DNA from: Anthoceros angustus
Taxonomy: Eukaryota; Plantae; Anthocerotophyta
Assembly: GCA_010909165.1 (NCBI GenBank)
Contig: MU008153.1
Span: 310,001-374,000 of the forward strand
Direction of reading: 5' to 3'
Length of the DNA: 64,000 bases
Part shown: positions 1 to 64,000 of the stretch, piece by piece
Layout: every line of letters begins with the position of its first letter
How positions within the stretch are numbered: the stretch's first letter is position 1
Made by a program: the position numbers and the translations under genes
Notes under the pieces: model-generated
The model's database searches: none
Told to the model about the DNA's origin: nothing
What the model saw: the letters and a program-made list of their open reading frames with translations, nothing else

Positions 1-278
1 TAAAGGACGTTTCTCATGGACGCTCAACTTGCCCAAGTTTTAACATAATAAGACAAGAAATACACTCCTTGTTGGCTGACACGGGGTATGTTAAGTTCCC
101 TCCTGCAAACCGCCCAAATAAGTCCACACTAACAAATACTCCCTTGATATACATAAAGGGACAAAAGTCTAATCAATAGGGATCTTATCATGTTGGCCAA
201 AGGAACAGCATGGTTCGAGCTCTCTTGTTTTCACTCGCGAAGCACGCGCTCTACTCACACACTCTGCTACTTTGGAAA

Positions 279-479
279 TGCGCTTTAAGGATGATGAGTG
301 CTTGATGGGTGTCAATCAGCTTGCTGATAATCATGCCAGCTTGTGCGCTTTCAAAGACATCCTCAGCGCTTGATGGGCACCATTCAGCTTGCTGGCAATC
401 ATGCGAGCTTGTGCGCTTTCAAAGACATCCTCAGCGCTTGATGGGCTTCATTCAGCTTGTTGGCGATCATGCCAGGTTT
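279..479. repeat. Tandem repeat, ~68-bp unit x3 (first copy diverged)
   Basis: TGCGCTTTCAAAGACATCCTCAGCGCTTGATGGG...TCAGCTTG.TGGC.ATCATGC recurs three times. Confidence 0.8.
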
Positions 480-1189
480 CGGGCTTTTCATAGTTGATGT
501 GAATTCAAGTACGACTGTGATTGAGAATGCATAAGATGGAACCCTCAAAGCTACATCAAAGGCTGTGTCGGATCATTGTTTTAGCAACTTGGTTGTTCGA
601 GCGACTTGAACTGCAGATTTCATGTTCCCAGTGTTATTTGGCTTATACGGAGTGTTTTCTCTGATTCCATTACAATTGGTTATGTTTGAGATTTTAAATT
701 GTTAAAGTTCACAAGTTTACGGTCATGCTGAAGGGGTATTATAACCAAGTCCATAGGGCGAGGTTGTTCTAGGCTGGGTACCCGAATGCATGGCTGTTAT
801 GTCACGTGAAAATGGCGCCTAGACTCGTATATGGCTGTTAGCGCTATCATTGCTTCACGCAGTTTGTGAAAGCCACCTACTCTAGCCCGTTTGCATACGC
901 TCTGGATATATATTTGTAATTATGCATGCTTAGTGAAATAGAGCTGTTTTATTTTCATACTTTTTCCAGTCAAACCTACATAAAAACATCTTGATGCATC
1001 ATGGCAGAGAGCCTTTTTGCTCTTATTTTAAATTAAATCATACCTTCCTATCCTTCTAGACGATTCTTATTTGACTTTTGCAATTTGTTGACTTGTCCTT
1101 AGTGGACTTCTTCATCTTCTTTATCATACTACTTTAAAGTCTATGCCAACACACGCCATCATGCCTATGTATGCATCATGGCTAAATTG

Positions 1190-1550
1190 TTCAAGTTTAC
1201 CGTTTAAGTCGTTTTCTCTTTTCAATATTTCATAGTTCTCTTTCATGCTCATTGCTTAAATCCTTCTATTTCAAGCATACCATTTAAATTCTTCTCTTCC
1301 AAGCTTACGGTTTAAATCCTTCTCTTTCAACCTTACCGTTTAAATCCTTCTCTTTCAAGCTCACCGTTTAAATCGCTCTCTTTCAAGCTTATCATTCAAA
1401 TCCTTCTCTTTCAAGTTCACCGTTTGAATCCTTCTCTTTCAAGTTCACCGTTTGAATCCTTCTCTTTCAAGCTTACCATTGAAATCCTTCACTTTCAAAG
1501 CTACCGTTTAAATCCTTCTCTTTCGCTTTTTACCGTTGAAGTTTCTTTCT
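1190..1550. repeat. Minisatellite, ~28-bp unit (AAGCTTACCGTTTAAATCCTTCTCTTTC), about a dozen copies that degrade outward
   Basis: Head-to-tail units with no spacers. Confidence 0.9.
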
Positions 1551-3454
1551 TTCTTTAATGCTGTACCGTTGTTTGCCAAGTTTTTGTTTAGCCATTCTCT
1601 TTCAATGTTTACGGTTCAATTTTTTGTTCTGCTATGCTTGCCCTTCTCTTTCTATCGTCCCATTTCACTGGTCTCTTTCAATGTCCATCTTTGAATTATT
1701 ACAGCTTCTTATTTTCACCATTTTCTTTCAAGTTTACATTTAGATCACTATTCTTTTTCAATAGTATTGTTTAAGTTTTTTTAATGTTTACAATTATCTT
1801 CTAAGCTTACTATTTATGGTTTTAGTTTTTTCAATAATTATCATTCTCTTTTAAGTTTAATAACTATGTTCTGTTTCAAGTCTACTAGTGATCATATAAT
1901 CGTTCTCTCTCCCTTTTCATTATGGTTTCCATCTTTCTCTTTCCTTAATATACCATTTATGATTATTGTCCATCACCTTTCTATACCCTTCAAGCTCAAC
2001 CCTGATTGCGCAGTTGCTAACCTCAGGACTCCATACACCCACGAATCTATGGACCATCCTTCTTCATAGTTTTTATCATTCTAATTATTTTAATAAAAAA
2101 TAGATCCAAAGCTGTTTATTAGGCGTATGCAAGGGTATTTTCTAAATTGCATCGAGGCTAAAGTTAGTCGAAAGACGTGCGTGGGCTTCACCACAAGAGC
2201 ATGAATCTGGTGAAACCTATGTATGGAGCAAAGAGATGCGAACATTGAGGACATGAACATGGAAAACGGTGGCGAACGCGTAAGCAGACCAAATAGGGCA
2301 CACGGGCATGGACAAGGGGAATAGACGGGAGCAGGAAACGTTGGGCGGTGCTACGGGAGGGGCCCGCCCAAGGCCTAAGGCCCTCCCGGAGCCTACCCCA
2401 TTTCCCATTCCCTTTCCCGCCACACCACGGGTTTGAACTGGAGGTCCCGTTGAAACGGGCGGGCGATCCGTTGTGTGTGGAGGCCGTGGCAGGCAGCATG
2501 TGCCCTGGACAGGGAAATATGGTAGGGGCCGGGCTTTGCCAGGCTAAAAGTTAATGCCCCCCTGGGGCCCGCCACCAGCACATGCTGCCAGCGACTTAAC
2601 CAGCATTTGGATTTTATGTCACGACACGTTCTCACGTGTGATCATATACGCTCAACGCTCCTCTCCGTATGCGGAATCAAATCCTCCCTTGCCTCGCCTT
2701 GCCTTGCCTTCCCTTCCCTTGCCTCCAGCCTGCCTTCAGCATCCTCCCGTCACAACCTTCACTGCAATGAATTTTCTTATTACTCAAACCTGAAAATGAA
2801 GGAATTTCGATAAGAAGTTCTTGGTGCCGGACTCCCTTGTGTGAGTTCTTTTGCGGCCCATCACACAATTTGATCGTAATCCTTGATAGGAGTTTGACCT
2901 ATGTGATTCGTGGACGAGTTCCAAAACCCATCACCCAATTTCATGGTATTCGTGATTGATGGATCACATTGGTCAAACTTCTAAGAGTTAAAAGGCCATT
3001 GATATGAATACGGAAAACCGAAAGCAGGTCTCGCACATGGATCCACCTACGATGTGGGACCGTTGATCTACACATGATGTGTCTGGTAATTGTACATGGT
3101 GTGGAAAGGATGGAAGGCGGAACGCGAAGGGGAAGAGGGATCACCTTTGGTTGCAAGTGACATTCATATGTAACCGGCGAGATTTGGGGGGAATAAGAGT
3201 TAATTAGCAGAGCAAGGGAGGAAGTGTACTTGATGCTACTTGTCAATGATTGGTGAAGACAAGTAGGAAATGGTATTCAAGTCCACTTCATGATTGGCCG
3301 AAGAAGCCCAAGATGCAGTCCCGCCAGCCCGGACCTGCCTGGTTGTGGGGCTGTGTGTGGACCAAGTGGATCATGGGGAATGCTAGGCCAGGAATCCAAC
3401 AACAAGAGGCCAACATTCATGAAAGCCGCAGAGCAAACTAACCGCTAACCTTTG

Positions 3455-3805
3455 TCCCAGGGCCCAGCCAGCCCCATTCGGGCCGGCCTGGAAGAGGCCG
3501 GGCCGTGGAATACAACGGGGTGCAAGTGTTTCAACTTGCAGTGTGGGCATTTTAGCAGTACATACGTACACCAGTGTACGGAATACGTGAAAGATGAATG
3601 CGCATACGTATGTGGATGAGGGACATACAGATAGACAGCCTTTTCGCCTCCCGATGCTTATCGCCAAGCCTGAACAATAATATAAGGATGAGTGGAACCC
3701 ACCAAAAGCCTGCATGCAGTCGCGAGCGGCTTTATATAGCGGCCCGCAACTTGGTCATAAAGCGCAACAAACAAAACAGCGTAAACCCTAGAAAAGCCCT
3801 AAAAA
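3455..3805. promoter_or_regulatory. Possible promoter region with site II-like (GGCCCA) motif and telo-box (AAACCCTA)
   Basis: GGGCCCAG near 3460, AAACCCTAG at 3783-3791, followed by a GC-rich stretch; the associated gene was not identified. Confidence 0.3.
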
Positions 3806-6622
3806 GCAGCCCCACAGCGCGTCATCAAGGACGTCTGAGGCGACGCGGATAAACAAAGCCGAGTCCAAGCCCGGACCCCTGGCGTCGTAAATGTTCACCT
3901 CGCAGCGATGGGCATTTCTCGGAAACGCGAACCCAGGAAAACTGCGTGGCGAAACAGAAACCACGGCCCGGGTGTCGGCGCCCGCTGCGGCCGATATTTC
4001 TCCCGCCTTGCGCCGCGACCGGTCGCGGGGGCGGGCGCGGGCGCGGGCGCGGCTGCGGGCCCGGTCCGCGAGGCAGTGCTTGCCAGACATGCACCAGCAG
4101 AAAAAGGCAAGTGTCTGGCTGGCTGGGGAACTGCGTCCGACAGTGTAGGTGTGTGCACAATGCCACTGTGGATGCTGCCCACAGTCACCTACCTGGCCAT
4201 GCTCAGTCGTGCCTCACGGCACGCACGAGCGTTAAGAGAAGTGGTGGCGGTAATGGCTGGCTTGGCCTGTCTGTCCTGTCCTCTTACCGGGCTGGGGCGA
4301 ACGGATGTCAAGGTCTCGGACAGGCTGCTGTTCAGACTGACCTCATCAACAGCAGGCTGCTGCTGCTGCAAAAGGTGTCCTCGGGCCAGTCCTACTGTTA
4401 ACTGCACATTGCCACAGGGAGGAAGTGCAGAGTTCAGACCATGTGCCTGGAGCCACCACACTTACATGCGACACCACACTTGGGCACTCACTGCAGTCTC
4501 ACGGATGAGGCCAGACCCACACCGTGAAAGTGGCTTGCTACACCTGCAACAGGCCAATCCTGTGAGGAGGAAGGAGGAGGAGGAGGAGGAGGAGGGCTGA
4601 AATCGATGCGGTCAAGGACATGAGGTTAGTGGATCTCAGTTTCTGGATACGGCAGAGTCACCAACATAACCTGCCTGCCATGGCTGAGATTATCGGATCC
4701 AGAATTCAGTAACAAAAGTGGCAGCAGTCTCCAAGTTCAGAGGACTGCTGCTCGGTGGCTGATCTACTGTTGCAAAACCATCCATTAAGCTGCTTCACAG
4801 AACGAAGTCCAGAGAAAAGCAGAATGCCTACACCTAGAAGCATGTCAGCATGTCCGCATGCACATCCTCCAGTCAAATTGAGCAAAGGAACGCAAACAGA
4901 TCTGAAAAACAAGAGACCAGAAGTCGGACAGTTCCAAACCTCCAAAAACCCTGACCTTGGAACCACCAAAAACCCTGACCTATTCCCCACAGATGAGCAT
5001 AAGCCTGTGAATCAACGAGGACAGTGTTGATAATCGGGGGCACTGGATGCTAGACTCTAGCGACGCAGTCTGAAAGGACGGAGGGAGGCATACTCCATCA
5101 CCGATGCTTCCCCGAGCAAGATCGAAGTGCAGCGAAACCACACCAGTCAGCAGTGAATCGAAGGAAAGGAACGCGGGTTTCCGCAAAGCTAGGACTTGGT
5201 GTGAACCCTCCCTGATATCGAGTACCGAGGAATCGCGGTGACCACGGTGGCAGCAGAAATGAAGCAGGATAAGGAAGCCAAGAGCATTTCAGCAAGAAAC
5301 AGCCGCCAAGTCCTAAGACACCATCCAAACCGTCAGATTCCACAAACCTGCTAGGCATTGGCACGTTCGGCCGGCAGATTGGCGCATTGCATGAACTCTG
5401 TCATCGCTGCACATCCACAGGCGCTGTGGTACCAGATGCTATGAGCCACTGTGCCACATCAAGCTTTCGCAACAAACACCGAAAGTTTTCGAAACACGGC
5501 TCGCCCGTCCAACTTCTCGGAATTCGTCGACTTGGAAAGCAGCTCGTCTGCTTCCCTTCGTCGGAGCTAAGTGATTAGGGTTTCGTCAAAACTGTGGCAC
5601 TCCCGATGATGACGACGAGCTCACGATGGAGCTCGGCCGCCTCTCTGTCTGCCCTTCTGTTGCACCAGATAAACCTAGCAGCATGGGTAGGCTGGTCCTG
5701 CAGGAAGTTGGTTCCATTAGCATGCGAGTCCCCCATCAACCTCACCATGTGGTATTGTTTAACAAACTCTGGAGCAATTACCCAGTTTGTGCTTTGCAAG
5801 GCGAATCCAGAAGCTCAGTGACGCACTCAGTCCAGCCCTCGAAACATGGAAAAGCATCAAGGCCGCCACCTCCTATTCGAGTGAGCAGTGTAACGTGAAT
5901 TTTATACGCTCTACAGAGAGGATATCGAAATGGGCAAAGAGCAGCAGGGAGACAGCAACAAGGGAGCTCATCAGACTCTAGACTGAGGTATCTGGGAGTA
6001 CAGCAGACGAGCGTCATGTTGACTACCTGAATCTGTGGGAAAGGACATCATAGACTGCTGGCTAACCGTCAATGCCAACAACAAAGCGGCTTCTATGAAG
6101 GATATCGTGTTCCAAGGTTTGCTGAACGACCTAGCGTAGCAGTGTGTGAGCAGGCAGTCTACGGCCTTCACCAAATAACGTTCGATGAGTTATGGTCACG
6201 CCTGTTCTTCCGTGCATCAACCTTGGAGGCGTAACAGAAACACAACAGAGGAGGTGCACATTCTCCGATCACCTGCATTTGGGAGCCTACTGTGGAGTTA
6301 GGCATTTGATGCGAGCGTTGAAGGCATTAGATGCGAGCGTTGGCCATCACTGTACAGGGCTCCATGCCATACATTTCTCAAGCCCTAAAAGCCATGCTCA
6401 CAAGCAGCTTGCATGTGCTGTGCACAAACAAGTAACAATCGTTGTTGTTGGAAGAATCCATTAAAAGCCAGGCCCGCTACTGAAGCATGAACATGGCTGG
6501 CAGGGGTATAAGCGTCCATGCAAGGACGATCACAAACCAATGTGAGACGGCCTGAAACAGTAAACGTACCTGAGCAAGGTTTAGTGTTTAAGCGTTGCTT
6601 GGTACCTGCTGAGAGATGAGGG

Positions 6623-7423
6623 ATGACGCTGCTTGGAGGAAGGATGTTGAAGCTCCCTGACGCCATGGTTCGGCAAGCGGCAGTTGGGATCCTGGGCAGG
6701 CTGCGTCGCAGTGTGGTCTCCGATCATTGGCATCAGGCGCTGCCTTGCGGTTTCCGGTCGTGGAGTCAGCCAGGGAGGACGCTCAGCTCTGGGGCGGAAA
6801 ATGGAATCAAGGAGTTCGAGGAGGAGATGGCTGCAGTGTTCGGGACGCCCCTGGCGTCTGGATCTCCGCTTTCACACAAGCTGGGGCCGTCAGGTGGAGG
6901 GGAATCACAGTCTGGGTGTCCGGAGCTCGATTCTGGCAACGTACTCTCGCATGTGGATGATGCGGGAAAAGCTGCTATGGTGGATGTGTCGGGGAAGGCA
7001 GAATCCAGGAGAATTGCGGTTGCTTCAGGTAAGGTGATGCTGGGGCAAAAGGCTTTCTCTTTGGTAGCGGCCAATCAGATTGAGAAGGGGGATGTGTTGA
7101 CGGTTGCGAAAATTGCTGGAATCTGCGGTGCCAAGCAGACCAGTCACTTGATTCCCCTGTGTCATAGCATCATGCTGAGTGGTGTGGATGTCACCCTTAC
7201 CCTGGATGACAAGTCGTGCGCTGTTGACATCCGAGCTGAAGCAAGTGCTGTCGGTCCTACTGGTGTGGAAATGGAGGCTTTGACTGCTGTTTCTGTAGCC
7301 AGTCTCACTGTCTATGACATGTGCAAGGCAGTCTCCAAGAATATTCAAGTGTGTAATATTCAGTTGGAGTCTAAGACGGGTGGGAAGAGTGGGAGGTGGC
7401 AAAGGGGAGAGTCAGAGAGGTAG
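6623..7423 (+). CDS. CNX3: Cyclic pyranopterin monophosphate synthase (MoaC family), intronless, with N-terminal organellar-type leader
   Basis: MoaC motifs LSHVDDAGKAAMVDVSGK, KGDVLTVAKIAGICGAKQTSHLIPLCH, TGVEMEALTAVSVASLTVYDMCKAV, LESKTGGKSG; Arg/Ser-rich leader; alternative start ATG 6665 in gccATGG context. Confidence 0.95.
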   Translation: MTLLGGRMLKLPDAMVRQAAVGILGRLRRSVVSDHWHQALPCGFRSWSQPGRTLSSGAENGIKEFEEEMAAVFGTPLASGSPLSHKLGPSGGGESQSGCPELDSGNVLSHVDDAGKAAMVDVSGKAESRRIAVASGKVMLGQKAFSLVAANQIEKGDVLTVAKIAGICGAKQTSHLIPLCHSIMLSGVDVTLTLDDKSCAVDIRAEASAVGPTGVEMEALTAVSVASLTVYDMCKAVSKNIQVCNIQLESKTGGKSGRWQRGESER

Positions 7424-7510
7424 ATATGGGCTGGGGTTAGTAGAAGAACGTTGGGGCCTGGGACATGTCAGGAATCGGGCTCCGCCGCATCACTGTTCTT
7501 ACTTGAGTTG

Positions 7511-9169
7511 ATGACGATTCTACCTCTTCCCATAGTCGCAAAAGATATTCATTGTGGAGTTTATTTTCCTCTGTGGGTTGGTGCAGCCACTGACCGTGGA
7601 CACAACCTTCATCTGAGGTCATTGTGGGGCAGCGTGCCTTCATCTTCTCCTCCAGGGTATTTGCAGTCTGAGCCAGGGATGGTCTTCAGTGGGGCAAGCA
7701 GGAAACTGGCAGTGGAAGCGGGGAGCGAGAAGCATGAAGTTGTCATTGCTTTGGGTGGCAATATAGGTGACCGGGTTCAAAATTTTAGAAAAGCTGTGAA
7801 GATGATGCGAGTTGCTGGCATCGAGATAGCAGGTCATGCTTGCTTGTATGAGAGTGCCCCAGCCTATGTCACAGATCAGCCCAGCTTCCTAAACTCGGCT
7901 GTGAGGGCTTATACCAGGATGGATCCCTATGACTTGCTCAAAGCCCTGAAGAAGATTGAGAATGACATTGGCCGTGTTGAGGGAGGAATCAGGTTTGGTC
8001 CAAGGCCTATCGATTTGGACATTATTTTCTATGGGAATGCCACTGTGTCAACGGACATACTTCAGGTTCCTCACTGCAGATTCTCAGAGCGTCCTTTTGT
8101 TCTGGCCCCACTTGTTGATCTTCTTGATGCTGAATTAGACCGCCAAGGCCATTGGTCTACCCACCCAAGCACAAGTGGTGGCATTTTTCAGCTTTGGAAT
8201 GCTCAGGGTGGTGAAGCACTTGTTGGGAAGGAAGGTCTGAAGCGGGTTATGCCTGTTGGAGACAAGCTTTGGGATTGGTCTCAAAGAACTCACATCATGG
8301 GAATATTAAATATCACTCCAGATAGCTTCAGTGATGGAGGGAAGTACATGTGTGTGGGAGAAGCAGTGGCACACGCACGAGCTATGGCGACCCAAGGTGC
8401 TGATATTATTGATGTGGGTGCCCAGTCAACTCGACCCAATGCCAAGAGACTGTCGACCGAGGAGGAACTTGGACGTCTTATCCCAGTTCTGGAGGAGTTT
8501 AAGAAGTTCCCAGAGTTGGAGGATGTTGCAGTCTCTGTTGACACCTTTGATGCAACGGTGGCCAGGGAGGCTGTCAGTTGTGGGGCAGAAATTATCAATG
8601 ACGTATCAGGGGGATGTATGGATGCGGAGATGTACAAGACAGCGGCTGGATTAGGAGCTGTCTACGTTGCAATGCACATGCGGGGTGATCCTACGACCAT
8701 GCAAAGTGACACTAACCTGAGATATGATAATGTGTGCCAAGATATTGCCAAGGAACTCAGTGAGAGACTGAGAGATGCTCAGTCTGCTGGTATTCCTGCG
8801 TGGTCCATCATAACCGATCCGGGGATTGGGTTTGCCAAGAACCTTTGGCAAGACCTGGAGATTCTCCGAAATTTGCAAACTTTTAGACAGGACCTTTCAC
8901 ACTCGAGCTTGGCGTTCACTCATGCTCCAGTGGTTGTTGGGCCCTCTAGGAAAAAGTTTTTGGGGCGTCTTACTGGTGTCAGCAAGGCTGAGGATCGGGA
9001 CGCAGCCACAATTGGAGCGATTACTGTGGGAGCGGTAAATGGTGCCAATATTGTAAGGGTACACAACGTGGGAGCTGTGAGGGATGCTCTGAAGGTCGTC
9101 GATGCTATTTGCAAAGGCACCTGGTCTGCTGTTGAGAAAGGCGGGCGCCACATCGCAGAGGCGTTGTAG
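7511..9169 (+). CDS. HPPK-DHPS: Bifunctional HPPK-DHPS (folate synthesis; FolK-FolP), intronless; start uncertain (ATG 7511 or 7679, frame open back to 7424)
   Basis: HPPK motifs VVIALGGNIGDR, DQPSFLNSAV, RFGPRPIDLDII, PH..FSERPFVLAPL; DHPS motifs MGILNITPDSFSDGG, IIDVGAQSTRP, SVDTF, IINDVSGG, DPGIGFAK, GPSRKKF, IVRVHNV. Confidence 0.95.
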   Translation: MTILPLPIVAKDIHCGVYFPLWVGAATDRGHNLHLRSLWGSVPSSSPPGYLQSEPGMVFSGASRKLAVEAGSEKHEVVIALGGNIGDRVQNFRKAVKMMRVAGIEIAGHACLYESAPAYVTDQPSFLNSAVRAYTRMDPYDLLKALKKIENDIGRVEGGIRFGPRPIDLDIIFYGNATVSTDILQVPHCRFSERPFVLAPLVDLLDAELDRQGHWSTHPSTSGGIFQLWNAQGGEALVGKEGLKRVMPVGDKLWDWSQRTHIMGILNITPDSFSDGGKYMCVGEAVAHARAMATQGADIIDVGAQSTRPNAKRLSTEEELGRLIPVLEEFKKFPELEDVAVSVDTFDATVAREAVSCGAEIINDVSGGCMDAEMYKTAAGLGAVYVAMHMRGDPTTMQSDTNLRYDNVCQDIAKELSERLRDAQSAGIPAWSIITDPGIGFAKNLWQDLEILRNLQTFRQDLSHSSLAFTHAPVVVGPSRKKFLGRLTGVSKAEDRDAATIGAITVGAVNGANIVRVHNVGAVRDALKVVDAICKGTWSAVEKGGRHIAEAL

Positions 9170-9574
9170 CAGTGGGAATGTACGCAAGTCAAAAAAGCAT
9201 TGTACTTGCCGCAATATCTGGATGAAATGTAGTAGTTTCTTATGTGCCCTCCTGTAGTGCAGAGGAGCCATAGACCTAAGGCTCCCAAGACAACAACAGG
9301 TATCTAGCCGAAAAGATGGCAAGTTGGTTGAAAGCAGTCTGCAGGCCAGAGAAGATCAGGCTCTGGTGTGCACCTGCGGAGACCTGGCTTTTGCTTTCGT
9401 CATGTGGCTTCTGAAGATGCCTTTGGCAGGGTACAAATCCTATGAGAGGGATCGTCGCTTTTGTCAGCTGTCGGCATCTCACTCTCTTTCAAGGCGCAGG
9501 GCATATTTATAATTGGAGGGCATTTGGCATGAGAGGCCGCCGACAACTTGCAGATGTTGCTTGTCGTTCACATG

Positions 9575-11185
9575 TTACACCTGAGTGTTGGTTTCGTTAG
9601 ATATGGCCTGGTGAACCGACATGCCATGCTCATAGCATGGCCTTCCTTTCCCCTACTCCCCTCTCTCTTCGCCGGTTCGATCCCGGAACCGGGCAACCGG
9701 GGACGACGGGAAGTTAATTTAAGCTCCCCATTAGAAGTTTTATAAACCTTATGAAATAATCTTACTAGATACATATCCCCATAACTTAACCTAACGTGAT
9801 TGAGAATTTTTATTACTCTTATGAAATGATCTTACTATATATCCCCATAACTTAACCTACATGCTTGTTTCATTGTGCTCGTACTTAGAGAAAGATTTGC
9901 AAATTCGTTGTAGAGTTCATGAGGATACTATTGGTCTAGGAATGAGTCTTTTCCATTCTTTACTTGTTAGATTGGAGTTGGAAAAGTATTTCTTATAAGC
10001 TTCATGACTATCAGATTAGTTTGGGAAATCAGTGTCTTAACTCTTAGTCATCAAATGGGTTCTAAAAATTTATATTTTAAGTTCAAAATTTAATATTTTT
10101 AAAATTTTTAGATGACTTATAGACACGAGTAGAAGAAGTAGAAGTTGAAGGACATGCAAGCGAAGTTGACGTTAAGATTGCTGCAATTTTGATTGGTCTA
10201 GCCGTAATTTAGAAGATCATAGTTGATCTTCAAAGCTCTTCACAAAGATAATTTGAACACAGAAAAAAGCTTGGTACCTCTGAGGTTCTGCTAAGGTTAA
10301 AGTACCTCTCGGTTTCTGCTTGAAGCCGAAAATCTGAGGGGCAAGGTTTGTTCCGCATGGGGATGTTAGTCAATCATAAGTTTCAATCAGCCATCTTTGC
10401 CCTCTACGAATTAAGTGGGCAATGACAGAATACTGCGCACAGGATGGCGGCGGCTGAGAAATATGCCCTATTCTCCAACACATCAATCTCTTGGGTGTCA
10501 TTAGGCAAAGCCCAAGCGAAGTGACGCTTTGCAGCAGTCTGGCGATGGAGAGCAGCATCAGTCGCATCAAGTACTCGGCTCTGATGCACAACCTCCTCTC
10601 GGTGCCGAAGAGCTCCATTTTCACCGGCCCCTTCACGAGCCCCAACAATGCAGTTCACGTCTTAGTTACTGCAAAGCACGCCCAACAGCACACCTATTTA
10701 CTCAGCTACAAGACGAAAAACGTTGTAAACTGCATTCGCTGCATTGTTATCATATCTATGCCCATTAAATGGGGTTGTGATATAGGCTATAAACTACGTT
10801 GTGAATAATGTTGTAAACTCCATTCACTTTATGGTATGCTATATTATAATACCTATGCATAGTAAATGGAGTTATGATATATGCTATAAACTACGTTGTG
10901 AATAGGCATTGGCTTGGGTGATACTCTCATCCTTCATTTAAGTTGGTTTGTGTTTGAAGGAGAACTTCCGATTAGGGTTGGAAATTTAGGTCGCAATTGA
11001 TACAGGATTACTAGTTATGTATAGGTGTATCGCCGCGGCGGCGACGGAACTTGCATTAGTTCCCCGTCGCCCCGGTCGCCAGGTCGCGGGTTCCCGCGGC
11101 GAAGAGAGAGGGAGGTAGGGGAGAGGAAGGCCATGCTATGCATGGCATCTCGGCATGTCGATACCCACATTTTACGTGTAGCCCT
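9575..11185. repeat. Segment bounded by diverged inverted repeats (core arms ~9631-9727 and ~11047-11141); possible Pack-MULE-like element
   Basis: CATAGCATGGCCTTCCTTTCCCCTACTCCCCTCTCTCTTCGCCG at 9631 matches the reverse complement of 11097-11141 with few mismatches; no TSD found. Confidence 0.55.
9885..10683 (-). pseudogene. Inverted, decayed copy of the last exon and 3' flank of the neighbouring P450
   Basis: 10388-10683 reverse-complements 13313-13597 (LGLVKGPVKMELFGTERRLCIRAEY vs LGLGKGPLKMVPFGTGRRSCVGAEY, with frameshifts); 9885-10345 matches parts of 13634-14438. Confidence 0.9.
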
Positions 11186-11571
11186 TGTTCGTGTGCCTTT
11201 GTTGACAACGTCCATGTGCCCACCTTCCATCTCTCTAAACAGGTGAGTCTGTGACTTCGTGGAGGCACCACGTTCTGTAGTGTAGTATGAATGAACGATC
11301 GACCAATGCCTGGATACTGGGCACCTTCATAACAGGGCCTCTCAAGTTTACAAGGTCGAGGGTAGAAGTCGAGGGTAGAAGAATTCTCTTGTCATCGATC
11401 TCCGTGAAGATTTGACGTCTTAGATGCGGATGGGCGTCTGACGAGGAGCTAATAACATCAGTCTTGAGCTGGATGCACTGTACATCTCGAAAGGCACGGA
11501 GGTCTTAAACCCATAAAGAAGAGGACCTGAGCCTGAGCCTGGGCCATTGCAACACTCTGCATTCGTCTGTC

Positions 11572-13575
11572 ATGGAGTGTGCCATTGTCTTAGTTGCTCT
11601 GGTGGCTGTCACAAGTGTGCTACTGCTTCTGCGGGGTGCATTGGTCAGGGCTCCTTTGCTGAAGCTTCCTCCAGGCCCCACTCAGCTTCCATTGCTGGGA
11701 AACCTTGGGATATTGCTCGTCTCCAAAAATTTGCCACGTGACCTGATCAAGCTCTCCAAGCAGTACGGTCCTATCATGTGGCTGCAGCTTGGTTCTCGTG
11801 GAGCAGCTGTGGTGTCCTCTTCAGAGCTGGCCCGGGAGGTGCTCAAGGAACAGGGTCAGGTGTTTGCCTCTCGTCCCTTCAACTACGCCTCGTCCCAGCT
11901 CACCTGTGATGGCCAGGACATTGGAGTGGCTCCCTACGGCCCCCTTCAGACCCACCAGAGGTATTCAAACATTGTTGCACCATTTTCTTATCCTTGTTTT
12001 CTATTTATGCCTGAGATCCGGACGTTGGTCTCGACAGGAAGCTTCTGGCTTCACAGTTGCTCTACCCCATTATGACGGCCAAAAGTGAGGAAGCCAGAAT
12101 GGCAGAAGTGAACTTCATGGTGGAGGCCGTCAGGCAGCACATTCTCAAGGCCAAACCCAACAAACCGGAACCTGTGGATCTGGGACTCTTGTTCCGGATC
12201 CTCACCCTGAACAACATCATGCGGATTGGCACCAACCAAGCTCTGGTTACCTACGACAACATCGCAGGGCAGTCCACGACCAAAGATGTGAGCTGAAATC
12301 CTAGACGTATATTGAAGCTCAAAAGCTCAGCAACGCTTGGGACTGAATTCAATGTGGGCCTTCAAGTCTGCAGGTGCAGATGTGACGGACGCAGAGCGAT
12401 TCTACAGCATGATGAAGGACTACGGGATGTGCTTCGCTTTGCCCATGTTGGGAGATTACATTCCCTGGCTCTCCTTTGTGGATGTACTCAATGGCAATAG
12501 AGCCAGGGTGAAACACGTTCGGCGCCGGCTGGATGCCTACGTGAGCAGTGTCATCCAAGAGCATAAAGATAAGGGAAGCTCGGAGTCTGGTCACGGCATG
12601 GACTACGTCGACGTTCTGCTCAGGCTGAAGCAGCCAGACAACCTGATCCAGGCCCAAATTCTGGTAAGCCCTTGCAACGATTGCTTTTGCAATCCCCCTA
12701 CCTTCCTATCAACATTTCCGGGCAACCTCATCCGCGGCGTGCAGGACCTGATCGTGGCGGGGACCGATACCATTTCCACGACCTTGGAATGGGCCTTCAC
12801 GGAAATGCTGCGAAACCCTAGCGTGTACAAGCGGGCGAGGCAGGAGCTGCTGTCAGTGGTCGGCCAGGACCGGTCCGTGATGGAACCGGATCTGCCCAAC
12901 CTGCCCTACATCGACGCGATAGTGAAGGAAACCTTGCGGATGTATCCCTCAGTGCCTCTCCTGCTGCCGCATCTGTCCATCTCGGACACCAAGCTGGCGG
13001 GCTACCACATCCCTGCCAACACCACCATCTTCATCAACGCCCTGGCCATCGGCAGAGACCCCAGTCTGTGGACAGATCCCGACGAGTTCTTACCGGAAAG
13101 GTGGTTGGACAGGTCTGTCATCTTGTCTCCCTCTGCTGAGTCGATGCTTGTCTTGCCGATTGTTTTTAAGAAAAGGAGCACTGGTGATCATGATGCATGT
13201 AGCGATACGGGAGACGCCGGGTTTCGATTCTGGTACCTCGCGCATGCAAAGCTCGCGCTCTACCATCTGAGCTACGCCCTCGGATTCCCTGAGAAAATGT
13301 CTGTCCCGTGGTGCGTGCTTTGCAGTAACCAAGACGTGAACGTGTTGGGGCTCGGGAAGGGGCCGTTGAAGATGGTGCCCTTCGGCACCGGGAGGAGGTC
13401 GTGCGTCGGAGCCGAGTACGCGTTGCGGCTGATGCCGCTCTCCATCGCCAGACTGCTGCAAAGCTTCACTTGGGCTTTGCCTGATGACGCCCAGGAGATC
13501 AATGTGCTGGAGAATCCGGGCGTATTTCTCAGCCGACGCCATCCTGTGCGCAGTGTTCCATCGTTGCCCTCTTAA
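11572..13575 (+). CDS. Cytochrome P450, CYP71 clan (A-type); 5 exons: 11572-11960, 12038-12287, 12367(or 12374)-12663, 12745-13112, 13326-13575
   Basis: Membrane anchor plus LPPGP hinge, AGTDT I-helix, ETLR, PERW, heme motif PFGTGRRSCVG; GT-AG junctions are in phase except exon 2/3 (see findings). Confidence 0.9.
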
Positions 13576-15984
13576 TTCATAGAGGGCAGAGATGGTTTCC
13601 GTTGCCATGAAACCCCTGATTGACTGACATCTCCGGACCTTGCACCTGGGATCTTTGGCTTCAAGCAGAAACCGAGACGTACTGTAACCTTAGACTGGAT
13701 CTATTCACACAAAAATTTCCCAAGCACGCAAGCACACACTTCCACTTGTTCTTTGGAGGACTTATCGCTGCCTTATATCAAGTTATCTGGTATATGTGGG
13801 ACGTGGAGGACGTCCCTCTCCTTGCAAAAGTATAGTGTAAGGAGATAGTAATATTTAATTCTTAAATAGTAGAATATATATGCCTCTATTGATAGAACTT
13901 ATCCATCGAAATAGTGATGAAGTAGTGGGGTTTTGTTGTATTTAAATTATCTCACACTAAAGTTATCCATGTGAAAAACTTTGAAGATCAATTATGATCT
14001 TCTAGATTATTGCTAGAACAATTAAAGTTGCAGCAACTTTAGCTTCAACTTCTCATGTTCTTCGACATAGACTTCCACTTTTTCTGCTAGTCAAGTCTAC
14101 AAGTCAAAAGCTAGCAGAATCAGAATTGCAGTAACTTTAATTTCAACTTCTCTTGCATGTTCTTGAGCTTCGACGCTTTTTGCTAGTACCTACAAGTCAA
14201 GAACAAATTCAACGTCATGTTAAGAATTTAAAAATATTAAATGATAAAATTAAGAAATACATTTTTAGGACCCATCTTATGATTAAGAATTAAGAGATAG
14301 AGTTCCAAAACTAATCTAAAAATTATAAAGTAAAAAATACTTTTCCAAACCAATATGACATGTTAGAATGGAATACATACATTCCTAGAACCAACATGAT
14401 AGACATAAACTCTACAACAAATGTGCAAACCTTTCTCGGACTCCCTCTATGGAATCTTTTGTTCAGGCGTGGAAATCATGACTGGGGCTGAGCTCCCAAT
14501 CCATGTCAAGGTTCGCTAAAATGTGGTTCGCTAAAATGTGGTTGATGGCATTTTAATGTCGCAGACCGAGCTCCCTCTCCTTATTTAGTGCACATTTGTG
14601 CACATTTTTCATCGTATGCAGGTATCCGTTTGTGTATATTTTGCGTCGTATGCAGCCATGTGTTTTGCCAGCCATCGAGCCTTGTTGCTTTTGTTCTGTC
14701 TTTGAATTGGGCTTTGTCCCTTGTTATTGGCAACGTCCTATTCATTTTGTTTGCTGCGAATCATATTGAACCTCTTATTGCGTAAGTTCGCTTCATATCT
14801 TAGTTGATCATAACATGCAACCAAAGTTCGCCATCGCTGAGTAACCTCTCCCTATCCAGCTCGCTTGGGAGGACATCCCTTACGGAGCGATGGAATAGGT
14901 TCCCAAGAACGAGCCTCACATAAGTGCTGATTGAATTGTAATCTATTTTGGGTCTTCCACCCACAAAATGGGGGCAGCTTGCATAGACCCATGTTTAACC
15001 ACTTATACTTGAGCTTGCCATTAGAGCCCTTTACCATGGCATAATGCATGTTTTAATTCACACCAAGCATATCTGGTCCTCAACTAACATTGGTTCTCAC
15101 TTCACCAAAAGACATATGAAACTAAAAAAATGAGTTTTTAAAATAAAAAATGAGTTTCTAAAACTAAAAACAGTTCACCGGGGAGAGAGAGACCGAGGAA
15201 AGAGGGACCGGGGAGACAGCCTCCGCACTGGTCACCCTGGGAGGTACAGGTGAGTATAGGATACCCCCTGCAGAGAGCGCCCCCGCCTTGAGGCGGCTCC
15301 GTTTTCTGTAGCCGCTAGGTAGTCAGCAGAAAGAAGAGCTAGATGACTTGCTCCCAATGACTACCTTTAGAGTGTTTTGTGGGACTAGGTAGTGAAGCAG
15401 GCCACGCTTACAGCAAATCGTGAAGAACCGGAGCATGTACTCGCTGTGGACAATTTCGAATTCCAACTTCCAGTGAACGACGATCGGTACGCTCAGAGTC
15501 GATCTACACGCAGCAGCCCATCTGTGTGGACAAGGAATGAAATGGTAGCGACTTCAGAAATGTGGAAACTGTAGCCTGGTTTGCCCTAGTCTCATAACTC
15601 TAAACACCCCTCCTTACCGGGCAAACAGCATTCAAAATACAGGACCCAACCCGTCGGCAGATAGGCAGATAGACAGATACAGAGAACCTGCAAGCTTGAT
15701 TTCCCGCGTCACGACAGGGCCCTGAAAGTCAAGGTGACGTACTGAAGCAAGAGCATACAGTACAGCTTGTAAGCCATTGAAGTGTTCTGCGAGCACAGCT
15801 GGTAATTAATTGGGAGGGCCACTCTGGTCGAGACAGGAGGGCCCATTGCAAGATTTGGATATGGACAGGGGGAGGGATGGATCTGCAAGCAAAGTGAGGT
15901 GATGGGGAGCAGGAAAGAAGGGAAGGAGGGAAAAAAAATCAGGCATCACTCGCACTTTGATTCATGTCTGAGATTGTCGTCAGG

Positions 15985-16356
15985 ACAGTTGCTCTACCCC
16001 ATTATGGCGACCAAAAGTGAGGGAGCCAGAATGGTAGAAGAGAACTTCACGCGGGAGGCTGCCAGGCAGCACATTCTCACGGCCTAACCCAACAAACCGG
16101 AACCCGTGGATCTGGGTCTCTTGTTCCGGATCCTCACCCTGAACAACATCATACAGATTGGCGTCAACCAGGCTCTGGTTACATAGGATAAGATCGTAGG
16201 AGAGTCCAGTACCATAGATGGTGAGCTGAACTCCTAGACTGAATGCTGCTCCACTGTAACCGTCTTGAAGCTCAAAAGCTCAGCAATGCTTGTAACTAAA
16301 TTGAATGTCGGTCTTAAGTCTGCAGACGCTAATGTAACGCAAGCAGAGCGATTGTC
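15985..16356 (+). pseudogene. P450 pseudo-fragment: exon 2, intron 2 and start of exon 3
   Basis: Matches 12054-12405; in-frame TAA at 16085-16087 and a later TAG. Confidence 0.9.
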
Positions 16357-16359
16357 CAT

Positions 16360-16806
16360 TAGGGGCCTCACGAGCAGTGGGTAAAACAATTCTCTTCTTT
16401 TCGATCTCATGCGTGGATGCGGAATAGGGTCTGACGAGATGCTAACAGTACCTGGTTTGGGATGGCTGCACCACAGATCTCGAAAGGATGGAGGTTTTAA
16501 ACCGATATGCGGAACAGGGTCTCAGGTTTACCCAGCACCTTCAATTCTTCTCTTATGGAGTCCGCCATCTGTTTGTTGCTCTGGTGGTTCGTGTGCTACT
16601 GCTGCTGCTGGGTGATGTATGGGTCAGGGCTCCCCAGCTGAAGCTCTCCATAGTTGGGAGACTTTGGCATTCTGCTCACCTCAAAAAAATTGCTCGACGA
16701 CCGGATCAAGCTCTCCAAGCATTATGGTCCCATCATGTGGCTGCAGCTTGGGTCTCGCGGAGCACTTGTGGTGTTCTCTTTTTGGGGGAATCTGAAGGAA
16801 CAGGGT
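16360..16806 (+). pseudogene. P450 pseudo-fragment: upstream region and part of exon 1
   Basis: Matches ~11335-11856 (IKLSKHYGPIMWLQLGSRGA) with deletions and frameshifts. Confidence 0.88.
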
Positions 16807-16870
16807 GGGTGTGCAAAGTCATTGATCACTGTGTTATTTTATTGTTTTTTATTGCCATTGAAAAGCAACC

Positions 16871-16942
16871 GGTCCCATAGTCTAGTGGTTAGGACACTGG
16901 ACTCTGAATCCAGTAGCCCGAGTTCAAATCTCGGTGGGACCT
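16871..16942 (+). tRNA. trnQ-CTG: tRNA-Gln (anticodon CTG)
   Basis: 72-nt cloverleaf: acceptor GGTCCCA/TGGGACC, D-arm TAGTGG, anticodon arm CTGGA-CTCTGAA-TCCAG, T-arm GTTCAAATC; upstream CAA and downstream T5 terminator. Confidence 0.97.
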
Positions 16943-17573
16943 CTGTCCCAAAAGAATTAGGTGGTTTTTATTCTGACTCCAGAGTTTCTCCCGTCATATA
17001 TATTGTCTAACATGTACGTCGTAGCAAAGGGCAGCACATACTCAGGCCAAACGCAACAAACTGGAAGCTGTGCATATGCCCCGACAAACCGGAAGCTGTG
17101 GATGTGTCTAAGAGCGACGACTCTGTGAAGCTGAGATGCTGAACCTGTGGAAACGTAATTCCCGGGCGAACACTTTACATATGCCTTCTGAGCCAATTGC
17201 CATGGTACATGTACTGCTAGCCAATCTACTTCAGGCTTCTCCACTACATGGTTGCTTTATGCCTTATTGAGGCAATTGCCATAATGCATTGGTAGCCAAA
17301 CTACTTCAGGTTTCTCCACTACATGGTTGTTTTGAATCTGGCACGGCATTCGCCCTTCATGTTTTCTCGCCGCTCTGACTAGTATTTGCTGTGCAAAGAA
17401 GGAGGAACTGCTTGCGACCATGGTAGGTGATCATTTCTTTCAAAAAACTTAGTCCAGAGTTTTTGGAGTCCACGGTGTGTTTCATGCTTTCTTCATGGTC
17501 TGTCGGGGCGATTGTGTGGAACCATGGTGTTACGGATCTTCATATTCATCGAGCAGTCTAAGCTATCATCAGT

Positions 17574-17602
17574 AACCCTAAACCCCAGGGGCCCTAAACC
17601 TA
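17574..17602 (+). promoter_or_regulatory. Telo-box-like motifs upstream of FANCL
   Basis: AACCCTAAACCC and CCCTAAACCTA. Confidence 0.35.
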
Positions 17603-18185
17603 GCTATAACAGCTATGTGCATAACCTTTGAATTGTGATAGACGGGTGGCTCTCCTAATGGAAGGGAGGCGACAAAAGGAAGAGCAGCACAGATAGCAAC
17701 AAAGCTGGCAAATGGCGGCGTGGAAAAGCTGTTGCCAAGCTTTTCCACAATCTGATGCTCCATACCACGCGTCTGCCCACGAAGCAACCCACTGCAGTTC
17801 CAACAACCCACTGAAGTTTAAGGAAGACAAGGCTGAAATAGATCCTCATAGACAGCCAGCTTGAGCTCCTTGAACTGCCATTCCATGCAGAGATGACGGC
17901 CGTTAATTCTCCTGTGGCATGCTGCGTTTCAATTCAATCCTGTGGACACAACTGGAGGAGCATGCGTGCTTACAACTTGTTATCCAAGTGTTCCTGAAGG
18001 GACAACGGAGCGCAAATATGTACCTTCGAGCTACAGGGGACTTAAATCACGACCCTGCCACCAGCGAGCTCAACAGAGACCTGTTCTTGCGGTCCTACCC
18101 AAAGGCCTGACAGGATGCTTTGAACGATTCGAGGTCCTTGAACAATTTGAAGTCTGGTCTGTGCGCACCTTCATGTGATTCGTAG

Positions 18186-20473
18186 ATGACCTCAGCTCCT
18201 GTCGTTGAGCCACATTTCTTCTTGGAGGGTTATTCCATGGCTCCAACTCTGCTTCCGCTCAACGTGCACATGACAGCCTTCCATGTGATTCTGTTTCTGC
18301 AAGTAAGCTATGCTGCTGCTGTTGCCGCTGCTTTGTACCTTGGGTCGGAACCTTGCAAAGGATGCTTGTCGTTTCGGGACACTTCTGGTTCTGAGATGCG
18401 CAGATGTTGCAGGGACAGGAGTTTGCCTTCTCTTTGCACAATGTGCCGGGGCCGGAGAGCCAATCGTCTTTGAAAAACGCCAAACTGGAGTGTAACTTGG
18501 ACCTTCGTAGGCTTCTCAAGGGATTCGAGCGAACCCTGCAAGAGGTCTTTCGTGTTCCTATCTGATCTGCAAGGGCTTTTGCGCTTCATGAATGCTAGGC
18601 TAGCAAGAGGCATAATCCATCCAAAGCACTTGTGCTTTCTGACACACCCGAAGACCTAACATGTGTGAAACATATCTGTGCAGAGATTGACTCAAAGCAT
18701 GAATGTTGCGAACTTTGTGATAGAGCTAGAGGAAATCCTGGTTGGTAGCCCTGGCCTCGTTGTACTTTAATTGCTATTGAATTTGAGCCACTTCAATCCT
18801 CAACCATTCCAGCATTTGTCAGGAGCGGATTCTTTGTGCTCAACCAAAAATATGTCTCCCATCAGCAACTTTCTACACTCAAGTTTGCTCAGAAGTAAGT
18901 TGGCACAATCCCTTCACAGAACTTGAGTTATTTTCTTCAGTCCCTGCGGCCAACTAACTGCATGATTTTCACAGCTGGAGTCTGTTGGGCTGGAGCATTT
19001 GATGTGGCTGGGAGAAGATCTTAAATACTTGCGGCTCCGCGTTTTGTAAGCCCTCTTGTCTTGATGTGGATAGACTGCAAGAAGGCCTCTGGGGTGCATA
19101 GTGCAGCCTGCCTCAGGCAGTAACCTGACTTCAACGGTATTGCTTCCCATAAACACACAGCGATCAGGCTGCCCGAGAGCATATTGTCCATGTGGAATTA
19201 CCAGCCGCGTATCCAGACATTGAACCCATCACTTCTGCAGTAAGTGTGCTAGCAGGCTGCCACTGTTACTTCGTGTCGACTGGTTATATGCCAGTAGAAA
19301 CACTCATCTGTGTTTCGTTTCCAGGACCTGCCATCTGCAGTGGAACTATCATGGTCTCGGGGTTCTTCCCTCAAGGACATCGTAACCCAATATGAACAGG
19401 TATCAGCACCATAAACTGAATCATTCCTTATTCAGAACTCACATCGTGAATCTTTTCTTCGGTGAGTCGCCTGAGTGTAGGCTGTAAACAAGTATGAAGA
19501 CTTTTGGACTGTGATGGAGGACATCGACAGTAAGGTCTGGGTCATGGAACCAGAGCATCCTTCCAGAGCCGATACTTCTCGGCGTATTGCACTAGGTATG
19601 TTGACTCTTAATGTGTGGAGACCGTGCAATAGGACATCAGCAGGGCCACGCTGAGCTGGCTGGTTTCCATCTCTTACCAGGTGGTCACTGCTCGCTATCA
19701 GTAACCGTGGACCCTCTCTTCCCACGTTCCTTTCCCCTGTAGGTTGAGTTTCACCTTCTCTTCATCGAATTCCGCTTCCTTGTCACGCCAGTGTTGACTG
19801 TGATACGGTCTGCAGGTGCCACTTTCTTGGCTCAGATGCCAGTGTTGGGCCCCTGAGAAAACAACTGAACAACAGTGCAGGCTTATGGTACCCCATCTTC
19901 AACTGTTAACTGTCATGCACATGGTTCTGATGCTTCCTATGACCAGGGAGGGGTTCACGTTGCAGGAAGGCTGACAGGCTGCTACTCAGAAACCTTGAGC
20001 AAATTCTGCAGATCAATTTCCCATCACCCCAAGACAAAGGGCAGCAAGACCTCAGTGCAGATTGTGGAATTTGTTACGCATACCGAGCACCTGACAGTAA
20101 GGTCTCATCGATCTGTCTTGTTGCAGTTGAATCCCTGCCGACATTGTGCTGACCACCTCTTGGCTCGCTGCTGATTGAGTGCAGGTGGGACAACGAAGAA
20201 AATTTCAGGAGAAGGAAGCATTCCTGATCGTGCTTGTGACAACCCACAGTGCGGACATCCCTTTCACAGTGCATGTCTGATCGAGTGGTTACAATCCATC
20301 GCAACCACCAGACAGTATGTTCGTCCTTTCACTGGTAACTTTGCTACGCTATTTCCTTACAGAGGTGTTTCCGCTTACACGTTTTGGATCCACCATGCAG
20401 GTCATTTGATGTCTTTTTCGGACAGTGCCCGTACTGTTCCCATCCTATTGCTGTGAAGGTAACCTCTAATTGA
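18186..20473 (+). CDS. FANCL: E3 ubiquitin ligase FANCL, multi-exon (~11 exons); start approximate
   Basis: Spliced peptides LLPLNVHMTAF, LKNAKLECNLDLRRLL, VELPAAYPDIEP, YEDFWTVMEDIDSKVWVMEPEHPSRADTSRRIALG, RING DCGICYAY...CDNPQCGHPFHSACLIEWL...SFDVFFGQCPYCSHPIAVK. Confidence 0.93.
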
Positions 20474-20956
20474 GAGGTTGTGGGTGGCAAGGGAATCAAC
20501 TATGAGTTGCTAGCTTTGGCCATGCCCATTTGCTCCGGCATCCTTGCAGGTTCTTCCTGCCTTGTACAAGCCTGACATGCCTATACCAGTACCACCTAAC
20601 CCAACTCACTTTCTTCCACTAGAGAGAAGGAACAAGTGAGCCTCCTCTCGGGTTCCCCACCCACTCCCCCTTCCCGCTCGTGTGTTGGTGTCAAGTACTT
20701 CCACACGCCAATCTAATTCTGTAGCAACACGGGAGCATTCCGTCATGAGTCACTCTACATAACTGAGGTATGCTCATCTCTGTTTGTGGGAGCCAACAGC
20801 ATCACACAACCCTCGTGCAGAGTGGTAGTTTTCACGTTCATTGTGCGATGTATAAGCCGCAATGCAAATGTCTACACAACCAGTTTCGTGCCATTTTCGC
20901 CATGGCAAACGTGTAAGGACGTACTGCAAGGGCACTAATTGCTTCCTCAGGATGGT

Positions 20957-21114
20957 GATTAGGGTTTGAGGTAACTGCAGTATGTCTGTACCGGAATGTC
21001 TGCCCTGTTAGCTACCTGTTCGTCTTCGAATGGATCACTGATTAGGGTTTGAGACAACTGCAGTGTGTATGTACTGGAATGTCTGCCCGCCCTGTTAACT
21101 ACCTGTTCGTCTTC
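20957..21114. repeat. Tandem duplication, ~83-bp period x2, each starting with GATTAGGGTTTGAG
   Basis: Two near-identical units ending CTACCTGTTCGTCTTC. Confidence 0.75.
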
Positions 21115-21429
21115 ATCAAAAATCCCGTGTTCACGTGTTCATATAATACCCGTAACTGACGTTGTGCACTTCTCACAGACTTGCCCCGACTCCTGACGTT
21201 CTACAAACCTGGACTACTAGAAGTACACAGTATGGGTACAGGCCCTCGGGCCACCGGAGAGTACCCGCATCTTCGGGATCGCATGCGCGCACCGAGTCCT
21301 ACTGACAACTTTCAAAGTCACCGTAACGGGCTGCCAGACAATCTGTTGACCAGTTGCACCAAGTCTGTCGGTCACGCCGACGATTACACCAACGAGTCAC
21401 CCAAACAGCAGTAAAACGGATAATTGATT

Positions 21430-22880
21430 TATGATAAAAGGAACGCAGAACGTTCTTTATTAAGCGGCCGAAATTTCAGCACGCAGAAACACAGATTGTG
21501 CAGATCTGTGAAACCTACAGAAATCCCTATATCTTAACAAGACTGCCACATCTCTAAGAAACTGATCATTCTCTAGAAGAGACAATGCACTTGAAGAATA
21601 TCAAAACCCTTGACACCGTGTTCAGTCACGAGGAGCCACCATCGAAGGCCAGCACAAGTAGCACCAGGTCCTTCACCGTAAACCATCTGAAATTTCTGTC
21701 AAGCATAGAGCTCCAGGGCATACACAACATGCGAGGGGAGTACACATAACATCAGTGAAAACACAGCAGTTGCCAGCTGACACAGCGAGTAACATCGCTT
21801 CAGACCAGCTACACTTCCAAATAATCCAGGGCAACATAAACGGAACAACCAAAGAGAGTCGATCAGGAAAACCTTGAGGGACAATTGCAAGGTGCTTCAC
21901 CTGGATACCCGACCAAACACACACAGGATACAACCGCCGATAAGTATCGGAGATGCACGCACCGCCCCGGAAAATAACCACGCAATTATTTTGAGGTTGA
22001 AGAAGAGATTGCATTACGCAGCAACTCGGATAGCTCAACCGAAGTAGCAGCGTGTGTCAACTTCAAGGCCTAACGCCAACCAGCTGATGAATAGCAGAAG
22101 GTGTCGCAAAACACCGGCAGCTTCGTCAACAATTGACATATCCAACCGCTTCGTGATGCTCTCTCTTCTCCAACCCGAAAATTATTGCAAACATGTATCC
22201 AAGCCCTGCCCTGGCTGCATCGGAGCCCTGATTTCTTCGACCCGTTCCCGCTGTGTCACCGCAACAACTTCAACGCACTACCGGCACCAAGATCGGCTCT
22301 CCGCATCTCAAAAAGCGACAAATCCATGCACGCACATCACAAAAAATCCTCCAAACCACTTCCACAGTCCAACCTCAACGTCAGACTCGCAAGCACAACA
22401 GAACACTCATCCTCTCGCACAAAAAACAGCCAATCCTCCGCTCCACATCCCTCACCTCCAACCACCCGATCCGCCACCGAAAGCAGCTCAAACATATACA
22501 CCGAACAAAGAAATCAAGCAACGAGCACCTCCCCGGCGCCTCAATCCGAAAGCAAACACCACACCAGCACACCGCACCGCATACCACAGCCGAGAAAGAT
22601 ACTCTCCTCCTCCGCCGATTGCGCTACACCACAGAACAGACGAAACCGAGCACAAGATCGCCACAGGCAGCGCTCCGGGACATCACTGGCCTCCGCTCTC
22701 CGAAAGCGAGCAGCCCCGACACAAGAGACTGCAACAAGAGAGATCCGGGAAGGAGCAGAGACGGTCCCGAGAGGCGAGGCGAGGCGAGGCGCGAAGAGGA
22801 AAGGAAGGTTGGGAGAAACGCGGGGGCGAAGGGGAGATAAAAAGGGAGGGGATGGTACCCGCAGCATTCAAGCATGCCAT
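21430..22880 (-). ncRNA. Possible spliced Pol II transcript without a convincing ORF (lncRNA or small-ORF gene)
   Basis: On the minus strand: CT-rich leader, donor-like GTATGC ~22584, GT-rich intron-like sequence, micro-exon ~21873-21900, acceptor TTGACAG ~21697, AATAAA ~21460. Confidence 0.3.
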
Positions 22881-23982
22881 TAAAGGCGCCTTTAAGGGCC
22901 ACTAGCCCATACGCGGCGTACCCGCTGCTAATTCAGTCGTATTTTATGCTATCATGGAGCATGCCTTCCGTTCCCGGTCCCGTTCCGTTCCCTCGTCACG
23001 CCATGGCAATAATGGCGATGTGTAAGTTGACCGTTCCGTTGGCGATGTCAGCGGGGCCGAAGGCGTGACTGACCACATCATGCGCGCCAGCGGCAGTGCA
23101 TGCGCATGAGCCGGATGGGGCATGCCGATGGGGATGGCTGCATGCGCGTATGATGCATCCTGCATGCGCCCCTCAACCCAGCCCTGACCGCGGTTAACTC
23201 CGCTCGCCTAATCATGCGCGTCCTGCACCCGATCCTTCACGTTACGTGAGTAAATCGCCCATTAAACTGCAACACTAACGAATCATTAGTCAACGGCGTC
23301 ATTCAATGTTGGGGTACGATTTTTCCTTAATCTCCTGTAACGCGCGCTTATTTTACTGATTTCACGTCTCGTCGCCATAACGGGTTTTGTACGTGCGTCT
23401 CTAACTTGTAAGTCAATAATAAAAAATTCCCTTGGGTTTGCAGGCTTTGAATCCAAGTATGTACTTTTCCATTGTTGCCTCCCAAAAGTTGCTTGTAGTT
23501 GGGCTCTTTTAGACTACTGTGTTGATCTGCTCATTGTTCCAATACAAACTCCCCACATTCCCAAGTAGCTTTATGGCACTGTCTTACATGGAAGTTTGTT
23601 ATCACTTTTTCAAAGGTGGATTTTTAAAAATGTATTCGATGATATTATATGTTCAGTGTTAGATGAGATTATCTCAAGTCAAGACATACTTTGTGTGGGT
23701 AGGATGTGACTATTTTACTTAATTTTATCTTTTTCTCTGCGAGATTGTCTCATCCAAATTAATATGCGGAATCCAAATCTTCTACTGGCGCCATGACAAG
23801 ATGATGGTCAGAGAATCGAAATCTTCTACTCGCGCCATGACAAGATGATGCTCACGTGATGTACTCAAGGTTGTCCGCACCCTCTCGTGGTGACAGATGA
23901 TGCTCTTGATGGTCACGTGATCAATTCATGAAGATAATGCCTCACGAAGGTCGGGCTGGCAAGCAAGTTCCAAGCACGCGAG

Positions 23983-24213
23983 CATTGATTCCTTATGGCA
24001 TGGGTGCGCATGCTGGAGTGTGGAAAATAATTGTACATACATGTGTACTCACTGAAATATATGTTTCCAGTAAGAAAGCTTTATTCCCACTCTCTTGAAT
24101 CATTGATTCCTTATGGCATGGGTGCGCATGCTGGAGTGTGGAAAATAATTGTACATACATGTGTACTCACTGAAATATATGTTTCCAGTAAGAAAGCTTT
24201 ATTCCCACTCTCA
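23983..24213. repeat. Tandem duplication, 118-bp period x2
   Basis: CATTGATTCCTTATGGCATGGG...TTATTCCCACTCTC at 23983 and 24101. Confidence 0.9.
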
Positions 24214-27200
24214 TTCAAGAGATATTAGTAAGTAGTATTATTTCAATGGCATGGATGCCCAAGTTGTTTCATGCAAGTCCTCAAGGAAGTGGCAGGCATA
24301 GGAGTCTAAGTGGGTACTTTAAAGAACACACGTCTGCCCATTAGGGGGCGCAAAGGATGGCACCCCATCTCGGTACTCATCCTCCCCCCGCAGTCTATTT
24401 AACTGTGAAGTTCTTATTTCAATTGGTGGTGTATGTGCACCCCATGTGGATAGTAAGTGAAGATCTCTAAAATGTTCTAAGATAGTCATGAAGTTAGGAA
24501 CTAAAATCTTCCTTGTGGAAATTGGTGAATGTGGTAACATGTGAAGAGATTTGAAGGGTCCCTTTCTAGTCCAACTTGTGACATTCTCTGTCAAGACGTA
24601 CATGGGTTGTTTTTTTTGTTTTGGGGAGGTGGGTAGAGAGGGAATTCCACCCCGGCCCTCTTCAATTCGCCTGTGCTAGACAGGGACTAGGAACTTGGTC
24701 AATATAAGAGAAAAGGGGGTGAAGGGGAAAGCAATGAAGGTTCTTGGGAAGGCTCTCTCCAACTCCGCATGACAAATGGAGACCGGCATGAAGACTAATG
24801 TATCCCTTCCCCAAGTTGAACATTAAAATATTGCAGGCCAACTTGTGAGGCCTGAGGTGAAGTCCCTTCCAAGAGACCGAAAGCAGCCCAGGTGAGAAGC
24901 GGATTCTCTGGGAAATCGAACCAGGCAAAGAGAGCATTTTGTTGCACTTTGCTTGGAAAGTGCAATGTTTGACAAAGCGGATCGCGCAAGCATGGAGAAA
25001 GGGGGGCAAAGGGGCAGCCAGGGGCAGCAGGGGGAGCAGGGGAGCAGGGGAGCAGGGGCAATAGAATAATTGTGGGGTGATTGTATTGTCCGAAGGGAAA
25101 GTGAGGGAGGGGATATTTCGCAGCATTGAAAGGCCAATCATGGTGTGGGTAGCAGTGTGAGGGCACCGGGGGGGCTGGTCATGTCGGATCATGCACAAAC
25201 CATCGTTTCCTCTCGTTTCCTCGGGAGTCGGGAGTCGGGAGTCGGGAGGCGCGAGCCGGGGTTGCATGTTGCAGCGGCAGACAGGGTCAAACCTGATTCC
25301 CTTGGCTGGGTCCCGGGCCCACCCGTTACTTGCTGTGCTGGGCCTGGTCCCGACATGTGACAGGCGGCAGGTCTAGTTTGGGCTTTTGGGTATGCGCGCC
25401 GCATGCATGTTATGGGGCTCCTCCATTGCTCCATGCCATCATGATGGGACGTGAAATTCATTTGTGCCCGGCGCCCACATGGGTTTTGTACCCGCCCCAT
25501 TAATGCTCCAGCTCACCCGAGCCCGCCTGCCCGCCTGCCCGCCTGCCCGCCCCGCCGAGGCCCGAGGCCCGCTTCCCTCGCACCTAATCGCGCCCTAATT
25601 CGTCACCCCCACCCAATCCCAATCCCCGCTCACGTGCCCTGCGTGACTCCTCACGTGCCTCCCCGGGGTGTCCCCATCACTCCCTCCTACCCCAATGTTA
25701 CCTCCTCCTCCCTCCACTAGAACCACAAATCTGCCCTTCGCTTTGTACACTTGGTTGTGTTTTAATATATCTCGGGGAGGATCACTCGTCACTCTTGGGA
25801 TGGGATTATTTTATGAATTTTATTGTATTAATTCTAATATAATTTAGAAATCTATTTAACTGATAATATCATCCAAAGAGATGATTGGTATTAAGATTCA
25901 ACAACAACTTCAAGGATTCCATATGAGGATTGGGATAAATGAAGGAGCCATTTCATATACCCAATTCATTTTATATTGTCATTTAAACTTACCTTCTTCA
26001 TACAAAGAGTGTAGAGAGAAAACCTAACATGATATATGTATGCTGATCCACCATAAAGTGAACTTAAACTTAATTATTGATGGATGTTGAACACCATATA
26101 TGAAAAGAGAAGACGTTATAAATAGACAGTCTTCACCAAAGGAGTGAAGATCAGCCCGCTGGAGGGCCCAGGCCAAGGGGAACTAGCCTTGCGATTCTCC
26201 ACCTTATCATGATAAGGGATTGTCTACCATAAAACTACCTACCACCTCCAAGATATCATAATCTGGAAGGAGGAAGGCCTACGTAGGTATACGGTGAGGA
26301 TGCAGGGACTCCCGCCATACACCATATGTACATGAGGCTGGGAGGTGGGAGGAGACCAAGGTGGTTGCCCACGACGGTTGGGAGTGTGGTTCGTGTGGGA
26401 CGGGACGGGGCCACGTGTGAGCGTGACCTAACCCTAATGCCCAGCAAAGGGGAAGCATGATGAAAGCATGATGGCACAATCATGGCAGCGGTAAGCACGC
26501 GGGCCGGCCCAATGGAAATGGCAGGTCAAATGGCACCATTGAATGGCCGCATGCGTGACGATGGGGACATCGGCGAGGAGATTCCAGATGGAGCGAATTA
26601 GGGCCCTAATCGCCCCAATGATGTGCCCTAAAATTATTGAGCGTGGAACGCGGCCGGGCCCCACAACCAAGATCAGGTGGCAGGGTGCCGCTTTCAGTTT
26701 TAGGACAAAAATGCGCCCCACTTTTGCTTGGCCCACCGGCCAGCAGCCAAGCAGCAGCGCCACTTGGTCCGGATCCCGCCACGCATGCCCGTGTGAACAG
26801 GGACTCTTGTTTAACGGCCAGCCGGGATTGTGGTCCGAACCCCAACTTGGTTCGGGCAACTGTCAAGCCAAAATACACTAGGCCGGTATGAGCTCATGTG
26901 GTGGTGGAATGTTTTACGGGTAAATTATAATATCACATTCCTTTCCACACACGCCCATGCGGAATACTGAAAGAAGATCTCGCGCTTCATGGTGTCGCTC
27001 ACCACTTCTCGGCCCTGGTCGCTTCCATTCTCCATTCCGTTTTCAGCACCAGCTGCGTGTTGCAACTTCATGCAGGCTTCTTTTCTTCTCACAGCAAGTG
27101 TGTGGCCTGAGATAGGCCCTGCCTTGTAAGCTGCTCCAGCGGCTACGCTGTCCGCATCCTCCCAACCTACCAGTCTTGAAAATGAAATACAGATATGGTC

Positions 27201-29052
27201 CATGTGCGCTGGAAGGAAACATCGATCGACACATACGGCATGCAAGTGAGGCCATTGGAGTTCCCAATACCCAGATACGGTGCAGCCATCACCTTCCATG
27301 CTGGACTGGCTTTTCGCGTAGAAGCACGAAGTCATTTTCGGAGGAAAAGTTCGCAGCATGTTTTCAAGCTTTGTATGGCCAGCTTACCTCTGACAGTTGT
27401 GGAGCATGTACTACTCTCTGACTCCTGCAGCTCTTGCTTTAGGCTTTTGGATTGTTCCTGCAGTGGAAGGACTCAGAAGCTGTTGCCTTCAGTGCTCAGC
27501 AATGCTCAACTTTAGCTGTCAAGCCCTGGTTTTGATTGCCAGAGGAATGGATGCATTGTTTCCGAGGTTTGATCTTCGTTTTCACACATTCGAAGGTGTT
27601 GTTGCACAGGGTTGTGGATGCTCACCAGCAGACTTTTAGTTCCTCCTGAATTTGGTAATCCAGTGGTGCTGCCGGAAGCATAATCTATCAGTAGCAGTTC
27701 TCGCTGTGAACACTCTGAAGCTGCGGGTAGGTGTGGGATATTCACATGCATCTGGCCACCAACCGCTTGGATTAGAGACAAGCTCATGACAACAAGCACT
27801 GTCTCGGAACAGCATGAAGCCAGGAGGATACAACCAGAGGTCAAGTGAGGCTAGAACTGCTTTGTTGGAGAAAAAGGTCAGGATCACCCTTACACTTCAG
27901 TTAGTCTGGTAGAGGCAAATCAGGAGGCCTTCTCCACTCGTCAATGCCACCTCACACGAGCGGTTCCTTGCAAGGCGGCCATTGACCCGCTGTGCTCTTA
28001 ATGGAAGACCATTTTCCAGGAGCAGCTTCGCGTCTTTTGATGAGAAAGGCCACCCCCCGCGCCGAACAGTTTCCTAGGAACATGCATTCTGCTGCACTGC
28101 GGTGTTGTCATGTCAACTGCCAGAACATCCGGAGTTAGCTATGCAATGGGAAAAGAGATAAGGAGCAAGCAGGTCCTTCAGCGAACTGCACTAACTTTTG
28201 AAGTCTGCAATCGTCAAACAGCCACAGCTTTGATCGCTCCGGCCTCAATGCTGTAAGCTTGATGCATGCTCCATCACACCTACGGGACATGTCAACATAA
28301 CCGCCAATGATGCACCCTGTTGTAAGGGCCTTGCAAGCTGCCATACCTTTTCGGACCAAGGGACCCTAGGCATTGTGACCACAAGCCCAGTCCACTTCCA
28401 AGATCTACTGAGAAAACATACGGACGTCGTCAAGCTGTAAAGATACAGACTACTCTCCCATGTCTCACCATCTGCTCCAGTTTCAGCCCTATGAACAGTG
28501 TTCGGCTGTCCCACCCTGAGGCGCACACTAGGACATGCTGCGGCATCCAACAACTCAACATCAGCACAATTTCAAACCATACAATGTGAGACACCTTGCC
28601 TTCCACAAAGCAGCAGCAGTCTCCACAAACACGACATCCGGACAGATTGATCTGATTGAACTTGAAACAGACACCGCTTGCCCACGCTCGTTGCAATTCA
28701 TGCGAGGAAGTACAAACGCTTGGAAGTAGGATTGAATTTGTTCACACACGAGTACAATTCACCAACATCCATACTGTATACTGCTGAAGCCTGCAAGAGA
28801 CTTCAGATTTTATTATACAGAATTTTCATATACCGTAGCTTTACATTTCTCATAGACCATAGCTTTACATATAACATACATAGGCCGATGCAAACTTCCA
28901 GCCTAATATGCCTGGACTGCACCGATCATCACATCTAGCATACATATGTCGACGGATGCACAACTCCAGCCTGATATGACTGGAATGCACCGATCAGATC
29001 AGCGTGTACAACAAATACAATAAAACTGATGTCCTCGCAAGCCAACAGCCGC

Positions 29053-30805
29053 TCAAGCGCTGGCCCTGATGTTCCAGCTCTTCCCATCCAGCCAGTCGAA
29101 AACCTCAGCATTCTTGCGGCTGGTTAACGCGTGAAGACCTTCAGCCACCTGCAGCTGGTCCTTGATCTGCCTCTCCCACTTCAGCCTCGGCCCGAAATGC
29201 CCGTGGGGCCCGCCATGGTGGGGCCCGCGGTGATGAGGGTGGTGGCGCGGCCCAGCGTCATGTCCAACTTCTCCGTCCTCGCCTTCCACCGGACGAGGCC
29301 CCCGATGCCCGCGGCCCGGTCCGAACCTCCGTCCCTCGCCATCGACCTCCTCGCCTTCCGCGGCGGGGCCGCGAGGGCCTCGACCGAACCGACGTCCCTC
29401 GCCTTCGCCCTCCTCGCCTTCGACCGGAGGGGGACCGCGGGGTCCGAGCCCGAACCGACGCCCTTCGCCTTCGACATCCTCGCCTTCGACCCGGGGACCG
29501 CGAGGTCCGCGCCCGAACCGAAGCCCTTCGCCTTCCGCGTCTTCGCCTTCCACCGGGGGGCCGCGAGGTCCGCGTCCGAACCTACGCCCTTCCCCTTCGA
29601 CCTCGTCGCCTTCAACCGGAGGACCACGAGGTCCGCGACCGAACCTACGGCCCTCGCCCTCTGTCTCGCCTTCTTCGCCTTGGGCCGGAGGGCCTCGGTG
29701 ACCGTGGCGAGGTCCGGACCTACGTCCCTCGCCTTCCCCACCTTCTACGGTCTGGTCCCGAGGCCCGTGGCCCGGGCCGAACCTACCTCCGCGGGGACGC
29801 GGGGATTCGTCGTCTTCGGGAAGGAGGTTGGAGCTGGTGAGCAGGCGATGGAGCTCTGGGGGATCGAGCTTCTTCTCGACGTAGCCTTCAGCGTTGATGA
29901 CGTTGTTGGAGAGGAGGAGATCATGGAGCTTGCGGGACAAATCTGCGTCCAGTCCTTCGATGCCGTCGGAGAAGAATGTAGGAGTGACTGGAAGCGGATC
30001 GGCCACAACCTCTGCTGCTGGAATGCCTGCGGGAGAGAAACGGGAGTGAGAAACGGGGAGGATTTGATGTGGATCGTGGAAACCGCGTTGGAGATTTGAA
30101 GGATGTGGTTTGAGTCAGGCAAGGGAGGGATGTTTGCTTGCCTTTGCTTTCCAAGGTCTTGATTTCCTGCTTAACCTTGGAGGCTGTGAAGTCGTCTTTC
30201 GGCATGTGGACGAATAGAGTGGGAGGGTACGAGCCCTTGGATGCAGCATCTATGGCCTCGGTCACGCCGTGGGATACGATGAGCACGGAGGCGTAAACGG
30301 GCAGTTTGTGTGCCAGGGCAGAGATGAAGTTGCCGCCGGATGACGAGCCGAGGACTGTGAGGTGCAGGTCCTTCAGCTCGGGGTGCTCTCCTGGAGGCAT
30401 CGTTTGCATGTCAGCAAGGGTTCCCAAGCTTGAGGAAATAGGGTGGAATGGGAGCAAATATGATGGGGATGTGAGGAGCTCACCTTTCCATTCGCTCAAG
30501 ATCTTCTCCACATTCGCAATGTCTGCAGAGGACTCAGTCGGCCAGTGAGACCAGCCGTGGTCGACAGACTTTATGGCTATCACAGCGAATCCCCTCTCCA
30601 GTGCATTTCTCACGATGGCTTTGTGCTCAGGAAGTCCAGCGCTGCCCTCGACATCCCAGTAGGTGGAAGGCCTGCCTCCACCACCATGTGCGATGAAGAG
30701 GATGGCCTTAGGGTGCTGTGGGATTTGCCAGTACACATCCACGTCGTGCCGGGTCTCGTGGGTGGGGTTCAGCTCGACACTGCGATGGAGCTGCTCGGAT
30801 GCCAT
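29053..30805 (-). CDS. Alpha/beta-hydrolase-fold protein (514 aa) with long charged repeat insertion; exons 30805-30484, 30390-30142, 30026-29053
   Basis: ILFIAHGGGG, nucleophile elbow LGSSSGG, PPTLFVHMPKD, C-terminal AEGLHALTS...FDWL; intron 1 GT-AG (93 nt) and intron 2 GC-AG (115 nt) give a continuous frame. Confidence 0.85.
29185..29817 (-). repeat. Coding tandem repeat, ~60-bp/20-aa unit (EGEGRRFGRGPRGPPVEGEE) x7-8, then His-rich segment
   Basis: Seen directly in DNA and translation. Confidence 0.95.
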
Positions 30806-32494
30806 TGTTCCTGCAGAGTTCTGCTACAACAGGGAAACAGACATTCAGAGTGTGCCAGGCAGCGTTATTGACAGTGAGTGAGATCTACCCCTTGCATCTG
30901 CAGTTCATGAAACTAATGAGCCTGTCACATTTTCTGGATGTCTGCTGCAGTCTAACTGCGTTGCATTCTTCTCTACTATGCATGTCAGGGCAATGACAAA
31001 CAGATCTGAGACACTGGACAACTAGAACGATTGGTAGTAGTGTAGCATGCAACACTTGAGTCTCCAGGTTGAGCATCAGCATCCTGAAGTTTTGCCAAAA
31101 CAGAAATTGGAGGATCAAAGCCAGCTTACAGTGGGTGATGGGACGTCTCTCCTCTTCGGTAAGTGTCCTTTCAAGCGGCGTTCTGCGTAGCTGGAGGAGT
31201 AGGATGAGTCTGCTGATTTCCAAGTCTCTTCTTATAGGAATTGGAGCCGCTCCCAGCTGTCGGGATGAAAACTCGTAGGAAATGCGCTGCAAACAAGCAG
31301 GGCCACGCGCCGTGAAAGATTCAAAGAAACGGATGTACAACACGGTAAAACCGAATACGCGGGTGCCACGAACCCGGCTGGCTGGCACCTCCCGATTACG
31401 ACGTGCTATACCAATGGCGGTCGTGCAGAATATGTCTCGCATACACACGTCACCGTTGATGGCTCACATACAGGTATCAGGTATCACTGTCCACATGCAC
31501 TATTAGAACATTGTATTACATGTATACAATTGTGCAACAATGCATTCTTATATACTTTATGCTATGAGATTTCGAGGGTGTAACCCAGGCTCAACATGGA
31601 GGCACACCTTCCTGGATGAAAAGCTGCCACATCTACACCTACACATGAATGCAGGAGGCATGCAGACAATTGGACAAGTTTTTGAGAGACCCTGCTCCAG
31701 AAGTAGAAAGTCTGCTTGCCTGCAAATCAAGCTTAGCGGCATCAGAGAGCTCAGCCAATTCAAGGTCTGGATGAGTACTTCCGGCTGTGTAATCAGAGGC
31801 GTTAATACAAATCCTGCTCTGTCCTGCTGGTGTGGTGGCGCGGGGGAAGACCTCGTCCCTCTGATTTCTTCCTGTGGTCGGATGGGCTTTATGAACAGCA
31901 AGGCAGCGTGGCACGATGTGTGTCCAAGCATTCATAGCCAGCTGCCATAAGATGGAAGCACCTTTCACCTCTGCCCGGCGTTTGAATGTTCCCTTCTTCA
32001 TCCGAAGACACCTGAAAATTTGAAGGATGGATGGTTCGTGCCCCAGAATGCAGGAATTGTCTGAGCCTGTGCATAGAAAAATTTGACTGCAAAGCCGACA
32101 TGCGAAGGAAGAATTACCAGCTCAATCCGGCAAGCCCGAAATATTCACCCCGAAAGCAAATTTTCAGTCTCACCAGAGGTGTCCCACTCGGAGTGTTTAG
32201 GAGATCAAAAACCAGAGCTAGCTTCTCAGCATGCCCACAGAGCGCATCATCCTTTTCCTACATACACCGTGGCTGCAACACCAATTTTGTGAGGTACGCG
32301 GCCACCTTCCTGCTTCAGAAGTGCATCGTGCTCTCTGCCTTAAGCGCACATTTCTTTCTTTCTCCCACCAGGAACCTATGTGCCCCCTTATTCACCTCAA
32401 TGGTCGCCATTGCGGGTTTCTTGTTAGCTCCTGCTACCTTGTCTGTGTTTCAATCCTGCCTACCTCGGCCCACCTACCTTTATCTGCATAGGCA

Positions 32495-33190
32495 TTGGCC
32501 ATGAGCACGTTGGCCGGCCCAACCATGAGATGCGTAGGTCAGGAGCAGGAGTGAAGGCGGACGCTCACGTCTTGGTAGCTGCCCTTCAAGCTTGGCCGAC
32601 TTGGAACCAGTCAGAAGAGTGCACTGTGATGTGGTGCAGAGTGGCATTCCTACTAACTTGTTTGTTGGCACAGGTCTGCCTGGTGAACATGTTTGCAAAA
32701 TATGGCGAACTGAAAGATGCACGCAAGGTTTTTGCCAGCATCGCCACAAAGGATGCGATGGCATGGAATGTCCCGATATCGAGTATGCAAAATGCGGGGA
32801 ATTGAAAGGTGCACGCCAGGTTTTTGACAGCATGGACACAATGGATGTGGTGACACGGAATGCCGTGATAGCTGGGTATGCCGAGCAAGGGCTCGAAGAT
32901 GAGGCACTTGTTGTGTATGGACTAATGGAGCAGTATGGCCTTCTTCTGTCTAACCATTTTACTTTTGCTTGCCTTGTAATGGCCTGTGCAAGCAGTGGTG
33001 CCTTACAGAAGGGCAGGCAGATGCACTCACTGACTGTCGAAAGAGGACTGCTGGGTTACGAACGTAGTGGTGGGCACCTGCCTGGTGGACATTTATGCAA
33101 GATGTGGTGAACTGGAAGATGCACTTGACAGCATGGCCGCAAAGAACTTGGTGACACGGAATGTTATGCTCTGGTTGCTGGGCATGACGT
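32495..33190 (+). pseudogene. PLS-class PPR pseudogene fragment
   Basis: LVNMFAKYGELKDARKVF, YAKCGELKGARQVFDSM..DVVTRNAVIAGYAEQG..EAL, FTFACLVMACASSGALQKGRQMH spread over three frames. Confidence 0.88.
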
Positions 33191-33237
33191 TATAAGAAGA
33201 GCTCCCGTTCGCCTGACTCCCGGGGGTTAGCGGTCAG

Positions 33238-33404
33238 GCGAGGTCCTGTGGTTAAACGTTTAAGCCTGCCTGCAGCTTGGGTTGATGAGCTACTCGTTTG
33301 CTTGGATATGCAGATGCACCTGGAGGTGAGGTCCTGTGGTTAAACGGCATATTTAAGCCTGCAGTCTGGGTTGATGAGCAGCTTGTTTGCTTGGATATGC
33401 AGAT
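33238..33404. repeat. Tandem duplication, ~89-bp period x2
   Basis: GAGGTCCTGTGGTTAAACG...GTTTGCTTGGATATGCAGATG twice. Confidence 0.75.
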
Positions 33405-36056
33405 GGCCCAGGTGCAGCAGTGCAAGGAGCCCAGCCCTTCCACTTACGAGAAAGTGTGTGGGTGGGGCGTTGTATTCCATGATCCAAAATCCAGGCACCT
33501 TATGTAGTCCAACATATACTTGTTTGTTTTATGAAGAACGCGCTTGCGACTTGGTCCATGGAGACCAAGTACTTGGTGTTAAAAATTGCAACAGGAGCAG
33601 ATAACGCGCTTGCGGCTGCTGGCATCAGCCACAGTGCTGGCCGGCCAGTGTGTGGCTGTCAGTGCCTGACAATGGAATGGAGCGCAGGCGACCCGGACTG
33701 GGGGTGTTGCCTTCTCTCATTCTCTCATTCTCATCATGCGTGGAGGAGGAGCTGGAGGCCGAGGAGTGGGAAAGATTGGAGACAAACGCACTTCAAGTGG
33801 CGCCCGCACAGCACAGGAGTGCCGGATAAAATTTTGAAGCTATTTTGGAGGCACTAAAGCAGCAGACTGAAGCGCAGGGCATTCATCCCAGTGGGCAGGC
33901 GTTCCATTTTGTCAGTCTGGGAGAGCGCATGTCGCAGGTCCAAGCGCTGGTGCTGGAGACGGATTTTGAGAGCTGGTCTGAAGGTTGGGGAGAAAGGCCG
34001 GTCCCGGTCCCGGACTTCATCAGGAAGGAGGTTGCCGGTATCGAACCTAAGGTGTTGCCCTTTGTCTTGGGGCGATGGGAAACTGAACTGCAGTGTGAAA
34101 TTCATCTGCATCTTGTCATACATGGCTTGGAAAATTTGCGGTCCCAACCTCTCACCGAGATCTGATTAAAAGGTACTTGCTTCTCGCTTAAAGGCAAAAT
34201 TTCTGGGCTACAAACAAAAGAAGCAAGCTCCAAGACGGGGACAAGTTGCCAACCGAACACTCATGTCAAAACAGGAGTAGGTACTTATAGACCCTGTAGA
34301 GGCAGCGATTTTCAATCCCCTTCATTTGATGTCTGCAGTGATCTCTTTCCCGGGCACAGCAAATGCAATATCTTCCAATCCACTTAGCTGGATGCATCTG
34401 CTGAAATTTCCCAGACTGAGGTGCCATCAAATTCAAAGTCAGATTTTGCAGGTTCACTGCTATGCTTTACAGCCTCTCCCTTTTCTCCAGCATTCATCAC
34501 AAGGCCAGATGCCCTGGTTCTGATTCCTACGCCTTGCTCCCTGGCAGCTACAAAGACGTAACTTCGCCTTCACTCCTGACCTACACATCTCATGGTACAT
34601 CGGTTTCCCATGTTTAGCAGATGATGGAACCCCACGTGATAACATCTGGTTCACCTACCTAGTGAACACACCCATTACATGTACAAATGAGAGTACGCTT
34701 ACAATGCTTTATAGAAGAAGAAGAAGAATTTTATTTAAGTCCACTAAGGACGGAAATAGTCATGGGACTTGGTACTTAACAACTTGTACCATGGTGTGCC
34801 TAAGCTACTTGCACCAAGGGCATCCACTCCCTTAAGGCACCCCATATAAGTACCGATCTAAGGGCGGATTCGAGTGAACCCGCTTCCGGCTCTGTTCCGT
34901 AAGTTTTTAACATGGTGGGGCGTCCACATGTAAAATGGCAAACCGAACCCGGAACTTTTCGCAACAGGTCTCCGGTGTCTTTACACACGAGACTGAAGAC
35001 ATAAGCCTGGCATTCTCGGCCGGTGCTCTGTTGCTTCGAAATGGAGAGTCTGCTATCATTGCTTGGAGGTCTCCTTGCAGTAATTGATTTCTTGGTAAGC
35101 CGTGTCGACTTTAATGAAACTCATATGGTAGCTTTCATTAGGCTACAAGCCTTGTTGCTTAATGCCATTGCTTTGAGGCCTCATCGCTGTAATTGCAGGC
35201 GACGGTCGACAAATGGTTCTTCTCCACTTGATGTAGATGCCCAATTCGAAGAATTAGAGACCGTGTTGCACTTTTTACATTCTGATATCACAATGCTTCT
35301 AGCGCACTTGCAGCGTGTATCAGGAATCTCTCACCGAATGCTTCATGGGGTGCAGTACGACGAGTATTACATTAAGCCGAGAGTGGATGGGCTTTTTTCC
35401 CTTCACCACAACCTGGTTGCAAGAGAGGCTCCGCTTGGTCCTTTCCTTGGTGCCACCTGCTTGGTGTCGATCAAAGTCTTCACGTTTTGCAGCTTGCAAG
35501 ATACAGAGTTCCGGCTCTATCCAGTTCATTCTCTTCTTGAGAGGAGCTTGACCTCCAATGGCGTAAATCGTAGGCGGTATGCATAGGAGGAGGCACCTGA
35601 CAATGCCTTGATGACCGATCAAGAATGCGTTGTGGAGGAAGAAGCAAATCCTTGTGGTCGCTCCATCTTCCACTCCTAGGTTATCAAGAAGAATTGGTGC
35701 AAGTCATGAGCTCCTCTGAAAATCGCGAGACTCGCAAGACAGGAGCTCCTCGCGAGATGTGAATTTGCAGATCTCATTGTTGAAGACCCAAAATGAACAC
35801 CAGCTATACCCGGGCTGCACCGGATGCAGCCCGTCATAACTTCTTTCTGGAGCCGGAACCTATTACAACCACTTAAAGAAAGCCCCCCTATCGTAAACAT
35901 AGGGCAGGCCTTCTGTATGCTAAAGATGGTCTCATGGCGGGCCCTTTTCCGCCAAAATGTTATGTGCGTGCCCACATGCGAAGCCGCCCTAAGCTCAGGA
36001 TGCTGAATCACCGTCTTCTTATAAATGTGTGTCCATTTGGCCTAAGCCATTTATAC

Positions 36057-36960
36057 TTTGCGAGAGATAACATTGCTCATGATATTGCAACATCCACATA
36101 TTTTTAAATTAGAAACAATAATTTGTCCATCAATAAAAAGGTTGGGTGGAATTTAAATAGTAACAAAACTGATGGACCATGACTTGTTTCAAGAGTTACA
36201 AAATACTCTAGAGTTTCGTTTTGAGAAACAACGATCTTTATTGTACTAAATACTTCAAGGTATGGCTTATTTGCATGCAGCAAATGTCTTCCATCAAGAC
36301 TTAAGGTAGTCAAGTTTATTGCTGAATTCTCAAGGTAAACTTAAAATATGTGATTTTGGATGAGCTCGGTTTCTTCCGTAAGGTTGTGATTTTATCTTGC
36401 AACCATTTCCATATAGTATAGTAGCTAGAGCTTATCATACTCCAGAGCTTTGCATGAAGGGGAGCTCGAGATGTATACATAGTGTAGGATGTATATTCGC
36501 AAAAATACTACAAAAAGGAACTCTATTTCGGGGAGCTCATAATAATACGACACAATTAAAGTTGATTAGAGATTTTCTTGGAGTTGGAAATAAAAGAGTA
36601 CCAATGCTTTTAAAAGATGCTTTTGAACTTCAATCTCCAAAAGCTATTCGCACTGCTTTGTCCTTACTTAGACAGCTACTTGTCTTTCATCCCGAAATAG
36701 AATAATAGCAGAACGGGCAAGAATTTTTTTGAAGGTTTTGATTGGGGGATATGGAGAGTTTATTATGAAAAAAAGTTGGGAAAACCCATCTATCCCAAGA
36801 GAAGGGCGAACAACCCTTAGGAGGGCACCTTTTTTTGAAGGTTTTGATCAAAATGGAGGAAGATATCATAAATATGGAATTTGATTTTGAAAATTTATCC
36901 ACTAATGCACTAAAGGAATTTTTTTTTCCGTAAAATGTTAGAACATACTCCTCGTATAGA
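36057..36960 (+). pseudogene. Intronless, AT-rich MAP kinase pseudogene (group D/TDY-like)
   Basis: LREITLLMILQHPHI, AYLHAANVFHQDL, LLNSQGKLKICDFG*AR, ARAYHTPEL, IHSVGCIFAKIL, ALSLLRQLLVFHP, MEFDFE; stops and frameshifts. Confidence 0.85.
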
Positions 36961-37369
36961 AGTTAAGAAGTTAAGCAACAGGATTATGCTGGATAGGAAA
37001 ATTCAAAAGCATGCTAACAGAAGAAGTATGGTGGATAAACCAATTAATGATATAGAATAGAATTTTGAAAACAACTCATATGAAACCTTATAAGAAAGAG
37101 AAAAAAAGTGGGCAAGAGGAAAATGGAAGATAGGAACCTTCAAAAGGATGCCAAAAAGAGCAACATGATGGATAGCTTACCAAACAATAGTGATTTGCAA
37201 TGGAATTCAAAAAGCGGATCTTACTTATAATCCAAGCTTTGTATCAAGATCCAATATGGCTCTTGGTAGTAGAAAACTTGATTAGAATTTGTAATTTTGA
37301 AAAGCAAGTGATTGTTGTGTGAAGGCAATACTAAGTTAGTTTGGTTAGTTAGAGAATGAGGGGACTTTA

Positions 37370-38480
37370 GGTAAAGAAAAAAGATGTGAAATCTCATCTA
37401 CCTTGAGAAGAAAGGAGGAAAAACCCAACGAAGGGGACGAAGCCAAAGGGGAATAATCCTCACCATCGCTTATCTCGAAACTACCTATAGTGCAAAGAAT
37501 TCTGTGGTCAGGGATATGAAAAAGCCTACCTACCACAGGGGCCACGAACGACACATCCCTAGCACTTGCCGCCATACTGTACACCGCGTTCGCCAACGCC
37601 CTCTGCAAGCGATGGACATGAATTGCCTGAAGAAAGCCACAATACAAGAAAGGGGAGACCAACTCCATTCTTGCGATTGTGGGAAGCCTTGACACAGGCC
37701 TTGACGAACCTAGAAAAATCTTTGCCCATGGCCCCGTGAGTCTTGATGGCAAGGGGGACGAAGTTGTGGCCATCCTGCATGGGAGAGCACCTGTGTACCT
37801 TTGCAGTGCGCACCTCTTTGCTACCCAATCCGGAGGGTTGTGGAGGATAACATGCTCGCAGACATTGTCCTGGGTAGAATTTGTTACAACCACATCAACA
37901 ACAGAAACCTAGTCCTCCCGGCTCAAAAATAGATCAGCCCTGAGAGAAACGTCCGTAGGGTGTAAGGGCGCTCTCTGCAGAGAAAGAACCCGCTCTCCTT
38001 AGCCATTAACATGACATCCCAGACGGCGTCATGCGTAGCAATGCGCTGCCTGCCGGCGGGACAGCGAGCCACGTGGGTCCTAAAGTGATCGAGGGGGGCC
38101 CCACAATTGCATATTGAGAGAGAACATGCTAAAGGTTGGACCAAACCCAAGCGAAATCTTATCGCAGTGGAAAAAGTTGCTGGTGCGATGCGGAAAGCTT
38201 GGATATTGGGCTGGGCCAAAAGCTAGGAACCAGCTCCCTTCCCAAAGTAAGAGCGGAGGCAAGCCCGAGAGGGCTTGGGAATGGAGGAATCCCAGAGAAG
38301 GGCCAGCTGCGCCTGCCCATAATGCTTCTCCAGGAGGGCAGTGTGGCCCTAGCCTCGGAGGATAAAGATCCCCTGGCAACCTTAAGAATGCCTACAGGGT
38401 GAACGCCCCTGCCTCAATGCCTAAGACGAAGGCCTCAAAAATGCGCAAATCTCGGATTAAGAAACAGGTCATCACCTAAG
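37370..38480 (-). mobile_element. 5'-truncated non-LTR retrotransposon, CRE-like (C-terminal zinc knuckle plus restriction-like endonuclease), decayed
   Basis: AIRFRLG...CNCGAPLDHFRTHVARC...THDAV, VDVVV, FVPLAIKTHGAMG, LQRALAN; frameshifted. Confidence 0.72.
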
Positions 38481-39821
38481 AAAGCCACTTGCGCAAAGGC
38501 CTCCGTGGCCATCAAACTAGTGCCCCCAAAAGCGACAAGAAAGAACGCCTACCGCCTCGCCATCCCCGGCAGCGCACTCGAAGGTGCCCGCGCCAATGAT
38601 GTGCCCTAAACCCTCGCGTTGAAACAGGTGGTTGCCTTTGATGTCCTCTAACAGGATAATGTTAAACAGGGTGTTCCTCGCTCGCACAAGGTCTCCAACT
38701 TGAGCTGCCTTCATGCTTATGCAAGCCTCACGCACATTCTTCAACAACAATGCTCCTAGCGGGTGCTTTTCTTCATCCTTTTTAGCTGCTGGCCAGTACA
38801 TCTTCATCAACGGTATGCAATTGAACATCTCCAACTTGTCTTTCCAACACCCTTTTGTATATGAAATTGTAAGGTCAAGGAAGTCTTCTCACCCACATCT
38901 TCTGGAGTAGCAGCTAAACATGCCCTTTTTTCATCTTTTGCTACTCGAGGCTCCTCCCCTGGTCTCTACTCCTGTGGCATTCGCAGATGGATTGCTGCTA
39001 CTCTCCTTCCTTGGGACTCCAGACAACTTGCTTTAGTGCAAGCTGCTTCTGCTTGTAGGGCAAGTGCTTGCCATTCTCGCTGACACCATTTATTCATAGC
39101 TCAACAACTCCGCTAGGTTGATGGTGACCGAGCCATATGAAGCTACAAAACCATTGATGGCTGCGCATACGGTAACGATCAAGTCGCCCCGAATAAAGAC
39201 AGCAAAAAGAACAACCCTTTACGCCATGACACTCATAGCTAGATTGTGGAAGTACCAGGCTCCCAACAGTGCTAACAGCACATGTAGTGCCTACTAGAAA
39301 GGGTAGCATATGTTACAGTCATTGTTGCAATTTCATATTACACTTCCAAATTGCAACATGCATTGGAGGCTTGGGATAGAGTTGGACATGGGCTAGCCCA
39401 TGTCCGATTCTGTCAGTCGATTGGTGTCCGCTTGGCAGGCATCTTAAAGGCTCCTCAACTCCGACCTCTACCTGGCACCTCTTGCACTCTCAGTTAACCT
39501 CACCGCTGCAATGCCTACACACAAAAAAAACACCACACCATCATCTCTCAGCCATTGGCTGCAGCACTAGGAGCAGCCCTAGCGCCAGACTGGCACAAGC
39601 ATTAGCGGCAGCAACGGAAGACACTGTGCAAGTTGGTTTTTTGTGTAGCAAACCCTTTGTCTCTCACTCAGCGCTCTGTCCTCAAGAGAAAAGAAGCTCT
39701 TTAACGCGGTGCCTATCTCGTCTACCTCGAAAGCCAATCTGGCTGGATGTTGGACTCCTCACTTTCGTGGCATCACGAACCAAGTTCATGTCATGCCATG
39801 AACTATAAACACTAGCAAGAC

Positions 39822-39962
39822 TGATTGGACCATAAGCATTAAAGGAGAGAGCGAGGGATAACCTTGACACATGGCATAAGCCATGTGGCGTGATTGGACC
39901 ATAAGCATTAAAGGAGAGAGCGAGGGATAACCTTGACACATGGCATAAGCCATGTGGCGTGA
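39822..39962. repeat. Tandem duplication, 69-bp unit x2
   Basis: TGATTGGACCATAAGCATTAAAGGAGAGAGCGAGGG...CCATGTGGCG twice. Confidence 0.9.
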
Positions 39963-41213
39963 CCGATGAATGAGCCCATGCGGGAATGGAATGCATATGG
40001 ATGGTATGTATGTACGATAGTTCGTAGAGAGATTACGTGTTGTGACATGCATGATCCATGTATGTCTCTTTGTCGCATGTGAGGACTGATGGCATGAGCA
40101 CATATAGGCACGGCTCATTTATTTATAAACCCTTAAACATCAGAACTACATATGAAAGGGACTCTAGGACCGAGGGCCAAGGAAATAAGGGATAGGCATT
40201 TTTGCTAAAGACTGAGGACTTGATAGCTATATTACCTAGGCGCACACCTATATTCCAATTGTTCGTCGGGAAGAAGGTGTGCGCGCCAGTGGGAGATGGC
40301 TGGACCCAGGGGCTATATATGTAGAGCAACACTCCAAGCTAAGTGGATTGTTGATGTTTTTCTAGCAAAGAGGCAGCCATACTTTGTCCCTGCACTAATC
40401 TTTGTCTTCTTTGAAGCTATGCTGCTTGGCAGCGCAACATACTCTTCCTCGTAGCAGGCGGTGTGCCGCGATAACTTGGATCATTGACTTACACCCTGCC
40501 GACCCCGTTACCCATGTTCATAGTCTTAAAAATTGTTTTGAACTTGTGCACAGGTAGGCTAGTTCCCTGGTTGGTAAAAACATCATGACAAATGGTTGCT
40601 TAATGCGACAATGCCCGTCGCAAGTAGTCTCCAAATTCATAACTTAATTGTGGAATATTTTAATGATTAATTTAATTTTATAATTTAATTTGAAGTAAAA
40701 ATAATCTATTTCTATAACATGTAAAAAAATCAGATAGTTTGGACAAGAAATAAATTAAATAAAATTATTGACCTTATGTGATTATAAAATCATAGCATTT
40801 TAGATGTTTCTCACTAATGAGTGCACCAAACCATGCCTGCACTCTCTTCAATCAGCGGCATAAAACTCAAAGACTTCATAACAAACCCAAAACAACTCAA
40901 AAGCATCGTCCTTTAGGGGTTGAATTTGAGCCCCTAATAGGTACATCGCCAAATGAAAAGGAAAAGGAAAAAGGATAACATAATATTAAAAAAAGGTTGC
41001 GCTGGTGCTGATAAAACAAGAACAAAGCTACGAAACGTTTCTCTGGAACGAGACCGAAGGTTGTCACTCCCTTTGGCGTGGGCCGTGGGCGAAGGCCTGG
41101 AGAGCGGCATAAAGCGGCAGAGCAGAGATCCAGGCGCGGAGGAAGACAGTTGGGTGACTGAGAGGCGGGAGAGTCCGGTGGCGAAACGCGTCGCGTGCGG
41201 TGGCGCAGGGATC

Positions 41214-43768
41214 ATGGATTTCAACGAGATGGAGGCCAAGGAAGGGCTGAGGGTGTCCTGGAATGCCTGGCCCAGCTCCCGGATCGAGGCCACCCGGATG
41301 GTGGTTCCCTTCGGCGTGATGTGCACTCCGCTCATGGCCATGCCGGACATGCGCTTGTTCTCCTACGAGCCTGTTCTTTGCAAGGGCTGCAAAGCTGCTC
41401 TCAACTTATACTTCCAGGTGCACTTCGAGAACAAGAGCTGGACATGCTCCTTCTGCTTCACCAGGAACCAGTTCCCGGCCGACTACGCCGAGATCTCGAA
41501 GGGAAACCTCCCCGCGGAGCTGTGGCCCGACAGCGTGACTGTGGAGTACGCGCTGCCCCACGGCAGCTCGTTTGCGGGAAGCCTGAGCCCGTCCGGTAAG
41601 TTCTCCCCCAGAGGCATTAATGCGGCGCAGAATTATGGCTCTGCGCCCGGTCCCGGCTTCGTGTACGCCAACGGGCCCGGAGGTATCCCGCCCGGGGCTG
41701 TGGCCAATTGGGATGCCAATAGCCCGCCTGCCTTTCTGTTTGTGGTTGACACTTGTCAACCGCCTGAGGATCTGCAGGATCTGAAGAACGCGTTAACGCA
41801 GCTCCTCGGGTTCCTGCCGGAAACTGCTCTGATCGGGCTCGTGACGTTCGGGACCATGGTTCATGTGCACGAGCTAGGTTATGCCGATTGCTCCAAGTCC
41901 TTTGTTTTCCGGGGGGAGAAGGAGTATACGTCGCAACAGGTATTGTAGATGTGTTCATTTTGCTTACCTGTTTCTATGGTTTTGTGATGGAAATGGATCG
42001 GAGAGGTTTTGTTGGATCAGGTCCGTGCCTGTGCTGTAGCTAGTATGTATGTTGTTGCTCATGACTGCTTGTGCTGTGAAAATATGGTTAGGTGCAAGAA
42101 CTGTTAGGAATACTGCCTCAAGGGAGGCAAGCAGCTGGAGTTTTATCGGTCCATAGAGGTGGCATAGGGCGTTTCTTGCTTCCGGTCTCTGAATGTGAAT
42201 ATACTTTTGTGGCTGCCCTGGAGGAATTGCAGCCAAATACGTACCCTGTAGTGGCTGGGCACAGGCCACAGAGAGCAACAGGTGCAGCATTGGCAGTTTC
42301 TGCGGGCCTGATGCAAGGGTGCCTGTCTGGGATAGGGTCAAGGATCATGCTGTTTACTGCAGGTCCTGCAACCGTGGGGCCAGGTATCATCGTGGACACA
42401 GATTTAGGGAAGAGCATTCGCACTCACCAGGACCTTGTGAACGATCATTCACCGTATTACAAGAAGGCGGGCAAGTTTTATTCTCAGCTGTCGCAGCAAC
42501 TGTTGGCTAGTAATCATGTGCTGGATATCTTTGCATGCTCTCTGGATCAGGTGGGTACAGCTGAGGTGAGAGTTGCTGTGGACAGTACGGGGGGGATCAT
42601 GGTGTTGGCTGAGACGTTTGACTCTGATCAGTTCAAGAAAACACTGAAGAAGCTGTTTGAAAGGGATGAACAAGGCCACTTAAGGATGTGTTTTGGTGCC
42701 TCGCTGGAGGTTATTACCACAAAGGAGATAAAGGTGTGTGGGGCAATAGGCCCCTGCGCATCTCTGGGGAAGAAGGGCGGGTCTGTGAGTGACACTGAGC
42801 TCGGAGTTGGTGGTACATCTGCGTGGAAGATGTGTACCCTGACCAACAAAACTGCCATTGCTGTGTACTTTGAGGTGGTCAATCACCACTCTAACCCCAT
42901 ACCTTCAGGAACTCCCTTTTTTATTCAATTTATCACAAGGTATAGACATGGCAACGGGCAGATGAGAATGCGTGTTACGACCCTTGCTCGTCGGTGGGTA
43001 GATGCGGGCCAACTGCAAGACATCGCTGCAAATTTTGATCAAGAAGCTGCTGCTGCAATTATGGCGAGACTGGCTGTTTTCAAAACCGAGAATGAAGAGG
43101 TGTTTGATATTTTGAGGTGGCTTGATCGGATGCTCATCCGCGTGGCTGCGAAATTTGGCGAGTACCAAAAGGATGATCCGACATCTTTTCGGTTTTCTTC
43201 AGGCTTCAGCCTCTATCCGCAATTCATGTTTCACCTGCGAAGATCACAGTTTCTGCAAGTCTTCAACAACACACCTGATGAAACTGCCTTCTTCAGGCTT
43301 ATGTTGAACAGGGAAGGTGTCATCGGTTCCCTGATCATGATTCAGCCTACTCTCTTCTCCTATACATTTCAAGGCCCACCTATACCTGTCGTGTTGGATG
43401 TCACCTCCATTGCACCAGACTGTATTCTGCTCTTTGACTCCTACTTCTATGTGGTGGTGCATTATGGCTCGACAATTGCGCAGTGGAGGAAGCTTGGTTA
43501 CCAGAATGATCCTGCCTATATTAACTTTAAGAACTTGCTTGAAGCTCCCATCGGAGATGCTGAAGCTTTGCTGGTGGACAGGATCCCTCTTCCAAAGCTC
43601 ATCGAGTGCGACCAGCATGCCAGTCAAGCCAGGTTTTTACTGGCGAAACTGAACCCGTCCATCACCCACAACAACCATCAGTACGAGAATCAGGAAATCA
43701 TATTCACTGATGATGTCAGTCTACAAGTTTTTGTAGAGCATCTTCAAAGATTAGCTGTACAGTCGTAG
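41214..43768 (+). CDS. SEC23: COPII coat protein SEC23 (800 aa); exons 41214-41939 and 42092-43768
   Basis: [20 protein letters not shown], Zn finger CKGC...[71 protein letters not shown]; phase-0 GT-AG intron. Confidence 0.97.
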
Positions 43769-44318
43769 GTTTAGGGTATCTTTCTGCTAGTCCGATTAGT
43801 CCCCTGGCAGTGAACTTGGGTGGTGCTTACTTTTTAAGTGTTGCCAGATCCGGGGGCATTCCTCCTGACAGCAATCGTGTCACGCGGAAGACATTTGTGA
43901 CTCGTCACAGCACTCGCGTCGTCGGACTTAAGGTATTCCCTGCCGTGAGCATCTTTGTTCTCAACCGGCCGAGTTCAGGTTCGTTGTCACAAGGTTCACC
44001 ATCGGTAGAGAAGGGAATTGCCTGAGGCGGACATTGTTGGTCGGCATGGTTTATTTTCAGTGAAATAGTCGGCATTGTTTTCGAAGTGGAGAAGCTGCTT
44101 TTCTCTGCAGGAGGTGTGAATTGGAAGACGGGCAGCAGCTGGTCTGACTCATCCAGAAAACGTCTCATTAACCTTTACTTTGAGCGGGAGACCAAACGAG
44201 CAACAAAACGTGGCACAAGCCTGCGTATTTCGAGTTCCCGCGTTTCACCCTGCCCCTTGGCCAGCCCTTCGCCTGCTTTCAAAACGGACAGTGTTGCTTT
44301 TGCGAAATCCTTCACACG

Positions 44319-46105
44319 ATGTACTCCGAAGGTCATGGCGATGGCGGTAACCTGTTCAGCGGCGGGGGCTTCATGCCTTCGCAGTCTACCACATTGCAAA
44401 CCGACTCGACTTACAACTCTGCCTCCCGGGTAAGTGCCGACCTCGATTACGCTGCTGCGATGATATCTTCCCCCTTGCTGTTGTGCGCTGTTTTTGAGCT
44501 TGTGGGTTCCACAGAAAAGCGGCCCCGTGAATCAGTCTCTTATGCCACTCACGGTGAAGCAAATCAGCTCGGCATTGCAAAAGGCCACAGACGATAACTT
44601 CGTGGTGGATGGACAGGAAGTCAGCAATGTATGTGACTCTGTGTGTCTGACCGCCTTATCGGTGGCTCAATCTTGTTTCCTTCGCTTCCTTGACTGGTAA
44701 TATGTAGGTCATTTTGGTTGGGATGATCTGGGTCTTCTTTTCTTTGTCTGACTCTTGGTTGTTGTATATCAGGTCACTTTGGTAGGTCTGGTGACTAATA
44801 AGGAGGAGAAAGTGACGGATGTGTCCTTCATCTTGGACGACGGCACAGGGAGGATTGAGGTCAAGCGATGGTACCTCAATCTTATATTTGACTGTGCTGC
44901 TTTTGTGAGGATGTGATAGTAGGTAGTGCCCCTTTGTGGCCAGGCTATGACTCAGTGTTGTTTGTTTTCCACAGGGTGGATCCTCAGGATAATTATGATC
45001 AGCCGGAGTCCTCTTCCATCAGGCACAAGTTCCCTTCACTATCTGCTTTGCTGCAGGTCAAGCTTCTTAGCGTCTGAGCTGAAATTATGTTGCCTGTACT
45101 GCAGAAACCAGGCATATATCCGTGTGCATGGTCACCTCCGATCTTTTCAAGGGAAGAAGAGCGTTCATGCCTTTGCTACAAGGTGATGGGAACCATCTCT
45201 TGGATTCAAAGTTTTAGGGTTGATCAGCTGTCTCCAGTCTTCAGGTCATGGTTAGCTTGGAACTGAGGGTCTCTTGCAGGGCTATCACGGACTTCAATGA
45301 AGTCACCTTTCACTTTCTGGAGTGCATCTATGTGCACCTCTCAAATACAAAGGGTCAGGTATGTTTGACTTTGTCAATTCCACCTCACTTTCATAGTGGC
45401 CACAGCAGAGGTTTTCTTGACTTTCTATACCTTTGGGCTGTAACAACTCGTTCTGAACTGGGCGTTGCCAGGGGAATGGTGCCACGAATCCGCTGTCAAA
45501 CCCCTCTTCAGATTCCGTGGCTGGGACGAAGCCCAACTTAAACACTAACAGTTACAACAATCAGGTATTGTTCGGCTGGCAGGTGTCTTGGCTGCCCGTA
45601 ACGTGCTTTCAGTGTGTCTGATAAATTGTTATGGCTGGCAGTACACGACCCCTGCGCCATCGACAATGGGTAGGTCTGTGGACGAATGTCAGAAACGTGT
45701 TCAACAGATTTTTGACGACCCTGCTAGTTTGTAAGTTACCTGTGACTTCTGTCAGGTCTACAATTTTTGGGTGACCCTCACTCACCTCTTACTGATTGAT
45801 CGTGGGTGATTTTTCTGCTTATGCGCAGGCACATTGTTGAGGGTCTGCATGTTGACGATGTGGTGAGAAGAATGCCAGGCTACGACAGACGGAAAGTAAG
45901 GTGAGTACGCATGGACCTCCTGATCAGCTCAAGGATGTCATCGCGGTTGTTTGCTATCTAGCGTAGGAATCAACTCATTGGAGTTGCTGACGGTGGGATA
46001 AAACGGTTTCCGCTTTGCAGAGAGGCTGTCGATTTTCTGCAGAACGAGGGTTTGATATACTCTACCATTGACGAGGATCATTATAAATCTATCAAAAGTT
46101 ATTAG
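44319..46105 (+). CDS. RPA2: Replication protein A 32-kDa subunit, ~10 exons
   Basis: FSGGGFMPSQ, LMPLTVKQI, VTLVGLV, LDDGTGRIEVKRW, YIRVHGHLRSFQGKK, ITDFNEVTFHFLECIYVH, EAVDFLQNEGLIYSTIDEDHYKS. Confidence 0.96.
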
Positions 46106-46914
46106 CACAAACAGCAGTATATCTTGTACTCGAATTCTCATTGTAAACTTTGTGATAATTCTGTTGAAAGTCAAAGGTTGAATCTAACCGCCCAGGAATT
46201 AGAGTTCTTTAGCTCTATTTTTTATTTCTATTAATTTCTTTGCTCATTTTTAAATAGTCTGAATCCTAAATAGGTAGTTATAATAAAATTAAATAATAAA
46301 TAAAAACTATATCATCATATATCAGAAACCCTTGTTCTATTGGGGGAAAAACGATGGGAAACAACCAATGGAGAAAATGGTGGCACACATTCTCATAATG
46401 GATGAGAATACGTTAACCCAACCTTGGGGTACACATTCCCATAATGAATGAGAATACGTTAACCCACCCTTGGGGCAACGAGCGATGGACCACACACGTA
46501 TCAAGGGCAAAAGTTCACTTATATAAGAGAATTGGTGCATACATTTAACTGGTCACAAAGGTCAAGTAAGAAATAATTAACGATTGAAGTAGTCCAAGGT
46601 TCTTTTGTTTATTGAAATTAGCTTTTATAAAGGATGTACCATGGTCCAAGGAACCCATGGCTATATATGCTTTACACGATGCTTGGTTACAATCAACACT
46701 TGTGTTACGCCCTACTAGTCAATTTTCCATTCACAAAGTAATTGATTATAGAAGAACTCTTACAGCCTTTTGTTTATTGAAATTATTTTTATAGAGGATG
46801 TACCATTGTCCAAGGAACCCAAGGCTATATATGCTTTGATGTCGGGTAACAATTAACATTTCTATTACACCCTACTAGTCTCGCGAAGTTTTTGATTATA
46901 AAAGAACTCTTACA

Positions 46915-47664
46915 AATGACCGCAAAAGCACAACAAAAGAGTATTCACGATATCTTACTCCAACACGGCTCCAAAAAGCAAAAGTTTCACCTATGTTGTA
47001 GGAGATTGTTTATTTGACTCAATTGCGTATTTATTGAATGGAACGATAAACTCTTCTCAATGCGAATCAAGGCTATGACGCAACAAGAAAGCATAGAAGA
47101 AAATGACCTTAGTGCAAAGACGATCTTGGAAATATATTCGTGTGAGGTCTTGATCAGCTCCATGGCTCAAAAATCCAGAACATTGAATTGTATATAGATA
47201 ATATGAAACTACCGGCAATATCGAACGGTTGTGGGGTGATGCCATTGCAATCCAATGGTTAAGTGTAGCGTTGAAAATGAAGATCTATATATGGTCGGTT
47301 CAAAGCAAGAAGGTAATATACAAATACGACGATCTACTTCAAGCTCAAGGTCTTGAACATACTATATGATGAAGTAGTGCAACACTATGAACCTCTCATG
47401 CAACTTGATAGAGTGTCAAAGCAACGTTCGCCTTCGACCAAGGATAATGTGCTCAAAATCAACACCAACATTCACAATCAAGAGTTGCGCAAGATGAACA
47501 ACTCTCGACAGCAAGCAAAAAAGAAGAACAGCGTCAACTCAATGCTATCTCCACATATGGTACAAAAACTGCCCATTGCCAAATCCACAAGTAGAGGAGA
47601 CAAGAGAAAACGAGACGATCATGCGATATTGACAACGCAACCACTACAGAAGAAACGTCAAGTC
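46915..47664 (+). pseudogene. OTU-like protease ORF, copy 1 (frameshifted; interrupted by an LTR)
   Basis: GDCLFDSIAYLL, LWGDAIAIQWLS, LNILYDEVVQHYEPL. Confidence 0.7.
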
Positions 47665-48460
47665 TGTTAATATACCTATAGTGTCCGTTCATTAGGGCAC
47701 GTTTCGTAACTAGGCACGAAACGTTATTAAGTTAATGAGCGGTTACCATAAGGCACCGCTTCACCACAGAACAAAAACTCTCTCTGTACTCTTGAGCACT
47801 AACGCAATTCATACGCGATCCACGAACCATCACATGGTATCAGAGCAGGGAAATTTCCATGCCTAACCAGCGGCGGAGGGAGCGCCTCCAGAGGCGTGCC
47901 GTTAGGTAGGCAGACATGCTAGAATTGCAAAGAAGCCACCGAGAAAACTCTTATCTAAAGGAGGCGGAAGGAAACTTATGGCACTACGCCTGGATCAGGA
48001 CAACCTCCATCCTTCTGCTCATAGGAGAAGAAATTTTACTCCGAGGGTTCTGTGACCCACAGGATTACGACTGGGCATATGTACACTTCTCCTTCCTCTA
48101 CACACAAGAATAGGCACAAAATAATTCACAATGATTAGACAGTTCACAACCACACTCGATGTGCACACCCCAATTGACCCAACACAAATTAAGGAATTCA
48201 TAATCTGCAGCCTACACAAACTCTACAGCAAAACTGTCTTCTCATAGTGCCAGGTTCACCAAACAACCTATACATCCTGCCCCCAACACTTGAAATCGAA
48301 GAATTCCAAAACAACATAATCCAAAAACTGCAGAACTTAGAGGCAAACTTAGTCCCTACCCCCACCACTTGCAGACTCTATAAAATCCTAATCACCCTCC
48401 AAGTACAAACTGATGTTGGCGGTGTTGGAAACCCTCCAGTTGTCACAACACAACCCGCCG
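47665..48460 (+). mobile_element. Truncated LTR retrotransposon: 170-bp 5' LTR (47665-47834), PBS and start of internal region
   Basis: TGTTA...TCACA followed directly by TGGTATCAGAGC (initiator tRNA-Met PBS); absent at the equivalent position (AAGTC|ATC) in copy 2. Confidence 0.85.
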
Positions 48461-49032
48461 CCTTCCCATAATGGATGAGAATACGTTAACCCAACCTTGG
48501 GGCACACATTCCCATAATGGATGAGAATACGTTAACCCACCCTTGGGGCACACATTCCCATAATGGATGAGAATACGTTAACCCACCCTTGGGGCAACGA
48601 GCGAGGGACCACACAAGTATCAAGGGCAAAAGTTCACTTGTATAAGAAAATTGCTGCATACATTTAACTGGTCACAAAGGTCAAGTAAGAAATAATTAAC
48701 GATTGAAGTAGTCCAAGGTCCTTTTGTTTGTTGAAATTAGTTTTTATAAAGGATGTACCATGGTCCTAGGAACCCATGGCTATATATGCTTTACACGATG
48801 CTTGGTTACAATCAACACTTGTGTTACGCCCTACTAGTCAATTTTTCATTAACAAAGTAATTGATTATAGAAGAACTCTTACAACCTTTTGTTTATTGAA
48901 ATTATTTTTATAGAGGATGTACCATGTCTAAGGAACCCAAGGCTATATATGCTTTGATGTCGGGTAACAATTAACATTTCTATTACACCCTACTAGTCTC
49001 GCGAAGTTTTTGATTATAAAAGAACTCTTACA

Positions 49033-50084
49033 AATGACCGCAAAAGCACAACAAAAGAGTATTCACGATATCTTACTCCAACACGGGCTCCAAAAAGCAA
49101 AAGTTTCACCTATGTTGTAGGAGATTGTTTATTTGACTCAATTCGTATTTATTGAATGGAACGATAAACTCTTCTCAATCGCGAATCAAGGCTATGTGAT
49201 TCAAGAAAGCATAGAAGAAAATGACCTTAGTGCAAAGACGATCTTGGAAATATATTCGTGAGGTCTTGATCGAGCTCCATGGCTCAAAAATCCGAACATT
49301 GAATTGTATATAGATAATATGAAACTACCGCAATATCGAATCAGGTTGTGGGGTGATGCCATTGCAATCCAATGGTTAAGTGTAGCGTTGAAAATGAAGA
49401 TCTATATATGGTCGGGTTCAAAGCAAGAAGGTAATATACAAATACGACGCATCTACTTCAAGCTCGAAGGTCTTGAACATACTATATGATGAAGTAGTGC
49501 AACACTATGAACCTCTCATGCAACTTGATAGAGTGTCAAAGCAAAGCAAGAAGGTAATATACAAATACGACGCATCTACTTCAAGCTCGAAGGTCTTGAA
49601 CATACTATATGATGAAGTAGTACAACATTATGAACCTCTCATGCAACTTGATAGAGTGTCAAAGCAACGTTCGCCTTCGACCAAGGATAATGTGCTCAAA
49701 ATCAACACCAACATGCACAATCAAGAGTTGTGCAAGATGAACAACTCTCGACAGGAAACAAAAAAGAAAAGCTCGAAGGTCTTGAACGTAGTATATGATG
49801 AAATAGTGCAACACTATGAACCTCTCATGCAACTTGATAGAGTGTCAAAGCAATGTTCGCCTTCGACCAAGGATAGTGTGCTCAAAATCAACACCAACAT
49901 TCACATGAACAACTCTCGACAGCAAACAAAAAAGAAGAACAGCATCAACTCAATGGTATCTCGACATATGGTACAAAAACTGCCCATTGCCAAATCCATA
50001 AGTAGAGGAGACAAGAGAAAACGAGACGATCATGCGATATTGACAACGCAACCACTAGAGAAGAAACGTCAAGTCATCATATAA
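49033..50084 (+). pseudogene. OTU-like protease ORF, copy 2, with His-box segment triplicated
   Basis: Same motifs; LN(I/V)(L/V)YDE(V/I)VQHYEPLMQLDRVSKQ three times in ORF 49473-50084. Confidence 0.7.
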
Positions 50085-52689
50085 AACACCTTGATGCAAG
50101 AGAAGGTTCGGTAACTCGTCCACTGCCCCCCAATTCAAACCAAAGGCAACAACCTTGATTCAATAGAATGGTCTAGTAGCTCGTCCACTAGGCTCAACTC
50201 AAAAGAAGGGCAAGAGCAAAAATTATTAAAACGTACTTGCAATTGGTGGGTAAGTAGTAGTGAGTGGTTCACTGGTGGGACATGAGGCGAAAGTATGATG
50301 ATCAATGACTTATGGAATCATGTCCCATTGCAAAATAAAGGATGTGCCATAAAATTCAGTCCAAAGCATGAGCTCCATTAAATGGATCCTTCACTTGATT
50401 AGAAGGTTTGTAGGCTTTTCATTTAAATAGAATGTTTGTATAGTCTATGCTCTATTCACGGAGCTTGGAATGTCTTCAGGCCTGGGAGCTACTAGAAAGT
50501 TCCATCAACGAATAGTTTATTCTGAATCTAACTCTACAATAGACATAGAAAATCCCAATATCTCTATGAGTGTGATATTTCTACTTATCTTGAGGGTGCT
50601 TGCACGGTAACATCAGGACAAAGCCGTGCAGGCATAACTCCATATCGCATAACTATACCTTGAATGAAGTTTAATTAGTGAATCATTGGACTAACTTGTT
50701 GAAAAAGCCTACCAACGTTCCCTCTATGAAAGCTAGGTACCCACTTTCACAAGGTAGCCAAGTAAAGGGTCCGAGGTACCCTAGTCCCTCATGCGAGACT
50801 ATGAAGCGCAAGACTTTATGTCTAAAATAAAGTACCCTAGTCCCTCTTGTGAGACTACAAACCACAAAACTTTATGTGCGTTCGTTAAAGCATGCGTCTC
50901 TAATAGCATTGTGGGACATGTTTACAAAAGCGCCCATTGCCAAATCCATAAGTAGAGGAGACAAGAGAAAGCAGGCGATCATGCGATATTGACAACGCAA
51001 CCACTAGAAGAAAAGCGTCAAGTCATCATATAAAACACCTTGATGCAAGAGAAGGTTCGTAACTCGTCACGCTAATTCAAACCAAAGGCAACAACCTTGA
51101 TTCAATAGAATGGTCTAGTAGCTCGTCCACTAGGCTCAACTCAAAAGAAGGGCAAGAGCAAAAATTATTAAAAGCGTACTTGCAATTGGTGGGTAAGTAG
51201 TAGTGAGTGGTTCACTGGTGGGACATGAGGCGAAAGTATGATGATCAATGACTTATGGAATCATGTCCCATTGCAAAATAAAGGATGTGCCATAAAATTC
51301 AGTCCAAAGCATGAGCTCCATTAAATGGATCCTTCACTTGATTAGAAGGTTTGTAGGCTTTTCATTTAAATAGAATGTTTGTATAGTCTATGCTCTATTC
51401 ACGGAGCTTGGAATGTCTTCAGGCCTGGGAGCTACTAGAAAGTTCCATCAACGAATAGTTTATTCTGAATCTAACTCTACAATAGACATAGAAAATCCCA
51501 ATATCTCATGTGAGTGTGATATTTCTACTTATCTTGAGGGTGCTTGCACGGTAACATCAGGACAAAGCCGTGCAGGCATAACTCCATATCGCATAACTAT
51601 ACACTGAATGAAGTTTAATTAGTGAATCCGATGGACTAACTTGTTGAAAAAGCCTACCAACGTTCCCTCTATGAAAGCTAGGTACCCACTTTCACAAGGT
51701 AGCCAAGTAAAGGGTCCGAGGTACCCTAGTCCCTCATGCGAGACTATGAAGCGCAAGACTTTATGTCTAAAATAAAGTACCCTAGTCCCTCTTGTGAGAC
51801 TACAAACCACAAAACTTTATGTGCGTTCCGTTCGAAACGTAACGTCTCTAATAGCATTGTGGGACATGTTTACAAACTGGCCTACGTCTCTAATAGCATT
51901 GTGGGACATGTTTACAAACTGGCCTAATCGGTGGCAATGTGTTGCATAGTCTATAATCCTTATTTATGTTTCTCGAAATGTTGATTGTGCTTGCCTAGTA
52001 ACATGATAAAAATATCCTGGATTTGTAACTTCATATAATTAACTTCTTACCAAGTTGAACTAGTGAAAATTAGTCTTTGCTAACGTAACCCTAAAGATGT
52101 AGAAATACATGCTATTATTTAGGGTATATGATTGATGCAAATAATAAGTCTTTCATTTGCATAGATAAATGCTAATGTTTAGGGTCGTATATTCTATTCG
52201 AATAATAAGTCCGTCTTGCCTCATCGTATACCATGACTGTGCTTTTTAGGTATCTAGGGTTTATGGAACAGTGGATTGTCGCTTTGCATCATGAGGATGA
52301 GAGCTTTCAGTACCAGTAAGGACAGTGGTGGCGAAAGTGTAGTCTAAGAGTAAAAAGAGTGTTCTTGAGAATCGTCTTCGTAAGAGCGCGGTAGTGACTC
52401 CAATCGTCTTGGAGTTTATGGTGTTCGTGAGAGGTGTTCCTAAGATTGGAGTTGGTATATCTTAGAGCGGCGACTTATCAAGTGAGAACTCTATGAGCAG
52501 TGTCTCAACAAACGAGATTTTGACTGGTGTTGGTGCTTGCAAGAGCGGTATTAAGCTATGTGTCATCGAGTGCGGGTGTAAGCATTGTTCTTCAAGGGTT
52601 TAACTGGTATGTCGTAACCTTGTTCAATAGATACTTCATAAAACAGAAGGGATGTCGGAAAACGTGTGCTTCGTGAAATGAAATGAACA

Positions 52690-53050
52690 TGGCGTTCATG
52701 AAATAAGAGTGAGTGTCAGTGAAGTGAAAGTGAGTTTCAGTGAAATAAGAGTGAGAGTGATATTCTGTGAGATGAGAGTGATTTTCAGTGAAGTGAGAGT
52801 GATCTTTAGTGAAGGAGAGTGGTGTTGGGTGAAGTGAGAGTGATTTTCAGCCAAGTGCAAGTGATTTTCAGTGAAGCGAGGGTGATTTTCAATGAGATGA
52901 GAGTGACTTTCAGTGAGAGAGTGATTTCAATGAAGCGAGAGTGACTTTCAATGAAGTGAGAGTGACTTTCAGTGAAGTGAGAGTGATTTTCAGTGCGAAT
53001 GATTTGCATTGAAGTGAGAATGATTTGAAGTGAAGCGAGAGTGTTTTCAC
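52690..53050. repeat. Minisatellite, ~21-bp unit (GTGAAGTGAGAGTGATTTTCA)
   Basis: Roughly 15 degenerate head-to-tail copies. Confidence 0.9.
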
Positions 53051-53726
53051 ACAAGATGTTACGACAAATGAAAGCTTTTTCCAAACGTGTTTCAGCAACT
53101 TGTGCAGGACAGTTCCTCACAATTCCTCAACAAGACAATTCTTTGCAAGGTATGTATGTATCCGAACTCTATATATTTTTCCATGGAGTCAAGTCAAAAT
53201 GAGAAGGACACTCAAATAAGTTTGTAACATCGTTTCTTCAAAACTCAAAGCAATCATCAGGTCATAATGAGCAATCACAGGGACATAAGGGACAATCACT
53301 TCAGAACTCATTGCAATTATGAGGGGCAATCAGATTGCCTCAGAAATATCAATTAACCTGCTACTCAGAAAAGGGATCGTTGTACCAAAGTAAGTGAAGC
53401 TCATGTATGGTCAAAGGTAGATTGCTTAAGTGAGCTAAATCGGTTATTATGTTAACACCTCAGCAAACAGATTGCCTTTGCAAAGTTATTTTGGATTCAG
53501 TTCAAGGGAAGCTAATTTGCAAGCCATGACCCGTTTGCAGTTCAACCAACGTTTTTCCTTTGTATCCTACATAGACTCCAGGTAACAGGAAATTGGTTTG
53601 CAGGCAAAAACAGAAGCTTTTGGTGTTCTGTTTGTAGTTCGTAGGCTATTTTTCACATATTCTATATGTAGTTGGCAGACTGTTTTGCAAGTGAATGACA
53701 ACTCTTAATGTTCTACGTGTTTCAGA

Positions 53727-55265
53727 ATGAAAGGGGGGGCTGGTCCTGCAGTAAAGGTGCACCTGCTTTTTGGAAGCTTGGAGAAGTACATACCAGAAAA
53801 AGATATCACGGACCTCATGGACCCAGCCATATGGGGTAAACTTCCTGTCGAGATCCTGATGAGAGTGATTGCATTCTCTTCATTTGTTGCACAGATGCGT
53901 GCCAAAGTCCTGTGCAAGCAGTACAAACAAACTATCGAGACACCTGGTTTCCGATTGCAAGGCAGCGCAGCAGAAATGCCCTTCCCTGCTGCAATTTGTG
54001 CCTTCGAGGTCATAGGTGGACATGGAGGTCCTGAGGATCTGCATCATACTATTCCCGAAGGGAGCGCTCGAGCATACTACCCATTATGGACTGCTGCTAA
54101 TCCGACAGGGCAACCACGTCAGTTCAAAGGAATGGTCGATCCAATCAACCTGGATTTCCTTCCCCAGGATATGGAGAGCCTCCTTACCTCCAGCTTCTAT
54201 AAGAAACAAGTGCATTTCTTTGACAACGGCCTGATATGCATCAGAAGACATGAATCTACAGGAGGCATGATAATTGCAAACCTGTTAAACAAGACATGGC
54301 GGAAGCTCCCAGAACTTGACATACCAGAAACATTAAAGGAGCAGCTGTACATGCACAAAGAAGGGGACGAGATCACTTGCCTTGTGGCCGAGGGAGCAAG
54401 AACTTTTGAGGTACTCCACTTCTTCCAGTGGTCTGATGATTCCGGAAGCACAAATACATGGTGTGCAGGAATCTATGCATCAGTGACAAATTGTTGGAAA
54501 GTTGTCCACGGGCAGACTTACACATCTCCAAGAACCCGCATCCGCCGTCCTCAGGCTCTTGACCCATCTGATGATTTTGTCTATCTTATCCAAGACTCAG
54601 ACCCGACGAGTCCTAGATTTGTGAGGGCCTTTGCTGAAGACCGCCTCTACACCCTGTTCAATCATTCAAGTGGACGGCTGACTGTGCACAGCCTGGATGA
54701 TGGTGCCCTGTTGGAGGAGACCTTTCCACCAGGGCCACCAAAGCCTCTATTATCTGACCTGCACAAGGCAGGACTCAGAAACTTTGTCTCTCCGCATAGT
54801 GTTGAGTTTGATGAGTGGAAGGGAGTTTGGTTGTACAAAGGGAATCTGTATGGGGCAGCAACATATATGGCCAGCGGAGATATCCTGTTGGGAGTCACAA
54901 TCCTCCATCCGGATAAAAGGAGCTGGGGCCCTGCAAAGCTGCTTCCATACCCCCCATGGCATAATACAGCAGGGTGGCAGGGATTAACATACGGCTGGGA
55001 TGGAAACCTTGGCCTGGCTGGACAATACATATGGGCGGCTCGATACTACATGAAGCAGGAGAATGGACCACCAGCAAGACGCTCGAGTCGATTTTATCCC
55101 ATTGCCACACAACGGACCACAAACGAGATATGGCACGACTGGCATACAGTGGCACTTTTCGACATCCATGCAGAACGCTGGCTGGAAGTCTTCAGCGATA
55201 TCAGAGACAAGAAGTCCTGCAAGCTCTCTGTGTTTGAGCCAAAGGCAGAGCACATCCACCTGTAA
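53727..55265 (+). CDS. F-box protein with divergent C-terminal (kelch/FBA-like) region, intronless, 512 aa
   Basis: MDPAIWGKLPVEILMRVIAF...RAKVLCKQYK F-box; NGLICI, IANLLNKTWRKLP, IYASVTNCWK. Confidence 0.85.
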   Translation: MKGGAGPAVKVHLLFGSLEKYIPEKDITDLMDPAIWGKLPVEILMRVIAFSSFVAQMRAKVLCKQYKQTIETPGFRLQGSAAEMPFPAAICAFEVIGGHGGPEDLHHTIPEGSARAYYPLWTAANPTGQPRQFKGMVDPINLDFLPQDMESLLTSSFYKKQVHFFDNGLICIRRHESTGGMIIANLLNKTWRKLPELDIPETLKEQLYMHKEGDEITCLVAEGARTFEVLHFFQWSDDSGSTNTWCAGIYASVTNCWKVVHGQTYTSPRTRIRRPQALDPSDDFVYLIQDSDPTSPRFVRAFAEDRLYTLFNHSSGRLTVHSLDDGALLEETFPPGPPKPLLSDLHKAGLRNFVSPHSVEFDEWKGVWLYKGNLYGAATYMASGDILLGVTILHPDKRSWGPAKLLPYPPWHNTAGWQGLTYGWDGNLGLAGQYIWAARYYMKQENGPPARRSSRFYPIATQRTTNEIWHDWHTVALFDIHAERWLEVFSDIRDKKSCKLSVFEPKAEHIHL

Positions 55266-57341
55266 AGAAGCTCCTCAGCTCAACCACGTCAGCTACTGTT
55301 ATTTAGCTGTGAGTTGTGATGCTGATGATGAAACGTACTGAACACATTCTTGCTGCCGTATTAGTAAGACCGAAAAGTGGAAGCTGAGGAGATGTCTTAC
55401 GTACCCAGTTCTTGCATGAATTTTCCAAGCCCTCCGCAGTCTGAACAACACACCACCACCTTGTTGCTGGCTCGCAGGTGGACGAGAGGTGACGAATCAA
55501 TTTGAAGACACTACCAAGAGCCTTGCCAGCAAATGCACAACAGACTACAAGAAAGAACTAGTCTCAAGTAGTCTCAAGCTGTAAGTGGACAAGACATGAG
55601 CCAACTTCTGTTCGCCAGTGCCCTGCAAGACTTCTAACTCCCACGAAAAGGGCAGACGGACACAAGCAAAGCTTAACAGCACTCTCATAAACCTTATTTC
55701 TGAGACATTATGAACATAATGACGCGTCCGAGATGAAGTGGTCACTCCAGGCCAAGAGCAGAAGCGGCGCTACGACCCACAAGCACAATACACAAGAGCC
55801 AGTCCCACCAGCGCTACGATGCTCCTACGATTCAAGCAGAAATGTCCTAAATTCCCGTCTGTGAAAATCAGAGCCCCGCATACAAAGCTTCTTGCAATCG
55901 AGATGGCCACCACTAATGTCTGCTTCCAGATTATGCAAGTCGTGAGCTGCCGACGGCTTGGAGCACGGACATGACTAAAGATGCAGTGTGCAGCAAGAAG
56001 ATGACGACTCGTTCCTAAAACATTGTACCTACACCAAGCGGAGTACGCCTCCGACAAAAACACTAAGGGCTCCCATATTTAGGGGGATTAGGGTTCCGTG
56101 CTTCTCAAGATGTGGAGGTCAGGGTTATTGCAAGTAACTGTCACAGACGAATGTGTGGATGTCCATAATCGGGATGGTACCCCAAGCTGGTGCACGCCTC
56201 TGCCATGTCCGCTCGAGACTTTTTGTCTGCCCCGGTTTGAGAACCGTTGCTGCGTGCAGAAGACGCACATAGCCATGCACCTTCATCGTCGTGTAGATGT
56301 GCAGCTCAGCTACCTATAGATTGCTCTACTCAAGGGCCTTTTACAATGCATGCGACAACGAGGCTAGCACTGCGCAGTAGGTTTAGGCCTTTCTTACTTA
56401 AGAAAAGCTGCAGGAAACTGTGGCTCACGGCGCCGTTCGCTCTGAGCGGCGCTGGGAGGAAAACTGCGGCCCCAGTTTTTTTTGTCAGTGGGAGGAGCTA
56501 GCCGGGTCGGCGAAAGAAAGTTGGACAGACATTTTAAGTATTTTTAATTACCGGCCTAGGCACTACATAGCCGTGTCTCGTCTTCCATTTCGTGTCCCGC
56601 TTTCGTCTTTCATTTCACTCATTTTCTTGTGGCACCTCTAGCTACGTTCCTCTTTGGTTTGGGGAGTTGAGTGTAGGGGAAGTTAGAGATCTCTCTTTAA
56701 TTTAGTTTTTTTTATGATTATGGATAGAATATTATACATATATTTATAACCATATTCTTATGCTCTCCTTCACATCATGTACCTCTGGGATTTGATAATG
56801 ACTTGTTGTCTTATTCGGTTTTCATTGTAGTTTTATTATCTGCGATGAGCGGAGTTTTGGAGCACTTATCATCTGTAAAGCGGAAGAGGGGAAGAGGGAC
56901 TAGTGGAAGTTTCCTCAACAACTCACATTATGGAGAGATATACATATGAGAGTATGGCATAATAAAGGTGCTACCGTTCGGGATGCTCAACAACGTTTTG
57001 CTTATAGAATGTCATATCCTAACTTTCTGGTTTTGGTTGATATGCTACGCCCGTAAATGCTTCGCACATCTACTAGAGAACCTCTTCTACACCAACATGC
57101 AATTGCCATGGTCCTCCACCGTCTTGCTAGGGGATTGTCGCCTCATATTGTTGTAGATATGTATGGGGTAGGAGCTTTGATTTGGCTCAATACACCATTA
57201 TGATTTCAAAGATACTAAGCAATTTAGAAAAATTATTTTCTAGATTGGTTCATTGGCCTGCAAGGGTTGAATTAGAGCAAACAACAATGAAGTTCAGGCA
57301 GCTCACAGGTCTTCCCAATATGGTCGGAGCCATAGATGGTT

Positions 57342-57868
57342 CACACATCAAGCTAGCTGCACAGACTAGTAGGGCAGATAACCCATTTGCATACGGGTGT
57401 CGCCATGATATTCATTCAATTGCCTTACAAGGCATATGTGATGCTGATAAAAAGTTAATTGATGTTTGTTGCTGAAACGGTCGCAGACTAGTGGCCATTT
57501 GCGACCTCGATAGCCGAGCAGTGCTGGACCCGAAGTTGCTCACAGTCTTCACATCCCGAGCAACGGGAACCGCCGAAAACCAGAGGTATCGATTTTTTGA
57601 TTCAGCTAGCTGCACACATCAAGCTAGCTGCATAGACTAATAGGGCAGATAACCCAGTTGCATACTGGTGTCGCCATGATATTCATTCAGTTGTCTTACA
57701 AGGCATATGTGATGCTGAAAAAAAGTTTATTGATGTTTGTTGCTGAAACGGTCGCAGACTAGTGGCCATCCTGCGACCTCGATAGCCCAGTAGTGCTTAG
57801 ACCTGAAGTTGCTCACAGTCTTCGCAGCACGAGCAACGGGAACTGCAGAAAACCAAAGGTATCGATTT
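57342..57868. repeat. ~271-bp tandem duplication covering part of the transposase and the start of an unrelated insertion beginning TGAAACGG
   Basis: 57342-57595 is similar to 57613-57868. Confidence 0.85.
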
Positions 57869-58422
57869 GCCGATCTAATAATAATGAGATAATGTCACCT
57901 GACTAGGTAGATGATTAGACTAATAGCCGATAAATAGATAATTGACGGAAAATTAGGTAAATAGAAGATAATGAGAATAACATCCATTAAACTAGGATAA
58001 ATACTATAAAAAGAAAATAACTCCCAAATAACCCGAGTAATACCAGAAAGCCTAACGTCTAGCCTAGAAGATCAAGAACAAGGAGGTTAAACCGGTATGT
58101 GCGGCCTTCTTGGCTTGTCACATGACCATGTATATGTATGCTACCCGATACACTGAAAAAATGTCCACTTTCCACAAGACTTATGAAACAATTTCATGCA
58201 ACAAGGGAGGACCATACTAAAAAACTCTTCAACCGTTCTTTACGAACAGGCAAAGTGAAGGTGGAGAATGCCTTTGCACAGCTGAAGAATAAATGGCGTA
58301 TTCTGATGTTCAGAATATCTTGATATTCCAGAATATCTTGATATTCTGATATTCAGACGAACATCTTAATGTTCCTCTAAAGTATGCCTCGCAAGTTGTC
58401 ATAGCTTGTTGTGCACTTCATA

Positions 58423-58822
58423 CACTACTAGGCCCCTAGGGAGGGTTTTACAAAACCCATTTTGTAAATGTCTCAATCTTTACAATGTCTATAAACCGCC
58501 GTCGTAAATTGATTTAAGTTTCATTGATGTGGCTAGTTTTAAGACTCGGTTTACAACGGGGTTTCTAGTTGGATGATGTGGCACTCTTTTGGGTGCTCAT
58601 TTAAAACAACGGATTGATGACGTGGCTCCCTTGTTGTAGATTACATTGTAAAAGCCTTTTTCTCAAAATTTGATCTTTATTTTTCTAAAAAACTGGGTTA
58701 ATATTACTAATCTCAAAAATATGATTGGAAGCCATTTACAACAGCATGCGATAACGTGGCTCCCTTGTTATAAATTATGTTGTAAAGGATTTTTCTCAAA
58801 ATTTGTTCTTTATTTCTTCAAA

Positions 58823-58856
<34 letters not shown>

Positions 58857-59718
58857 CACAAAATATGATTGGAGGCCATTTGCAACAGCGATAAATGACG
58901 TGGCTCCTTTTAGTACATTACTTTGTAAAACAATTTCCTCAAAAATTGTTCTTTATTTCTTCAAAACTCTTTTTTATTATTATTAATCACAAAATATGAT
59001 TGGAGGCCATTTACAGCAAATTTTTAAGGTGGTAAATGAGGTTGTAAATGAGGTTGTAAGCGAGGTTGTAAGCGAGGTTGTAAGCGAGGTTGTCAGCGAG
59101 GTTGTCAGCGAGGTTGTAAGCGAGGTTGTAAGCGATGTTGTCAACGAGGTTGTAAACGATGTTATCAACGAGGTTGTAAACGATGTTATCAACGAGGTTG
59201 TAAACGAGGTTGTAAACGATGTTGTAAACGATGTTGTCAATGAGGTTGCAAACGATGTTGTCAACGAGGTTGTAAACGTGGTTTTAAAAGAGGTAGTAAT
59301 TGAGGTTGTACATTAGGTTGCAAACACGGTTGTAACATACGTTGTAAATAAGGGTGCACTCTAGGTTGTAAAGTAAGGGTATATGAAGGTTGTAAATGAG
59401 GTTGTAAGGTATTTTGTAAAATACATTGTAAATAGACCCATTTTTACAACCTAGTTAAGCTGTCAAACTACAACCTCCCATTAACAACCTACTTTACAAC
59501 CTAGATTACAAGGCAACCACATTGTAATGGCGTTGTAAACCGGCTACCTAGATACACCGCCACGTCAGCAACTCGATGATGTTGCAATCTTTCCTGCCAC
59601 GTCCGCAATTTTACAACCTAGTTATTAGTCTACAAACGTGTAAATGTCTATTTTTACAACGTGAAGTTGTAAATTATGTGGTAAAATACGTTATAAAATA
59701 CCTGCGATTCTTGTAGTG
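58423..59718. mobile_element. Non-autonomous CACTA element nested in the Harbinger transposase
   Basis: Ends CACTACTAG...CTTGTAGTG; flanks ATA/ACA (3-bp TSD, one transition); removal restores CTT CAC AAC TTT (LHNF). Confidence 0.85.
59030..59330. repeat. 12-bp minisatellite (GAGGTTGTAAAC) inside the CACTA element
   Basis: More than 20 head-to-tail copies. Confidence 0.95.
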
Positions 59719-59930
59719 ACAACTTTTGTATAGAGGTTGGAGAGTTAGGACCACAACAGCATGATGAAGACCAGTTTCTACTGCATAGAGCGTAACCATA
59801 TCTGGGAAGCTCTCGGAGAACGAAGGATGCACAATATAGCGATAGTGAAACGAAATAAGTTGTTTGAAGATTGGAAAAGTGGAGGACTTGGAGATAATTA
59901 AAGTAGATTGTGATTGGCAAAGATATACAA

Positions 59931-61366
59931 TACCTAGTGTGGCTATATGAGAATAAGGACATGATATTCAACGAATAAGGTGTCTGTACTAAATAGACAA
60001 GAGCACACAAAAATCAACTAGTAGTGAACTGCCACTGCGAGACATTGAACCTACTTTTCTTGGCCTGTGCATATGATAAAATGCCTGCCTTTCATAGCAT
60101 GTTGTTCTTCTACATTTCCCGTCATTCCTGCCCTTCCTACCTTTCTTGCTTTTTCTTCTGCCTGCCTTTTTGGGAACTTCTTGCTTTGTTGCTATGTCTT
60201 GTCTTTCTTGCCACTCTTGCTCTATTTACTATGGCCTGCTTCTGTCTTTTTTGACTTTCCTACAAGCATCGCTGTTATTTGAGTTGATTTTCCATCTGCA
60301 ACTCATCCTGACGCAATTCGTGTTGCAGCATGAGCTGCCGAATATGGAGCTGGTTGGCCATCTTGGCAGTTTCAATCTTTGCCAGACAATCTGCAAAAGA
60401 AGATAAGCCTCCTACAATTTCTTTTCCAACTCCTGAAGTGGAAGACCTTCTACGCTTGACCTTTTTTCTCTATAAGAATCGCACATGTTGGTAGTGTTCT
60501 TAGGGACTCTGCACATTGTTCTTCAGTACTTTCTTGAGCTTCAGGAGTCATGTGTTGAGGTGCATGAGGTGAATCACCTTGTGAAGGCTGCTTAGAGTCA
60601 GCAAATTAAGTTCCACTCCCCGCAACATATGAAGGTAAGCTGGCAGTACCTAGTGTGGCTATATGAGAATAAGGACATGATATTCAACGAATAAGGTGTC
60701 TGTACTAAATAGACAAGAGCACACAAAAATCAACTAGTAGTGAACTGCCACTGCGAGACATTGAACCTACTTTTCTTGGCCTGTGCATATGATAAAATGC
60801 CTGCCTTTCATAGCATGTTGTTCTTCTACATTTCCCGTCATTCCTGCCCTTCCTACCTTTCTTGCTTTTTCTTCTGCCTGCCTTTTTGGGAACTTCTTGC
60901 TTTGTTGCTATGTCTTGTCTTTCTTGCCACTCTTGCTCTATTTACTATGGCCTGCTTCTGTCTTTTTTGACTTTCCTACAAGCATCGCTGTTATTTGAGT
61001 TGATTTTCCATCTGCAACTCATCCTGACGCAATTCGTGTTGCAGCATGAGCTGCCGAATATGGAGCTGGTTGGCCATCTTGGCAGTTTCAATCTTTGCCA
61101 GACAATCTGCAAAAGAAGATAAGCCTCCTACAATTTCTTTTCCAACTCCTGAAGTGGAAGACCTTCTACGCTTGACCTTTTTTCTCTATAAGAATCGCAC
61201 ATGTTGGTAGTGTTCTTAGGGACTCTGCACATTGTTCTTCAGTACTTTCTTGAGCTTCAGGAGTCATGTGTTGAGGTGCATGAGGTGAATCACCTTGTGA
61301 AGGCTGCTTAGAGTCAGCAAATTAAGTTCCACTCCCCGCAACATATGAAGGTAAGCTGGCAGTACC
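59931..61366. repeat. 716-bp perfect or near-perfect tandem duplication
   Basis: Identical ORF triplets at 60024/60740, 60067/60783 and 60146/60862. Confidence 0.95.
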
Positions 61367-61888
61367 TTTCCTGGGCTTTGACTTCCTAAGGCCCAAGGTA
61401 CCTGAAATCCCTTGGTTCTTATCGCAAAGATAGCCATTGCATAGAAGTGTGGCCATATGGTATTAATGCTCCCCATTGCTGTCTTCTGCTCCTTCTCCTT
61501 CCGATATCGCTTCTTCAGATTCTCCATTTTCATCTTACATTTTTTGGCTGTCACATCTGGGAGGCCACAATAGTTGCCAACTTCAGCAGCCACCTCATTC
61601 CAATATCTTCTGGTGAGGTTCCCTTGCTTGAGATGCACGAGGTGCATCTCATGATAGGCCCTAGCCTATCAAGACCGTTGTTGCTTCTTCAGTCCATTGG
61701 AGGTTGGTGTCGCGCTTTAACTTGGCCTTGGTATGTTGCTCCTCTGTGCTCGCAATGAGGTTATCCACCTGATCTTTAAAGGCCTCTCCCTTCTCCATAG
61801 CGATGAGATGTCTTGTGGCTTGTGTAGTAAAATCTTTGTATATATCAACTACCTCATCCATAATTGAGCATTGATGATTAGAGGGCAT
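60740..61888 (-). pseudogene. Myb/SANT-like (trihelix-type) DNA-binding ORF, probably the Harbinger second gene; broken
   Basis: QWTEEATTVLI, GNLTRRYWNEVA, TAKKCKMKMENLKKRYRKEK, WPHFYAM; convergent with the transposase. Confidence 0.8.
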
Positions 61889-62128
61889 GATTTTACAACA
61901 AGAGGCCCCACTCGCCCATGGGGCTAATGAATGGGTGGAGATGAGGGCATGATTTTATAACAAGAGGCCCCACTGGGCCATGGGGCTATGGAATGGGTGG
62001 AGATGAGGGCATGATTTTATAACAAGCGGCTCTACTGGGTCATGGGGCTAGGGAACTAGGGAATGGGTGGATACGAGGGCATGATTTTATAACAAGAGGC
62101 CCCACCGGACCATGGGGCTAGGGAATGG
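61881..62128. repeat. ~62-bp tandem repeat x4
   Basis: GAGGGCATGATTTTATAACAAGAGGCCCCAC...CATGGGGCTA.GGAATGG. Confidence 0.9.
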
Positions 62129-62239
62129 ATGACACCCCATGCGAATACTAATCCGTTAAGAACGTTTGACTGTGGAGTTTTGATGAACCCCAAGTCCCCA
62201 AGTATGGATGTCTCCTTCAAAGGAGAACTTAACTGGGCT

Positions 62240-62450
62240 TTTTAAGGTATACCACCCCATCGCAATAGTGATCGGAGCAAAAGGATGCTTAACTGTGGAG
62301 TTCGGTGTAGATGTCATTCTTGCGTGGTGGACATGTATGCAAAATGTGGTGAACTGGAAGATGCACCACATGTTTTTGACAGCTTGTCCACAAAGAATGT
62401 TGTGACTTGGATGGCCGTTGTTGGATATGCACGACAAGGGTGAGCCGCTC
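62240..62450 (+). pseudogene. Short PLS-PPR fragment
   Basis: VVDMYAKCGELEDAPHVFDSLSTKNVVTWMAVVGYARQG. Confidence 0.8.
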
Positions 62451-63698
62451 ATTGTGTAGTGTCTGCCAATCACAATTATAGTACTGAAGAGTAAGTGCAA
62501 GCTTGAATTTAACCTAAGAATCAAACTTTTATTTGAAAGACCTCAATGGCCAAAATACCACAATATGAAATTCAAAACATCAATATGGCACCATTAAATT
62601 TGAAATCAAGTGGAGAAAATTTAAAATTTTGACCAGTCATCTAAGTTTTGCCATCCTCAGATGTAAAAAGGCCTATGGGGCCCCTTATTGTAGTCAAGTT
62701 CACCAAAAAAATTAGTTCTATTAAACACATGATTAGGCTTGCCTAGGTTCATTTTTACATTAATTATGTTCTTTTTTAGATTATATATTTAATTATGTTC
62801 TTCTTTAGATTATATATTTTTCTTATAATATTAAATATATTTACAACCTTTATTAAAATTTTTACATATTCAATAACTACTTATTTTAATAATTAATAAA
62901 ATAATACTTACCGATTTGTCAAATTATATTGAGGAAGAAGAAGAATAATTTTATTTAAGTCTACTAAGGATGGATGAGGAGCAAAATGATAACAATTGTC
63001 CTCCCCAAGAAGTGACATTCAGACCAAAGTTCATTAGAACTCAAAAAGTCATGTGCCATTTGGTTCGAACACTACTAAAAAGCGTTACCCATCCCTTGAT
63101 ATAAAAAACCCTATGGGACCTCGTATTCTATGAAGCTCTTCGGGGCTGCCTGCTATAATGCCCCACGTGGATACTAAATAGAAAATGCACAATGAAGTTC
63201 ACCAAAAGAAGTGACAATAATCAATAACTAAATAATTAAAAACTCTTAACAGCTAAAAATAATTAGGGAGTAGAAGGCTGAGTAACATTTAATGGGGGAA
63301 TAACACTTAAGGTAGGAGACTGAACTTGTTACATGTTAATCTCAGTATCCAATATGTTGGCTTGTCGTGTGGTTCTTGCAAAGTTGGTTCTTGTGTCCGT
63401 TGTCAGAGCACGTTCGAGTCTTAAGGTAGACTAAACAACTTAAGGGTGGATCCCCAACCGCACAGTACGGACGATGAAACGATGACACCATGACCGGGTG
63501 GTCATGGACGTTCGTACCCGGAACAAACCTGACACCGCGCCTTGCCCGGCGATCTCCTCTTTCCTGACTAAAAACTTACATTTCCCTTGACCGCCCAAAT
63601 TTATATGCATGTATGTGGGAACCGGCCCCTACCAGCAGATTGAGAAGTGGCTTCTTGTGTTGGAGCTCGAAAGCTGGTCTCTCCATACACAGATTGTG

Positions 63699-64000
63699 AT
63701 GGAGCTACTCTGCTCCTTGAGCACGTGCCATGGATCATACCCCATGGCAATCCCTTCACATGGCAGACGTGGCCCTACCAGTGGAGGCATAGCGGTCTCC
63801 AGCTCATGCTCATTCTCCAGCCGCTCAAGGCTATGGCTGCTGCTTCCAGGCAGAGGGACCAAGACGGCACCAAGAAGGCAGCAGGTGGCAGTAATTGCGG
63901 GATTTCTGCCTGTGGATCCCTGGTCACCTAATATTGATTCGCAGAGCGTCGCCTCGCAGCTCTTCGCTGTGTCATTGATCCCCTATCTCGGATTTCTCTA
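63699..64000 (+). CDS. 5' end of a DUF3593-type membrane protein with plastid transit-like leader (runs off the window)
   Basis: Open frame from ATG 63699: Ser/Arg-rich leader then LPVDPWSPNIDSQSVASQLFAVSLIPYLGFL; family recognised from memory. Confidence 0.75.
   Translation, partial: MELLCSLSTCHGSYPMAIPSHGRRGPTSGGIAVSSSCSFSSRSRLWLLLPGRGTKTAPRRQQVAVIAGFLPVDPWSPNIDSQSVASQLFAVSLIPYLGFL

Follow-up and report, generated by a model that had tools for sequence, protein, structure and literature searches.

Alternative splicing of one transcription unit probably provides both CNX3 and HPPK-DHPS in a bryophyte-grade plant

In the window (the whole stretch of 64,000 nucleotides that was analysed), a CNX3 open reading frame of 266 aa on the forward strand (6623-7423) ends with a single TAG (7421-7423), and the same frame is then open from 7424 to 9169, includes complete HPPK-DHPS and ends with the stop at 9167-9169. 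This layout, as reported in the first-pass annotation, is confirmed and raises the question of how the second enzyme is expressed. The in-frame ATGs downstream of the CNX3 stop are located at 7511 (87 nt past the stop) and 7679. The region 7424-7678 is stop-free in 2.2% of base shuffles, in agreement with the chance of about 2% estimated before, and 7424-7586 alone is stop-free in 5.8% of them. The annotation regarded both ORFs as intronless and proposed that one mRNA gives both proteins by reinitiation or leaky scanning, or an ~848-aa fusion protein by readthrough, with a spliced route mentioned in passing.

Run X1 contains no difference from the window across 3.3 kb. Because its contig coverage is restricted to 6508-9845, this run behaves as RNA, which it almost certainly is. 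The contigs of three species start at 6508, 6509 and 6530, and the region 6176-6463 has no coverage. The X1 contigs form a clean two-branch bubble with breaks exactly at 7028/6999 and 7613/7584. One branch (6999-7613) retains 7029-7586 with a k-mer depth of 22.5, and the other joins 7028 to 7587 with a k-mer depth of 21. Two RNA forms of similar k-mer depth are present in this one sample, contig depth being only a rough guide to the isoform ratio. The joint of the contigs at 7025 to 7584 corresponds to 558 skipped nucleotides bounded by GT and AG when the cut is placed 3 nt further on. The junction contig is 57 nt long, which is the length expected of a k=31 graph for a clean junction with three ambiguous bases. 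The depths of the flanks are 33.7 upstream and 35.3 downstream, and therefore, with no downstream excess, a second promoter is not called for. An RNA that joins the CNX3 leader exon in frame to HPPK-DHPS is present, as seen in one junction contig (7028|7587, GT..AG) of one run. This result ties the CNX3 exon to the HPPK-DHPS exon, as expected if the two ORFs lie in one transcribed unit, and the spliced route is what the RNA data reveal: an in-frame intron of 558 nt, the removal of which eliminates the MoaC body and the stop. The statement that both ORFs are intronless holds in that neither requires splicing to be read, but it misses this alternative intron.

Three relatives (organisms B, C and D) provide further evidence for a single unit. 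The two ORFs are contiguous in all three (~94% identical); they lie within single contigs in two of them, and short overlapping contigs cover most of the span in the third. Unspliced RNA with both ORFs exists in four species, as judged from the contigs. The assembled contigs of two relatives run straight through the intron 7029-7586, and therefore the spliced form in these two is rarer, absent or dropped by the assembler. The splice may nevertheless be conserved in the relatives.

The signals at the junction are those of an ordinary intron. The donor, CAG|GTAAGG, agrees with the consensus at 8 of 9 positions, and the acceptor consists of a T-rich (pyrimidine-rich) tract followed by GGTGCAG|CC. 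The microhomology flanking the junction is 3 nt only. The reading frame is kept on splicing, because the intron length of 558 nt is 3 x 186, and codon 136 at the junction becomes GCC (Ala). The spliced product consists of CNX3 residues 1-135, Ala and HPPK-DHPS, with ~662 aa in total, or ~648 aa when counted from ATG 6665. The candidate starts in exon 1 are ATG 6623, 6644 and 6665, the last of which lines up with the start of a standalone CNX3 (L004). The GGTAAGG donor is also found in this standalone CNX3 and in Marchantia CNX3. L004, together with a contig of organism D, hints at a standalone paralogue of CNX3. The intron takes in the CNX3 body together with its TAG and the spacer. Once this intron is taken into account, 31 of the 85 sense codons that had seemed surprising (those at 7587-7678) simply belong to the normal coding region of the spliced mRNA; the openness of the remaining 54 is at chance level, and these codons are out of frame in one relative. 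The parts of the transcription unit are summarised in the table.

Table. Features of the proposed CNX3/HPPK-DHPS transcription unit (positions in the window)
Feature	Position	Strand	Remarks
5' untranslated leader	6508..6622	+	approximate start, from contig starts
Upstream ORF, in-frame, inside 5' leader	6518-6619	+	from ATG list
Shared first coding exon	6623..7028	+	CNX3 residues 1-135 and first base of codon 136
Alternative intron	7029..7586	+	558 nt, 186 codons, phase 1; GT..AG junction contig
Remainder of CNX3/MoaC CDS and TAG	7029..7423	+	Pfam MoaC; proposed to be translated only from unspliced RNA
Non-coding spacer	7424..7586	+	UTR-like composition; indels in relatives
Second coding exon	7587..9169	+	49-residue linker, HPPK 7742-8122, DHPS 8297-9064, stop 9167-9169
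3' UTR	9170..9845	+	same-species contig ends at 9845; contigs of relatives end at 9413-9429

Both proteins retain intact domains when the two exons are analysed separately in domain and structure searches. CNX3 contains the full-length Pfam MoaC domain (PF01967, 1-136/136, aa 119-254, E 1.5e-52), and its residues 108-261 match PDB MoaC 2eey with an E of 1e-39, the alignment being collinear with 2eey and 1ekr. An exact look-up of the window's CNX3 returned no record, and searches of protein collections for close relatives gave no match above 67% identity. In the MoaC body (7029-7402), 11 of 13 changes relative to the relatives are synonymous and 12 of the 13 affect the third position of a codon (P = 1.7e-5). 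This pattern indicates that the MoaC body is under purifying selection, as expected of a live gene and not of a relic. The part encoded by exon 1 starts with an arginine-rich stretch that resembles a presequence, continues through a variable linker and ends ~28 residues into the MoaC fold, with the first MoaC strand included; its changes in the relatives (7 synonymous and 13 non-synonymous) fit a leader and linker. The first 30 residues of CNX3 contain 4-6 R+K and 1-2 D+E, and the N-termini from ATG 7511 and ATG 7679 have a net charge of 0. The N-terminal extension of CNX3 is ~105 residues long and homologous to that of L004; leaders of plant CNX2 and CNX3 are cited in 10.1101/429183. The HPPK-DHPS part contains both domains complete and in the standard order (HPPK, PF01288, 1-114/116, nt 7742-8122; Pterin_bind, PF00809, 1-244/244, nt 8297-9064). 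It is collinear with PDB 7mpy, "Folate synthesis bifunctional protein", over 461 aligned residues (E 3.5e-167).

The spacer, which separates the acceptor from the CNX3 stop, behaves differently from the two coding exons. Its in-frame GC3 of 0.39 and T content of 31% resemble those of UTRs. In the single contigs of organisms B and C, in which all indels are accounted for, indels are confined to the 5' leader, the spacer and the 3' UTR (several past 9228), apart from one in-frame duplication of 84 nt in exon 1; the short contigs of organism D add no others. The exon 7587-9169 is free of indels in the single contigs of organisms B and C and in the fragmentary contigs of organism D. The relatives have a 3-nt deletion in the spacer, and organism B also has a 1-nt deletion at 7544, with the result that translation continuing past the TAG or started at ATG 7511 would end at ~7614. 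In organism B the reading frame is thus interrupted ahead of the HPPK domain, in a region for which frame retention in relatives had been proposed as a check, and the spacer frame is probably open in the window species only by chance. This deletion rules out ATG 7511 as a start in organism B, and together with the UTR-like composition of the spacer it is the reason for rejecting that start. An RNA element in the spacer was likewise considered and rejected, because a search of Rfam over 5500-10500 gave no match at E <= 0.1 and the fold of the spacer is unremarkable (z = -1.1), without unusual structure. A tRNA scan found nothing at the tRNA-like motif near 9660-9700. The distal 3' UTR contains repeat-derived sequence, with tandem duplications at 9733-9859. 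The 14-nt direct repeat at 7421-7434 and 9598-9611 was considered as a target-site duplication and rejected as being at chance level: about one repeat pair of this type is expected in 4.1 kb, 42 families of them are found, and the second copy lies in sequence that is missing from the transcripts of the relatives. No poly(A) remnant was seen as a footprint of retroposition.

We consider it probable (roughly 0.65) that 6508-9845 is a single nuclear transcription unit, the primary transcript of which is processed in two ways, such that retention of the intron gives CNX3 and its removal gives leader-HPPK-DHPS. Alternative splicing, rather than readthrough or reinitiation, is the most likely mechanism. 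When the intron is retained, the first long ORF would be that of CNX3, a MoaC-type cyclic pyranopterin monophosphate synthase, ending at TAG 7421, and the HPPK-DHPS sequence would ride along as a long 3' UTR. When it is removed, CNX3 residues 1-135 would run in frame into the 49-residue linker and the complete HPPK-DHPS, so that the spliced RNA would be an ordinary monocistronic mRNA for the ~662-aa precursor and probably the main source of HPPK-DHPS. The shared leader may act as a mitochondrial presequence that imports both enzymes, by analogy with grass sdh2-rps14, and the fused precursor may be trimmed after import. As to its origin, an intron-less and probably retroposed copy of HPPK-DHPS may have inserted immediately 3' of a CNX3 copy and co-opted the latent GGTAAGG donor, which would be ancient in the CNX3 coding sequence. 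Two further points count against this explanation. An unspliced CNX3 mRNA with a 3' UTR of ~2.4 kb is expected to be unstable in plants, and it is unusual that the leader would add part of the MoaC fold to the precursor of HPPK-DHPS.

The strongest competitor, although an unlikely one, is that the locus produces two overlapping but separate mRNAs, with an HPPK-DHPS promoter inside or just after CNX3 (start in 7424-7680) and with the splice as a minor or non-functional by-product. Translation from AUG 7679 (or 7511) would then yield an enzyme that lacks a leader and may be cytosolic. In Arabidopsis, HPPK-DHPS occurs as a cytosolic isoform in addition to the mitochondrial one, the context of AUG 7679 is good (G at -3 and G at +4), the contigs of the relatives are unspliced, and contigs do not reveal transcript ends, so that a contig over two genes does not prove one transcript. 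However, the downstream depth does not exceed the upstream depth, the two branches of the bubble already account for it, and the junction branch represents about half of the molecules and not a trace species. In addition, 7587-7678, upstream of AUG 7679, is free of indels in the covering contigs of the relatives, unlike the adjacent spacer, and this spacer of only 163 nt contains no obvious promoter or poly(A) signals. It is less likely still that the junction does not arise from splicing, but from template switching by reverse transcriptase (a "falsitron") or from an expressed paralogue or allele that lacks the 558 nt. The splice is represented by one junction contig of one run, some exitron-like junctions are reverse-transcription artefacts, and such artefacts can attain high read fractions in cDNA data (PMC8240250). 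Typical artefacts have direct repeats of at least 4 nt on both sides and show no GU-AG, no U1 complementarity and no pyrimidine tract (PMC8240250). The junction reported here, in contrast, combines GT..AG with a near-consensus donor and a pyrimidine-rich acceptor, its two sides share no more than 3 nt, and the long ORF that it re-creates is exactly in frame. A deletion allele is improbable, since its ends would have to coincide precisely with splice signals.

Equally low is the chance that the unspliced RNA serves as a true bicistronic mRNA, from which CNX3 and then, by reinitiation or internal entry at AUG 7679 or 7511, HPPK-DHPS are translated. Unspliced RNA carrying both ORFs does occur in all four species, and Moco genes of animals have been discussed as bicistronic, but the bicistronic form of MOCS1 is translated only at its first ORF, the second being expressed via splicing (10.1101/429183). 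Leaky scanning is excluded, because ~20 AUGs lie between 6623 and 7679; the spacer offers neither an Rfam element nor unusual structure; and in organism B ATG 7511 does not share the frame of HPPK-DHPS. Reinitiation after an ORF of 266 codons is very inefficient. The earlier proposal of reinitiation or leaky scanning is not supported by these results. Programmed readthrough of TAG 7421 to the ~848-aa MoaC-HPPK-DHPS protein is the least credible of all. It derives its appeal from the frame that is open from the TAG to 9169 in the window species, but 54 spacer codons would be free of stops by chance with a probability of 5.8%, the composition is UTR-like without a stimulatory structure, and the 1-nt deletion at 7544, which lies between the TAG and the acceptor, rules out readthrough in organism B, where the downstream frame is not kept open. 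The stop context AGG-TAG-ATA is not known to be leaky, as the annotation also remarked. What stands of the predicted fusion is the in-frame joining, which occurs by splicing and includes only the first 135 residues of CNX3, not a whole MoaC domain.

The proposed alternative splicing resembles several known systems. In the grass sdh2-rps14 gene (rice, maize, wheat), an sdh2 intron harbours rps14, the expression of which depends on alternative splicing that provides it with the SDHB targeting peptide (PMC1543663, citing Kubo et al. 1999 and Figueroa et al. 1999). The likeness is that splicing of one nuclear transcript places an N-terminal leader exon of the first gene in frame with an unrelated intron-less coding sequence, that one leader would serve two different proteins (for which import is presumed here), and that the second gene probably came by RNA-mediated insertion. 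In contrast to the grass gene as described there, the second gene here encodes a nuclear bifunctional folate enzyme instead of a transferred organellar ribosomal protein, and HPPK-DHPS follows a complete first ORF instead of lying in a pre-existing intron. The donor here is latent in coding sequence, the removed "intron" is the coding body of the first enzyme, and the lineage is bryophyte-grade and not grasses. Human MOCS1 (MOCS1A/MOCS1AB) is also a Moco locus with two consecutive ORFs and with a MoaC homologue as one of the two partners. Its unspliced "bicistronic" form gives the first protein only, and alternative splicing drops the stop of the first ORF and fuses the frames, as does the intron here that contains TAG 7421-7423; splicing is the sole route to the second ORF, and the fusion protein is imported and cleaved (10.1101/429183). 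However, the MoaC homologue is downstream in MOCS1 and upstream here, and the MOCS1 fusion keeps nearly all of MOCS1A, whereas the MoaC catalytic body is spliced out here. Both MOCS1 ORFs serve the same reaction, whereas MoaC leads to Moco and its partner here to folate, the two having in common pterin chemistry and, in plants, the mitochondrial compartment.

The intron is also similar to exitrons (Marquez et al. 2015, PMC4484396) in having canonical signals within what otherwise reads as one long exon, exon-like GC, a length divisible by three, a bias towards synonymous substitutions and an ancestral coding origin. Exitrons are, however, defined as lacking a stop codon and lying within one ORF (PMC4484396), whereas this intron includes TAG 7421 and the 163-nt spacer and bridges two ORFs. 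The separate genes of plants (Arabidopsis; PDB 7mpy) have the same domain architecture, and the long N-terminal extension of CNX3 is as described for plants. HPPK-DHPS of Sphagnum, Ceratodon and Marchantia has internal introns and its own leader and is not located beside CNX3, whereas the HPPK-DHPS described here lies next to CNX3 and lacks a leader of its own with a frame preserved in every relative. The 10 kb that precede HPPK-DHPS contain no MoaC in Sphagnum, Ceratodon or Marchantia paleacea, Marchantia CNX3 has unrelated genes as neighbours, and inspection by eye of the N-termini of bryophyte HPPK-DHPS revealed no CNX3-like leader. A literature search found no paper that describes the CNX3/HPPK-DHPS pairing, of which the annotation knew no description either.

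Alternative splicing is known to produce two complete, unrelated enzymes from one nuclear gene in very few cases, with grass sdh2-rps14 and animal MOCS1 as the textbook examples. The locus described here would extend this short list to a land-plant lineage that diverged early, and it would show in detail how a gene copy arriving without a targeting signal borrows one, through a new acceptor and a latent donor; this donor, in the MoaC coding sequence, would predate the split of liverworts and this lineage. For annotation, gene callers would report two intron-less genes or one and miss the HPPK-DHPS leader. A more ambitious reading, which we put forward as possible but doubtful, is that the plant obtains HPPK-DHPS from this composite locus alone, that the choice of the intron is a regulated switch by which the output of one promoter is shared between Moco and folate synthesis in mitochondria, that this arrangement is conserved across the clade, and that the precursor is cleaved after import. 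If this were true, the locus would be a two-enzyme gene of a kind undescribed for land-plant primary metabolism. A functional coupling of Moco and folate synthesis is speculation at this stage, and the locus raises the question of whether splicing balances two GTP-derived pterin pathways.

CNX3 and HPPK-DHPS lie in a single reading frame split by one TAG, and the first-pass annotation is accurate in this layout, which agrees with the ORFs, the Pfam domains and the structure matches. Solved MoaC structures align with CNX3 residues 108-261, and the part beyond the TAG matches PDB 7mpy ('Folate synthesis bifunctional protein') collinearly at E 3.5e-167. The ATGs in frame after the CNX3 stop are located at 7511 and 7679. 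A stop-free 7424-7678 arises by chance in 2.2% of sequence shuffles, which reproduces the earlier estimate of about 2% for the stop-free run before ATG 7679.

Features of the CNX3/HPPK-DHPS unit and the gene downstream of it
Feature	Position	Strand	Description
CNX3 ORF	6623-7423	+	266 aa; complete MoaC domain, Pfam 1-136/136, E 1.5e-52
CNX3 stop TAG	7421-7423	+	same frame open beyond, until stop 9167-9169
Alternative intron	7029-7586	+	558 nt = 186 codons; donor CAG/GTAAGG; acceptor T-rich tract then GGTGCAG/CC
HPPK domain, complete	7742-8122	+	Pfam; within stretch downstream of TAG
DHPS/Pterin_bind domain, complete	8297-9064	+	Pfam; within stretch downstream of TAG
Cytochrome P450, next gene downstream	11572-12075 + 12337-13575	+	at least 2 ORF pieces

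Of the words sampled from 6500-9300, 99% occur in the public run X1, whose contigs show no differences from the window. X1 is taken as a transcriptome, judged by its behaviour, because its contig total is small (29 million letters), the unit at 6508-9845 is covered at a depth of 22-35 and the flank at 6176-6463 has no coverage. The contigs over the unit are 6508-7028, 6999-7613 (depth 22.5), 7584-9845 and a 57-nt joint from 7025 to 7584 (depth 21), which is classed as 'skips 558, GT..AG (cut +3)'. In a k=31 graph, a two-branch bubble would give contig breaks at exactly these positions. Exon 1 runs to the first base of codon 136, which splicing completes as GCC (Ala). Because the intron is in frame and contains the TAG, the unspliced RNA would encode CNX3 and the spliced RNA would encode CNX3 residues 1-135, Ala, a 49-residue linker and whole HPPK-DHPS, a leader-HPPK-DHPS of ~662 aa counted from ATG 6623; exons 1 and 2 of this product were searched separately. 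Thus, the two enzymes of the unit are most likely expressed via alternative splicing, as indicated by the 7028/7587 junction of the single sample X1, which takes the place of the readthrough or reinitiation proposed by the first-pass annotation.

This junction is unlikely to be a reverse-transcription artefact, because it has GT..AG, a near-consensus donor, a pyrimidine-rich acceptor and 3 nt of shared sequence, whereas artefact junctions lack splice signals and lie between longer direct repeats (PMC8240250). HPPK-DHPS may be transcribed from a separate internal promoter, with which the contigs are compatible, but the depths are explained without one: although contig depth is a rough measure only, the values flanking the intron in X1 (33.7 upstream and 35.3 downstream) leave no excess that calls for a second promoter. 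Reinitiation or leaky scanning to HPPK-DHPS on the unspliced RNA is unlikely, because about 20 AUGs lie upstream of 7679, and because the second ORF of MOCS1, the best-known 'bicistronic' Moco gene, is expressed only by splicing (10.1101/429183). Readthrough of the TAG is refuted for the relative B, in which a deletion at 7544 brings in a stop near 7614, and is unsupported elsewhere. Neither an Rfam element nor an unusual structure is found in the spacer (7424-7586) between the TAG and the acceptor.

The relatives B, C and D, which are known from run contigs, are ~94% identical to the window. In B and in C, both ORFs are contained, unspliced, in one contig (6509/6530 to 9413/9429); for D there are only short overlapping contigs, which cover most of 6634-9247 but leave out 7488-7546. 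The indels of the B and C contigs are all accounted for: several in the 5' leader (6600-6621), an 84-nt duplication within exon 1, the loss of 3 nt at 7437/7438 and, in B only, a 1-nt deletion at 7544, both in the spacer, and several in the 3' UTR beyond 9228. No indel is found in these contigs in the MoaC body (CNX3 coding from 7029 on) or in 7587-9169, and the sole frame-breaking change of the whole unit falls within the 163-nt spacer, which is non-coding under the splicing model. Both ORFs are contiguous in B and C, as the first-pass annotation would have it, but the frame is broken in the spacer of B by the 7544 deletion. With the indels of B, a ribosome from the TAG or ATG 7511 would stop near 7614, assuming that the substitutions of B do not alter this. 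The in-frame GC3 of the spacer is UTR-like (0.39, as compared to 0.48-0.61 for the coding parts). In the MoaC body, for which differences are listed to 7402, third codon positions account for 12 of the 13 substitutions, and 11 of the 13 are synonymous (P = 1.7e-5), which argues that CNX3 is a live gene and more than intron filler. Exon 1 has 7 synonymous and 13 non-synonymous changes relative to these organisms, as expected of a leader/linker. The duplication is an in-frame tandem one (81 nt + AGG, 28 codons) of window 6769-6849, and its presence in B, C and D but not in the window species indicates that the leader is changing fast in length. The 7028/7587 junction is not present in the relatives' contigs; since minor branches are discarded in assembly, this means only that the spliced form is less abundant in their samples than in X1.

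The conserved CNX3 start is probably 6665 or 6644, because B lacks 7 nt at 6621, a deletion that probably removes ATG 6623, and because the standalone CNX3 of the database contig L004 begins at the position matching ATG 6665. The start annotated at 6623 may thus be placed too far upstream. In the relatives, 6600-6627 contains several small indels, the 7-nt deletion of B among them. ATG 6623 is separated by 3 nt from the end of an in-frame upstream ORF (6518-6619). Further upstream, ~170-210 nt from the start of the transcript contig, the 21/22-nt sequence AGGCATTTGATGCGAGCGTTG is tandemly repeated at 6300-6342 in two copies that are 95% alike, a possible promoter element. Upstream of the unit, a low-depth X1 contig at 5781-6109 (depth 4.2, minus orientation) is a weakly expressed transcript or UTR of a neighbouring gene. 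The distal 3' UTR (9430-9860) probably represents a repeat or a SINE-like insertion: it is not in the relatives' contigs, it contains a 66-70-nt tandem duplication at 9733-9859, and 9618-9671 matches other contigs of the relatives' runs at a depth of >200. It also contains a tRNA-like GGTTCGATCCCGG motif, at which no tRNA is called. The division of the cytochrome P450 gene into ORF pieces indicates that ordinary introns occur in the genome, and that the intron-less CNX3/HPPK-DHPS unit does not reflect a genome-wide property.

The closest database proteins, from Sphagnum, Diphasiastrum, Ceratodon, Marchantia and one Logan contig, are only 59-67% identical, as would fit a lineage of bryophyte grade. 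In Sphagnum, Ceratodon and Marchantia paleacea, HPPK-DHPS has a leader of its own and is interrupted by introns, one of which is at a common position near residue 397 of the 7424-9166 translation. The synteny that the first-pass annotation proposed to check in related species is not seen in these three plants, in which MoaC is not found within 10 kb upstream of HPPK-DHPS. CNX3 of L004 (L004:2288-3019), the best CNX3 relative (67% protein identity, and 82% nucleotide identity in the domain), is standalone and intron-less and ends in a TAG of its own; its 3' region is unrelated, and the opposite strand carries an FKBP gene. A second, more divergent D contig (run X20) is 89% identical over 7267-7401, departs from the window at 7401 and beyond it resembles the L004 3' end, suggesting that the clade probably has a standalone, intron-less CNX3 paralogue, with a different 3' end and no HPPK-DHPS behind it, in addition to the composite locus. 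The donor heptamer GGTAAGG (7027-7033) spans the codons for Gly-Lys-Val in the first MoaC strand, and is also present in L004 (L004:2637-2643) and Marchantia polymorpha CNX3, genes without known splicing there; the sole intron of the latter is located elsewhere, in the N-terminal extension. GGTAAGG is a latent splice donor within the CNX3 coding sequence. We infer that an intron-less HPPK-DHPS copy, perhaps retroposed, would have inserted behind a CNX3 copy, and that a new acceptor paired with this latent donor would have allowed its expression. Around the unit, neither a credible target-site duplication nor a poly(A) remnant is found.

The unit resembles grass sdh2-rps14, in which alternative splicing of one transcript shares a mitochondrial leader between two proteins (PMC1543663), in having one transcript, alternative splicing and a leader that two proteins would share, and human MOCS1, in which a splice removes the stop of the first ORF (10.1101/429183), in that its intron also takes out this stop. 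It differs from both in the partner enzymes, in the ORF order and in that the 'intron' removed encodes the body of the first enzyme. The intron is similar to an exitron, but the stop codon inside it places it outside the definition (PMC4484396). No description of the CNX3/HPPK-DHPS pairing was found in the literature. Among the first 30 residues from any of the candidate starts 6623, 6644 and 6665, 4-6 are Arg/Lys and 1-2 are acidic; with ATG 7511 or ATG 7679 as the start, the N-terminus has a net charge of 0. In pea, HPPK-DHPS is a mitochondrial enzyme, as is one Arabidopsis isoform. For plant CNX3, a long N-terminal extension that targets mitochondria has been described (Teschner et al. 2010, as cited in 10.1101/429183). 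The shared leader of the unit may import both CNX3 and HPPK-DHPS into the mitochondrion.
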